Shown here: piece by piece, positions 1-64,000 of the stretch
Numbering within the stretch: position 1 is the first letter of the stretch
How the letters are laid out: every line of letters begins with the position of its first letter
Assembly (NCBI GenBank): GCA_010909165.1
Contig: VJWM01000226.1
Span: forward strand, 1 to 64,000
Origin: Anthoceros angustus
Taxonomy: Eukaryota > Plantae > Anthocerotophyta
DNA: 64,000 nucleotides
Direction: 5' to 3'
Translations under genes and position numbers: made by a program
The notes under the pieces: model-generated
What the model saw: only the letters and a program-made list of their open reading frames with translations
Databases searched by the model: none
Told to the model about the DNA's origin: nothing

Positions 1-2213
1 CTCAGCTTCGTTGGCATAGATCCTCGGCCGCCCGCGCGGGCCTCACAGTACCTTCCAGGCGCTCACCCGGTGAAGAAACTTAGTCAGTCTGTCGAATGGA
101 CGGACTTCTCTTTCGGCCTCCGGCGTTTCCCCTCTTGATCACGGCGCCTGCTTCCTCCTCGCCTCTGGGCCGCCTCCAAGCTGCTCACGGAGGAGCACCA
201 TCGCCTCCTTGTGGCTTCCACCTCACAGGTCTTCTCGGCCATCCCGCGAGACCCCGAGCATACCGTCCATGGCGGTGGCAGGACCATACGTGTCTCTTCC
301 AGGCGCCATTAGTGAGGCCCCAAAGTCCGTTGTGGGCGGGCATCTCACGGTAAGGACCTCCATACCGCAGTCGGGCGAGTCGAGTGGGCTCTCGGACCTA
401 ATCGGGTCCCTTAGGTCTGATGCAGGGTCAGGGCCTCACCCTCCTTAGCCCTCTTGGCATGCCAATTCCTTAATCGCCCTCTTCGTCACAGGGCTCGGAG
501 GGTGAGGTTCAGGCCCACCTTGCCTCTCCCAGTCGGCAGGACCGGCTCAGTGAGGTTCTTGCCGGTGGCCTCCTGCTCCTTGCGTCTTTTCGCCTTCTCA
601 CGCCTCTTGACCTCTTGCCACTCAGGTAGGCGGGGGCAAGAAACGCAGGTGCCGTCAGGAGTGTTGCGTTGGCGGGTGGCACCGTCTTCCGCCTCTTTGG
701 CCCGAGTCCGTTTGGGCTCATCAATTTTGTGGGGTTGTGGTGCAGGGGCCGCGGCTCCATCTGGACCGCCTCTTGCCTTTGCTCGGTGAGGCACCAAGAG
801 GAGGGGATATCTTCCACACTTCCCTAGGTGGTGAGGGGTCCGTTCGAGACGTATGAGTCAGGAATCCCTCGATCGTCCTCCTCCGGACCCGTTTGGCCCT
901 AGGGGCGGGCCTCTCAGGCGCCCTTGCCCGCTCCGCTTCCGGTGGGGCCGCCCGGCCCTTTCCGGGCGCCGCTCTTCTTCCCCTCCTTGGTGGTAATGTG
1001 TCCCCACACATGGATCGGTATGGGGATAGTCACAGCAGTGGCTTCTCGCACCTACATGGGCCTCTGGCTGAACTGGCGAAGATGATCCTTCCCAGTCGCC
1101 CTCTTGTTGCGGCGCATGCGGGAACACCAATAAGTTGTCACCAAGGTGATCCACCTTGGTGAGCGAGTTCGATGGATGATCCGCCGCCCTCACCCTCATC
1201 CGGCCAGGTCCGCATCAACCGGCCGTTGGTTGTTCGGCTGCGTTCGGGCTTCGACGCCGCCCGCCTCTATCTTTCCCTACGCCTTGAGGGGTTCGGGACT
1301 CGCCCCCAATCTCCTCCGGGCGGTTGTAAGCCGCCCTCGGGACCTCAAGGTCCACCTCACGGATCCTCCGGAGGTTCTTGGATCGAACCTCCTTGTTGGC
1401 CTTGCCAGCATCTTCCGGCGAACTCCGGACTAGGGTGAACTTGTCAAATGTCGAACTGACACGGATACGTCCAGTGCCACTTGACCAATCCTCCCACTCC
1501 TCCCATTACGGCCCAAAGTCCGGATGGCAGCCGGGTGACAATGTTGTGCTACCACGGGTTCCATGGCGCCCATACCTCTGCTTCTTGGTCCCATCGCCTT
1601 CTTCTTCTTGCTCAGCGTAGGCGATTGTCGATCGGCCGCGATCGCCCTCTTGACTGCGTTGTTGCTCCAACTAAAGGTGAGCCCGTGAAGGTGCTGGCGT
1701 TCGGAGAGATAGCACGAGGCGGGGTTGCGGGCGCGAAGGCTGAGGGGGTGTCTCGAGTGGCCGGCCACCCTCCTCGTTGGCGCGTCGTTAGACCGTGGCG
1801 GCGGGAGGTGCCTTTCACATCATGCGCGATGCGCATGGCTTACTCCCTTGCGCCCCGCCTGCGGCCTTACGGCGCCGCGCGGTACCGGCGTGAATAACTT
1901 ATAGCGGTCCCTGGCAAGGCTACGGTCTGGCTCTGCATGCCGTCCTCCATTCGGGCCGTCCGCGTGGCGCTCGATCGACTTCACGACTCAACTTCTAAGT
2001 TACTTTCCACGGCGTACTTATCCTGTTTGACCCGGGTAGGGTCCGGTTATCCGATACCCGGTGCGCGGTCGTAGCTCGTCGTGTAGTATGCGAGGTCCGT
2101 TACCCACTCGAGTCCGGAGTACTCGAGCAGTCGGGAGCCGTCGTGCTTATTCCTCCTTTTCCGCCTTATTTTACTCCGGACCTCTGAAAACAAACCCAAC
2201 TTATTTCCCTAAC
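1..2213 (-). mobile_element. Unclassified repeat, copy 1 (left-truncated by window), with a degenerate minus-strand ORF
   Basis: Homologous by eye to 9270-12219: shared peptides (VREYARKML, TKVDHLGDNLL, PIHVWGH, SPPREVW) and a shared non-coding end (1900-2213 vs 11910-12219, e.g. CCGCCTTATTTTAC). Confidence 0.55.
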
Positions 2214-4659
2214 CCCAAGGGAAGTCCGTATCCCACAATGATGCGTTTGCTGAGAGGCGGTGCCTCTGGCGCCCAAGAGGCGGCGTTCAGCTTCATCAGC
2301 AGTCGGCATCGCCGAGACAGTGTGGAGGCTCTGTCGACTACGAGTGAAGAGATCCGGACGGGAATGTCTCCCACAAGAGGAGAAGGCGGTGGTTGGGCGC
2401 ACAGCCATGCCAGCGCCCAAGAAGTAAGCGAGATAGTTGGTAGGGGAGTGAATGGGTCATTAAGATCCCTAGGGGTTAATGGGATTGTTAGGAGGTAGGT
2501 TAAGAACCTTTTAAGAGGCCACCTACTTAAAAACCGCGTACCTGCACCCACTAGACTTAATTAATGCTAGGGTTTGGGAGCTCTTATAAGAGGAGGAGCC
2601 CTCATAATAAAATGTCATGCCTTGCTCTCCCCAGCGTGTGTGTGCTTGTCTTGCTACACAAGCGTGCGTCTTAGGCCGTGTGAGGCTGCATGGTGTCCGT
2701 AGGGTCTTGAGGTGCAAAGGACTAGGGTGAGGCGGGCCAAACCTTTCTTTGTGGAGGAGCAGGTGGCGTTGACGGTGAGGAGGCGGCATTGTGGCGCGGC
2801 AATTCACCTTCCAAGAAGGAGGATAGTGGGAATGGGTCAATCCTTGAAGCAGACGATGGGGCGCTAGATGTGGTGAGGCATTCGAGGCAGCGTGAGCCAC
2901 AAGCATGTGGTGGAGAAAAAGCAGCGCACAAATGTGCGGGGAAGGAAGGACGAATGGCGAGGGGACAACAAGGCGAAGTGGAACCCGACATGGAGAGGGG
3001 CGTCACGAGGTGAGCGATCGACCATGGGAGGACAGGACATCAAGGCGGTGGTAGGCCATGGAGCACCAAATGGAGAACAAAACAAAAGCAGTGCGAGGCG
3101 AGAGAAGCGCTTGCTGGGGCAAGCGCGTGTGGTGAGGCGGGGGCAAGCGGCATCGCCGCCAACTATGGCGAGGCGATGAGGTGGTGGTCCCGACACCACG
3201 AGCAGCCGTGGTTGTGGCGAGTGCAGTGGTCATGATCGTAGAGGGGGGGACATGGTGGCTATGGGTGACTCGGGGAAAACGGGGGCAACGAAGAACATGG
3301 TAGGGAGAGGGGCGTCAGCTATAAGTGAGTTGTACATGGGGCCAGGTACACATCCAGGGAATGGCAGTATGCAGCGGACATCAAGGCTGGTAGTGGCGCA
3401 ACAGGATGGGCAGGATGGACAATGGAGGGCAGCAGGGGGGACCGTGGGGTGACGACATGTGTTTGCAATGGTGCAAAAAATGTTGCTCTCGGTGAGGCGG
3501 GCGGGGAATGGAAGTGCGAGGCATGAGACATACATCACGGGGAATCCAGACCTCAATGGAGCGGGGCCGTCGCGACATGGTGACGATGAGGAAGAGCAGG
3601 AAGGTGGCGGAAGAGGAGGAGATGTGAGCGAGCCGTGCGAACTTTATGCAAACACATACAGGGTCGGATCAAAGCATGGACACCTGCAGTGGGGCTCGAG
3701 AAAAGGTAGCGCAACCTATGGAGGATGGAGGAGGCGGAAGAGAAAGGAAGGGAATGCCGGCAAAGGCGGATGGGGAAGGAAGAGTTACATGGTCGAGGCT
3801 GGCAGCCCAAGGCAGTGACAAGCATAGCTGGAGGCGGGGAAGTGGCGGGAAACAAAACAAAGAGAAGGCCGAAGGTAAGCACCGCAAATTGCAAGCTGCT
3901 CCTGGCGGCTGTATATATACAGGCCAAGGGCCATGGGAATGGCATGTGGTCATCTGTTCTTGCAAATCCCGAAGCAGTGGAATCGGGTGCGGCCGGAAGG
4001 AAAAAAACCAATGACCGGTTGAGGAAGGGAAGGGCAAAATCGGTAGCAAGTGTGGGAGGTGGGCGGTTTCAGTGCGCATCTGACGAGGAGTAGGCTTCCG
4101 CGAGCAGGCGGGCATGAAAATGCAAACCCCAAATTCACCCCTCCGCGAGGAGGGAACACGGTAGTCGCGGATGGAGATTGCGGTTCATTCCTCCGTGAGC
4201 GGAACAGGTCATGGATGTGGATGCCGGTGGATTCATCCAGCGGAGGAGGGGCCAATTTTGGATGTGGATGCGGCAAAACCGGCATCTTATTTGTAGGGTG
4301 CCGAAACGTCTTCATTGTTCTTGTGGGTAAGGGTTCAAAACAAGTACCTATCGGGGCGCCTACAAGGCACAATCTGAGTGGCGTGAAGGCCTTTGCGGTG
4401 AATAGGGTGAAACAAGCGTATAATTTGCGGGCGCCGTATTGCAAAGCAGTGCACAAATCTCGGATACCACTTGTCGTATACTTAATTTGAAAAGGCATCG
4501 TATATGTATTTGAGTAATGACATCGAATACGTGCACAGGAAGCCAAGGCATATTATATACTTATAATGCAGTACACGCATATGATAAAGCGGGGAAAAAC
4601 AAGGAATGAAAGCAATAATGGCAAACACACATGGGGAGGAGGTTCGGTACCAAGCCTGC

Positions 4660-4895
4660 AAAACTGTAACAAAAGAGGGTGTAACACTTTGGTTGTTGCA
4701 AATATGTTGAAATTTTGAAAGGAGCAGATACCACCTCTCACTACACTGCAACAAAATTGCAACAAGACTCCAAGCCTGACTGTAACAAGGGGCCAAATAA
4801 GTGTAACAAGACACCAAGATTTTAACATAATTGCAACAAGGGGGGGGTTCAAATCTTAACAAAAAGTGTAACATAGGCGGCCATTTCTAGTAGGG
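4660..4895 (+). mobile_element. Orphan DNA-transposon terminus, CACTA/EnSpm-like
   Basis: Eight TGYAACA motifs (4665, 4680, 4747, 4758, 4781, 4802, 4832, 4867) plus one inverted copy (4694), ending in TTTCTAGTAGGG (4884-4895), one mismatch from the CACTA end TTTCTAGTAGTG. No partner end was found. Confidence 0.4.
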
Positions 4896-6434
4896 ACAGT
4901 CCGTAACTCGTGGTCTTATCTTTCACATTGAAGTACACTGTTTTTGACAATGTTAGCATGATAGTAGATCTAGCAAGCTCATCCGAGTCCTGCCACTCAT
5001 CACGAGTCATATATCCGGTTTGGCGCCTGCGACTATGGGCTTGATCTTTTACGCACTAGAACATTATACACTTGTTCTTTCCAGAACGGGAAGTTAGTAC
5101 CATCTAACTTCTCGATATTGAACATGACATTTTCTGATGATGAAGACAAACACGATATCTTGTGAAGGGGGTGAATATTCACGAAGGGGGTTTTCCGAAA
5201 AATATCTCCTGAAGGGGGTTTGACATGGGTCTTGAACTCGTGGTTTTAGAGGTATTAATGAATATAAGGCAGAAAAGAAGGGTGGAAATTCCTTTGAACC
5301 CGATGATACAAGGTCCATTTCATGCAGTGAAGGGGTTATGGTGCAGAGGTAACCCTATTTGGGGTGCATTTAAGACCCATGACAAGGGCCATTCTTTTGG
5401 ATCCTGCGGGTCTTTCTCGCAACAACCCTAAAGATTAAGTAAAAACACGGTGATCAAAATTGGATGAGGCGAACCGTGGGCGGGAGCAAAGCATGTCGAG
5501 GAGTAGGGCGGTGGCGCTCTAACATTCGATGATGCCTTCGGGAGAAGAGCCCATAGCGGGATGTGTGTACAAAAGACTTTGGGGTGTGGGTGGGTGGGTG
5601 GCTTGCACACCCTCAATTGTGCATAAATATAATCACATGGTTGATCCACGCAATCGATGAATGAAGAAAAGTGTAGAACAGCTGGTTCCCGCCAACATAT
5701 CGCATGAAAAACATGCCGCATGGCTCATCGTGTGTTACTGTTAGTATGCCGCAATGCCGGTGCGCAACTACCACCACACTCCCCCATGTCCTTCCGCATG
5801 TAATGGAAAAAGGCTTGAACATTGGAAGTTATTAAGCATGGGAAGTCTACAAGGGCACCTGAGAGAGCCACAACCAAATTCCTATCATGGGCCTAGACTC
5901 TTTTCGAAATATGTCTGCGCTTGAAAATGTGCACTCAAACTACGAGGAATTGAGCTTCACGCATAACCTCACCAATTGCGTTGAAGATGACCTAACATTG
6001 AGGGTTTCCTACTCTTCGCGACTCCACGCCATCATCTTCGTTGGGCGCATCATGACCATCATCTTCACTATCCTCGGTGGCACTTTGACTATTGGTTGAA
6101 TAAAGCCTCGCAATTCAATTAAGTTATTCTTGATTGCCTTCTTATCCACAGTACAAATGTTTCCGCCGTCAAGTTGAACTCATAATAGAGGATGACCGTT
6201 TGGTGAACAAAACCTCTACTTACACGGTCTATTTCTGACGTCTCAAAGTAATGCTATGCTTCACGTTTTGGTACTGAACATGCCCATATATTCTTGAGCG
6301 AAGCTGCACATAGTCTGATCTGAATGAATGAATGAAAATAGGTCCATAGGTGTTTTGAAAATGTGTGCAACCATGGCATGAGAGGAGTTTCAATATACAC
6401 ATCCATAAAGAAAGCGGCGGCCGCGCCTTCTAAC

Positions 6435-6547
6435 AAGCCTTGTACATGGCGCGGCGGTGGCACCCTAAGCCTTGTACATGGGCCGGCGGCCGGCCCTTCA
6501 AACCTTGTACATGGGCGCCGGCCAGCTAACAAAACCTTGTACATGGG
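6435..6547. repeat. Four 16-bp direct repeats AARCCTTGTACATGGS with variable GC-rich spacers
   Basis: The core CCTTGTACATGG starts at 6438, 6470, 6503 and 6535 (period 32, 33, 32). The core is an imperfect palindrome around TGTACA. Confidence 0.85.
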
Positions 6548-6600
6548 CTGCCATTGATAAAATAAAAAATTAATTGCTTCTCATGTGTTTCAACCTAGGA

Positions 6601-6656
6601 TAGTTACTCAAGTGGTTTGGAAACAATGTGGGTAATAGGTCATGGGTTCGAGTCTG
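6601..6656 (+). other. Possible tRNA-derived (SINE-like) head
   Basis: A-box-like TTACTCAAGTGGT (6604-6616) and B-box GGTTCGAGTC (6645-6654) at tRNA-like spacing; no cloverleaf. Confidence 0.3.
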
Positions 6657-7306
6657 TAGAGGCATGAAAACTTCTTGTTGATTTTATGGGCGCATGGGCA
6701 CGGCCATTTAAGGGCGCTAGCATGCCCTCTATTGAGGTGACTTGAGGTGTGCGGATATATTCCTAGCGGATCCATGGGTATGAGGTTTTGCGGATCTTGT
6801 GAAGAATTGACATTAGAGGCCCACCGAGGGCTTGCGCAGTGCAGGCAAAGGAGGTGTGTATCAGCGAAGGACTCTTTGAAAGCGCGGTGGTTTCTTTGAA
6901 TGCTGTCGGTGAAGACCAAAGCGGGAGGGAGCAGACTCAAGGGCTTTGGGCGAGCGATAGCTTTGATGAGCAGGCTGGCGGATTGAAATTTGGTCATCGT
7001 GATGGATTGGTCCGCTCTAGCACCCGATGAGTCAAGTTAGTCATAGAGAGTAGGTTCACGGTTTGTAGGCACCTAGATGTGCTTCTTCTCGTGTTCGTAA
7101 TAACTTTTGGACCCGTTGTAGTGAGGCAATTGATGATCTCATTTTCCCTCTTCCTCAAAAACAAAGCGAAGCGGCGCGGCGCCTTCCTTGTTGTCTTTGT
7201 GTGTTGGAAGCGGGTTTTCATGATAACTACTCGTTGAAAGCGGTCGACCTTTCTTGAAAGCGAGGCAAAAGCATATTTGGGTGTGGAATGTGCTAAGAGG
7301 TTTCCA

Positions 7307-9267
7307 TGTCACGAAGGGGTTGGATATTCACCTTGAAGATATCTGTTGACATCATGATTCGAATCGTCACGGATAAAACACTGACTAGCCTTGTCGAGAA
7401 AAGTCAAAGAAGACAACGATCACCGTCTGATGTATTTTGCCGTTGACTATTCCACACAGTATTACGCGAATATTTAATTTTACGCTCAAGCGCCGGTTCG
7501 GCACCCGCAACTCATCTTTGAACCCGCGCCTATTACCGCCCGCAGCGCTGCTGACCACGGCGCCGCCGCGGCCACATACAGCCCCGGCAACCACGGCACG
7601 CCCGGCAGCCCGGCAGCCCAGCACAACCACAAGCTACAACCGCCAGCAGCCGCGCCCAGCAGCCACGCTAGCTATGCGGCTGCGTCCCACCGGCCGCCCG
7701 CGCCTACCGGCTTGGCCCGCGGCGATCGCCAGCGCCCGCGAAGCGTATAAAACCAGCGGCTTCATGTGCGCGAACTGCCTTAGCGGCCCAGCAATCGGCG
7801 CCGTCGCGCCCGAAGGCTCGGGCCGCGCTGGCCTTTGCGTCGCGCCCGCGGCTTTTCGCGCGCCAGCCGCTTATGCCAACGGCCAGGTTATGCCAGCCTC
7901 CGCGCTGCCGCCGGCCCTCAGCGGCCGCGCGAGACCTTGCAGCGTTCGCAGCCTCGCATGATCTGGATCACCCAATTCCACGAGCTGCCCTGCGGTAGAA
8001 AATTCTAACATCACAACAACCAAATTCTAGCCTGATCCCGGTTGAAGGATCGTGTGGCAGCCCATGATGGTGGAAGAGGAGAGAGAGGAGGAGGCAAAGG
8101 TAGCTCTCTCATTGAGATGAGGCTTGGAGGGTATGTTATACCTCCATGCAGGACTCCCTAGGAAGCTCCACAAGAAGCCCCTAGGAAGGAGCACAAGAAG
8201 CTTCCTAGATTAGCTTAAACTAATGATACTTAATCGACACCCAACGTAGACTAAGTGTATTAGTCTAAGTACATTGGGCTTTAATACCCTTCAGGACCTT
8301 CCTCCTCGCTCCTCGCCGACCATCACGGAAGGGGTTGGATATTCACCCCCTTGAAGATATCGATATTGACATGATTCGTAAAATCTGAGATAAAACACTG
8401 ACGCCTTGTCGGAAAAGTCAAAGAAGACAACGATCACCGTGCGATGTATTTTGCGTTGACTATTCCACAGTATTCGAATATTTGACGACTTTTTCGCTGC
8501 CTGCTCGGCACCGCGGCCGCCGAACCCGCCGCCTATTCTCGCCGCAGTACGCCACCATCCTGCGGCCACAGCCGGCCCACCCTGGCACAGCCCGACGCCA
8601 CAGCCGCCCATATGGCAGCCGCGGCTACCGCTACCGCCACCCGGCCCCACCCCAGCGCCACGGCCCAGCAACATGCTGGCTTACCCTACGCCTGCGCGCA
8701 GACGCAGCTGGCATGGCAATCGCTGCCCATGGCGCCCATGCGGTCGGCCCCAGGCGGGCTCGGGCGGTGACTGGACTACGCCAGCCTGGCAACCCGTGGC
8801 AGGCCCAGCAAGCTGCCCATGACGTGTTTGGCCTCACTTGCTGACTGCCAGCGAGCGCGCCGCGAGACCTTGGCGTTCGGCCGCCCGCTCACGGCTCCTG
8901 CGGCAGCCCTCTTGATCCGATCACCGCAATTCCACGAGGCTAACCTGCGGTGAAAATTCTAGCATCACAACACACCAAATTCTAGCCTGATCCCGGTTGA
9001 AGGATGGTGGCAGCCCATGATGGTGGAAGAAAGAGGAGAGGAGGAGGCAAGAGTAGCCTCTCTCATTGAGATGAGGCTTGGAGGTGTTGCCACCTCCAAT
9101 GAGACTCCCTAGGAAGCTCCAAGCCCCTAGGAAGGAGCACAAGAAGCTTCCTGTGATTAGCTTGTTAAACTAATGATACTTAATCGACACCAACGTTAGA
9201 CTAAGTGTATTAGTCTAAGTACATTGGGCTTAATACCCTTCACAGGGACCTTCCTCCTCGCTCCTCC
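7307..9267 (-). repeat. Tandem duplication of a ~1-kb LTR-like unit (7307-8313 and ~8322-9267)
   Basis: The two copies align along their length with small indels. On the minus strand the unit starts TGTGAAGGG (9244) and ends CCCCTTCGTGACA (7307), with a TATA-like motif followed by a CT-rich tract. No TSD was found. Confidence 0.75.
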
Positions 9268-9269
9268 TT

Positions 9270-12219
9270 CCAGAAGTCCACCCACCGCCTAGGGTGGCGG
9301 CAAGACCTCTAGAGCCTTGAGGAGCTGCGTGGTAGTAGGCAAAAGTCGGAATCGACTTGTTGGTACCTCCTCCACATGGGCCGGAGCAGTGCCTCCTCCT
9401 CGAGGTGCTCGGCGGTGGGCGTGTTGTCACTCTTGGCCCGTCTCCGTCGCCGGCTTGCCTGGCTGGCAGCGGGCGGACTCGCTTGATGCCCTGGCGGCCT
9501 CCGACACCTCCTGCGGCCTTTCTTCTGCCGACCGTCACTCCTCCTCCGCCTTGTGCGGCTCCACCGGTTCTTGGCCATGAGGTGGCTCCCCTACCTCCCG
9601 CAATCGGACAAGCAGCCTGCTCCTCCTCTCTCGTCCTCCGTTCATCCTTACCGAGTCGCCACTTCCTTCTCCAGGCGGGCGGTATCTCCGCCCCGCTCCG
9701 GCTTCCTTCCTTCTTGGCTGGCGGCGTCCAACTCCTTGGACCGCGCTATTCTCCCTCCGTCTTCAGCGAAGGCGGGCGCTCTATCTCTGCTTTCGAAGTC
9801 TTGAGATTCTCCGTTGAGAATCTCGTGTTCAAGCCCAGCGTCTTGGAGTTGCGCTGTGTCCTTGTCGCCTTCCAGCTCTGCCCGCTCCTCACTTCCGCAC
9901 TGCACCACAGGTCCCTATTTCAGGTCTTGGCCTCATTTCTTCTTCACGGCTGCCCGTACTTACTCAGCGCCACTGTTCGGCCTTCAGTTAGCCCGGCTAC
10001 CCCGCCGTCTCCCTCCACGGTTCGATCGTCGGTGGTGATCCCGGTCGACCTTCGCGCGGCTTCCGCCTCCGGTGCCTTCACGAGCCTCGGCGGCTTGGTG
10101 TTGGTCTGTGTGCCGCCTCGGCCAGTCGCGGGCGTTCTCCGCCTCGACCCTCCTCCGCCTCCTTCTGCGCTTCCTCCCTCCGTTTGCAGAGGTCTTCAGC
10201 CCGTGCTTGGGCCTCCTGCGCACGCTTCAGCTGTTCGCACAGCTGAAGGGTCTTGGTCCCCTCCCACACTTCCCTAGGCGGCGAGGGGGTCCGCTCCAGA
10301 CGTATGGAGTCCGGAATCCCCTCCCAGTCGTCCTCCTCCCGGACCCTCTTGCTCCGGACTGGCGAACCTCCGCCTGCACTCTTCCTTGTACATCTTGAGG
10401 GCGGCCAGCCCTTTCCGGAGTGCTCGTTCCTCCTCGCCCTCCTTCAGGAGGTTCGCGTGCCCCCACACATGGATCAAGAACGGCGATAGCGGCGCCCGGC
10501 GGGTGGCTTCTACTTTCGGCTTGCGAGCCTCTGGTGTGATCCGGAAATTACGATCGTGCGCGTTTCCCTTTATGGAGGTCGTGGAGGAACATCAGCAAAT
10601 TGTCTCCAAGGTGGTCCACCTTGGTCAACATATTCGATGGGCGATAATCTTAGCCAGCGGTACCCTCTGTCCGGAGGTCCAACATCAGCCACCCATTGGA
10701 GGATCACTGCGTCCACAGTGCAAAAGGGCATGCAGCGCTTCCACCTTCCCTTTACCTTGAGGTTCCGATTTCCTCTCTCTCCTCATGGCGGTTGCCGCCT
10801 CGGACCTCCACAGTCCACCTCCTAGGTCCTCCGCGAGGTTCTTGGATCGGACCTCCTTGTTGGCCAACATCTTAGCATACTCCCGGACCCTCTTGCCTCC
10901 GGTGGCGAACCTCCGCCTGCACTCTTCCTTCGCTCCGTGAGGGCGGCCACCTTTCCGGGAGTGCTCGTTCCTCCCCGCCTCCTGAGGTTCGTGCCCACAC
11001 ATGGATCAAGAACGGCGATAGCCGACGGAGGTGGCTTCGCACCTCTTGCGAGCCTGGTTGATCCGGCGAAATTATTCGCCCCGAGGCGTTTCCCTTTACG
11101 GAGGTGGAGGAACATCACAATTGTCTCCAAGGTGGTCCACCTTGGTCAACACATAGGATTTACACCGCCATGCTTACCCTCCGCCCGTGAGGTCCAACAT
11201 CGACCACCCATTGGAGGATCGCCCCTCGGTGCAAAAGGGCCGCCTGCCGCTTCACCTTCCCTTTACCTTGGGGTTCCATCACCTCCTATTTCCTCCGGGG
11301 CGGTTGTAACCGCCTCGGGACCTCCACGGTCCACCTCCCAAGGTCCTCCCGCAGGTTCTTGGATCGGACCTCCTTGTTGGCCGCTGCCAACATCTTCCGG
11401 GCATACTCCCGGACTAGGGTGACGCTGTCGAAGGTCCAGACGGCCTGGAAAATGTCCACGTGGAAATGCCGGAAAATGTCCGGCCTGGAAGGTGCCATTC
11501 CTCCACCAGCTCCTCCGCCTCCTCCAGCCACGGGCCGAAGTCCGGGTAGCGCTTAGTGGACGATGTTGCGCTCCACCAAGCGCCATGGCTCCCACACCTG
11601 CCAGCTTTCTTGGGTCCCATCCCCTCATTTCATTCTTTGAGGCAGAGGCTCCACAATCTTTGCTCCTCGGCCAGCGGCGTGTTGCTTCCCTCGCCAAGTC
11701 GAACGCGGAAGAGGCGGCGATCGCAAAACAACGCTAGAGAGCCGGGTGTCGTGGCAGTGCAAAATCGCCGCAAGTTGTTTGGAAGAATGACCTCCGCCTC
11801 GCTTTTCTCCGTCGGGAGTAAGCGAATCAGCGGAAGGGCGGCTCTTATTTGTCATGCTTGTCAGAATGGCATACTCTCGCCTCGCTCCCTCAGCCTCTGG
11901 CCTGTGATGGGCGTGAATACACCGCCTATGACCACTCGCACCCCTCGGTCACGGTGCATGCCGTCTACCACTCGGTACCGTCCATGGTGCCGCCTCTAAA
12001 TCACGCTCCAACTTCTGGTTACTTTACTTGGCGTGCTTATCGTTTCGACCGGGTGGGGTCCGGACTTATCGACACTCGGTCGTGGTCCGGAGGTCCTCGA
12101 GTGGGCTCCGGTCCGTTCACCTACCGGTCAGTGCGGTCCGAGTCACCGTCGTGTTTCTCCTTTCCGCCTTTATTTTACACTCCATACCTCGAAAAAACAA
12201 ACTCAGCTCATTTCCTACA
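9270..12219 (-). mobile_element. Unclassified repeat, copy 2, with a frameshifted charged/coiled-coil ORF
   Basis: Homologous to 1-2213. Minus-strand fragments include EEAEELVEEWHL, FDSVTLVREYARKML and LCEQLKRAQEAQARAEDL. The plus strand ends ...TTTCCTACA (12219), an LTR-like CA end. Confidence 0.55.
10330..11410. repeat. Internal tandem duplication, period ~515-545 bp
   Basis: Paired anchors: CACATGGATCAAGAACGGCGATAGC at ~10465/10997, GGTCCACCTTGGTCAACA at ~10614/11134, GTTCTTGGATCGGACCTCC at ~10838/11356. Confidence 0.85.
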
Positions 12220-13767
12220 CTGAGAGGAGTCTCAGCCCACATGGACATCCAGTTTTTTTGCCAAGGAGATGGCAGGGAGATCGATTAAGCCAGGTCATAG
12301 CGCTACACTTGGTCCAAGGAACATGCGCACCCATCGACCTTCAAGACTTGAGTCAAACACAGGGGCCCCAGAAGAAGAAGGAGAAAGATGGCAAAAAGGT
12401 CCGGAAAACCCTAAGAACCCAGACGGGAGAGACGTGCGAAGACCAAACAGCATAATATTTGAAGCGGCTGAATATACATGAAGCGGCTACAGTAGTCTAT
12501 ATACGTGGATCCGGGTTTAAGATGGTTATCAAAACGGCATGTTTGGGATTAGGCGGCACGGCGAAAATAAGGGTGAACATCACGTCGAGACACGGTTGTG
12601 CCATCCACGATCGAAAAGCGGTGCTCTCTCCACGGCTTATCATGCGTTTCGTAGAAAAGTACCATGTTCTCTCCCCTCATTGCGGGGAAAAAAGCTGATC
12701 GTTCGAGTTTCGGTGGCTTGTGTTGCAATCATTGTGGCCAGAGCAAAATCATTGCATTTAAAATCACATGGAGACATATGGAACAACTATGGTATGGGTT
12801 TTGTAGAGGTTGTCATATCACCGAAAATGTATCGGCGATTGTTGGGTGTGGCATGCGGCGTCTTTACCGAGGCTCTACGGGCGCATGGCAGCGGATATGT
12901 GTCTATGTTATCGAATGGCGGAAACTAACACGGTGTAGGAGCATATGGCGTCTAGAGGGTGGAAAGTGGAGCACAAGCGATCCATGTCCACCATCACCGA
13001 TTCTTGTCTATAACGGCAAATGTTATGACTAGTGCAATTGTGTAATGAAAGCGTATTGCGCCCGTGTATTGACATGACAAAACATGGTAGAGCTACAAGG
13101 TGACATTTAAGATGTACTCATCGCCGGCATGGTGGTCTGCATGTCTTAAAAACAATGTATGACAAGAACATGAAACTTATGTGACAACTGGTGTCCGAAT
13201 TTCAAACCCTATGCCATGAAAGAAATTAGGGATAAACATAAGGTTCCCTTGTTATTTGATGCTTAGCACATGTCATTACTCTTCGAATCGAGACCCTCGT
13301 CCCGTCCACAGGCCTCATCTCCATCTTCATCACTCTCCATTGCCTCATCCAAGTGTTTGGTTGAATGTGAGGACGAGCGCACTCAACTTTTCCTTTATAG
13401 CTTTCTTATCTGCTGCGTGAGATGTTTCTGAAGTAGTGAAACCGTAGTATATAATAATGGTTTTACAAAACCTTTTGGATGTTGGGGGCCCTTTCACTTT
13501 CCGACCTTTTTTGGTGGTCCATTGTCGATTTCATCCTTTGAAAAATTCTCCAACATACTTGCCTCATAAGCATCCGTGTGCTCGATTCGCCACCGGTGCA
13601 CAATGTTCGATGGCCCAAGGTGCACACTTACAACCTTCGCTACCAGGCAGCCCTATTGTGTGTCACCCTCGCATGGTGTCCAATAAACATTCCTTTACGT
13701 ATCTCCATAATATCGCCATCCATCCTTCTTGCCACCTCTTCTTGGCGTTCAATAGTTTGGTAGGCCC

Positions 13768-16700
13768 CTAGATACATGTCACTGTGTGGTATGTCACGCA
13801 AAGAGCCTCGTCGATCTGACTTCTTGGTATGTGCAAAGGGGACTCGGGCTTCAGCGTGAGCCCTATCGTACCATCTCCGGGGTTTTGCAGAACAAGCCCA
13901 ATGTTATGATCCACAATATTTGCGATTTCGTGTTGATCATTCCAGAAATCCATCCACCATTCTTCCTCCACAGCAGTCAAATATGTTGGTAGCTTCATTC
14001 AAGTGATCCACGCCTTCACGTGCGGTCAAACCCCCATCACTAGCTTTCTTGTCCTTCGCCCGCAATGCCATCAAAGGAGCGGGCTCGATGATGATATGGA
14101 ACAAAAGTCAAGAATTCGAGCCCATCTTGATTCCCACAAGGGGAAGTGGAGTATTGCTGCGAATAACGGTAACCTTTCCCGCCCAACTTTGTCCTCATGG
14201 TGATTTTGGTGTCTGAAATGAAAGGTTGTTCAACTTCGACAGGTATACTTAGGTTCACTAATTGTAATGGCCATACGTATGTCAGGAAGTCACCACCTCA
14301 TCAACACTTTCACCTCTGGATTCGGCGTGAACGAAGACTTCAATATGTCCTCCATAGTTGGCAATGACCGGGCCTCCTTATGTTTTAAATGCTTAGAGAA
14401 ACAAGAAAACATTTGATCCTTGGTAGGAGCGCTTGTGGTAGTGGGCCATATTTTCTAGACACTGGAGAGGAGTGAGCTGTGGTGATCCGCAGCTGGATGT
14501 ATAAGAGACCCTTTTTGTGTCTCTCTTAATAGACAATTTCAGGTGTGAACTTCCGTGTGTCGAATCTGCACACGAGGTTGGTTGGAGACGTCTGATCAAC
14601 AACGGACCGATTCGGTACACCGCCTTCTCGTCACAAGAAGGCCGGGGAGATCCCTGGGTGGTCGAGAGCGGAGTGGCCAAGCTCCACGTCTGGGGCAGTT
14701 AGCGGTGAGGGATGCCCGGTGCATGCTAGGAAGGGGCAGGAATTTCCGCGGAAGGCTGGGGTGAGACTGTTGCTGAGCGAATCGCCCGAGTACTGACCAG
14801 TGTTTTTTTCTGCCTCTTCTTCCCAAACCGCTGTCCAACCGGAACGTGTTCATCCCATGAAGGAGGGTCTGTGTGGCCCAAGGTGAGGTCTGTGTGGCCT
14901 GAGAGAGAGAGGGGTTTTATTTGTGCGCGGTGGAGTGAGAGGGCCTTGGAAGGTGTGGATGAGTGTGTCGCTGTAGGAGGGTGCGTGAGTGTTTGGAAAA
15001 CACGTAACGATAGGAAAAGGGTGAGAGTGAATTGTGAAATCAAAGCGAGCCAGGGACGGAGTGAGGCACCGCGGCGTGCGTGGCCATGGTACATAACCAC
15101 CAGGAAGTTCCGGGTGCGAATACCCCTGAGTGTGACTTAGAGTACGAGCAAACCTGTGTGTGCGTGTGACCATAACCCTTAAGGACCGCGCCAGAGGAAC
15201 CGGGTGTCAAGTAGTCGGTCGCGACGCCCCGCCAAAGTGGTTGAATCAGCCACTGCGGTGGCTGAACTTCCCACGGCGGTGGCCGAACTTACCACGGTGG
15301 TGGGTTCGGACATGGTAGCTGGTTATGGCTGAGTAAGGATTGATTGTAGTAGGACTAGAATCCATAGTTAGAACATCTTGACACAAAACCATTCCCTTGG
15401 GATCGAATCCTAGGACTATAACGACATAGAGAGTAAATGTGGCCTCCTTGCGTCTTTGGACGCAAAAACCCATTCCACACTCCTTCAAGTCCTTTGGCCA
15501 CCTCAAAATATGCAGCAGAGATGTTTTTTTCTGGTCCATGCCGTCGATAGATAACAACATATATTTTATGCTCCTTGTATGCGACTTGACCGATGTCATT
15601 AACTTCTTCCGTTCCTCCATCAATCGTATCCGATGCTTGTTGAGTGCCTCTTGATACATAGCTGTATGTCATGGAACACCATTGTCAGACTTGTGGACAC
15701 CGAAATTCAATATCTTTGAGGACAGCACACTTATTTGGGAAGACTGAAGTGACATGTATTGAAACTGAGATCAGAAACTAGGACATAGGCATACTGCTGC
15801 CTATTATTCCACAGTCCAAATGCATAGTGACGATGCATACATACAATCGCGACGCGCAAGAAGTCAATGTTACGGCAAGTACCCAAACCATGGATTCTGA
15901 CCACCGGGCGGCATCGACATGCCCCTTCCAAGCGCCGGTGAACCTCCAAAGCGGCTTGGAGGCAGGGCATCTTGAGGCACACCGAGTGCCGAGAGGCGCA
16001 AGCGCTCTCTTACAGCACAAAAGCACCTGTAGTTCACCGCTGCGATTGCATTGGGGGAGCATCGCCACCTATCCATCCACTCCACATGAGGCGCGGCATG
16101 CCGCGCTGTGGAGTGGATGGCCAGCCTCAACCCTCTCCGCCACAATGAGGCGCCGGCCTGCCGGCGCACCGCCATTGGGTGCAAGGCCATCCGGAGCCCT
16201 CCACGGCACAAAAAGGCGCCCGGCCTACCGGCGCCAGTTTATCCGAGGCGGCGCCATGCGATGCCCGCCACTGCAGAACATTATGGTGCCGCCATGCGGC
16301 TCCTTTTTCTCTGCGGTGGAGGGCTCCGACCGCGCCGTACCGCGGCAACGTGTCGGCGCCGCAGCGGCTCGACGTCACCGCCCGCCACGGTACACGCGAG
16401 GCTCGTCATCCTGCTAACTCCCTTCATTACTCCACATGCTTCTCCGCCATGCATACAGACAGACCGCAATAGCTGGGGAGGAGGCCTACCTTGGTCAATT
16501 CCGGCATCGGTGCTCCGTATGTTGAGCTTCAGCCCCGCGCATATGGAACAAGTTGAGAATCTGTTTGACTTGGGTATCTTCACCCGCTTGAAATTCTGAC
16601 CCCACAGCCGCAAGAAATATGCATACGACACAAAGCATTCACCTTTCGACTCCATTCCACTCCTGTATTGCATCCAAACCTCATGCTTCGTGAAAGTGTC

Positions 16701-16913
16701 TAGTAGATTGTATACCTCCACATTCGGTAGTCGCTCGGCCAAGTGAAGGAAAATGGCATGCATCCAGGCAATTGCAGCCAAAGCATGGGAGGATTGTACA
16801 CGAGGGCTGGCCTTATTAGCGTCCCATGGTGCATTCAAAATAACTCTCCGCTTCAACTCCTCGTACCTTGCGGACCCTATGCAGTATACACGTCTGAAGC
16901 GGGACAACGACAC
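13768..16913 (-). pseudogene. Sola-like (DUF7869-type) DDE transposase remnant with one predicted intron, interrupted by a solo LTR
   Basis: Motifs in the expected order: FLRLWGQNFKRVKIPKSNRFSTCSIC, ER..., LSIDGMDQKKTSL..PK, then after the LTR DQMFSCFSKHL..KSSFTPNPEV, and WWMDFW. Predicted GT-AG intron 16489-15662 joins in frame (GAC CAA G|CT ATG TAT). Confidence 0.65.
14421..15479 (-). mobile_element. Solo LTR (1059 bp)
   Basis: TG...CA termini; flanks ATCCT (14416-14420) and CTCCT (15480-15484), a 4/5 TSD match. Homologous, inverted, to 27684-28883. Confidence 0.75.
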
Positions 16914-18671
16914 TAGCAGCGCTGCTATCTGGCCGAACTTGCATCGTCGTGGACTTGGACAAACGATGTGCGGAATTCATTGCCCAAAGGATACATGGGT
17001 ATGAGGTACTTCCAGACGCTGAGGAGGAATTGAATCATGAGCCAAGCGCGCGAGGACTGCCCAGTGCAGGCAAAGGAATTAAGCTTGTCGAGAAGGGTCA
17101 CAAGCAGTCGTACCTTTGGGGTTGAACAGATGAAAGAGAAAGCAGGGCAAATCCTTGATGACGGAGAGAACTACGAAGCGCGTGTAGCATCAGGACTACA
17201 AACGGCGATTCCTCCCGGACTTTTGGATGTGGAGAATGCCATGCAGGAGAACGACAACTTCGAGGACCCCGACCACGCCCTTCTCAGAAATTTCGATGTT
17301 GTGTTGGATAGCGTATCTGGGCAATGCCCACCCGAGACTCAAGCTGCTGGCAAAGATTTTGGTAGTTAGGTTATTGGACATTTACTTTACTGCGTGGCTT
17401 GAAGCCTTTTAAAGGTGCCGCATGCCGCAAACATCCTCTTTAATCTTTTATTGCTTTTTAGTGCTGTGTATTGCTTTCCAAGTAGGTGTTAAAGCAATGA
17501 CAACTATGTGAATATCACCGCGAAGACCATTGGGGGCTTTCCGGCTTTTCGACCATAACCGTGTGCACTCGACGAGAAAAGTAGCTGATGCCGAAGGGAA
17601 GGGAAGGAATGAACCATCACCAAGAAAACCAAAACGTCTGAATCGCGGAATTCAGTGCCCACCAGGTTTTCCCGCAGTTGGTTTTTTTCTGCAGAAGCGG
17701 CTTTGTATATTCGGCCGCTTCAAATATTATGCTGTTACCAGAAGAAAGTGACCCTACTTGGGACAACCAACATCTGGAGACGTTTGGCTTCGGCGAATCC
17801 CAAGGTGGGGAAACGCCATATCTTCCTCTTGCTATTTACGATCCATAGCGGTGCGGAGAACGATGACGCCGTCGTCCGAGGACGGAAAGACAACATTCAC
17901 CAAACTAGCTAAAATATACACCATTGTCATGTTGGCTTTAGATGTAAGTGCGCGCACAAGTTTGTGCACAAATACCGTGTCCAGTCTGAAGGAAAAAGCT
18001 GATCGTGAATGAGACTATATGGTTTTCGCTCGTACTTCCGATGTACAATGTGACATATCGTGTATCGCAACAATAATTGAAATGTTTGCGGGTGACATGT
18101 CAGGGGAGAAATACCAAAAAGGCTGATTCCAGTGCGGATTTCCGACGTGTGTAAAAAGGGGTCCGGAAACGTCCGTGTGCCAAAAGGGGTTTTAGGAGAA
18201 ACCCCTTTCTAAAGAGGCAATAGTGACTGTAGCCTCCCACCCCTTCCTTCCGTCGCCTCGGAAAGGGCACCATATCAGGATCCATCTCCAATTCAATGTC
18301 ATTAAGCAAAATGGTCATTTCCCTTGTTCTCCTTGCAATGGCCTGAACCTCTGGTGGCTTGTCATACACTCCCTACCTTGACCGCTGTAGGAACTCAGGC
18401 ACAGAACCCCCACTATCGCGGACCGCCCACAGAGGCTGCATGGAAATCGTCCTCTTCAACCTCCCATACTCTGCCTCTTCTTCCGTTGGGAACCGCCCAT
18501 GCTGATTCTCAAACCTCACCACCCAGCTAGCACGCCCTCCCTTTCCCCACGGGTTTGGACCCATCCCCCCATTTTTTGCTAGCCTCTCTTTTGCTACAAT
18601 TTCGTACTTCGATAGCTCAAACTTCCCGTTCCTCTTCAGCTCCATCCGAGCCCATGCAAGGGCATCTTCCC

Positions 18672-18838
18672 TGTAATGGCAAGGAAAGCTGCCCCTCTGA
18701 GCTCGGGGCGTGTATTTAACATCCCAGGACTGTTACTCTAAACTTAGCATGTCACTCGGTGAGCTTGATCCTATCCACACCGTATCTTTCATACGTGTCT
18801 GTATATGTATCCTATACATATAATATTATATCATTACA
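18672..18838 (-). repeat. 3' LTR of chromovirus (167 bp)
   Basis: TGTAATG...CATTACA inverted termini; near-identical to 25859-26038. Confidence 0.95.
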
Positions 18839-18839
18839 A

Positions 18840-21800
18840 CTAATCCGGGGTGAAAAAGACTTGTCCAAGTCGGAAGAGGTGATCTTGAGTTGCATATCGG
18901 GCAAGAATGGCTGGGCAGTGGGTCAAAGAAGAAAGTGGCTCCCAAGTGGCTTCCGAAAGAGGATAGCCGCGCCATAAGACCAAAAAACAGAGGGAGCGAC
19001 GAACGTACTTGTGTTGGAGGATGGCCTCGACTTCATACTCAAGCGCTTGATCAACGAGCTCGGGAAGTGGTCCAGTTGGTGGCAGACCATGATACAGTTT
19101 GAGGAGAGCGGAATGAAAAACGTCATGAATATGCCAAGATTGGGGTAGTTGAAGGCGGTAGGCCGTGGCGCCGATTTTCTGGAGAATGGTAAAGGGTCCA
19201 ACCCATCGAGGTTGTAGCTTCCTGCTGCCCGGGAGGTGGAGATGGCGTGTGAGTACTAAGCGCCTGGTTGAAAATGTTGGTCCCTCCTGTGTGTGTTGGC
19301 GGCCTGGCGTTGCCGATTCTGAGCTTCTTGTAAATGGGAGCGGGCTTCCTGCAGGATGTCAGTATGACGTTTGAGCCAATCAGCAGCCGCTTGGGTCTGG
19401 AGGGAAGGGAGGGGTGGAGTCAACGTGGTACGCGGGTGACAAGCGTGAAGCATGTAAAATGGACTGTACCCAGTAGATAGGTTGGTGGTGTTGTTGTACG
19501 CAAATTCCACGATAGAGAGGTAATCTTCCCATTACATTGGCCAGGCGGCATAAGCACGTAGAGCTGTTTCCACGGATTGGTTCATGCGCTCCGCTTGTCC
19601 ATCTGACTCTGGGTGATACGCCGATGAAAAGGCGAGCTGAGTGCCCAAGGCATGATGCAAGTCTGTCCAAAAGTGGCTTAAGAACCGAGGGTCCCGATCA
19701 GAAATGATGGTTTCTGGAAGGCCGTGTAGTCTGTATACATGACTGAGATAAAGGTGCGCCGTGTCTGTGGCTGTGCAGGCATCTGTAGTGGGAGCCAAGT
19801 GCACCATCTTTGTGAGTCGGTCCACGAAGAGAAGAATAGCATTGTGGCCCTGGGGGGATACGGGAAGGCCCGTAATAAAGTCCATATGTATGACCTGCCA
19901 AGGCTTGTCCGGTATAGGTATGGGTTGGAGGAGTCCGGGTAGAAGTTGTGTGGTAGGTTTGGTCCTCTGACATGTGTCACAAAGGCGTACAGTGTTATGG
20001 ACATCCGCAACCATCCCAGGCCAATAATAATGACGTTGAAGAAGCATCAGAGTGCGGAGTCTACCAGGATGTGCTGCTGATGGTGGTGAGTGGGCTTCCT
20101 TGAGCAATTCTTTAGGTGAGGTGAGGGATGAAGAGTTGTGTTTTGTAAAACAGAAATCCATCTTGCCAAGACCAATGATCACTGTTCTGATCGCAGGGAT
20201 GCCGGAGTGCGACGGGGTCAGAAGGCAGTGCATTAAGAACATCCTGCAACCATGTTGGTCGATTGGTTGTCAATATTGCTGCCGTACTGACCCTGCTGAG
20301 GGCGTCAGCAACCTTGTTTTCTGCCCCTCGTTTATAGCCAATGTGAAAATGGAATTGTTGGAAGAACTCAAGCCACCGGGCTTGTTTTCGTGAAAGATGT
20401 GGTTGAGTCTGTAGGTAGCGTAGTGGGCTGTGATCAGTTTCTAATATAAAAGAGGTGCCCTCCACAAAGCACCGCCATTGTCGTAAGGCAAGAACCTGAG
20501 CAAGTGTCTCTTTTTCGTGTACTGAGTAGTTGAGCTCGGTCCTTTGAATTTGCGACTAAAAAAATTGGTTGTAGGCCCTTCCCAAAATCTTGTTGTAGGC
20601 TTACGATCGAGGCATCATAGCTATGACAAATGTCGCATATCTGGATGGGCGGTACGGGTCTTGGTAAGACATTGTTTCAAAGTTTGGAAGGCTGTCTCTT
20701 GCTGTTGTTCCCAAGTCCAAGGTGTAGTGGTTTTCAACAGGTCCGTCAAGGGAGTGGCAATATGGGCAAACCGGGCGATAAACTTCCTATAATATGACGC
20801 CAATCCAAGAAACGATTGGAGTTGGGTGACTGATATAGGTGTGGGCCAATCTGGATTGCACGAACCTTGAGAGGATCACTGAATTCCTGTCTTGACGACA
20901 TGGCCCAAATACTCAACTGTGTTGCCATGAATGCACATTTAGGTAATTTTCGTCTGATTTGGCTGAGGCGTCTTAATACCTCTCTATAATTACTTGTTCT
21001 TCTTTGGATGCGAGTAGATGAGAATATCATCCATGTAAACGAGGACGCCATGTTCAATAAGGTCAGAGAAAATATGGCTCATGAGGGTCTGGAAGGTTGC
21101 TGGGGCATTAGTCATGCCAAAGGGCATGACTAACCACTCAAAGTGCCCATACCTTGTATTGAATGCTGTTTTTTCCACATCTGTTTCTTGCATACGAATT
21201 TGATGGTAGCCTGATGCCAGATCGAGTTTGGAAAAATATGCTGATCCTGCAAGCTTTTCCAGCATCTCATCAATACGGGGTAAGGGAAAACAGTTGCGTT
21301 TGGTTATATTGTTGAGTGCTCTGTAGTCGATACACATCCGTAATGATCCGTCCTTCTTTTTAGCAAAAAGGATGGGTGCTCCGAACGGTGATTGGGAAGG
21401 TCTGATGTATCCCTTTTTCATAAGGACCTCCACTTGTTTCCTGGATTCCTCTATTTCCAGAGGGGACATTTTGAACACTGGTCGGGACGGAGGCTTATGC
21501 CACAGTAACAATTCCACACAATGTTGTATTTGTCGCATTGGGGCAATCCGGTGGCGGATCATGGACTAACACATCCTCATACTCATGCAATAATTTGGTG
21601 AGCTCGGGGTCTCTAATTTTTGCCGGTCGGTTCAGTTTTTGACAATGGACGGATCATACATAAACAAGCTTGGGTATCTTATGCGAGGAGATCTACACAT
21701 ATCTTTGCGTCGATAAACTTTTACCGTTGTTTCCCATCCTTGGCAAACAACACCACTTGTTTATTAACTGGTATGACAATGTTTTTTACACCGTCTATGG

Positions 21801-22190
21801 TTTGGATTGCCTTTATTCAACCAAGGCATACCTAGTATGCCATCACAACCGACATGCGCTTTGTAACAACAAAAGTGCGGTTTTCTACAGGCCCAACGGA
21901 ATGTAATGGCATGACACCTTGGCTCTCCGTTGTGTCCATCCGCATAATACATGTGTCCTCCTTCACCTACAAGAGAGACACAATTTTGAGTGGCAAACCG
22001 GGCTGAAAGGAAATCAGCTGTGGCCCCGGAGTCGATTAAAAAACTAGCAACCTTGTTATTGATCAAAGCATGGACACGCAACAAACTGCCTGACTTCAAT
22101 ACTCCTAGCGAAGATACACGGTTGCCATACGTGTTGTGCAACATCTTTATCTCGTATGGAGATGGAGTCTCCTCCAGCATCTTCAAGAGT
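18840..22190 (-). CDS. Gypsy pol (protease, RT, RNase H, integrase, chromodomain), with several frameshifts
   Basis: LIDSGAT protease; RT with CIDYRALN, KLDLASGYHQI, MPFGMTNAPATFQ, YMDD; RNase H ETDHSPL; integrase HPG..YYWP..CDTC, MDFITGLP, SDRDPRF, DGQAERMN; WVGPF; chromodomain EYEVEAIL..LVLWRGYPLSEATWEP; stop at 18842-18840. Confidence 0.92.
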
Positions 22191-23400
22191 TAACGTTTGC
22201 TTCTTTGTCTAGCTCTACATTCGGTTCTTGCATTCGTCCTCGTCCTTTGCCCATTGCGGCATTCATTTGCCCTATGGCCAAATCGGCCACATGAAAAGCG
22301 GCGTCCTTGAAAGCGGGTTGCGCCCAACTCCATTGGCACGCCTCGGACATTGTTCCGATGAGTCACCGTGTTGGTATTTGGTTGTCGGAAATCTCACCCA
22401 CGTTGTGGTACCCATGGTCCCATAAAATATGTGCACATACTGTGCATCCATTCGTTACGCTACGATGACATCCTCGTAATGAAGTCATATCGACTCTTGT
22501 TTCAACTTCTCCTGGTAACCCTCGTAGTCCACGTGCGTATCTATCAATCATCTCCTCCTCTGTGATCCCGGTATTCCCATTGTGATGTTAAGGAACTCGT
22601 CGATATCTGCAATCGTCCCATCTTTGCGTCGCTTAATAGCGGTCTCGCGCCAACTGAAGACTCCGTGGTGTAAATTGGTTTCGAGGCGACACCAAGCGAT
22701 CAAGAGTGACAATTGGAGGGTGATGCCTTCTCGATTGAGTTGTCTCCGTTGCCTGCAATCTTGTTCCTTCGAGGAATGTTACATTCTGACTACGCATAGA
22801 GGGTCGTACAAAGGACAACTCGAGATATCTTGCTCAACCCGGAAAACCCGGTTTTCAAATGTAGCGGTCTCGTGACCCTCAAAAGGTTTGGGTTTAGGAG
22901 GTTTTGCGGTACATGGTGTCGACCTCTCGGTGTCCGAGTATACCTTGGATTCGCTTGTGATGCCTCATGCCCGCCGGGGTTGAACTTCATTTCTTAATTC
23001 CTCCATCTGTTGATGTTGGAGTTGTTGATCTTTGAAGCATCCTTACCGTATTCGAAAAATGTGGTCGATGGGCTCGATCTCCAAGTGCTCCATATTTGGT
23101 TCGATTGCTCCATTCGCACTTCTGGTTTCCACCTCCTCGGAGATACCCACACCCTAATCGTTCGGCCAACTCTTGTTTGTGTTGTTCCCTCGCTGCTTGG
23201 TGTCATTGTGCCTCTCTGGGCTTGTTGTACCGCTTGTACTCGGACAGTTCCCCGCCTTGCAACCAAGTCTTGTTCCTCCACCGTCTTTGTAGGAATCCTC
23301 TTTGTGGGTCAAAAGATAGCATTCACGTTGTGCTCCTCAAAGAAGCGCTGGTGTGGGCACGTCACAGGTGCCCGCAGATCACCACGCCTCGGCTCAGCGT
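22190..23400 (-). CDS. Gypsy gag, frameshifted
   Basis: MIDRYARGL, VPMELG and a zinc knuckle (FSCGRFGHRANEC) at ~22250-22320. Confidence 0.75.
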
Positions 23401-25415
23401 GAGGTGGTGGAAAAAGCTTCCCCAATTCCAATGTCACGAGATTCCAAGCTAGCTTTTGGCCGATTGTCCACTCCTCCGACAACCGCAATCCTTTTGGAAT
23501 AATACCTCTATCACCAACCACCTTACAGGCGGTCCCTAATCTTGGCGGAGAGCGATGGTCCGGTCTATTTTCTCCCTCGGCCGCTTGAGTTTTGCCCGGC
23601 TATCCGTGCTTCATCTGCTTGGGAATTTCTATATCATATTGCGGACTAGCACATATGGGTCTCTCACCATCTACTATGACGTAATCAACCTTGCAAAGCT
23701 ATCACGAAGCTTATTTGGAGGTCTATGCGTAGTCTTCTAACAACACTTCTCCGATGGCTCTTGGCTTCGCAGATGTCTGGTTGCGCCTTCCAGAGACCCA
23801 ATGCGATTCAAGTTCGGACAGCGATAAGCTCCCGTTGTCTAAGAGTCCATGGGCTCGATCTCCAAGTGCTCCATATTTGGTTCGATTGCTCCATTCGCAC
23901 TTCTGGTTTCCACCTCCTCGGAGATACCCACACCCTAATCGTTCGGCCAACTCTTGTTTGTGTTGTTCCCTCTGCGTGGCTGCTTGGTGTCGCTGTGCCT
24001 CTCTACGGGCTTGTTGTACTGCTTGTACTCGGACCAGTTCCCCGCCTTGCAAGTCTTGTTCCTCCACGTCTGTAGGAATCCTCTTTGTGGGTCAAAAAGA
24101 TAACGTTCAGCGTCGTGCTCCTCAAAGAAGCGCACAATTGTGGGCACGTCCTGGGTGCCCGCAGATCGAAACCACGCCTCAGCTCCGCGTGAGGTGGTGG
24201 CGGCTTCCCCAATTCAAGCGAGATTCAAGCTAGCTTTTGGCGATTGTCCACTCCTCCGACAACGCAATCCTTTTGGAATAATACCTCTATCATCACCAAC
24301 CACCTTACAGGCGGTCCCTAATCTTGGCGGGGAGGCGATGGTCCGGTCTATTTTCTCCTGCATCGTGATTGTGAGTTTTGCCCGGCTATCCGTGCTTCAT
24401 CTGCAGGAATTTCTATATCATATTGCGGACTAGCACATATGGGTCTCTCACCATCTACTATGACGTAATCAACCTTGCAAAGCTATCACGAAGCTTATTT
24501 GGAGGTCTATGCGTAGTCTTCTAACAACACTTCTCCGATGGCTCTTGGCTTCGCAGATGTCTGGTTGCGCCTTCCAGAGACCCAATGCGATTCAAGTTCG
24601 GACAGCGATAAGCTCCCGTTGTCTAAGAGTCCATGGGCTCGATCTCCAAGTGCTCCATATTTGGTTCGATTGCTCCATTCGCACTTCTGGTTTCCACCTC
24701 CTCGGAGATACCCACACCCTAATCGTTCGGCCAACTCTTGTTTGTGTTGTTCCCTCTGCTTGGTGTCATTGTGCCTCTCTGGGCTTGTTGTACCGCTTGT
24801 ACTCGGACCAGTTCCCCGCCTTGCAAGTCTTGTTCCTCCACGTCTGTAGGAATCCTCTTTGTGGGTCAAAAGATAGCATTCAGCGTTGTGCTCCTCAAAG
24901 AAGCGCACAATTGTGGGCACGTCACAGGTGCCCATGAATCAAAACACGCCTCGGCTCAGCGTGAGGTGGTGGCGGCTTCCCCAATTCAAGCGAGATTCAA
25001 GCTAGCTTTTGGCGATTGTCCACTCCTCAGGCAACGCAATCCTTTTGGAATAATACCTCTATCATCACCAACCACCTTACAGGCGGTCCCTAATCTTGGC
25101 GGGGAGGCGATGGTCCGGTCTATTTTCTCCTGCATCGTGATTGTGAGTTTTGCCCGGCTATCCGTGCTTCATCTGCAGGAATTTCTATATCATATTGCGG
25201 ACTAGCACATATGGGTCTCTCACCATCTACTATGACGTAATCAACCTTGCAAAGCTATCACGAAGCTTATTTGGAGGTCTATGCGTAGTCTTCTAACAAC
25301 ACTTCTCCGATGGCTCTTGCTTCCATGATGTCAGTTGCGCCTTCAGGCCCAATGCCGATTCAAGTTCGGACACACAGGCGATAAGCTCCCTTGTCTAAGA
25401 GTCCATGGGCGCTCG
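23069..25415. repeat. Tandem triplication (~782-bp period) of the gag 5' region and leader
   Basis: GGGCTCGATCTCCAAGTGCTCC at ~23069, ~23850 and ~24635; TCTAAGAGTCCATGGG at ~23838, ~24622 and ~25395. Confidence 0.92.
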
Positions 25416-25843
25416 ATCGGTCGTTACTCGCGGGCATAGGAGACATCAACAATGCCCACATGAAAATACGCCCACGATAGATTTTGCCCAACCTGAGCAA
25501 CTTCTTAGCATGACGGGCGGAACATCTGAACTGGCTGCTTGCGAGGACTAGAAACCAAATCTGGTGTCTTCTTATCTCGGAAAAAGCACTCCCGTCCTGG
25601 TTGGCTAACGTCGGGGCTATCCATAACACCCGCTCCCTGAGGTTCCGATCTATCCCCCGCGACCAGTTGCATTTGCCACCACGCCTCGTGTCGCTTCCAA
25701 GTCCTATTGAGCTTTCCCACCGAGGGGGTTTTCCATGGCTAGGAGAGGTGTACACAACACCTATTCGATCCTCCACACCTTTCCCGCCAAACTTCACGAT
25801 CATTCGTGAGTCATCAAGCGCCACTCTCAAGTGCTGGTCAAAG

Positions 25844-25855
25844 GCTCTGATACCA
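25844..25855 (-). other. Primer-binding site (tRNA-iMet)
   Basis: TGGTATCAGAGC on the minus strand, 3 nt inside the 5' LTR. Confidence 0.95.
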
Positions 25856-25858
25856 AAA

Positions 25859-26038
25859 TGTAATGGCAAGGAAAGCTGCCCCTCTGAGCTCGGGGCATGT
25901 ATTTAACATCCCAGGACTGTTACTCTAAACTTAGCATATGACTCACTACGGTGAACTGTACTTCTGATCCTATCCACACCGTATCTTTCATATGTGTCCT
26001 GTATATGTATCCTATACATATAATATTATATCATTACA
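25859..26038 (-). repeat. 5' LTR of chromovirus (180 bp)
   Basis: TGTAATG...CATTACA; followed on the minus strand by the PBS. Confidence 0.95.
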
Positions 26039-27683
26039 TTCCCACTCTTCGTCATCCACCATGCTCGGTTTCTTCCCATGTCCTCGTCCCCCCTGTTCCA
26101 TTTCCTCTAGCGCTGCTGCCTTCGCAGCTTCTGAAAACCAACCTCATCCGACAGAAATAGCTCCTATCTATTTCGTTCAATTCCTGAACGCAATGCTCCA
26201 ACTCCGCATCCGTCGGGGCTGGGACTTTACACGTCTTGACGTCGTCAACATCAACTCTGGGTTCAGCAACCATGTCGCCCCTCGCCTCTTACCTTCCGCT
26301 GACCGTCTTCGATGAGGAGGCCGCTTCTTCAGGTCGCCGATGTCTGAATGGAGATCGCAGCTGGGTGCGGTGGATGAGCGAGATAGCCCGAGGCCAGTTT
26401 GCCCCCCCATCCTCCCCACCCAGATACGGTCCCTTGTCGTCGACGCTGTCGGGCGACACCGCCCGACTGTGGTGTTCGCTGCGCCTTCATACGTGACTCC
26501 CCCAACAAGCTTCAACTCTCCATACTCCCCATCCTGTGAACCAGTTGTCCACCGCCTTTGTGCCATGCTGAAGGCAATGGCTTCCCTCTTGGGTGAAAGG
26601 AGCCTGGCCATGAGTCCCGACTGTCTGCATTCAAGACTGCTATTTTGAAAAAGCTTGGTTTGCAAAGGCCCAGTAGGTGGTCATTTACTGCTCTTGGTAG
26701 GGACCAGCGTGCTGACTGTGCACTTGCTACTTGCCCATAATCACATCAGTTTTCTGACCACAACCTCGACAGACTTGGGAGCAATTTTCATGTCCCATTG
26801 GTTACGTTGTGCGTTACTCATGATGTATTATATTGCCCAAATGGCGCAGCGCTCTCAATGCGCCCATTACTGCATTTTACCACTAATCATCGTCTTCCAC
26901 TGACCATTCCCACACGACACTTGGGTATTGGCACATTCTGCCATTGGATACTGTGCTTGTTTGTTTGGAAATAATTTAATGCCCACTTGACATACAGGTT
27001 CTGCCCCATCCGTACAGCTACGCAAGCGACATGCCACAAGCTATGTGCCACCGTGCATGGGTTCCTCCTCCCTCCATCCCCTCGCCGGAGTAGGTACGGC
27101 CAGGGCGTCTGTATATAGCTTTTCCATGCAAAGCAACAACCTTAGAGCACTACTAACCAGGAGACTCATGAACTGCCTTCTTATGTGAGTCACCAGGGGC
27201 ACTATCCTGTGCAGCAGCAGTCCCCAACAATTCTTCCAAATGGTGCTCCATGATGTGGAATTCTTGCAGGCAGCCATGATAATGCTCTGTCCACTCTCGT
27301 TCCTGGTCACGTTCCCAGGCATCTGGTTGGACTCCACTAGTGAATGGCCAACCCTTGGCCTACAGCCACTGTGCCGGGACTTGAAGAGAACAAGCAGGAT
27401 TGGGGCGGTCACCACGACCGGCATGTGTTGGTAGAGGCATACATCGTGAAAACGGTGCCCTGAGGGAGGAAAACAAAGTCATAGCATCCGATCCCTACAT
27501 AGCACCACAAAACCAATTGCGGTTAGATGCATGGGAGCGGATCTCGATTACGAAACAAGGCATGCATGTCTGGCGGAGTACATACCGCAGACTTCGTGAT
27601 CGGAGGCTACATTTTGGCTAGTGTAAGAAGGGGCTGGAATCCATTGAGGAGTCTTTTCTTTCTTGAGCGTCAAGCTATGTATG

Positions 27684-28883
27684 TGTGGAATGGGTTTTTG
27701 CATCCGAAGACGCAAAGAGGCCACATTTACCCTCTATGTCGTTATAGTCCTAGGATTCGATCCCAAGGGAATGGTTTTGTGTCAAGATGTTCCAAAACTA
27801 TGGATTCTAGTCCTCCTACAATCGGTTCCTACCAGCCATAATCAACTACCTGTCGACCACGTGGTAAGTTCGACCACCGTAGTGGTGGATTCGACCGCGT
27901 GGTGGATTCGCCCGCCGTGGTGGGTTCCGCCACCGCCGTGGTGGGTTCCGCCACCGCCATGGTGGGTTTGGCCACCGCGGTGGCTGATTCAGCCACTGTG
28001 GTGGGACCCACCCGGCCGGCGCCGCGTGCGTCGACTATTTGGTGCCGGTTCCCCTGCCACGCCGTTAGGGGTTATGGTCCTATGCACAGTTCACATGTAC
28101 ACCAAGTCACACTCATGTGGATTCACACCGAGCTCACCGGTGGATGTACACCATGGCCACGCGTCGCGGCACCTCACTCCGTCGCTAATTTCCTCGACCC
28201 CACAATTTATTCCCAACCTTCCTCGGCGTTCGCATTTTCGGACTCTCGCTCACCACTTCCTAGACTCCTCTTCACTGGCGACTCACTCACCCCTTTCTTC
28301 CGGGACCTCATACACCACCGCACAAGATGTTCCCAGATCCTCCTCTCTCGGGCCACCACAGACCTCTCTTGGGCCACAGACCCCTCCGGGCCACCACAGA
28401 CCTCTCTTGGGCCACACGGACCCTCCTCGGGCCACCACAGACCTCTCTTGGGCCACAGACCCTCCTTGGGATTAGACACAATCTGGTTAGGCAGTGGTTG
28501 GGAAAGGAAAAAAGCAGTGAGTCGGCTCCACAGGCGATTCGCACACCAGCGATCTCACCCGGTCCCTGAGAATTTCCCTCTCGGCATGCATTGAGCACCC
28601 TTCACCACTAGTCACCCAGGGCGGAGCTTGGTCACTCGGCTCTCGACCATCCGAGGATCTCCCGGCCCTCTTGTGGCGAGAGGGACACCATCGGCCCATC
28701 ATCGATCGGATGTCTCCAACCAACCACGCACAAATTCGACACACGGAGCTCACACACAATTAAGAGAGACACTCAAGGGTCTCTTATACATCGGCAGCCT
28801 CATAGCTCACTTTCCCGGTGTCTAAAGATGGCTAACCTACCTCCGGTCTAAAGATGGCTAACCTACCATGAGCGCGCCTACCA
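27684..28883 (+). mobile_element. Second copy of the ~1.1-1.2-kb LTR family (inverted relative to 14421-15479)
   Basis: Starts TGTGGAATGGG and ends GCGCCTACCA, matching both ends of the solo LTR. Contains internal GTGGTGGG and GGGCCACCACAGACCTCTCTT repeats. Flanks GTATG/ATTCG do not form a TSD. Confidence 0.75.
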
Positions 28884-29804
28884 ATTCGGATTTCAGGTTC
28901 ACGCTTCCTAGCACCTTATCCTCTAATCCAAGTGAAAGCCTCGACCTATGATGCGCTCCCTCTAAAATCAGCGCTTGCCTCGGTGGCCGCCTAGCCTCGG
29001 CCCATGGTGTTCCCTCGCTCTCCTACCACGCCTCGATCGAAGATCCTCCCTTAATATCTCCACCTCACTCCCATGTCAGGGTCCCTTCACTCCTCCTAGG
29101 CGTGATCTCACGCCCCTGCGCGTTTCCTCGCTCCTCATCATTTGGACAGCCAAGCAGCGTTCCTCCATCCATGCTCTAGCCTCCGCCTTGCTCATTTCCT
29201 CGAGCACAACCTGAAGGGTATGCCCGGCCCGTGGACAATCCTCGGCTTCCTCGAACTGAGGGAGTTGCATCCTCCCACCTCGACGGTGGCTTCCCCACCT
29301 TGGGTCCTTCTTCCGCGACGATGGCGGCTCCACCACCGTGGTGGCTGCCATGACGGTGGTGGCTCCACCACCGTGGTGGCTGCTTCCCCAGCGGTGGGCA
29401 CCACTGCGGTGGCTTGCTCTACCTTCTTGATTTTGCCTCTCTTGACCACAGCCCTAGCCTCACCTCTCTCCGCTTATACCTCTCCGCTAGCTTCGAACTT
29501 CTCCAGAGGTGCCGCTCCACTTGTTCCCGGCCCTGGTCGAATGAAGGATCCCCACCTTATATAGACAATTTTTATTCCTAAAATCCCAAGGTCCAAGGAC
29601 CTTCTAGCGGCCTCGATATTCACAGTTCGAGGCCCAAGGACTAATTATTTGTAAAAGTAATATTGTCATGGGCCAAGGACCATTTTAGTATAAAAGGCCT
29701 TGCCTCGGACATTTCCTAAGCACTCCATCACACAAAACATAAGAAAAACAAAAAAAAACATTCAAACCAACAGTCCAGGGGAGGGTTAGTGTACATGTGG
29801 TCTT

Positions 29805-32055
29805 CCACAGTATGCGGCCAAAGGCATCATGTAAATCCTCTGCCAGATTAACAGTTCGTTGGAGGGCGTCACGCTTTTTGTTGTTGGCTCTCAGATTGTC
29901 CGCCGCCTCCTGCACTGCATGCAATTGCGCTTGGACACGAGCAACATGTGCATCTTCTACCTGCAAAGGATAGTACATAATTAGGTCAGGCTCGTGTGAG
30001 TATGAAGTTGATGACTGCTCCACATAACCGCGCCTCCTTGTTATAGCAGATTGCGCCAAGGGCGCTGCTGTGAGCTCCCAAGAGCAATTTTTCTTGCTGC
30101 AAGGTTGCTTGTCTCCTCCTCACCGCACTGACTGGTCTCTTGCTTGACAAGGAGATGAGGTCTTCCACCAGGTTGAGTTTTGATCTTTGTGTGCAACTCT
30201 AGCGTATCCCTACACACGAAAACAAGTGTGCACACGACAACGAGGAAATGCTAACATGTCCACCATGCCACCCAAGAAGACAACATGACAAAGTGCCCAC
30301 AGGTCCAAAAATGTGACAGAATGCCAACATGACTAGCTGCCCATGTGTCCACAATATGACATAATAACAATGGCATCAGCAATTGTTAAGATGTCCACCG
30401 CATGACAACATGACGGCAGGAGAAATGCCCACAGGTGCACAACGTGACATGATGACAGCATGAACAAATGCCCACAAGTGCCCAACGTGACATGATGACA
30501 GCATGAACAAATGCCCACAAGTGCACAAAGTGACATGATGACAGCATGAACAATTGCCCGGTGCTGGCGTGACATGATGGCGGCATGAACAGATGCTCTA
30601 CGGTGCTGGCGTGACACGATGACAGCATGAACAAATGCTTACAGGTGCACAACGTGACATGATGACAGCATGAACAAATGCTGTCACTTCCACCGCGTGA
30701 ATACACGACGACCGAAGAAACTGCCCACACTCCAGGACGTCACCGTATCACCACCCGGCCATGCATGACGGACTGCACAAAGGACGACGACATGACAAGC
30801 ACACACTACATGCAGACATGACAACATGACAAGACACCACTAGGTGTTGATGTGCCCAGTGGCCCCCCTGCCAAACTGCACCAGATAGATGTCGGAATGC
30901 CCATGAGGCCCCTCTCCCTCCCCTCCCCTCCCATGAAGAATCCTCACAATTGAGCTACCGCAAGAGTCTATCTGAATCCACATAAAACACCAAGCTCACA
31001 CACACACGGTTAGCGGTATGAGTGAAGTTTACAAGGCGAGGCTAAGTCAAGACCAGCAAAGAACTTGTCAAGCTTGTTGCTCCTCTATGCAATCAATAAG
31101 AGCAAGCTCACATAAATCAAGCTCAAACATTAAACGTGATGGATGCGAAAACCAGGAACAAACCCTTCCAAAATGAGCAGCTCAAGGCAGTCCTGCAGTC
31201 CTAAGCAAAGCACATGACCTAAGGGTAGCACTCACAATGAATCTTAAACCGCAGAATCTAAAACTATAAGAAAACCCACGACATTTTTGTCTCGGTTCTA
31301 CATCCTCCGCTCGGAGCGCATGGTTTCCTCCTCCTCACCAGCTATGACATCAACCTCCTCTTCGGGAGTATATTCTTGCTCACGCTCCCGTGCATGCAAG
31401 TCCTCCTTTGGGTCTTGCTCTCCACCGTCACCTGTAACCTCATCACGGTGTCCTCGAGTCCGAGGACACCGCCCAACTCTGACCTTCTTGCCCTTCCCTT
31501 GCTCTGACCTCGTCAGGGCCATGTGATCCATGGGTCTCCTTCTCCTTGTGCACTTTCTTATCCTTCTCCATGTCCTCACATTTCTTGTGCTTGGAGGCCT
31601 TTACCTCATTAGTTTTCTACATGCCAGGCGATGGCCACACATGCAACTTTTTCTCAACAAGGATGCCAATGGCCATCAACCTAGGGATCTTTGATTACTA
31701 ACTCGCTTGCCGTATATCTTGAAAACCAAGTCGTCGATGTTTCTCCACTCCTTGTCTGACAGCTTATCTGATCCCTTGCACCCATAAGCATCATTACCTA
31801 TTCCTGTTACCCCAAACCAAAGGGTAAGCACGTCCTGGCCGCCCACTGCCTCCCTCAAACCTTGCTGCAACTTACTTTGGCGAACATCCACTCCTTCCAC
31901 CCGCAAGTTGTAGTCTCCTTCATGCCAGACCAGGTACTGCCACTTTGGCACTGCCTCCAAGGCTCGACTCACACGGTGTGAGCAGCTCAACATGTTTTTG
32001 AGGGCACGCTTTTGATTCCTTGAGATGCCTAGTGTCTCCTCCTCATCAGAGGAAG
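29805..32055 (-). pseudogene. Unknown spliced gene or transposon accessory gene, decapitated by the Copia insertion (ATG at 38165-38163)
   Basis: Rejoining the Copia flanks gives ATG G|CT TCC: MASSDEEETLGISRNQKRALKNMLSC..., in frame with ORF 31676..31993. Acidic and basic segments follow, and an exon-like block lies behind TTTGCAG (VEDAHVARVQAQLH...). Confidence 0.45.
30400..30681. repeat. Minisatellite, ~43-bp unit, ~6.5 copies
   Basis: GTGACATGATGACAGCATGAAC-like cores at 30444, 30487, 30530, 30569, 30611 and 30654. Confidence 0.92.
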
Positions 32056-32239
32056 TGTTAAGTTTAGTAAGAGTTACATAACCCTAGCCAATAGTCAGGC
32101 GAGTTAGGCTAACCTAGCTCGTTAAGCGAGCGATCAGCCCTACGAAGTGCCGGGTCCCCATAAAAGGGCCCCTAACCTATGATTTTCTAATCTTTTCTAA
32201 TACGCTTCCGCTCTTGTCCGCACTATAGGAAAGTTCACA
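32056..32239 (+). repeat. 5' LTR of Copia (184 bp)
   Basis: TGTTAAG...TTCACA; differs from the 3' LTR essentially only by small indels. Confidence 0.95.
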
Positions 32240-32714
32240 TGGTATCGAGCCCAGGCTCCACTAAGGCCTGCGGCCGGAAGGGCGCCATGGCTGGCCCATG
32301 GCGCCCTACCCCTCCCTTGTTCTTTCTTTCTCTCACTCGGATTAGTCCGCAGGATTAGTCCTCTTGTTGCAGGAGGAGAAGAAGGAAAAAAAAACTAGTA
32401 TCCTATGTCTCTAGGATAGGTAGCTTTGTTTTTTCCCTTTCCCCAGCACTGCAGACCATCAAGAAAAAAAAACAACAACAACAAAAAATCTGTATGCAGA
32501 CCGGTCCCCCACTCGGGTACTAATCCATACTAGGGGCGCTTCATAGCGGAGTTTCGATGGGAGCCTCGCTACCGGCCCCTCAGCCCTCCACTTGAGAGCA
32601 ACAATTGCTTTAGTTTTCTACATATCTAGCGACATGCAGGCATGGGCTTAAAAAAAAAAAAATTGTTCATTTCTTCTTTTGTTCCTCGCTGCTTCCCGTC
32701 AGATTGACCCCAAC

Positions 32715-35460
32715 ACGCGAGCGAGGAGGGCCTCATCACGGATCTGCAATAGGCCCTGAGGCCGACCAGGGGCGCCCCCGATCCGTGACTCCCCGGCAAC
32801 TGGGGAGAAGACGCGCCGGAGCACGACCCCCGCAGAATTCACTAGGAGAACCGTTTCTCCTCCAGCATCTTTGGAGGCAATCCAACAATTACAAGCTGGC
32901 GAGGCGGGCGCCGCATCGATCCCTCGCCTCGGCCACCGGATGGAGGAATTCCCGGCCCGAACTGGCGCGGGCGGGCGTGGAGGCGGCGGCGGGCACGCCC
33001 AGATCGACCCGCCGTTGGAGTTGATGGCGCCCTCCCTCATCGGTCTCAGCGGCGCGGGCGGATCTCCCGGGCGAGACCGCCCCAGGCGGTCAGCGGCGAA
33101 GGAGCAGGGGACGAGATCGCAATCCGGAGCGCCATAGGGATCGCGCCACGAGGATCGCAATCCGCCCCCAAACCTTGGGGATTGGGTGCAGCTCGTATTG
33201 AGGCGGGCGCCGATCCCCACAGTGCAAGGCGAGACTGGTGGCGTGTGGCGAGGCGCGAGGCGCGAGGCGCGAGGCGGGCACGAACGGAGGCCCCGAGCGC
33301 CGCGAGGCGAGCCCCGAGAACCGCATGGACGCGTCGAGGGCAGGCCCCGAGCGCCGCGAGGCGCGAGGCGCGAGGCGCGAGGCGCTCTTGGCGGCGCGCG
33401 TTCGGTGCCCGTGGACGGCGGGGGCCGACCGAACCGGTGCCCCCGTGCACCCGTAAGCGGCCAGGCCTTCTGCCCGTCCCTTATCTTTTTATTCTTCCAC
33501 AAAACTCAGACGGACGCGCCAACGGAGATCGAACCCGCGACCTGCTGCTGATAGGCGGAAGCACCAACCACTACAAATTCACTTTGGTTGGAAATGAAAG
33601 GTGTTCCTGTATACTTAAATGGTTTTGATAGAAGTATAAAGGCAAATAACGGCAGCGGCAGAAAGGGATATCTGCAATTCAATAACAATTGATTTCATGT
33701 GGAGGGATGTGGCTGCCGGCAGCAGAGCTCCTATCCAAACTCGGGAGTTAAGCACCCTAGTGCTCGATTAGGGCCAAGACGGGAACCTTGAAGAAGAAGA
33801 AGAAGAAATAAAGGAAGAAAAGAGGAAGCAAGCCCGTGAGCGAAAGGAGAAAGAAAGGGAGGGAGAAACCAACAAAAGAAGAAGAAGAAGACACAACAAG
33901 GGAGAACTCTCACGAAGAAATCAAGAGTAAGCGAGAGGGATACTCACTTCCTCCGAGATATCCTGTCGGCACTTATGGAGGATGGACCCTTGAGCTTGTG
34001 TAACCATGATGGCGTGAGGTGGGCACTCTAGGCTATTACGGCCCCCGACGAGCTCATGGATCGGTCCACCGTCTGCGCCGAATAAGCGGGCGAGGAGGGC
34101 CTCATCACGGATCCGCAATAGGCCCCGAGGCCGACCAGAGGGGCGCCGATCCGTGACTCCCAAGAATCGGGAGAAGACGCCGAGCACGACCGCAGAATTC
34201 ACTAGGAGAACTCCTCCAGCATCTTTGGAGGCAATCCAACAATTGCAAGCGCGGAGGCGCCGATCGATCCCTCCGCCTCGCCACCGGATGGAGGAATTCC
34301 CGGCCCGAACTGGCGCGGGCGGGCGTGGAGGAGCAGCGGCGGGCACGCCCAGATCTGACCCGCCGTTGGAGTTCTGATGGGCGCCCTCCCTCATCGGTCG
34401 AATCCGGCGCAGCGGGCCGGATCTCCCGACGAGACACGCCCACGGGCATCCCAACGCGAGCACGGAGCGCCATAGGATCGCAATCCGGAGCGCCATAGGA
34501 TCGCGCCACAGGGATCGCAATCCGGGGAGCGCCACAGGGATCGCAATCCGGCCCCCAACCTTGGCTGGGATTGGGTGCAGGCTCGTATTGAGGAGCGGGC
34601 GCCCAGATCCCCACAGGTGCAAGGCTGAGACCTGGTTCAGCGCGTGTGGCGGGAGCAGGAGCGGGCACGAACGGAGGCCCCGAGCGCCGCGAGGCCGCGA
34701 GCCCCGAGAACCGCGTGGACGCGTCGAGGGCCTCATCACGGATCGCAATCGAGCGCCAGGATCGCGCCACGAGGATCGCAATCCGAGCGCCGCGAGGCGC
34801 GAGGCGGGCGCGCCTGCTCGGTGCCGTGGACGGCGGGCCGACCGAACCGGTGCCCGTGCACCGTGGCGGCCGCCTTGCCTGCCCCTTATCTTTTATTCTT
34901 CCACAAAACTTCAGACGACGCCAACGGAGATCGAACCCGCGACCTGCTGGCGGAAGCACCAACCACTACAAATTCACTTTGGAAATGAAAGGTGTTCGAT
35001 ACTTAAATGGTTTTGATAGAAGTATAAAGGCACCAGCGAAAGGGATATCCAATTCAATAACAATTGATTTCATGTGGAGGGATGCCGCAGCAGAGCTCCT
35101 ATCCAAACTCGGGAGTTAAGCACCCTAGTGCTCGATTAGGGCCAAGACGGGAACCTTCATCAAGAAAGAAGAAGAAGAAATAAAGGAAGAAAAGAGGAAG
35201 CAAGCCCGTGAGCGAAAGGAGAAAGAAAGGGAGGGAGAAACCAACAAAAGAAGAAAGAAGACACAACAAGGGAGAACTCTCACGAAGAAATCAAGAGTAA
35301 GCAGAGGGATACTCACTTCCTCCGAGATATCCTGTCGGCACTTATGGAGGATGGACCCTTGAGCTGTGGTAACCATGATGGCGTGAGGTGGGCACTCTAG
35401 GCTATTACACCGCCCGCGACGAGCTCATGGATCTGGTCCACCGTCTGCGCCGAATAGCGG
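32715..35460. repeat. Tandem duplication (~1.37-1.40 kb period) in the Copia leader, with GAGGCGC microrepeats
   Basis: GAGATCGAACCCGCGACC at ~33525/34927; CACGAAGAAATCAAGAG at ~33911/35281; CCGTCTGCGCCGAATA at ~34069/35441. Confidence 0.9.
33501..33585 (-). ncRNA. Degenerate tRNA(Asp)-like Pol III cassette, antisense in the Copia leader (second, more deleted copy ~34900-34980)
   Basis: Minus strand reads TAGTGGTTGGTGCTTCCGCCTATCAGCAGCAGGTCGCGGGTTCGATCTCCGTTGGCG: a D-loop/A-box, a pairable T-arm (GCGGG/TCCGT around TTCGATC), CCGCCTATCA resembling plant tRNA-Asp CCGCCTGTCA, and a downstream TTTT. Acceptor and anticodon stems are broken. Confidence 0.45.
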
Positions 35461-35584
35461 AGCCGGAGCCAGAGGGAGCCAGCATCGCCTCCTAGGCCCG
35501 TCTTTTATGACCACAAGTTACAACTCCCTTGTGGACCAGCCGATCCAGCAGTTGAGCTCACTCTCTTTGAACACGCCAACGAGG

Positions 35585-36650
35585 ATGGCCAGCAGGACCT
35601 CGACTTCGACCCCCGGTGCCATACCCATCTTCACCGACCACATCAAGGAGAAAGACCGGTTCAACGGCCAGCATTATCCAGTATGGCGAGTCCGGATGAA
35701 GTCGACCCTCATCGGTTGCGGCGTTTGGAAGATAGTTGACGGCAGCTACCCAAAGCCTGACCCCACTACAACTCCTCCTCCCTCTGCAGCAGATATCGAG
35801 AAGTGGGAATACGTAAATGGAATTGCAGTGGCACTCCTGATCAGCGGACTTGACTCAAGCCTGGTGCCCAGCGTGGAGTTCCTTACGGAGGCTTCTGCCA
35901 TCTGGGACCAGCTATCAAACACGTACAACGTTAACAATGTTCTAACCTTATGCGGTGTGCGGCAGGAATTCAACGCCCTCAAGATGAAGGAGTCGACACG
36001 GTGGCGGCTCACACATCTAAGTTCCGGCAGTTGCGAGGGCGGCTAGCCTCTCTCGGCTCAACGATGGCCGAGGGCCAGCCCGCTCAACTCCTAATGAGTC
36101 TCCGGTTCTTACCATCATTTCGTCACCGGCGTCGATGGCGACCAGCACCACTCAACCTCCTCTCTGACAGTGGAGGACATCATCGGCGCTCTGTATCAGC
36201 AGGAGCAGCGCCGCCTCAGCTCTGCAGGAGGGTCCAAGCCCGATGCAGACAGAGCGCTTTCCACCCGTTTCAAGCTCGGGAGGAATTCGAAGGGCAAGGC
36301 GAATTTCACCCCTAAAGGTGACTCAACCTCTGCGCCTCCTCGCCGAGCCGGGAACTGCAATTGGTGCGGAGCTGCCGGCCATTGGGCACGAGAGTGCCGC
36401 AAGAAAAGAGGCCGGAGAGTCAACGCCGATCAGCAAGTCAGCGGCTTGAGGGAACGCCAACACAAGAAAAGAGGCCGGAGCACTGCGTCGAGGCGGCCGT
36501 TGCGGTTTGAGGGAACGCCAACACGGTGGCAAGGACCGTGAAGATACTTGCGGTTTGCCTCAACACCAGTGCATTAGGATGCGGGGTGGTACGAGCAGTG
36601 GAGCCATCGCCCACATATGCAACGATCATACTCTATTCACCAAGCCGGAC
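35585..36650 (+). CDS. Copia gag-protease, frameshifted
   Basis: FNGQHYPVWRVRMKSTL..VWKIVDG and IWDQLSNTY (Copia gag); zinc knuckle CNWCGAAGHWAREC; protease-like SGAIAHICND at ~36600. Confidence 0.85.
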
Positions 36651-36659
36651 ACTGCACTC

Positions 36660-37962
36660 AAGGAGAGAGTGTTGCCAGTGATGAGCGAGCGAGAACCAGC
36701 ACGCCAATCATGGGACAAAGCACTTGCGAACTTCCTCGAAGGATGGTTGGCGCTTACCTTGGAGCCTGTGCTCCCGTCCGCAAATAGGCGAGAACACGGT
36801 GTCTATGACTCTCAAGGAAGGCGATCTCGAGATGCTTCCTTCAAGGGAGTCATGTCACTTTTCGGACAACAAATCGACTTGGGCCTCTTCACGGTGCCTC
36901 AAGGCGGCTTGCAGCTCTCATTCACCGGCGGAGTGGACCCGCCACCCTCTGGTAGCGGCATCCCTGACTGCCGGAGAAGACTTAGCTCGGAGGAGCGCGC
37001 GCCGCGAGCAGTCGCTCCATGGAAGATGGTCTCCACCGGTCGTTACGTCCGACAGAGGAGTCATAGCTTAGGTTATGTTACCCTTAAGAGAGTGTTACTT
37101 GGTGATGAACAGAGCAGAACCAGCCTGCCAATCATGGGACAAAGCACTTGCGAACTTCCTCTGAAGGATGGTTCGGCGCTTACCTTGGAGCCTGTGCTCC
37201 CCGTCCCGCAAATAGGCGAGAACCTGGTGTCTATGACTCAGCTGCTGAAGGAAGGCGATCTCGAGATGCTTGCTTCAAGGGAGTCATGTCACTTTTTCAG
37301 GACAACAAATCCTGACTTGGGCCTCTTCACAGCCGTGCCTCAAGACGGCTTGTGCAGGCTCTCATTCACCGGCGGAGTGGACCCGCCACCCTCTGGTAGC
37401 GGCATCCCTGACTGCCGGAGAAGACTTAGCTCGGAGGAGCGCGCGCCCGCGAGCAGTCGCTCCATGGAAGATGGTCTCCACCGGTCGTTACGTCCGACAG
37501 AGGAGTCATAGCTTAGGTTATGTTACCCTTAAGAGAGTGTTACTTGGTGATGAGCGAGAACCAGCACGCCAATCATGGGACAAAGCACTTGCGAACTTCC
37601 TCTCAAGGATGGTTGGCGCTTACCTTGGAGCCTGTGCTCCCGTCCGCAAATAGGCGAGAACCGGTGTCTATGACTCACCAAGGAAGGCGATCTCGAGATG
37701 CTTCCTTCAAGGGAGTCATGTCACTTTTCGGACAACAAAATCGACTTGGGCCTCTTCACGGTGCCTCAAGACGGCCTGCAGCTCTCATTCACCGGCGGAG
37801 TGGACCCGCCACCCTGTAGCCCGGCATCCCTGACTGCCAGAGAGAAGACTTAGCTCGGAGGGCGCGCCACGAGGGTCGCCCATGGAAGATGGTCTCCACC
37901 GGTCGTTACGCCCAAATTTTAAGAGGAGTCATAGCTTAGGTTATGTTACCCTTAAGAGGGAG
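36660..37962. repeat. Tandem triplication (~430-bp period) ending at the PPT
   Basis: CCTTGGAGCCTGTGCTCCCGTCCG at ~36757, ~37183 and ~37623; each unit ends in CCCTTAAGAG(A/GG)AGTGTTA. Confidence 0.9.
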
Positions 37963-38156
37963 TGTTAAGTTTAGTAAGAGTTACATAACCCTAGCCAATA
38001 GTCAGGCGAGTTAGGCTAACCTAGCTCGTTAAGCGAACAGTCGCAGCCCTACGAAGGGGTGCTCGGGTCCCCTATAAAAGGGCCCCTAACCTATGATTTT
38101 TCTAATCTTTTCTAATACACGCTTCCGCTCTTGTCCGCACTATAGGAAAGTTCACA
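37963..38156 (+). repeat. 3' LTR of Copia (194 bp)
   Basis: Preceded by the PPT; TG...CA; followed by TSD GGAAG. Confidence 0.95.
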
Positions 38157-38164
38157 GGAAGCCA

Positions 38165-38930
38165 TGTCACTCCAAAACCTGAGCACCTCAGCACCCACTC
38201 TAGATACCTGCACATGTGCACACATTTGCATTAAGCCGGCTCAAATTCTTCACAGTGACACCACAAACAGGAGCAGATCAGAGAAGCTGCACCTCGGCAC
38301 CCACTCCAAGGCCAGCACCCTCACACGCCCAGCACCTCACAGCCCCAGAACCTGCACATGTGCACACAAGACCGCAAAGCAGGCTCAAGTTCTTCACTAC
38401 AACATCGCACACAAGGAGAAGCTGCACATCGGCACCCACTCCAACAAAATCACAATGCCACCACCTCACAAGCCTAGCACCTGCACATGTGCACAGAAGA
38501 GCATTATTCAGGCTCAAGTCCTTCACTGTAACATTGCACACAAGGAATGATCAAAGGAGCTGCACCTCGGCAGCCACTAGAGCACCCTCACACGCCCAGC
38601 ACCTCACAGCCCCAGAGCTTGCACATGTCCACAATAGACCGTTAAGCCGGCTCAAGTTCTTCAGGGACACCATAGACAAGGAGAAGCCGCACGTCGGCAC
38701 CCACTCCAAGGCCAGCACCCTCACGCGCACAGCATCTCACAGCCCCAGATCCTGCACATGTGCACACAAGAGCATTACTCAGGCTCAAGTCCTTCACTGT
38801 GACATTGCACACAAGGAATGATCAAAGGAGCTGCACCTCGGCACCCACAAGAGCACCCTCACACGCCCATGACCTCACAGCCCTTGAGCATGCACATGTC
38901 CACACAAGACCGTTAAGTCGGCTCAAGTCT
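38165..38930. repeat. Tandem array, ~135-bp unit with a ~272-bp higher-order dimer
   Basis: GC(T/C)GCAC(C/A/G)TCGGCA at 38286, 38421, 38559, 38686 and 38830; AAGGAATGATCAAAGGAG recurs every second unit. Confidence 0.9.
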
Positions 38931-39179
38931 GGTCCTACTAGTCTTTTCTGTGATAATATGGGTGCTATAGCTTTAGTTGCTAATCCTATGTTTCATGCTA
39001 GGACTAAACATATAGAGCTCTATCATCATTACATCCGGGATGTTGCGGAGAGAGGAATAGTAAAGGTTAAGTATATCAGCACAGAAAATAACACTGCTGA
39101 TATTTTAACTAAGGCTCTTCCTAAAATTAAGCACTTTAAGCACCTAGAGTCACTAGGTCTTAGGGAGTTTCATTTCTAA
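38930..39179 (+). pseudogene. Orphan Ty1/Copia RNase H C-terminal fragment
   Basis: LFCDNMGAIALVANPMFHARTKHIELYHHYIRD...STENNTADILTKAL; it lies outside the LTR pair. Confidence 0.88.
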
Positions 39180-40528
39180 TTTAACAGTTTTACCACTTGG
39201 GCCTTCTGGGTGGCTTTTGACAAAATTTCACAGTTCTTCAGCTTGGAGTTTTTACTAGCTGCTAACTCCTTAGCTTGCTAGTTTTCGCCACCTGAGTCTG
39301 TTTACATGTTTCAAGGCATCCATGGTCAGTATAAAGTTTCTTTACTTTTCTGTTATTTTGCCTCGCACATTGTCATGGATGAAGCATCTGATTTTAAGTC
39401 AAATCGTGAACTGACAAGTAATTAATCTTAGGGTTAGTATTTTTCAACTAACAATTCTCACTGCAGATTATATTTTTACCTTCTGAAGATGCTTCAGGCA
39501 CAGTCCACTCTTCCCACTGTGCGTCCAGTGAGTGTAGATCTTGGATGTCCTGCTCTAGGCGGGCTATCCTCCTTCTTATCACTCCTTGAATCTTTTCTCT
39601 GTCCTCCTCAAAGTGTCTCTGGTCATATCTCATATCTGGATGACGGTTAGGATCAACACGCATCGGACCTCTACGGAGTTTTTCCATTGGCCATGTATCT
39701 GGAGGTGACCTAGGGGGATAAACTGGGATGGGGGAGCAGCATACTCAAAGTTGGAACTGGTCTGGAGCCTGATGCTGTTGAGCCCTGAGGGTCCGTGACC
39801 TTGTGAGGAACATCTTCAGTCACTATAGGATCATAAACACTTTGTGGTTAACAGCAAGCACCTCTTCGACAAAACGAAAAAAAAAAAAAAACAAGTACAG
39901 GATATGCAGAAGACATATAGGGTTTTTCTTTACGACTGGGCAGATGCCCAGGTGCCCAGATGCTCTTATGCACAGATGCCTGCATCTCGTGTGACGATGT
40001 GCATCTCTTTTGGGTTCTGTCTGAAGGCCGGTCATAGGACTCAGAATGAAAAAAAGGACACAAGCTTGAGTTGCGTGAGGGGCGCACCCGTGCGTTCTCT
40101 GTCGCGATGGTCATCAGGGGAATCGGGCTGCAATTGCGCACCTCGGCGAGGGCCCGTTACTGACATTTCTGGCTGAGCATCGGTGTTGAAGAGCTGAGCA
40201 TGGACAGATGCGGGTGGTCCTGGTTGTCGGCGTGCACTCCCGGCAGATTCGGCTGGATGGTGGCGCCCTGCAAGGTTGCCTCTCGGGGCGCGACCTCCCA
40301 CGCTCATTCGCGCCGTGCACGCCCTTCCTCCCTCCATTGTTCTGCGCCGATGCCCTCCGCCGAGCCGACGGCCGCCTGTTCGCTTTTAGTCTGCTCCATG
40401 GTCAGCCGCTTTTGAGGTCGGGCCGGGCGCCACGATACGGCCACGGGAGCGGGAGGGGTATGGGCTTTAATGCCCAACAACCTCCATCATCCATGCATGG
40501 TGATGGGTACATAACGGTTTTTTCACCC

Positions 40529-40620
40529 ATATTTACCCATCCTTATCCGTATTTACTCGTATCTACCTGTATTTACCTGGTATTATTCGTATTTACGTGG
40601 ATTTACCTATTTTTACCTGG
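40529..40620. repeat. Cluster of ATTTAC(C)-type short repeats, possibly a DNA-transposon subterminal region
   Basis: About six ATTTAC-like motifs in ~90 bp at the edge of an AT-rich block. Confidence 0.35.
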
Positions 40621-41329
40621 AGTGATGGATAAATAACTACCTGCTTAGGTTAAGTGGGAGTGTTAAAATGTGAAAGGTTCTTATTAACCTACCAGTTGTT
40701 ATTTAGTTATTTTAATATATTGGTTAGTGGTGAATAGTCACACCTGCTCCCATGAAGTACTTAAGACAATTTTGTATTCAACTTTAATTAATTGCTTTTA
40801 TTCCTTCTTGCAATACAACTAGCTTCCGCTCAATAAAAGTTTCATTCCCATCAATTTTTTCCCTCAATAAAATTTCTTGCATGTAGGTTATGCTATAGCT
40901 ATTGTGATAAATGAATCATCACTTCTTGTCACCACTTCTTGTTACCACCACATTATGGAATCATTGCTCATAGAAGAACAAGTACCTCTTTTGAATACTA
41001 TTAGTGATAATTAGATATCTAGGATAAACTTCTCTAGTCAACATAATATATTTATATTAACTGATTAATTATATTAAATATAAAAGTTTTAACTACATAT
41101 TATAACTCTCTTTGATCCTTAGCAATAGGCCATATGGTGTGGTATAAGGGTGGGAGATCGATAGGACATACCGAAACCCTAATGCACTCCCAATATACTT
41201 GGGTATACATATATAGTTAGACATACCTAATACGAGGCGTCGGCACTTTACTTTGGTATGCATATATAGGTAGACTTACACATACCAGACCTCAGCACTT
41301 TAGGAGCGGATCAATAGTGGGGTGGGAGT

Positions 41330-41866
41330 AACACCCCTCACTGCGCAGTTAGTAAGGAAGCGACAAGTGCTGGCTTCCCAGCGGTCTAGGACCTCGCCAA
41401 TTCACTCCACAAGAGACTTGCACGATTCTCAACGCTCTCAACCTCTCAACACAGCACTAGGCTCCAAGTAGCCCGCCGTCCACTGACTTCTCTCCAGATG
41501 GACCTGCTGTGCTCTCAGGCAGCGGTCTCACTTCCTCTTCTGACGATGCTTCCTCTTCTGACGATGATGAATCTTCAGGTGGTTGAGGCGGATGATCAGC
41601 GGGAGACTGCTGCTTCTTCAGCCTCTCCTTACGCTCCTCATTGACCATCTCGTGCACTCTCTAATCACTCAGAGGAATGGACTATGCTTTGATACCACTA
41701 AAGTAACACCCGTCACTGCGCAGTTAGTAAGGAAGCGACAAGTGCTGGCTTGGCTTTCCAGCGGTCTAGGACCTCGCCAATTCACTCCACAAGAGACGTG
41801 CACGATTCTCAGCGCTCTCAACCTCTCAACATAGCACTAGGCTCCAAGTAGCCCGCCGTCCACTGA
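41330..41866. repeat. Direct duplication of ~155 bp (41330-41485 and ~41703-41866)
   Basis: TCACTGCGCAGTTAGTAAGGAAGCG...CCGCCGTCCACTGA occurs twice. Confidence 0.85.
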
Positions 41867-42343
41867 TGACTCGCAGGCCACCACCACTGATCACTAAGAG
41901 TCCTCTCTAGGCAACTCTTCATTTGTGGCTGTAGCAATTCCTCTCTAACAAGAGATTGCATGAAGCATGCAACGGATGCATTTCTTAACAGGGCAGCTAC
42001 TAACTTAACTTTTTATCTCTTTCAACTTTTCACCTTTCTATCTTATTTCACCAATATCGTTACTGTGGATGTCTTCGAGGGCAAAAAAATTATTATTTGA
42101 TATTTGTCCCATGGGATAAGCGGGACCTACAAGGATGTGCAATGCATGTCCAGCAAGTTTCCAAGATGGGCATGTGTACGTGTCTGTACTCCTGATGCCG
42201 CTGATGCCGTGGCAATGCAGTCCTCGCCTTATCACCATCGCGTGAACGCGGACTGGTACACATATGTACTGTACTACTCGGCCAGTAGATAAAACAATGA
42301 ATACACTGGACCTTCTAGATTCCGTGCAAAACTAGCCGTCCCA

Positions 42344-44007
42344 CTACACAGCAGTAGAATGCCGTGGGTCTTCCACAAGCCTTTCGTATCTGGCGGCTGC
42401 CGCCTGCTTTGCCTGCCGGATGTATTCCGACTTGGTCCAAGGCTCCGGAATCATCTTGAGACAAATGCCCATAGATATGAGCAGGAGACCGGAAACATGC
42501 TGTTCAGTTAGAGGTTTAGTGAAGATTATGTAGGATACTAGCAACGTCACAGCTTTCCTTGCTGTTGTCACCTGTTCGAGACCATGCAAGTATGTCAAAG
42601 AAGCAGAAACAACATAACCAGTAGGAAGCGATGGAGCATGATGTAGAAAGGGCAAGTCTTACCATGGCAGTCGTTGCTGCACCGAAAAGTGCTATCAGAG
42701 AGAGCACCGACAATTGTCCGATGAATGTGGCCATTGCCTCAAAAATCAAAACTAGATAGATGTAGGGATGCTGCACGACAGAAACGAGGTTACCTTCAGT
42801 TAGCAACTGGGAAAATCGGCTTGACTTGCCTAGAGAGCAGAGTGGGTTGGACACGACCTCAAGACCCGCGGACCAAGCCCTAAACAGCTCTCCCGTTAAG
42901 AGCATTGGCGGTATGAGTAGTGGCAGACCCACAGCAGTTGAGCAGAAGAGCATTTCCATCTGCATAGGTCAAATTAGGCTCGTCAGAAAAGCCTGGCCCA
43001 AAGGATTCATCCTCTTCCTGTAATTTCAAATCAGGGGAACAATATGTTTGAGAAGACCTGTGAAGTCGCGGGGTTCATGGTGAAAATAGCCTCCTGGAAG
43101 TTCCCTAGAAAGGCATCCAGTACCAGGGCTCCACTGACCATGACAACGCCAATCACATTGAAATCTGGCGAGGAATGGGCATCAGCTAGAGTGAAAATGA
43201 CCAGGCCTGCAACAAGCATCGATGCTGAAATGTACTCGTGCAGCGGATACTTCCGCCGAAGCCCTGGAATGAAGGCCCCCATAATCATGACCGGCAAGAC
43301 CTGCGACATGGGTGTCAGCGTTGCACTTTTTCTGTTGAAAATCACACAACAACTACGCCTCTAACCTTTTCTCTGGCCGCAAGTGCAAACCATCCAAAAG
43401 CTCACATACCTTGGTGGACTTGAACATAATCTGCGCAGGGTAGTTGAGATACATGAGAGACCCCTTCGTCAGCCCGTGAGACCCCATGAGAACAGCAGAT
43501 AGCTTCACGTATGTTCTCCAAGGATTCACAATCTGCTCCACTCGAAATCCTTGAAGTGACATAAGCGCCAGGTAAACGAATCCTTGCACAAACGTGAAGT
43601 ACCACCCGTAGCTGCAAGCTGCAACACATGAGTAGACAGACAAGCAGCCACACACAGCATCCAACAAACTTCACAACGAAAACGTAGCACGCCATCCAAC
43701 AACATTATGCCTCCTCCGAAACAATTTAGGATCTTACCTGAACTTCAGCCTGTTGTACACATACTCCTACAAAACAAACAATCCTTCCGTCAAATTCCCC
43801 CAATTCCCCCTCCAAGTCATCCCAACATTCCCACAATTGCTACCAGCTGGTGGTGCGGCACCTAAACAATACCTCACAAACGCCATTCACCATGTATCCG
43901 AAAAAGAAGCCCCCTCCGCACACTAGCAGCTGCATCCACCTGGGCTTGGAACTGAGATTGACTCCCAGCAGAGTGACATCAGCCTCCACTTTCTGCGGCT
44001 GCTTCAT
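42344..44007 (-). CDS. Nucleotide-sugar transporter, UTR2/UTR4 (SLC35B3/PAPST2-related) type, 348 aa, 7 exons
   Basis: GT-AG exons 44007-43873, 43766-43738, 43611-43410, 43300-43058, 42959-42858, 42770-42663 and 42571-42344 sum to 1047 nt. Motifs [47 protein letters not shown]. Confidence 0.92.
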
Positions 44008-45003
44008 CTTGAAGAATGAAATGCTCCGCCGGACTCGTCCGGACTCCTCAAATTCCCTCACCGCTCATGCAAACCCCGCCAATTGCACTCCTGCAGAGCA
44101 CTCGGAGTCCCTTGGCTCTCTCACGCGTCTCCTCTTGCTGAGAAACACAAAATGCCGATCATAGCCTTGATCCTCGAGACTTGCTCCCGATCAATTACAG
44201 ACTCCCGCGCGCACATCCAATTCCCTCGCCCCTCCCGCAGCAGCAGCAAGAAATTGCATCCGACTCGCAGCACGAGCCCGACTGCGAGGGCGAATTTCCC
44301 TGCACATGGGCCTTGCTTGGTGGCGTCTTGTAGCAGCCTCCCGTTTTCTTTCTTTGTTTCGACTGAAATGCCTGTCAGACGAAGCCGAAGACGAAGGACG
44401 CGACGAGACCAGACGAGACGGACGAGTCGCGAGCTTGGCAAGTCCTGACTGGCCGCCAGGGTAAACTGCAAACCTCCGTTATACATACTACAGAGAAACT
44501 CCCCAGACACGGAATCCACGTGCCGGGTTCGTTACATACAAACCGCGGGCACCCGTTATGGGACCGGGCGGCGCCCGCTCTTCCCGTCCCGTCCCGTCCT
44601 TGCCGCCGGGGATGAGGGCTGCTCGTCTGCTGCCTTCCTCGGTGAGGCTCTCGCTGCTTTGCTGCAGCATTGAATATTCTGATCGGGATGCGGAGCTTGC
44701 CTCGTCCTGATCGGCCGATTTATGTGGCTCGCGGCTTGGGAGTGGAGCTTTTTATTCTGCTCCAGCCCGTCTATCTGCCGGGCGGGATATTATTGTGTTC
44801 CTGTGTTCCCCGTTATGTACCTGAAATGGGGGAACGGTCTTCTCTCTGGCCGTGGTCGGCAGTCTCAAGTTTGCTTCTCGAGATCTGTGCTGCGACGATG
44901 ATGGGTTCTGGTGAGGTGGCGAAGGTGAGATCTGCTTGCATGGTTTGTGGGCTGTAGGACGTGGGCATGTCGGGGCCCGGGGGTTTAGCTGACGAGGTTT
45001 GTG

Positions 45004-47796
45004 ATGGCATTCGCAAGAAGTGGACCCCGAGTGGTCAACTTTGGGAACAGGAGGATGAGGGGAAGGACCCAGCCGACCAGGCTATTGGCCCTTGTGGGTT
45101 TTTTGGTTGCGGGATTTGTGTTATGGCGGATATTGCTGGGTGTTTCTTCCAGAGCAGTGTCTCGGAACTCAGCGGCAGACCTGGATGGATCCGGGTTGGG
45201 GGAAGTGTGTGATCGCAGGCAGTACCCTGCGGTGTGGGAGTTGAGAGGGGACCAGCTTACGGTTTTGATCAACGGGTTTGCTGAAGAACGGCTTCCCCTT
45301 CTGCAGTCGCATGTGAGATTCTTCTCTTCTTTCCCGATTGTGCATGCCGTGTTCATTTTGTGGGGGAATGTCTCCACTCCAGATTCGGTGCTTGATGAAG
45401 TGGAGTTCACCAGCGTGGGGGCTCCCATATATGTGGTGAGGCAGCGTTCTTTGAGCTTGAACCATCGGTTTCTTCCCAGACCCTACATCAAGACCCGGGC
45501 TGTGATGATATGTGACGATGACATCACGGTGGATGGAGATAGTTTGGAGTTCTCTTTCCGGACCTGGATGAACAATCAGAAGCAGATTGTGGGGTTTTTT
45601 CCCAGAGCGCATTCGTATCAGCTGGACAGCAACGGTTGGATATATACCAAGCTGCCGAACCAGTATTCCATCATGCTTACGAAGCTCATGATTCTGGCCA
45701 CAGAGTACTTGTTTCTCTACACTTGCAACATGCCACAGGGTGTGCGGGAGTATGTGGATCAGGGGATGAACTGTGAGGATCTGGCCATGAATTTTGTCGT
45801 CTCCAACCACAGCGGCTTGGGTCCTTTGCTTGTAGAGGGCAAGCCTCGGGACTGGGGAGACACGAGGAATTCGGCTGGGGAGATGAGCAACATAGGGTTG
45901 AGTGCAAGAGCAGGACATAGGAAGAACCGTGGAGACTGCATAACTGCTTTCCACAGGTTGTGGGGTGGGATGGAGCTCAAGTTCAGCTATGGCAAGATGT
46001 CTCCGTACAAGGAGGAGCAGGCTTTGTGTGACAAGTATGGTTATCTCATCAACTGCGATGAACCTGTAGCCTCCAAACGGCATGCTCAACGGCTTGCAGG
46101 AAAGAATTTGGTCGCTGTTAAGGACAAGTATGCATTTGTGACTGTCCTGTCTAGCAGGAAGCAATTCAACTCATCAGTGGTTTTGGCTCAATCTCTGAGC
46201 AGTTTGGGCAGTGTCCATGATATTGTCCTCCTCCTGCACCCGTCTACTGGAATAAATTTAAGGGATAGTATATTGGAACAGCATTATGATGTGGTGAGGA
46301 AGATGAAACACGCCAATGTTCCAGTGGGTTTCCATGCACTCAATACCTTGCTTCTGAGCGACTATGCTAAGGTTGTGTACATCCATGTCGAGTCGCTTAT
46401 CCTTCAAAATCTCGATCACCTATTCAACCTTGCGGAGCCAGCTGCAGCTCCCCATATTTCCTTCCCTGGTCAGTTTGACACAAGCTTGCTTGTGTTGAAG
46501 CCCTCTAAATTCACCTTCACCAAACTACTTGAATTAGTAGATGAACTTCCACTGCAGTCAAGGACCATGCACCACCTGCTTAATCTATTCTACAACAGCT
46601 GGTACCACATGTCCGCTGACCACAGACTCCCTGTACGGTACAATGCCCCAAAACTCTTCTCCACCCATCTGTCTGCATTGTCAGATATGTTTGGAGGTGT
46701 GAGCCGGACCTATAACATGCTAGGTACCCTTGCCTTAGTAAAGACTAGTAAGCCTCTGCTCACACAGATGTCGCAGGTTATGCAAGCTGACTGTGACAGG
46801 ACCGCATTCTGCAGGGCTTGGTTGGAGCTTTTCAACGATTTGAGAGGTAATGACCTCAATCCCCTTGTTAATACCACTGTCTCGTTACCACAGATGTCTT
46901 TGGTACCGGCTGCAAACACAACAGGGAATCTTATGTGGCCACCTAAGCCACATCCTCACCCAAAGAGGTGGTTCTCGGTTTCCTCAGTGGGGGCACAGTG
47001 CGGGAACAACTGCACCACAGCTATTGCCACCACCATGTGGGACGGTAGGCAGGGCATTTTTCTCCAAGGCTGGGCAGCATCTTTTGCTCGACACCACCCG
47101 CATGAAATGAGACGCCACACTTTGTTACTGGTCTCGTCCACTCTTGATGAGAGCACTTGGCAACCTTACAGTCACCTGTTTGACATGGTCCGAGTTGTGG
47201 ATCCTTTGGTGGCCAACGGCAGAGGCTCACAGATTGTTCTCCATCTGTGGAATCAGACTTATTTCAGCAAACTTGCTTATGTAGACCCCGGCTCCATATT
47301 CAAGGACAATTGTGTTTCCCTGTTCGACTATGGCAGTCCCTTGTCTGCCATTCCCAGCTCCTTCCCGCCTGATAGATTTTCAACCAGGCTAATGGTGGTC
47401 GAACCCAACGAGCAGACATTTTTGCAACTGGTGACCAAGTTGCGCAGCAGTGATGGGGGCCTAGAAGTGCAGGAGCTTCTGAACGTGCACTACAACGATT
47501 GGTATCAGCAGCCATCCTTGCACCGCATTGCTCCCTGGTTCAGCAGAGATGTGAAGGCTGTGATCAGCGGGCTAGTGCCCGATGCCACAGCACCTGAATC
47601 CAAGATTTGGTGCTTTTCAGAATCCAAATATGATCACGAATGGCAGTCTCATCCTGCATTAGTCTCCCGGCTTGCAAAGCTGTGGGAAGAGGCTCTTTGC
47701 TCCCACCAGTGGGGACAAAAACTATCTCTGTGCGGGGTAGCGGATAGCGAAAAGGTTGAAGCCCCGACGGTGCCAGCCTCCTTTGAATTTATGTGA
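45004..47796 (+). CDS. Intronless 930-aa type II membrane glycosyltransferase: GT64 domain fused to two GT8-like domains
   Basis: Signal anchor LLALVGFLVAGFVLWRILLGV. GT64 motifs QLTVLING, LNHRFLP, ICDDD, YSIMLTK, NCEDLAMNFV, RDWGD. Then two glycogenin/PGSIP-like units (YAFVTVL..LAQSL..YAKVVYIHVESL..LKPS..LLN; LWNQTYFSKLAYVDPGS..VVEPN..QELLN). Confidence 0.88.
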   Translation: MAFARSGPRVVNFGNRRMRGRTQPTRLLALVGFLVAGFVLWRILLGVSSRAVSRNSAADLDGSGLGEVCDRRQYPAVWELRGDQLTVLINGFAEERLPLLQSHVRFFSSFPIVHAVFILWGNVSTPDSVLDEVEFTSVGAPIYVVRQRSLSLNHRFLPRPYIKTRAVMICDDDITVDGDSLEFSFRTWMNNQKQIVGFFPRAHSYQLDSNGWIYTKLPNQYSIMLTKLMILATEYLFLYTCNMPQGVREYVDQGMNCEDLAMNFVVSNHSGLGPLLVEGKPRDWGDTRNSAGEMSNIGLSARAGHRKNRGDCITAFHRLWGGMELKFSYGKMSPYKEEQALCDKYGYLINCDEPVASKRHAQRLAGKNLVAVKDKYAFVTVLSSRKQFNSSVVLAQSLSSLGSVHDIVLLLHPSTGINLRDSILEQHYDVVRKMKHANVPVGFHALNTLLLSDYAKVVYIHVESLILQNLDHLFNLAEPAAAPHISFPGQFDTSLLVLKPSKFTFTKLLELVDELPLQSRTMHHLLNLFYNSWYHMSADHRLPVRYNAPKLFSTHLSALSDMFGGVSRTYNMLGTLALVKTSKPLLTQMSQVMQADCDRTAFCRAWLELFNDLRGNDLNPLVNTTVSLPQMSLVPAANTTGNLMWPPKPHPHPKRWFSVSSVGAQCGNNCTTAIATTMWDGRQGIFLQGWAASFARHHPHEMRRHTLLLVSSTLDESTWQPYSHLFDMVRVVDPLVANGRGSQIVLHLWNQTYFSKLAYVDPGSIFKDNCVSLFDYGSPLSAIPSSFPPDRFSTRLMVVEPNEQTFLQLVTKLRSSDGGLEVQELLNVHYNDWYQQPSLHRIAPWFSRDVKAVISGLVPDATAPESKIWCFSESKYDHEWQSHPALVSRLAKLWEEALCSHQWGQKLSLCGVADSEKVEAPTVPASFEFM

Positions 47797-48905
47797 ATGG
47801 CAGGCCCTGTTCTCTGGGTACAAATTTTGAGTGCAAGTGACACAGAACTATACAGATAACTGAGCATCCAATTAAATAAGTGACGAGCGGCTCTGCAAAG
47901 GGCAACCAGCCATAACAGACCTGGCACATCCCTGCTTATCCATGGCACCGTTGGCTATGATAATATTGACTGTGGAAACCTCGTGCTATCTCATAGAGGG
48001 AATCCTTGTTTTCTAAAACTGCATTGCAACCTGGAAGAAGGTGGCAATTATCTGTTCCAAGGAACGTAGGCACCATTGAGCCACCCATGCAGATGTTAGC
48101 TAGTTTACCATGCTTGGACTTCCTGTGTTCCAGGTTCGGCCATACAAGAGTACGACAAAGAGTTGGAGCATCAACTTGCTTAGGACGAATGCAACCATCA
48201 GGGGTACGTAGCCCTGTCAAGGCCATTTCACGCGACACCGGCTGTCTCCTCTTCCCATGTCTAAGCCTAAGCAGTGCGTGAAGGTTACTGCCTAGTCCAT
48301 GAGAGAAGAATCAAGAAGAAAAAGAAGAAAAAAAAAAAACGAAAAAAACGAAACAAATGGCCATGTACCAAAGAGTGGGAAGAACGGATCTGTACCTTAA
48401 GCTCCAAGGCACGTGACCAGGTGCTCAGCCGCCACATCATTCCTCTCTACCGCTAAGTACTACTGAATCAAGCACAAGGTCACATGAGAGGGTACCAAAG
48501 CGTCAAAAGGAAGGCCAGTGCACTGCTACACCAATTCGCTCTGTATAGATTCACCCTAACCCTCTGAGTAGCGACGGAAAAAAGGATGGCAATACGTCCA
48601 TACCAGACCAGAAAAAAGCCAGGCAATTCAGTAGCAAGCGTCATACCCGTCCCTACAGCAGTAGCCTTCTTGAAAAGTGGCAAGGGCGGAAGACCTAGAC
48701 AGCGAGGTCACAAAAGGTGTTCAAAGGCATACATGAGGAAAGGAACCACACGAGCTTCATTGTTTTCACGCAGGAGAAAGCGAAGACAAGCAGCAGGTGT
48801 TGCCATTTGGTTCCCAGGAGAGAGGACTAAACTCCGTAGCTCTCAGTACAATTGGAAAGACAATGAATTCTCATGAGCAACAAAGCGCAGCGGCGGCAAC
48901 GTCAA

Positions 48906-49801
48906 TCAGTTCGCGACTGCATTCTTTGCCTTGCTATCCCGCAGACCGCCCCTGGGAGCGACGCCATTAACCTTCCCATCCTTCCTACCCCCTGTCTCCT
49001 CCACCTCTTCGGGCAGCCCCTCCGCCTCCTTATCATCCAGAATCTCGGACGGATCATCCTTCCTGTTCTTCCAGTAGTCGTCCAGATCCGAGTCCAGCGA
49101 CGAGGCGCCGAACTTCTTGTCCTTGAGCCTCCACTGGTCCAGATCCGCGTCCAGCGCCTCCTTGGTGAGATTCTTCTTCCCCCGGCCGCCGCCCCAGCCC
49201 TTGCCGCCCCGGCCCCTTCCCCGGCCCCGGCCGCGCCCCGGCCGAAGAAGCCCTGCGCCAGCGGCGGCCCGCAGGCCGCTTCAGAATCCCGCTCCTGCAC
49301 CCCGAGCGCCTGCGCGTGCTTCCCGCCCCGGCCCCAGCCGCGCCCCGGCCGAAGCCCTGCGCCAGCGGCGGCCCGCAGGCCGCTTCAGAATCCCGCCCCT
49401 GCACCCCGAGCGCCTGCGCGTGCTTCCCGCCCCGGCCCCGAAGCCCTGCCCTGCGCATACTGCTGCCCGTAGTGCTGCTGGTGCTGGTGGTGGTGAAGGT
49501 GCTGCCCCGGCGCTCGCAGCAAGCCCGGCCCGTAATTCCCCCCGCCTCGCCACGAAGAGTACGCCACCGCTGCGTGCCCGCCGTCGTCCTGGTAGAACAC
49601 TTGCCCCAGCCCCGCAGCTCGGTAGGCCGCTCCCCGGCCTCCCTCCCGGTGCATGTTCCTCCCTCGCCCGCTCCTCCCCAGCACCTTCCCCTCCTCAAAC
49701 AAATCCCGCTTCCGCTTCCACTGCTTGCTCTCGTCCTGCTGCCGTTCCTGCCCCGCTCTTGGAGCTCCCACCCTTTCACAAGATGCAGCAGCTCCTGCCA
49801 T
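48906..49801 (-). CDS. RGG-rich protein with C-terminal FoP-duplication (CHTOP/ALY UBM-like) motifs; frameshifted in the GC-rich repeat
   Basis: The C-terminal frame reads RGKKNLTKEALDADLDQWRLKDKKFGASSLDSDLDDYWKN...AVAN*, preceded by RG repeats. An ~105-bp tandem duplication at ~49235-49445 disturbs the frame. Confidence 0.62.
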
Positions 49802-50377
49802 CAGCCCCGGGGAGGGAGAAGGCGACCGGCGCGATTTTCCTGACTTCCCGTCGTGTTCCTGATCACCTGTCGCCTCCCGTCGAAATCGTACCAGTCACCA
49901 CACAAGCCTCCTCCTCTGCATACGTACAGTATTTGCGTATTTCAGATGGCAAAGCGCAGAAATCAGGCCTGGGACGGAGGAGAACGGATGAACTGCGAAA
50001 ACAAGTTCAGGCCTAATTCCCCAGGTAGATAGGTACTTACTTATTATACCCTAACAATTTAGTTATCGCCCGTTATCGAGGTAGGGAATGCAAAGGCAAT
50101 AGAATTTCTGGTTCTTCTTCTGCCATTCGCGGCTCTTTTACCATGTGCTTTAATTGTGTTAGAAATCTCTTATCTCGCCACTTCGGTTCCGGAACATGGA
50201 GTCGTGTGATTCGCGGGCAAGTAACAGACTTCATGCGATTGGGAACCAAGAGGACAACAGGTTTAGAGGCGGCCGATATGTGCACGCCGGGCTTCGACTG
50301 GAGTGGGACATTATAGGCCGGGCGCTGGACCTTATCTCACCGGCAGCGGGGCGGGCTGAGTGTCGAGGGAGGGAGAC

Positions 50378-53300
50378 ATGGCGCAGGTGATGCAGGCTCC
50401 GAGCCTGATGCCGTCGATGGCGTCCGTTCCGATTGCCTCGTCTGCTGCTGCAGCTCATTTTGTGGGCGGCAGCAATGTGGGCGGAGCGGGAGGGATTCGG
50501 TGCGCCGTGAGCCTGCCCAACGCGTTCTGGGGCGCTGGGCTGGGGAGCGTTGGCAAGCGGCATGCTAGCTGCGAGGCTCGCGGGGATGGGGTGCGATGGC
50601 AGGTGGCGGTGGCGGTGGCTGCGGCTGCTGCGGTGGAGCGGAACGGGGCGGCCACCTCCCAGGCTGTGGAGGTGCGGAAGGACATGGACCAGACGTTTTA
50701 CGGCCGCCAGTTCTTCCCTCTTGCTGCTGTTGTTGGGCAGGTGAGGCGCGGTTGGCAACCTCTGCTTTGGGTTTTTGTAGAAATGAATTTCCAGGCCCCG
50801 GTGGATTCGGGGAGGGTTGTGGGGAGAGGAATTTGGGGCAGCGGCGGTTTTGGGTGCTTTGGGTTGGGATGATGGTGGGTTGGAAGTGATGGGAGGGAGG
50901 GCGTGGAATTTGCAGCGGGTGGATGGAATGCATTTTGAGGTTCAGGGTTTAAGTATTGAATGCCGTGGTTAAGGTTATGGTTTTCCCAGGATGGGTCAGT
51001 TTCAGGAAAATGTGAATGTGCTTCTTCTTGGTATTGATGTGCCAGGCACTTCATGCAGGATGCTATCAAAGCAGCTCTGCTGCTTGGGGCAGTTGACAGA
51101 TCGATAGGTGGGATTGCGATCTCAGGCAAGCGGGGCACAGCAAAGACTGTCATGGCTCGTGGCTTGCATGCTATTCTGCCCCCCATTGAGGTTGTGGTGG
51201 GCTCTATGGCAAATGCTGATCCCAAGTGCCCTGAAGAGTATGTTCTTGTTCTTGTCCTTTGTCATGTTGAACAGCAAGCCACTCACATTCTGACGCGGCG
51301 GATTTGCACGCATCATTTGATCTGCCCTACGTTGCTCTGAGCAGGTGGGAAGAAGGGCTGGCTGATACGCTACAGTACAATGAGGATGGCAGCATCAAGA
51401 CGGAGGTTATCAGGACTCCATTTATTCAGGTGCGGAAGGGAAGGCTGCTGGGAGGGTTGCACCTTGAGGCCAGACCTTGAGAGAGCTGATGATCTCCTTT
51501 CCGGTTTGCCAGATTCCACTTGGTGTGACCGAGGACCGTCTTATCGGGTCCGTGGACGTAGAAGAGTCCATCAGAACTGGAACTACAGTCTTCCAGCCAG
51601 GACTCCTTGCAGAGGCACACAGGGGAGTGCTGTATGTGGATGAGATCAACCTCCTGGACGACAGCATCAGCAACTTGCTGCTCAATGTGCTCACGGAAGG
51701 AGTGAATGTGGTGGAAAGAGAAGGAGTGAGCTTTAGGCATCCCTGCAAGCCCCTGCTCATTGCCACCTTCAACCCAGAGGAAGGATCTGTGAGGCCACAT
51801 CTTCTGGACCGCATTGCGATTAACTTGAGGTTGCAATGTTCTCCCTCCCGACCTCTCATGCGTGGAGACGTTTGAAAGTTGGTGTCTCTAACTAGCCTAT
51901 GTTTGTGTCCCAGTGCGGACGATACACTGGAATTTGACGACCGGGTGTCTGCAGTAGAGATCGCCACCCAGTTCCAGCAAAGTGCAAAGGACGTTCTGAA
52001 CGAGGTTGCTGAGGCCACTGATACCGTAAAGACGCAGGTGGGTTCTTGCCGAACTCTGCTGGTCCACTCATGGCATGGCTAGACAGTGGGTTTCTCATGT
52101 TTTCTCTCATGGCCTCTTGCAGGTCATTTTGGCAAGGGAGTGGCTGAAGGACGTGACTATCAGCTCGGAGCAGGTCAAGTATTTGGTGACAGAAGCAATC
52201 CGAGGCCGTTGTCAGGTATGGAAGGCATGGGAGGCTTTCATCATGTCCCTATTCTTCTTGTAGCTTGACCAACATGCTGCTTCTCCAAATTGTTCGTGGA
52301 AACTTTGCCGACACACTTCCTGCTCGTGGCAGGGGCATCGAGCAGAGCTCAGTGCTGTTCGGGTTGCAAAGGCACTAGCTGCATTAGAAGGACGAGATAG
52401 AGTAGGAGTTGACGATCTAAAGAAAGCTGTGAGACTCCTGCAACGTGGCTTTCGTTATCACCTGCTGTGTGCTGCTACTGTTTCTAGTCCTCACACAGTC
52501 ACGACTTCGGCATGCAGGTTGAGCTTGTCATCATCCCGAGATCCATTTTTGTAGACCCACCACCCGATCTACAAAACCAGCCACCACCACCACCGCCTCC
52601 CCCACCTCCTCAAAACCAGGACAAAGATGAAGATGAAAAGGAGGAGGAAGAAGTAGGTGCAAGACTGACTGTCGATGTTGCTGATGCGTAGCTCTGATGT
52701 CATCCTTGCCCCACATTCAACTCATGTTGTCACTGGTGCCGCAGGAAGATGAAGATGATGACGATCAAGAGGAGCAAGAACAGGAAATCCCAGAGGAGTT
52801 CATATTCGATGCTGAGGGTGGCCTGGTGGACCCCCAGCTGCTCTTCTTCGCTCAACAAGCTCAAAGGAGGAAGGGAAAAGCTGGAAGGGCCAAGAATGTG
52901 ATCTTCTCGGAGGACCGTGGCCGATACATAAAACCCATGCTTCCAAAGGTATGTAGTAACAACGTATCCACCCACTACTGGGATTGCGTTTCATCTCTTC
53001 CATGGTCGTCTGTTCCATCCTCACCTGCATCTTTGAACAGGGCCCTGTCAGGAGGCTGGCGGTTGATGCTACCTTGAGGGCGGCTGCACCATTCCAAAAA
53101 CTGAGGAGGCAGCGAGCAACTGAGAAAGGGCAGGCGAAGAGGGTGTACGTGGAGAACACTGACATGAGAGTGAAACGGATGGCCAGGAAGGCTGGGGCCT
53201 TGGTAAGTGAAGCTCCTTCCTTCCTTCCCTCCCTCTTGCTGTTTAATGACGCATGTTGCTTACCCCGGCACACAACTCTGCAGGTGGTGTTCGTTGTTGA

Positions 53301-54088
53301 TGCTAGTGGAAGCATGGCACTGAACAGAATGAACAACGCCAAAGGTGCAGCAATGCAGCTCCTCGCAGACAGCTACACCAGCAGGGACCAGGTGCCAAGC
53401 AACAAACTTCACCTCCAAGTTTCCCCGTCCACCAGGCTTGCCCACTTCATCTTTCACGCACATTCTTACATGATCCTGCATTTGCAGGTGTCCATCATAC
53501 CCTTCCGAGGAGATGCCGCGGAAGTTCTCCTCCCGCCGTCCCGGTCCATCGCCATGGCCAAGAAGAGGCTGGAGAGACTACCGTGCGGGGGAGGCTCCCC
53601 TCTGGCCCACGGCCTAAGCATGGCCGTGAGAGTAGGCCTGAACGCAGAGAAGAGTGGCGATGTCGGACGGGTCATGATCGTGGCCATCACCGACGGCCGA
53701 GCCAACGTCTCGGTGAAGAAGTCCAACGGGGATCCCGAAGCCATAGCTCCCGATGCCCCGAGGCCGACGCAACAGCAGCTCAAGGACGAAATCCTGGAGA
53801 TCGCTGGCAAGATCTTCAAAGCAGGAATGTCCCTGCTCGTCATCGACACGGAGAACAAGTTCATCTCTACGGGATTCGCCAAAGAGATAGCCCGAGTCGC
53901 CCAAGGTGCCTTCCCCTTTCTTTCCCTGTTCCCCTGCTACATCTGTCTCCCTTTCTTCTCATCCGAAACCCAAGCCAACCCCAAGCTGGCATGCCTGTGC
54001 AGGGAAATACTACTATCTTCCAAATGCATCCGACGCCGTGGTTGCAGCAGCCACCAAAGAGGCGCTGTCGGGCCTCAAGACCTCTTGA
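50378..54088 (+). CDS. CHLD: Magnesium chelatase subunit D, 789 aa, 13 exons
   Basis: Exons 50378-50740, 51059-51237, 51345-51429, 51513-51829, 51914-52037, 52123-52215, 52333-52428, 52518-52652, 52745-52948, 53041-53202, 53284-53391, 53488-53905 and 54003-54088 sum to 2370 nt. [26 protein letters not shown], Pro/acidic linker, vWA DASGS; transit-peptide-like N-terminus. Confidence 0.97.
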
Positions 54089-54698
54089 AGCAACGAGTAC
54101 CAGTTGTAGATGCCGCTTATTCAGACTCCGGTTATTTGAACGTCGTTTATTCAGATATCTTCATTCGCTCACTCAGACGCCGTCTACAAACCTAGACGAC
54201 GCGTGTTTAGACGCTGCCAATCCTGACAGCCCATGGTGGTAGACGACTCGATATTAAAGCTACTTCTTGTGCAATAAGGAGTGGGCAGGATGTGTTGGTG
54301 AACAGGCGGCCGTCATGATTGCAGAGCGAATCGCTTACGCGTGCTATCGTCCAATACAGAGATCCCATCACATTGGAGCGGGCCGGGGAGGAGAGGCGAG
54401 TCGCAGGCCACTCGTTTGTCTTCCCGCGCAACTTGTCTTCGAAGCGGCTATCGCGGATCGTGATGCGATGAGCGCTCGGAATGCGCTGGCAGCGGGATGT
54501 GGCGGATCTGAGCTCGCGAATTGCACGTAGCAGGGAGGGAAGGAGCAGAAGGCTTGGATCGAGAGTGGATTGATCGCAGCAGCATCTGGAGCAGAAGAAG
54601 CAGCGGAAGCATCAAAGGCAGCAGCTGCAGGAGAAGCATCAAAGGCGGAAGCAGCATCAGAGGGAGCAGGAGCAGCGGCGGAAGAAGCAGAAGGAGCA

Positions 54699-55614
54699 AT
54701 GGGGGGAGGGGAGGTGGGGAAAGATCTGGCGGCGGGGACGGTGGCAGGGGCGGCGCAGCTGCTGGTCGGGCATCCCTTCGACACCATCAAGGTGAAGCTG
54801 CAGAGCCAGCCGCGGGCTCTGCCAGGGCAGGCGCCGCTGTACGCGGGGGCGATGGACGCGGTGCGGAAGACCGTGCAGGCGGAGGGCCCGCGGGGGCTGT
54901 ACAAGGGCATGGGGGCGCCGCTCGCAACCGTGGCCGTCTTCAACGCCGTGCTCTTCACGGCCAGGGGCCAGATGGAGGCCTTGCTGCGGGAGCAGCCCGG
55001 GGCTCCGCTCTCCGTCGGGCAGCAGGTAGTGGCGGGCGCGGGGCGGGGAGTGGCCGTCTCCTTCGTCGCCTGCCCCACGGAGCTCGTCAAGTGCCGCCTC
55101 CAGGCCCAGAGCGCGCTGCAGGAGTCTCCTCCGGGGCGCGGCCACAGCGACAGCCGCGCTGCAGCACTACGGCGGGCCGCTGGACGTGGTCCGCCATGTC
55201 CTGCGCGCCGAGGGCGGCGCCAGGGGCCTCTTCAAGGGCCTCGTCCCTACGCTGATGCGGGAAGTCCCGGGCAATGCCGCCATGTTCGGCGCCTACGAGG
55301 CCACCAAGCAGGTGCTGGCGGGGGGGAGGGACACCTCCGAGCTCGGCCGCGGGCAGCTGCTCACTGCCGGAGGCGTCGCGGGAGCCACCTTCTGGGCCGC
55401 CGTCTACCCCACCGACGTCGTCAAGAGCGTCCTGCAGGTGGATGACTTCCGCAATCCCAAGTACAAGGGCACGCTGGACGCCTTCAACAAGGTGTTCGCC
55501 ACCGAGGGGATCAAGGGGCTGTACCGAGGATTCGGCCCCGCCATGGCCAGGAGCGTGCCTGCTAATGCCGCCTGCTTCCTCGCCTACGAGATAGTCCGCT
55601 CCAGTTTGGGATGA
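54699..55614 (+). CDS. BOU: Mitochondrial carrier, BOU/carnitine-acylcarnitine carrier clade; intronless; one frameshift near 55130 (probable error)
   Basis: GHPFDTIKVKLQSQP, LYKGMGAPLATVA, CPTELVKCRLQAQ, REVPGNA, YPTDVVKS, ARSVPANAACFLAYE; three carrier repeats. Confidence 0.88.
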
Positions 55615-56092
55615 CTGCAGGCCTAGGGATGAGCATGGCTTTGTCTTCTACTTCCTGGGCTTCCTCTTCTTCTTCCTGCTGCTGCTGCTCCCTTGTGCTG
55701 TGCCCTAAAGAGGTGAACATGGTACAAGGTTTCGGCTCCTGCCCTGCAGCTTGCAAATTGCCTCTACTTAGGGTTCAGCCATTCCAGTCATCGAGGATGC
55801 CAAGCATTCGACAGATTTCCATGTCTGTTTGTATGTGTCGCCAAGCCGTTTTACAGAATTTGTGTCACAGCTGTACAGAAGTATGGAGCCTGCTCTTGGA
55901 CTGCTTCCTCTCTAGACTCTGCTGAAGCTAGACCTCCTAAGGCCCTGCTGATCTGACGCAGTGTGACGCTGTGCTGCATTACACCACCCTCTTTCTCCTC
56001 CAGGAGGAACGAGGAAGGAGGAAGCTCTGCCTGTTGCATCTGCTGCAGGATTCGTAGGGATGCGCAGTGGTGCTTGGAGAAAGCTGCTTGCT

Positions 56093-56776
56093 TCACTCCG
56101 ACTTCTGTAGCAGCAGCTTGGAACCTAATTCAGCAGCATGCATCCAAGTGCCATATTTGTTCCGAATGCCGGCCGTGGGAGCGCCGCACTGGCCGGGCTG
56201 GCCGTGAGGCCCTTTGATCCACAGCTCCCACAGCACCTGCCGCAGCGTGGAGGGGATGAAGGTGCGGTAGACAAACCTGATGGTGAAGAAGGCCTGGACC
56301 ACGAGGCCGCCTAAGGCGAAGCGCAGCGCCTGGTTGGAGTAGATGTCACCGATGACAGGCAGGAACTGGACGGCGGGGTCGCGGAGGGAGAAGACGCGGT
56401 GCACCTTCACGTACTTCCTCGTGTTGCCGTCCCGGTCTCGAACGTCCTCCAGCTCCGCCAGGACGCAATGCTCCAGAGCCGCGGGCGCGAAAAGCTTGGA
56501 CACCGGCCGGGTGCACAGCGTGAGATGCACTGACACCACATTCTGCTGCTCGTCGTACAGGACGTGGTGGAACTCCACGTCCTGGTATTGCAGCAGCAGC
56601 TCCGATAGGTTGTAGATGGCAATGATCCCTTCCAGCCCATCCAGGTTCAGATCTATGTGGAAGAGCTTGGCGTCGGGCGTCATGTAGCGTCGAAGTACCT
56701 CCTCTTGCTGCTTCAGCGTCGGCCTGCACACCAGTCCCCGCACCAAATCCTTGATCTCTTCCGCCGGATTCTCCAT
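56093..56776 (-). CDS. NTF2/SnoaL-like fold protein, paralog 1
   Basis: Intact 227-aa ORF beginning MENPAEEIKDLVRGL..QEEVLRRYMTPDA; collinear with the neighbouring paralog. Confidence 0.72.
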   Translation of the reverse strand: MENPAEEIKDLVRGLVCRPTLKQQEEVLRRYMTPDAKLFHIDLNLDGLEGIIAIYNLSELLLQYQDVEFHHVLYDEQQNVVSVHLTLCTRPVSKLFAPAALEHCVLAELEDVRDRDGNTRKYVKVHRVFSLRDPAVQFLPVIGDIYSNQALRFALGGLVVQAFFTIRFVYRTFIPSTLRQVLWELWIKGPHGQPGQCGAPTAGIRNKYGTWMHAAELGSKLLLQKSE

Positions 56777-57336
56777 CTCTTCCGAGCGATTGGAATTCTT
56801 CTTGCAACTTCCTCTCAGTCAATCTCTGAAGCTCGGAGAATTCTACAATTTCTAACGCACTGGGGAGCCAAATCCCGGCTACGAGGAGGCAGCCGCAGTC
56901 CGCATGCCAGCCAAGTGTGCAGTGGTGTCGTGCTGCTTTCCAGACCTGCTATTCTTGACTTGCATCTTTCTTCCTTCTTCGAACAGCTGTCACTAGTGTC
57001 CTTGTCTTCAAGGCGCATGAAAATTTACAGCCCTCAGCCCTCCAATAACAACTCCGCAGTGCGCGATGGATGGTACTGACATAAACTGTCGTCGGAAGTT
57101 CCTTGCCTGCCGGCAGCTTGCATTGACAAGGATGATGCAGCTATTCACACGTGATAGTGATCCACGGAGGAATCTGTGAAGCAACTGTTTCGCACGTTGA
57201 GGTTCGTCCAAACAGAGGAAGATCACATGAGACACCGAAGAGTGCGATTTGCAGCTTGTTCCAACTTCCAAACAAGCAGAAAGATCGGTCGGCTTAAAAT
57301 TTCAAGCAAGTTGTGTGTCACAAGAAGAATGCAGAT

Positions 57337-57896
57337 TCAAGTCCAGTGAGCCAGACGCCGCTGCACCACGGACGGAACAAAAGTGGTGTAGACAGAGTGC
57401 AGCACGCGAAAGGCGGCAGAGCAGAGGTGGCCGATTAGGAAGCGGAGGCTTTCGGAGTTGTAAACATCGCCGATGATTGGCTGGAGCTGGAGAGCGGGGA
57501 GCGGATGAAGAAATCCCGTTGCACCTTGATGAACTTCCTCGTGTTACCGTCATGGTCTGTGCGGTCCTCCAGCTCCAACAACAGGTGGAAGTGGAGGGCA
57601 TCCGGCACGAAGAGCTTGTTGAGCGGCCGGATATTCACCAGCACGTGCACTGCCAACACATTCTGCTTCTCGTTGTACAGAATGTGGTAAAAGATCGCGT
57701 CCTGGTAGTTCGCCACGAGATTCCCGACCTGGTACGATGCGATCAGCGTCTCCAAGCCGACGTCGTTCACCATAAAATGGTAGAACTTGACATCGGGAGA
57801 AAAGTAGCGTCGCAACATCTCCTCCTGCCGCTCCAGCGTCGGCTTGCATACCAATCCCCTGATCACGTCCACGATCTCCTCCCGTGGATTCTCCAT
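57337..57896 (-). CDS. NTF2/SnoaL-like fold protein, paralog 2 (1-bp frameshift near 57495, probable error)
   Basis: MENPREEIVDVIRGL..QEEMLRRYFSPDV; restoring one G gives ...PALQLQPIIGDVYNSESLRFLIG...HWT*, matching paralog 1. Confidence 0.72.
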
Positions 57897-58155
57897 CCTC
57901 CTCTCGCGCCAGGCTGATGGATCAACTTTTCAGCACGCATTGATAAACTGATAAACTATAAGGTACTGCTCTCTGCCCTTCCGGAGGCATTCAAGACCAG
58001 GAGGCGCCAGGTGTACATGTGTATGTATGTTCAAGCTTGTCACAGATGGACTGGCAGGCGTTACCTGATAAACCTGATCACATCTTCGCCCTCATGAACT
58101 TGTCCAATTGAATGAGAAACAATTAAATACAAGGAGCTTCACGACCCGGTAAATT

Positions 58156-60625
58156 TTACACAGCCACAGCTTTTTTGCTGGACTCCACAATCTGGGAAGC
58201 ACACTGCCTGGCCCACAAATCATAATGCACAATCTCTTCAAGAGAAGGTCTTAGTGCTAGCTCATCTCTGTGCTTCGCGCATGTCTTTTCTATCACCTTC
58301 ACGATGTCCAGGTATCCAATTCTGCACACCGCAGCCGTGCAGTTGATGTCAGACTCTGCATACAACAAACGGGGAACAGACAAAACATGAATGGCGCGAG
58401 GTCATGGTTACTTCTCGTCGAGGAAAAGCTCCACAGCCTTCTCGTTGGCAGCGCTGAATACACCAGTCATTGTTCCACCTGCTCGACCTGCTGAGTAAGC
58501 AAGATCCATTGCAGGATACTTTTCCTTGTCTGGAGTCTTGAAGGTGAGGTTGCCCATCCTGTAAGAAGGAAGCACAGAGTCTCGTTAGGGTTCAGGGTAC
58601 AACTCTGCTGGGAACGATGACATCCGTGTTAGAAGTTCGCTTTAAAAAGCTTACTTGACGAAATCAAGACGAGGCCATGTGATCTCTGAGCAGTAAACTC
58701 TCTCTGGCCATGACATTGTGTACAATATGGGTAATCTCATGTCCGGCCATCCAAGCTGGGCGATCACAGAGGAATCCTGCGCAACAAGAGGTAAGTCCGA
58801 GTTAGAGCAGATCACAAAAGCCTCTTGATCATTGATAGCCTCAGGAAAAAGCGATGCAATGATTTACCGAGCAAAAGCCAAATTAACAGTACCTGTGTCT
58901 CAACCATGGAATGGATGATGGATTGAGGATGGATGACAATATCAATGTCATCGTACTCTGCTCCAAATAAGTAGTGAGCTTCAATGACCTCCAATCCCTG
59001 GCAAACATTTAAGGGACCCAAGTTAGGATCCGTCGAGGGCAGACAGGTCACAAAGAGAGCATGCCACGAAGTAGCGTTGGATTCAGAGTATGGACCTTGT
59101 TCACGAGAGTTGCAGAATCTACAGTGATCTTTCTGCCCATGCTCCAGTTGGGATGCTTCAGTGCATCTGCAACCTTCACCTCCTTCAGCTTCTCTACCGG
59201 CCAGTCCCTAGCGAGTGTAGACACACAGGAACCAGTGTCAGGCGAGCTCACCAAAGGCATCCAAGATGTAAAGATAAGCACAAGGCATGATCATTACCTA
59301 AAAGCACCTCCCGAGGCTGTCAGGATGATTCGACGGAGGCCACCCTCAGGCAGTCCTTGCAAACACTGTCAAGAGACCATGAAGAAGGATCTTTCAATCC
59401 AACAAGTTGCAGCCAAAGAAAGCAAATCCAGTAGTGGGACCAGGGAGGCCAATAAAGCATACCTGGAAAATCGCAGAGTGCTCTGAATCCGCAGGAAGAA
59501 TCTTTACGCCATGCTTTTGAGCCAGGGGCAGAACATAAGGTCCACCAGCAATCAGAGTTTCCTTGTTTGCCAGGGCAATGTCCTTCCCAGCTTCAATGGC
59601 AGCCACTGTTGGCTGCACGCAGACAACTGATGTTAGAACCTGAGGTTCTCGAGTTTCAAATCGTTTCTGCCAACTGCGACCTGCGCTTCAAGAGACAAAC
59701 CTTGAGGCCAGCACAGCCAACAATCCCTGTGACAACAGTCACTGCATCAGGGTGCCGGGCAACCTGCCAAACAGATAGTACTGATTCAGCTGATATTTCC
59801 ACCAGCAAACGCCACCCACCCTTCAGGAAGTCCAGGTGCTAAAATCACCTCTGACCTCAACTGTTCCCTGCTCTCCAACCACGATTTCAGGCTGCGGGTG
59901 AACATCAGCGATCGCAGCTTTGAGCTCAGCAACCAGTCCTTCGTTACGGATGGCCACAAGGCTCGGCTTAAATCTTCTCACCTGAAGTTCACAGAACCAC
60001 AGGCGAGCAGTCACAACCAAGAGCCGTGGGACACATGCTGTCAAGAACCCTAATTGAGACACCACGCCACAGCAGGATGCACCTTCATACTGTCTCACGC
60101 CATACCTGGTCCGCAAGCAGAGTCACATTCGATCCAGCAGCCAACGCCACCACCTTAAACTTGTCTGGATTCTCAGCAACGATGTCCAGGGTCTACACCC
60201 AGAATCCAGGACCCCATCTCAGCAAAAGCCAAAACCTTTCCACGCGCAACACCGAATTGAGGAAACCCACAAACCTGTGTGCCAATAGACCCAGTGGACC
60301 CAATCAAAGAGATAGGTTTGGGCCCAGTATAGTTCTTCTTCACGTCCTCAGGCACAACCACCCTCCTTGGCCATGCAGGAGGAGGGCCATTTGCAGAGCA
60401 CCTAGCACCCTGTGCGAAATGGTCAGCTCCGAGAGAACTCCTGCTCACAGCAGCTGCACCCAGTACCCACAACAATCTTTCAGTTCCACCACTCCTCCAC
60501 CTCCTCCCTCTCTAACTAAACTCGTGACTAGACTCCACCCCGCACCTTGAAGCCTGCTGCCGGAGAAGGAAGAAGAGTCGGCGAATCCCAAGCTCGCCTC
60601 ACTCTGCTGTCACCAGCACACCCAT
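58156..60625 (-). CDS. DXR: 1-deoxy-D-xylulose 5-phosphate reductoisomerase, multi-exon; the 5' exon has an apparent indel
   Basis: [89 protein letters not shown]. The start position is approximate. Confidence 0.95.
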
Positions 60626-61713
60626 AGTCACTACTCGCACCCACAATCCCGACCCAGGAAATCCAACCACGACAACAAACAGACTCCTAACAGCACATCA
60701 CACCGTTCTCCTCCCAAAAACCACAATTCTCCTACCGAAATTCCCGACGCCAGCCCCTTGCTGAGTCCGGCCACTGCCACTGCTTCTAACGCCATCTCAG
60801 CTCAGAATCCAAGCCCAAGTCCTGTATCCACCCAGCACTGAAGTACCCGATAGGCAGGCGAGGTGGGCGGAGATACAGTTGCCTTGTCCGAGGACCGAGA
60901 AACAGGAGAGCCCAGCAACCGAGATCGGAGGAAAGGACTCTCAGTAGAAACTGCAAAATCCTCTCGTCCTGCGCGGCCTGTAAATGCTGGACAGGAAAGG
61001 ATCAATCCCGACAAAACGAGGGAGGATCAGGCCAACGAATTTGTGGGCAGTCCAAGTTTGTCAGCACGCGCAGCTTCGCCCCGACTACGACGAAAGCATC
61101 TCGCTCCGCAGCTCGTCTTGCGCCTCGGACTAATTCTCATCGGGCTCCAGGAAGGCATCCAAGCCACGGATTGCACCAGCCTTGAGACTGCCGGATCCTC
61201 GGGGTCGAGGCCCCCGGTCTATACTGTCCCAGCCGGTACAGGCCCAAATATAGCCCGCCCGAGGAGCCATAGGCTGGGCGCAGTCCTCGGGCCAAACTCG
61301 GCCTCAGATTGGGTGGCGAGAGATAAAGCACGAGTTTCGGTGCGATAGGTAGAGCCACGTGCTAAAGGTCAGTCAGGAAACCGAGAAAAGTCTGACCCTG
61401 GTTAAGAACCCTGGTTCCGAGAAACTACCTTGCTCCCGTGTGTGAAACCAAGTCCGGGAACCGGGACCGGTTATTGGCCTCCACCCCGGATTGAAAACAT
61501 CCGGCTGGTGAGCGAGATGCGGGTGAGCGGAACCACGTCGGTCAGCGCCGACCGCGACACCCGACGGCGGCCGGATGCGGCGGCATGTGGGACCGCGACT
61601 TTGACGTGTCGCGGTTACGGTCCTACGCGAACAGCCCGGGGGAAGGAACTTTGTGACAGTGGCGTCTGTCGCATCCGCGCTCGGGTGTGTCGGGGAATCG
61701 AGCCCGGAGCGCG

Positions 61714-64000
61714 ATGGGCTGTTGCGCTGCTGCCTGGAAGTTTCCGGGGGATGCTGCCGGGGTTTCAGGTCATGGGCGGGAGGGGAAGTGGAGGTGGGTT
61801 GTGAGATGCGGAGGAGGCGGGGAATCGGAGGATCATGGAGGAAGGAGCCAGAAGAGGGCCGTGGTGGTGGGAGGCGGGTGGGCCGGGTTCGGGGCCGCCC
61901 ACGCCATGGCCAAGGACGGGTTCCAGGTCACGCTGCTGGACGCAGCCTCGTCCCCGGGGGGGCTCAGCACCGGGTTCAGGACGGCCAACGGGAGGCCCGT
62001 GGAGGCCGGGATCAAGGGCTTTTGGTGGCAGTACCGGAACATTTTTGAGCTGGTGAAGGAGCTCGGGATTGTAAGGATTGTCCATGCCTTGATTCTGGTG
62101 TAGCATTGATGGGTGGCGGGTGCGCGGCTGACTGGGGTGGAGGGTGTCGGTGTCGGTGTCGCACAGCCTTGGCCTTTCACGCTTTGGACCAGGAGCACCT
62201 TCTACTCTCCGGTCGGGATCCAGGTGGAGGCTCCCGTGTTCAGCTCTTTGCCGCGGCTGCCTACCCCGCTCGGCTCCTTCGTCTACACCTCGCCTTACTT
62301 CCGGTAATGCATGCAAATTTTGGTGGGCGGTTTGTATCCTGTGTGTGGAGAGTTGACGAATTGCTGCCCATGTTCGAGCAGGTCGCTTCCTGTTGCGGAC
62401 CGCTTGACAGCACTTCCTTTGCTACGTGCTCTTATTGAGTTTGATACGGTATGTGTGTGTGTGTGTGTTAGGCTATGTCCTGCTTTTTGCATGTTCGTCT
62501 GAGGAAGTGGCGTTGAATGTGTTTGGCTATGTGGTCTCTTGATACACATTCGATTGAGCAAATGGTGTTGAATATAGGATGAGAACGAGGACTTCTCTTC
62601 CTTGCAGGCGTGTTGCAAATGGTTATTGAGACCTTCCCCATAAGGTCGTGTTCAGGATGAGGAGGTTTACAGGAAGTATGATGAGATGACTGCGAGGGAG
62701 CTCTTCCGGGAGGCAGGTGTTTCAGCCAGGCTGTATCGGGAGTTCCTGGAGCCCATCTTGCTGGTGACACTTTTTGCACCTGGAGAGCAGATTTCGGGTG
62801 ATGCCCCTGACCCATGAGGCTAGGCTGCTGGCTGTTTGAAGGGATGGCAGTTTCTCAGGCACTTCTCTTCCTGGCATGCACGTGTGGCAGCTGCGGCAGC
62901 CTTGGGAGCTCTCTACTACTACGTTTTAGCCCATCAAGCAGATTTCGATGTGTGTTGGTGCAAGGGCTCGGTTGCTGAGAAGATATTCAAGCCGTGGCTT
63001 GCGGAGTTTGCCAAATTGGGAGGCAAGCTTGTGCATGGCACGCTGGTGAAGTCCGTGGTGGTGGACAAGGAAGCAAACAAGGTGTCTGCAGTCTTGGCAG
63101 GTGAATCAGCCGTTGAAGCGGTCACGTCCATGGCTGCCTCCTGCCACCTCTTCCTTACGTGAGTAGCTGATGCAGCTCGGTTGTGTCTCACACCAGGGTC
63201 CAGGACTGGGACAGCAACGGTGTACGATGCTAATGTGGTGGTGTTTGCAGTCAGTGCAAGCAATGCAGGTACTCGAGGGCATTGCTTGAGAAGGTTCCTG
63301 GAGCAGTACTTCTGGAGGTGATGGGGAAGCTAAGGTGTTGCTTGCCTGCTGGTGCGTGTGTTTCCAGAGGATTGTGGAATCATCTCCGGGCCTGGCAGAG
63401 CGCAGCGAATTCAGCAGTGTCAAACCTCGGCACTGTGGATGTTCTTGCAACCCGGCTATGGCTGGACCGCGTAGTGCCATTGCCGAACCCCTCCAATGTT
63501 CTGGCTGGCTTCGAGCCCACAACCGGAGGAACTTTGTTCGACCTCAATGCTCTGCAGGTACATGTCACATGATTCCTCATCCCCTCACACAGCTGACATC
63601 ACCTCACCAAAGCCCCATGTACTACTCCCACTCTTTTCCAGAGCGATGAGTTTGGAGCAGAGCGGGGCAGTGTCATCGAGCTCGACTTCTACCATGCAAA
63701 CCAGCTCCTGCCCCTTTCAGACGAGGCCTTGATCACCAAGGTTGGAAGACCTGCCTACCCCATCTCCTCCTTGTCCATACAGCCTTCGTTCGGTTTCACG
63801 AGGATGCCTTCTTCTCTATTGCAGGTGAAGGGCACATACCTTGAACGCATCGACAGAAGGTACGCAGAAGCGCGAGTCTTGGACAGCAGCGTGCTGCGTT
63901 TCAAAACGCTGTAACGCTCTTCGGGGCCGGATCACACAAGCACATGCCGGCGAGCCGCAGCACACTATCCAACGTGTTCTTGGCTGGAGATTGGGTGCAG
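61714..64000 (+). CDS. FAD-dependent oxidoreductase, PDS/ZDS-related amine-oxidase family; multi-exon; 3' end beyond the window
   Basis: AVVVGGGWAGFGAA dinucleotide-binding motif, VEAGIKGFWWQYRNIF, YDEMTARELFR, WCKGSVAEKIFKPW, RLWLDR, VIELDFYHANQLL. The true start may lie slightly upstream (~61660). Confidence 0.8.

Follow-up and report, generated by a model that had tools for sequence, protein, structure and literature searches.

An Anthoceros GT64 glycosyltransferase fused to two glycogenin-fold domains that have lost their catalytic motifs

Within a 64,000-nucleotide stretch of the Anthoceros angustus genome (positions 1 to 64,000 of contig VJWM01000226.1, here called the window), we found one gene for a 930-aa protein in which a membrane anchor and a GT64 domain with intact catalytic motifs are followed by two glycogenin-fold GT8 domains, GT8-A and GT8-B, both without catalytic motifs. 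As GT8-A keeps these motifs in algal and protist relatives and has lost them in all land-plant members, the gene is probably what remains of an ancestral enzyme with both GT64 and GT8 activity, reduced to a single GT64 activity with a pseudo-GT8 tandem. All features of the gene lie on the plus strand.

The only transmembrane anchor is N-terminal, at aa 27-47 (45082..45144; Kyte-Doolittle maximum of 2.46 at aa 27, AF2 helix 25-46), and a type II topology of the protein is presumed. The GT64 domain at aa 85-334 (45256..46005) was recognised by Pfam PF09258 with E 2.7e-64 (217.3 bits compared to a cut-off of 21.3; profile positions 1-242 of 245), and it matches EXTL3, EXT2, EXT1 and EXTL2 at E 3e-32 (EXTL3) to 1e-24. 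Its DxD metal/nucleotide-sugar motif, DDD at aa 171-173 (45514..45522), aligns with EXTL3 as do NCED at 256-259 and H305/R309/C312. In 15 orthologues none of these residues varies, and DDD is present in every family member having a GT64 domain. Both the anchor and the complete, DDD-retaining GT64 domain of the original prediction were thus recovered. Its suggestion of an At1g80290-type GT64 probably holds as well: among the matches listed, from a candidate set without GMT1 and GINT1, every short relative with a name is a 'glycosyltransferase family protein 64 C3', with 45-62% identity over 93-100% of the query. These short relatives terminate at a C-x-K-x-G-x-L-x-C-D motif, which is the end point of the standalone vascular-plant GT64C3 proteins and corresponds to CDKYGYLINCD in Anthoceros (46027..46059), just ahead of the start of the GT8 part.

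The C-terminal part consists of two complete glycogenin-fold domains, GT8-A at aa 372-619 (46117..46860) and GT8-B at aa 669-912 (47008..47739), and a low-confidence linker between them (aa 620-668, 46861..47007; pLDDT < 50) with a conserved WPP motif. Pfam PF01501 (GT8) gave no match in either domain at E up to 10, and the same model does recognise the algal orthologues. As Pfam calls neither C-terminal domain, GT8 homology was taken from PDB sequence searches together with the fold. The PDB sequence searches led to glycogenin and Gat1 at E about 1e-15 for GT8-A, and to Gat1 at E 4e-13 and glycogenin at E 1e-7 for GT8-B. Comparison of the folds with glycogenin-1 resulted in Z 26.0 for GT8-A (rmsd 2.6, 234 residues aligned) and Z 26.5 for GT8-B (rmsd 3.1, 228 residues aligned), so that both regions fold as GT8 and the two glycogenin/PGSIP-like domains proposed beforehand are borne out. 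The domain boundaries, including those of GT64, had mostly been placed to within about 100 nt, except for the end of GT8-A, which at ~46680 was set ~180 nt short of 46860. Within the Anthoceros protein, GT8-A and GT8-B share 34% identity over 92 residues (E 4e-11), and the nearest nameable relatives of these modules outside the family are animal and fungal glycogenins. The AF2 pTM was 0.80 for a two-domain A-B model versus 0.51 for the whole protein, with the packing of A against B taken from one AF2 model and an alignment of 14 sequences.

When the residues of the three GT8 motifs (DxD, GDQG and metal-binding His) were compared, GT8-A of Anthoceros showed HVE, TMHH and K, and GT8-B showed DPG, VQEL and C-F. 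The sites YIHVES (46378..46395) and YVDPGS (47278..47295), named earlier as the degenerate DxD sites, indeed both align to the DxD of glycogenin and Gat1. Lacking all three motifs, the two domains were therefore filed as GT8-fold pseudoenzymes and not as GT8 enzymes. In the relatives, GT8-A carries DVD/GDQG/HF in Zygnematophyceae (Spirogloea excepted), Chara, Corallochytrium and Diacronema, whereas DxD, GDQG and the metal-binding His are all lost in every land-plant member (Anthoceros, liverworts, mosses and Diphasiastrum). The motifs of GT8-B are degenerate throughout the family. On motif grounds, two competent GT domains are thus found in the algal, haptophyte and Corallochytrium relatives, but not in the single chain of the Anthoceros protein, where only GT64 keeps its motifs. 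The initial description of the GT8 part as pseudoenzyme modules applies to the hornwort protein, but GT8-A, being canonical in algae, was not ancestrally a pseudoenzyme.

A word-indexed search with the C-terminal half gave only two proteins, and an exhaustive profile search was used instead, in which one protein, P0116, showed a GT8-GT64-GT61-like order. Full-length orthologues occur in liverworts, mosses, a lycophyte, Zygnematophyceae, Chara and a haptophyte, and Corallochytrium, a holozoan protist, has the GT8 tandem alone. Among the best matches listed, the tandem was not found in Selaginella, ferns and seed plants, which showed the GT64 part only. That the architecture might already be common and annotated turned out to be partly true, as it is present in many genomes and carries automatic annotations in Marchantia ('glycogenin'), Riccia, Ceratodon, Diphasiastrum, Chara, Mesotaenium and a haptophyte. 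In the literature searched, we found no characterised protein with this architecture, in agreement with the original statement, and no biochemistry for any family member, including At1g80290.

The GT64 tree, calculated without GMT1 and GINT1, follows the species tree, and the short forms are nested among the fusions as one clade (90/85). Due to the missing GMT1/GINT1 outgroup and the weak placement of Diphasiastrum (80/58), one loss and two losses of the tandem are both compatible with this tree, and the tandem may have been lost in one event or two. In the GT8 tree, A-domains and B-domains are each monophyletic and together sister to the sampled glycogenins, with the embryophyte A-domains on long branches. 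The Anthoceros protein and its relative P0001 form their own embryophyte branch in both trees, apart from liverworts, mosses and the lycophyte.

We propose that the protein is a type II membrane glycosyltransferase of the Golgi type, presumably located there, which belongs to the GT64C3 (At1g80290) lineage and in which only GT64 looks catalytic, with a predicted activity as a retaining, metal-dependent alpha-hexosyl or alpha-N-acetylhexosaminyl transferase. A glycogenin-like GT8 domain would have been duplicated internally and anciently behind GT64. GT8-B would then have lost DxD, GDQG and the metal-binding His before the divergence of streptophytes, haptophytes and Corallochytrium, and GT8-A would have functioned as the second transferase of the ancestor, which it still looks to be in most algae, until its three motifs were lost in the land-plant stem. 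With the motifs of both domains lost, the Anthoceros protein would be a single-activity enzyme with tandem pseudo-glycosyltransferases; this loss of GT8 activity is predicted from the sequence. Purifying selection appears to maintain the tandem as one rigid unit of two domains. Its role, presumably non-catalytic, most likely lies either in scaffolding a complex or in binding, be it of the acceptor glycan or of what the former GT8 step produced. Later, the tandem would have been shed in Selaginella, ferns and seed plants, leading to the roughly 330-aa GT64C3 proteins.

Among known proteins, the At1g80290-type GT64C3 proteins (Arabidopsis, with fern, gymnosperm and Selaginella orthologues) share the GT64 motifs as well as the C-terminal Cys motif, but with about 320-370 aa they are without the entire GT8 tandem of the 930-aa Anthoceros protein. 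EXTL3 and EXTL2, type II Golgi proteins among the animal GT47-GT64 exostosins, have a homologous GT64 domain (E 3e-32). Their partner domain, however, is an N-terminal, inverting GT47 of the GT-B fold, compared to the duplicated, C-terminal, retaining GT8 of the GT-A fold in Anthoceros, and the exostosin substrate heparan sulfate is not the substrate of the Anthoceros protein. In EXTL3 the GT47 domain is retained though inactive, and EXTL2 has lost it entirely (PMC9178029), a trajectory paralleled by the Anthoceros family with an inactive GT partner that is kept and then lost. Glycogenin-1/2 and Gat1 (the Skp1 alpha-galactosyltransferase) share the fold over the full length (Z 25-26.5) and a detectable homology with both C-terminal domains, but carry the motifs missing there. 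Moreover, they are cytosolic, in contrast to the membrane-anchored and presumably luminal Anthoceros protein, and where glycogenin forms a homodimer, the Anthoceros protein joins two unequal copies in one chain. Two competent GT domains per chain are also known from EXT1/2, LARGE and the chondroitin synthases, which build alternating polymers, while the Anthoceros protein has only one. For the red alga Delisea pulchra, uncharacterised 'GT8-GT64 double module enzymes' were described from the genome and proposed to function in wall polysaccharide synthesis (10.64898/2026.03.31.715562). As in Anthoceros, GT8 and GT64 are combined in one protein, with the order written as GT8-GT64 and the likeness drawn from this description.

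The GIPC enzymes IPUT1 (GT8), GMT1 and GINT1 (both GT64) come from the two CAZy families combined in the Anthoceros protein, but are separate polypeptides. They work one after the other on a single glycan, the GIPC core, whose two successive alpha-linkages are made by a GT8 enzyme (IPUT1) and then a GT64 enzyme (GMT1/GINT1) (PMC9113257). By analogy, a fused GT8 (alpha-GlcA, as IPUT1) and GT64 (alpha-Man or alpha-GlcNAc, as GMT1/GINT1) might have synthesised the GIPC head group in the algal ancestor, and the dead GT8 modules of land plants might hold the GlcA-IPC acceptor. Besides the consecutive GT8 and GT64 steps, this idea draws on the fusion of GT64 and GT8 in several different orders across eukaryotes, a pattern that speaks for repeated functional coupling. 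Nevertheless, we consider it unlikely and the assignment, an analogy of family names, a speculation: the Anthoceros GT64 domain appears, by the names of its relatives, to belong to a third, uncharacterised clade (C3) and not to that of GMT1 (C4) or GINT1 (C5), the relatives of the GT8 modules that can be named outside the family are glycogenins, and family members exist in a haptophyte and a holozoan protist, which may or may not make plant-type GIPCs. Nor is the adjoining transporter syntenic elsewhere. This head-to-head neighbour on the minus strand is a spliced nucleotide-sugar transporter gene, an exon of which matches 'UAA/TPT-type transporter', and the interval that separates the divergent transcripts at their 5' ends (44299..44585; X1 depth 0, with contigs that stop at 44298 for the neighbour and begin at 44586) is presumably a shared promoter region. 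As the Marchantia orthologue has SecY as neighbour and the Ceratodon orthologue OST3/6 and eIF3h, the transporter was rejected as functional evidence.

Comparison with the closest relative led to dN values of 0.12 for GT64, 0.35 for GT8-A, 0.34 for GT8-B and 0.82 for the linker, which are to be read relative to each other and not as a proper estimate of dN/dS, because dS was saturated or uncomputable. The tandem thus evolves about three times faster than GT64, which, along with the lost GT8 catalytic motifs and the complete loss of the tandem in Selaginella, ferns and seed plants (among the best matches listed), would fit functionless baggage heading for deletion, with only the GT64 part of importance. 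However, the dN of the tandem is less than half of that of the linker, and about 570 codons are open, free of stops and frameshifts, in hornwort-like, liverwort, moss and lycophyte lineages. In addition, dozens of positions, many of them non-catalytic, are invariant from Chara to Anthoceros, and the degenerate GT8-B has been retained since before the streptophyte/haptophyte split, which makes mere baggage quite improbable.

One could also assume that GT8-A is still enzymatic by means of a non-canonical H-x-E metal site and that the Anthoceros protein is bifunctional as in algae, since His and Glu are able to coordinate divalent metals, the fold is complete and the NLDHLF segment following the motif is invariant. 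This has very little likelihood in our view, as Lys stands in place of the third metal ligand (His of HF..KPW) and TMHH in place of GDQG. Furthermore, the DxD site of GT8-A, D-V-D in algae, is H-V-E in Anthoceros, D-V-H in its closest relative, E-I-D in liverworts and D-L-N in mosses. As the replacement residues differ even between Anthoceros and this closest relative, no alternative motif is conserved in GT8-A, and the Pfam GT8 model fails on the Anthoceros domain yet recognises its algal orthologues.

All domains described are encoded by a single intact ORF of 930 codons and a stop (45004..47796; frame start 45001/45004 in the ORF list), with an in-frame stop 6 codons 5' of the ATG and full-length orthologues. 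An RNA-type contig (contig 2 of run X1) spans this ORF unspliced from 44586 to 48303 with 0 differences and 0 joints, in agreement with the intact, intronless ORF predicted; instead of ending after GT64, the transcript covers the whole of it. The unspliced 3.7-kb transcript comprises a 5' UTR of about 418 nt (44586..45003, no differences) and a 3' UTR of at least 507 nt (47797..48303), at the end of which the contig halts at a repeat (48304-48354); on this side a contig from run X16 extends to 48617. RNA-type contigs from three related organisms (runs X1, X2 and X16) are colinear with the entire ORF, and the Marchantia orthologue also consists of one exon. That two adjacent genes or an assembly join were read as one ORF, for which we found nothing in favour, is refuted by the single difference-free RNA-type contig across the ORF, by the identical architecture in >15 independent genomes and transcriptomes and by the single-exon Marchantia orthologue, and has practically no probability left.

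The principle as such is not new, as tandem GT fusions and inactive GT partners are already known from the exostosins. To our knowledge, At1g80290/GT64C3 is the sole plant GT64 clade without a known function. As the family points to a GT64C3 ancestor physically joined to a working GT8 transferase, the search for this function narrows to glycans with adjacent GT8- and GT64-made alpha-linkages. There is a small chance that the protein of the algae and the ancestor is a two-activity enzyme for two successive alpha-linkages, either of the GIPC GlcA-then-hexose core or of an alternating all-alpha glycan in the manner of EXT or LARGE, and that the land-plant tandem serves as a lectin module, similar to a glycogenin dimer, presenting the acceptor to GT64. 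If so, the orphan enzyme At1g80290 would gain a predicted substrate class. The family also offers a graded natural series from two apparently active domains in algae, via one apparently active and two dead domains in bryophytes and the lycophyte, to the lone GT64 domain of Selaginella, ferns and seed plants. This gradation would be useful to study how pseudo-glycosyltransferase domains are first kept and eventually lost, and with Marchantia, Physcomitrium and hornworts genetically tractable systems are at hand for this purpose.

The gene at 45004-47796 (+) is a single uninterrupted ORF of 930 codons, with an in-frame stop 6 codons upstream of the ATG at 45004. Read run X1 is identical to the window and its contigs behave like RNA, a status deduced from the splicing pattern (RNA is not stated in the run records). 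A 3,754-nt X1 contig lies on 44586-48303 with 0 differences and 0 joints, confirming the intact, intronless ORF of the original prediction and giving a 5' UTR of about 418 nt and a 3' UTR of at least 507 nt, both on the plus strand. The same picture was obtained with X16, a run from a relative of 90-95% likeness (extent 44656-48617). The transcript thus runs without splicing across the three domains instead of ending after GT64. A short repeat at 48304-48354 was skipped in read alignment, and the higher-depth contigs starting beyond it at 48355 are probably a separate transcript; a low-complexity, Pro/Ala-rich ORF is located at 48873-49472. Upstream, a spliced UAA-family (PF08449) nucleotide-sugar-transporter-like gene at 42344-44298 (-) is arranged head-to-head, with the 5' ends of the two divergent transcripts 288 nt apart and X1 coverage nil across the intervening 44299-44585. 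Its X1 contig stops at 44298 and skips 43612-43737 and 43766-43871, whose CT..AC ends correspond to GT..AG on the minus strand. Run X18 retains these introns and spans the gap, and is therefore DNA. Marchantia and Ceratodon both lack the transporter/GT pairing, which reflects a local arrangement and not a conserved linkage.

The predicted membrane anchor and complete GT64 domain were both recovered: aa 27-47 form the sole strongly hydrophobic stretch (helix 25-46 in the model), and Pfam assigns GT64 to aa 85-334 (E 2.7e-64). EXTL3, EXT2, EXT1 and EXTL2 match this domain with E 3e-32 to 1e-24, with DDD, NCED and H..R..C aligned. Pfam detected no GT8 domain in the protein at E up to 10. Direct comparison led to matches of aa 376-620 with glycogenin and Gat1 (about 1e-15) and of aa 744-846 with Gat1 (4e-13). 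An AF2 model of aa 362-930 (pLDDT 77, pTM 0.80) contains two complete glycogenin folds, with model residues 11-258 (Z 26.0, rmsd 2.6, 234 residues aligned) and 308-551 (Z 26.5, rmsd 3.1, 228 aligned) superimposing on the glycogenin fold, in agreement with Foldseek; both C-terminal regions thus model as GT8, as proposed. The full-length model reached a pTM of 0.51, so that the mutual placement of the two GT8 domains is confident, whereas that of GT64 relative to them is not.

Full-length relatives with the same architecture were found in liverworts (Marchantia, annotated 'glycogenin', Riccia and Calypogeia), a moss (Ceratodon), a lycophyte (Diphasiastrum), Zygnematophyceae (Mesotaenium, Closterium and Spirogloea) and Chara; the best match, at 61% identity, was P0001, a transcript-size contig. 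The Marchantia orthologue (L001 8001-10937) has one exon, as in the window, and the Ceratodon gene (L003 8001-11191) must have at least one intron because its span exceeds the coding length by about 450 nt. When the C-terminal half served as query for an exhaustive profile search, further members emerged, including GT64-GT8-GT8 in the haptophyte Diacronema lutheri (P0080; P0088 is similar). In the holozoan protist Corallochytrium limacisporum (P0076, 690 aa) the GT8 tandem follows a TM anchor without GT64, indicating that the tandem either predates the streptophyte fusion or is more mobile than it. GT64-DUF6492-GT8 and GT8-GT64-GT61-like arrangements, each in one protein (P0091, 1134 aa; P0116, 1041 aa), suggest repeated independent GT64/GT8 fusions. 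A preprint on a red alga (10.64898/2026.03.31.715562) records 'GT8-GT64 double module enzymes', and a review of Golgi tandem fusions names only GT47-GT64, GT31-GT7 and GT8-GT49. The architecture is therefore catalogued but uncharacterised; the original observation is correct, the architecture being real, expressed and ancient, although public proteomes already contain it, unstudied.

The DDD of GT64 is intact in every member having the domain. For the two GT8 domains we compared DxD, GDQG and the His of HF..KPW. These are degenerate in GT8-B of all members, and in GT8-A of every land-plant member and Spirogloea; in GT8-A of Chara, Corallochytrium, Diacronema and the other Zygnematophyceae they are intact. 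The expected loss of both GT8 sites thus stands for the window, where GT8-A reads HVE / TMHH / K, but not for GT8-A in most algal and protist members. The residues at the DxD site of GT8-A vary by lineage (DVH in the closest relative, EID in liverworts, DLN in mosses, DVE in Diphasiastrum), so no substitute motif is conserved; this points to catalytic loss in land plants and not to an altered mechanism. In the domain tree GT8-A (90/94) and GT8-B (97/94) are each monophyletic and jointly sister to the sampled glycogenins (100/99), with an embryophyte GT8-A clade at 95/94. The tandem therefore reflects one old duplication, with GT8-B degenerate early. Between the window and its closest relative, dN amounts to 0.12 in GT64, 0.35 in GT8-A, 0.34 in GT8-B and 0.82 in the linker, with dS saturated. 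Each GT8 domain also has many non-catalytic positions that do not change between Chara and the window; the tandem, though less tightly held than GT64, is thus clearly constrained. The ORF is open throughout all bryophyte lineages.

With the GT64 domain as sole query, standalone proteins of 320-370 aa were found, those of ferns, Ginkgo, conifers and Selaginella showing 57-62% identity and the angiosperm 'glycosyltransferase family protein 64 C3' (At1g80290 type) 45-53%. They terminate at a C-x-K-x-G-x-L-x-C-D motif directly before the GT8 start of the window protein, in agreement with the suspected At1g80290 likeness and its end point. In a maximum-likelihood GT64 tree, which as a whole tracks the species tree, the short forms fall in one clade (90/85), and the simplest reading of these sequences is that the short form would be the fusion minus the tandem. 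As the tree has no GMT1 or GINT1 outgroup and Diphasiastrum is weakly placed, it is compatible with either one or two losses of the tandem. GT8-B-bearing fragments from the exhaustive search were all nearest to moss, liverwort or zygnematophyte proteins, with no seed-plant tandem among the matches listed. Neither the lineage-specific death of GT8-A nor a derivation of GT64C3 through tandem loss was found described in the literature searched.

A function in glycosyl-inositol-phosphoceramide (GIPC) glycosylation appears unlikely. In GIPC core synthesis a GT8 enzyme acts first and a GT64 enzyme second (PMC9113257), which is a reasonable analogy to a GT64/GT8 fusion; however, the GT64 of the window protein appears, by the names of its short relatives, to belong to a third, unstudied clade, glycogenins are the named outside relatives of its GT8 modules, and family members are present outside plants. 

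Animal exostosins offer a precedent for both fates of an accessory domain, as EXTL3 retains an inactive GT47 domain and EXTL2 has lost it entirely (PMC9178029). The window protein is probably a membrane-anchored GT64 transferase bearing a rigid pair of pseudo-GT8 domains, and this pair would serve as an acceptor-binding or scaffolding module, the remnant of an earlier two-step enzyme.
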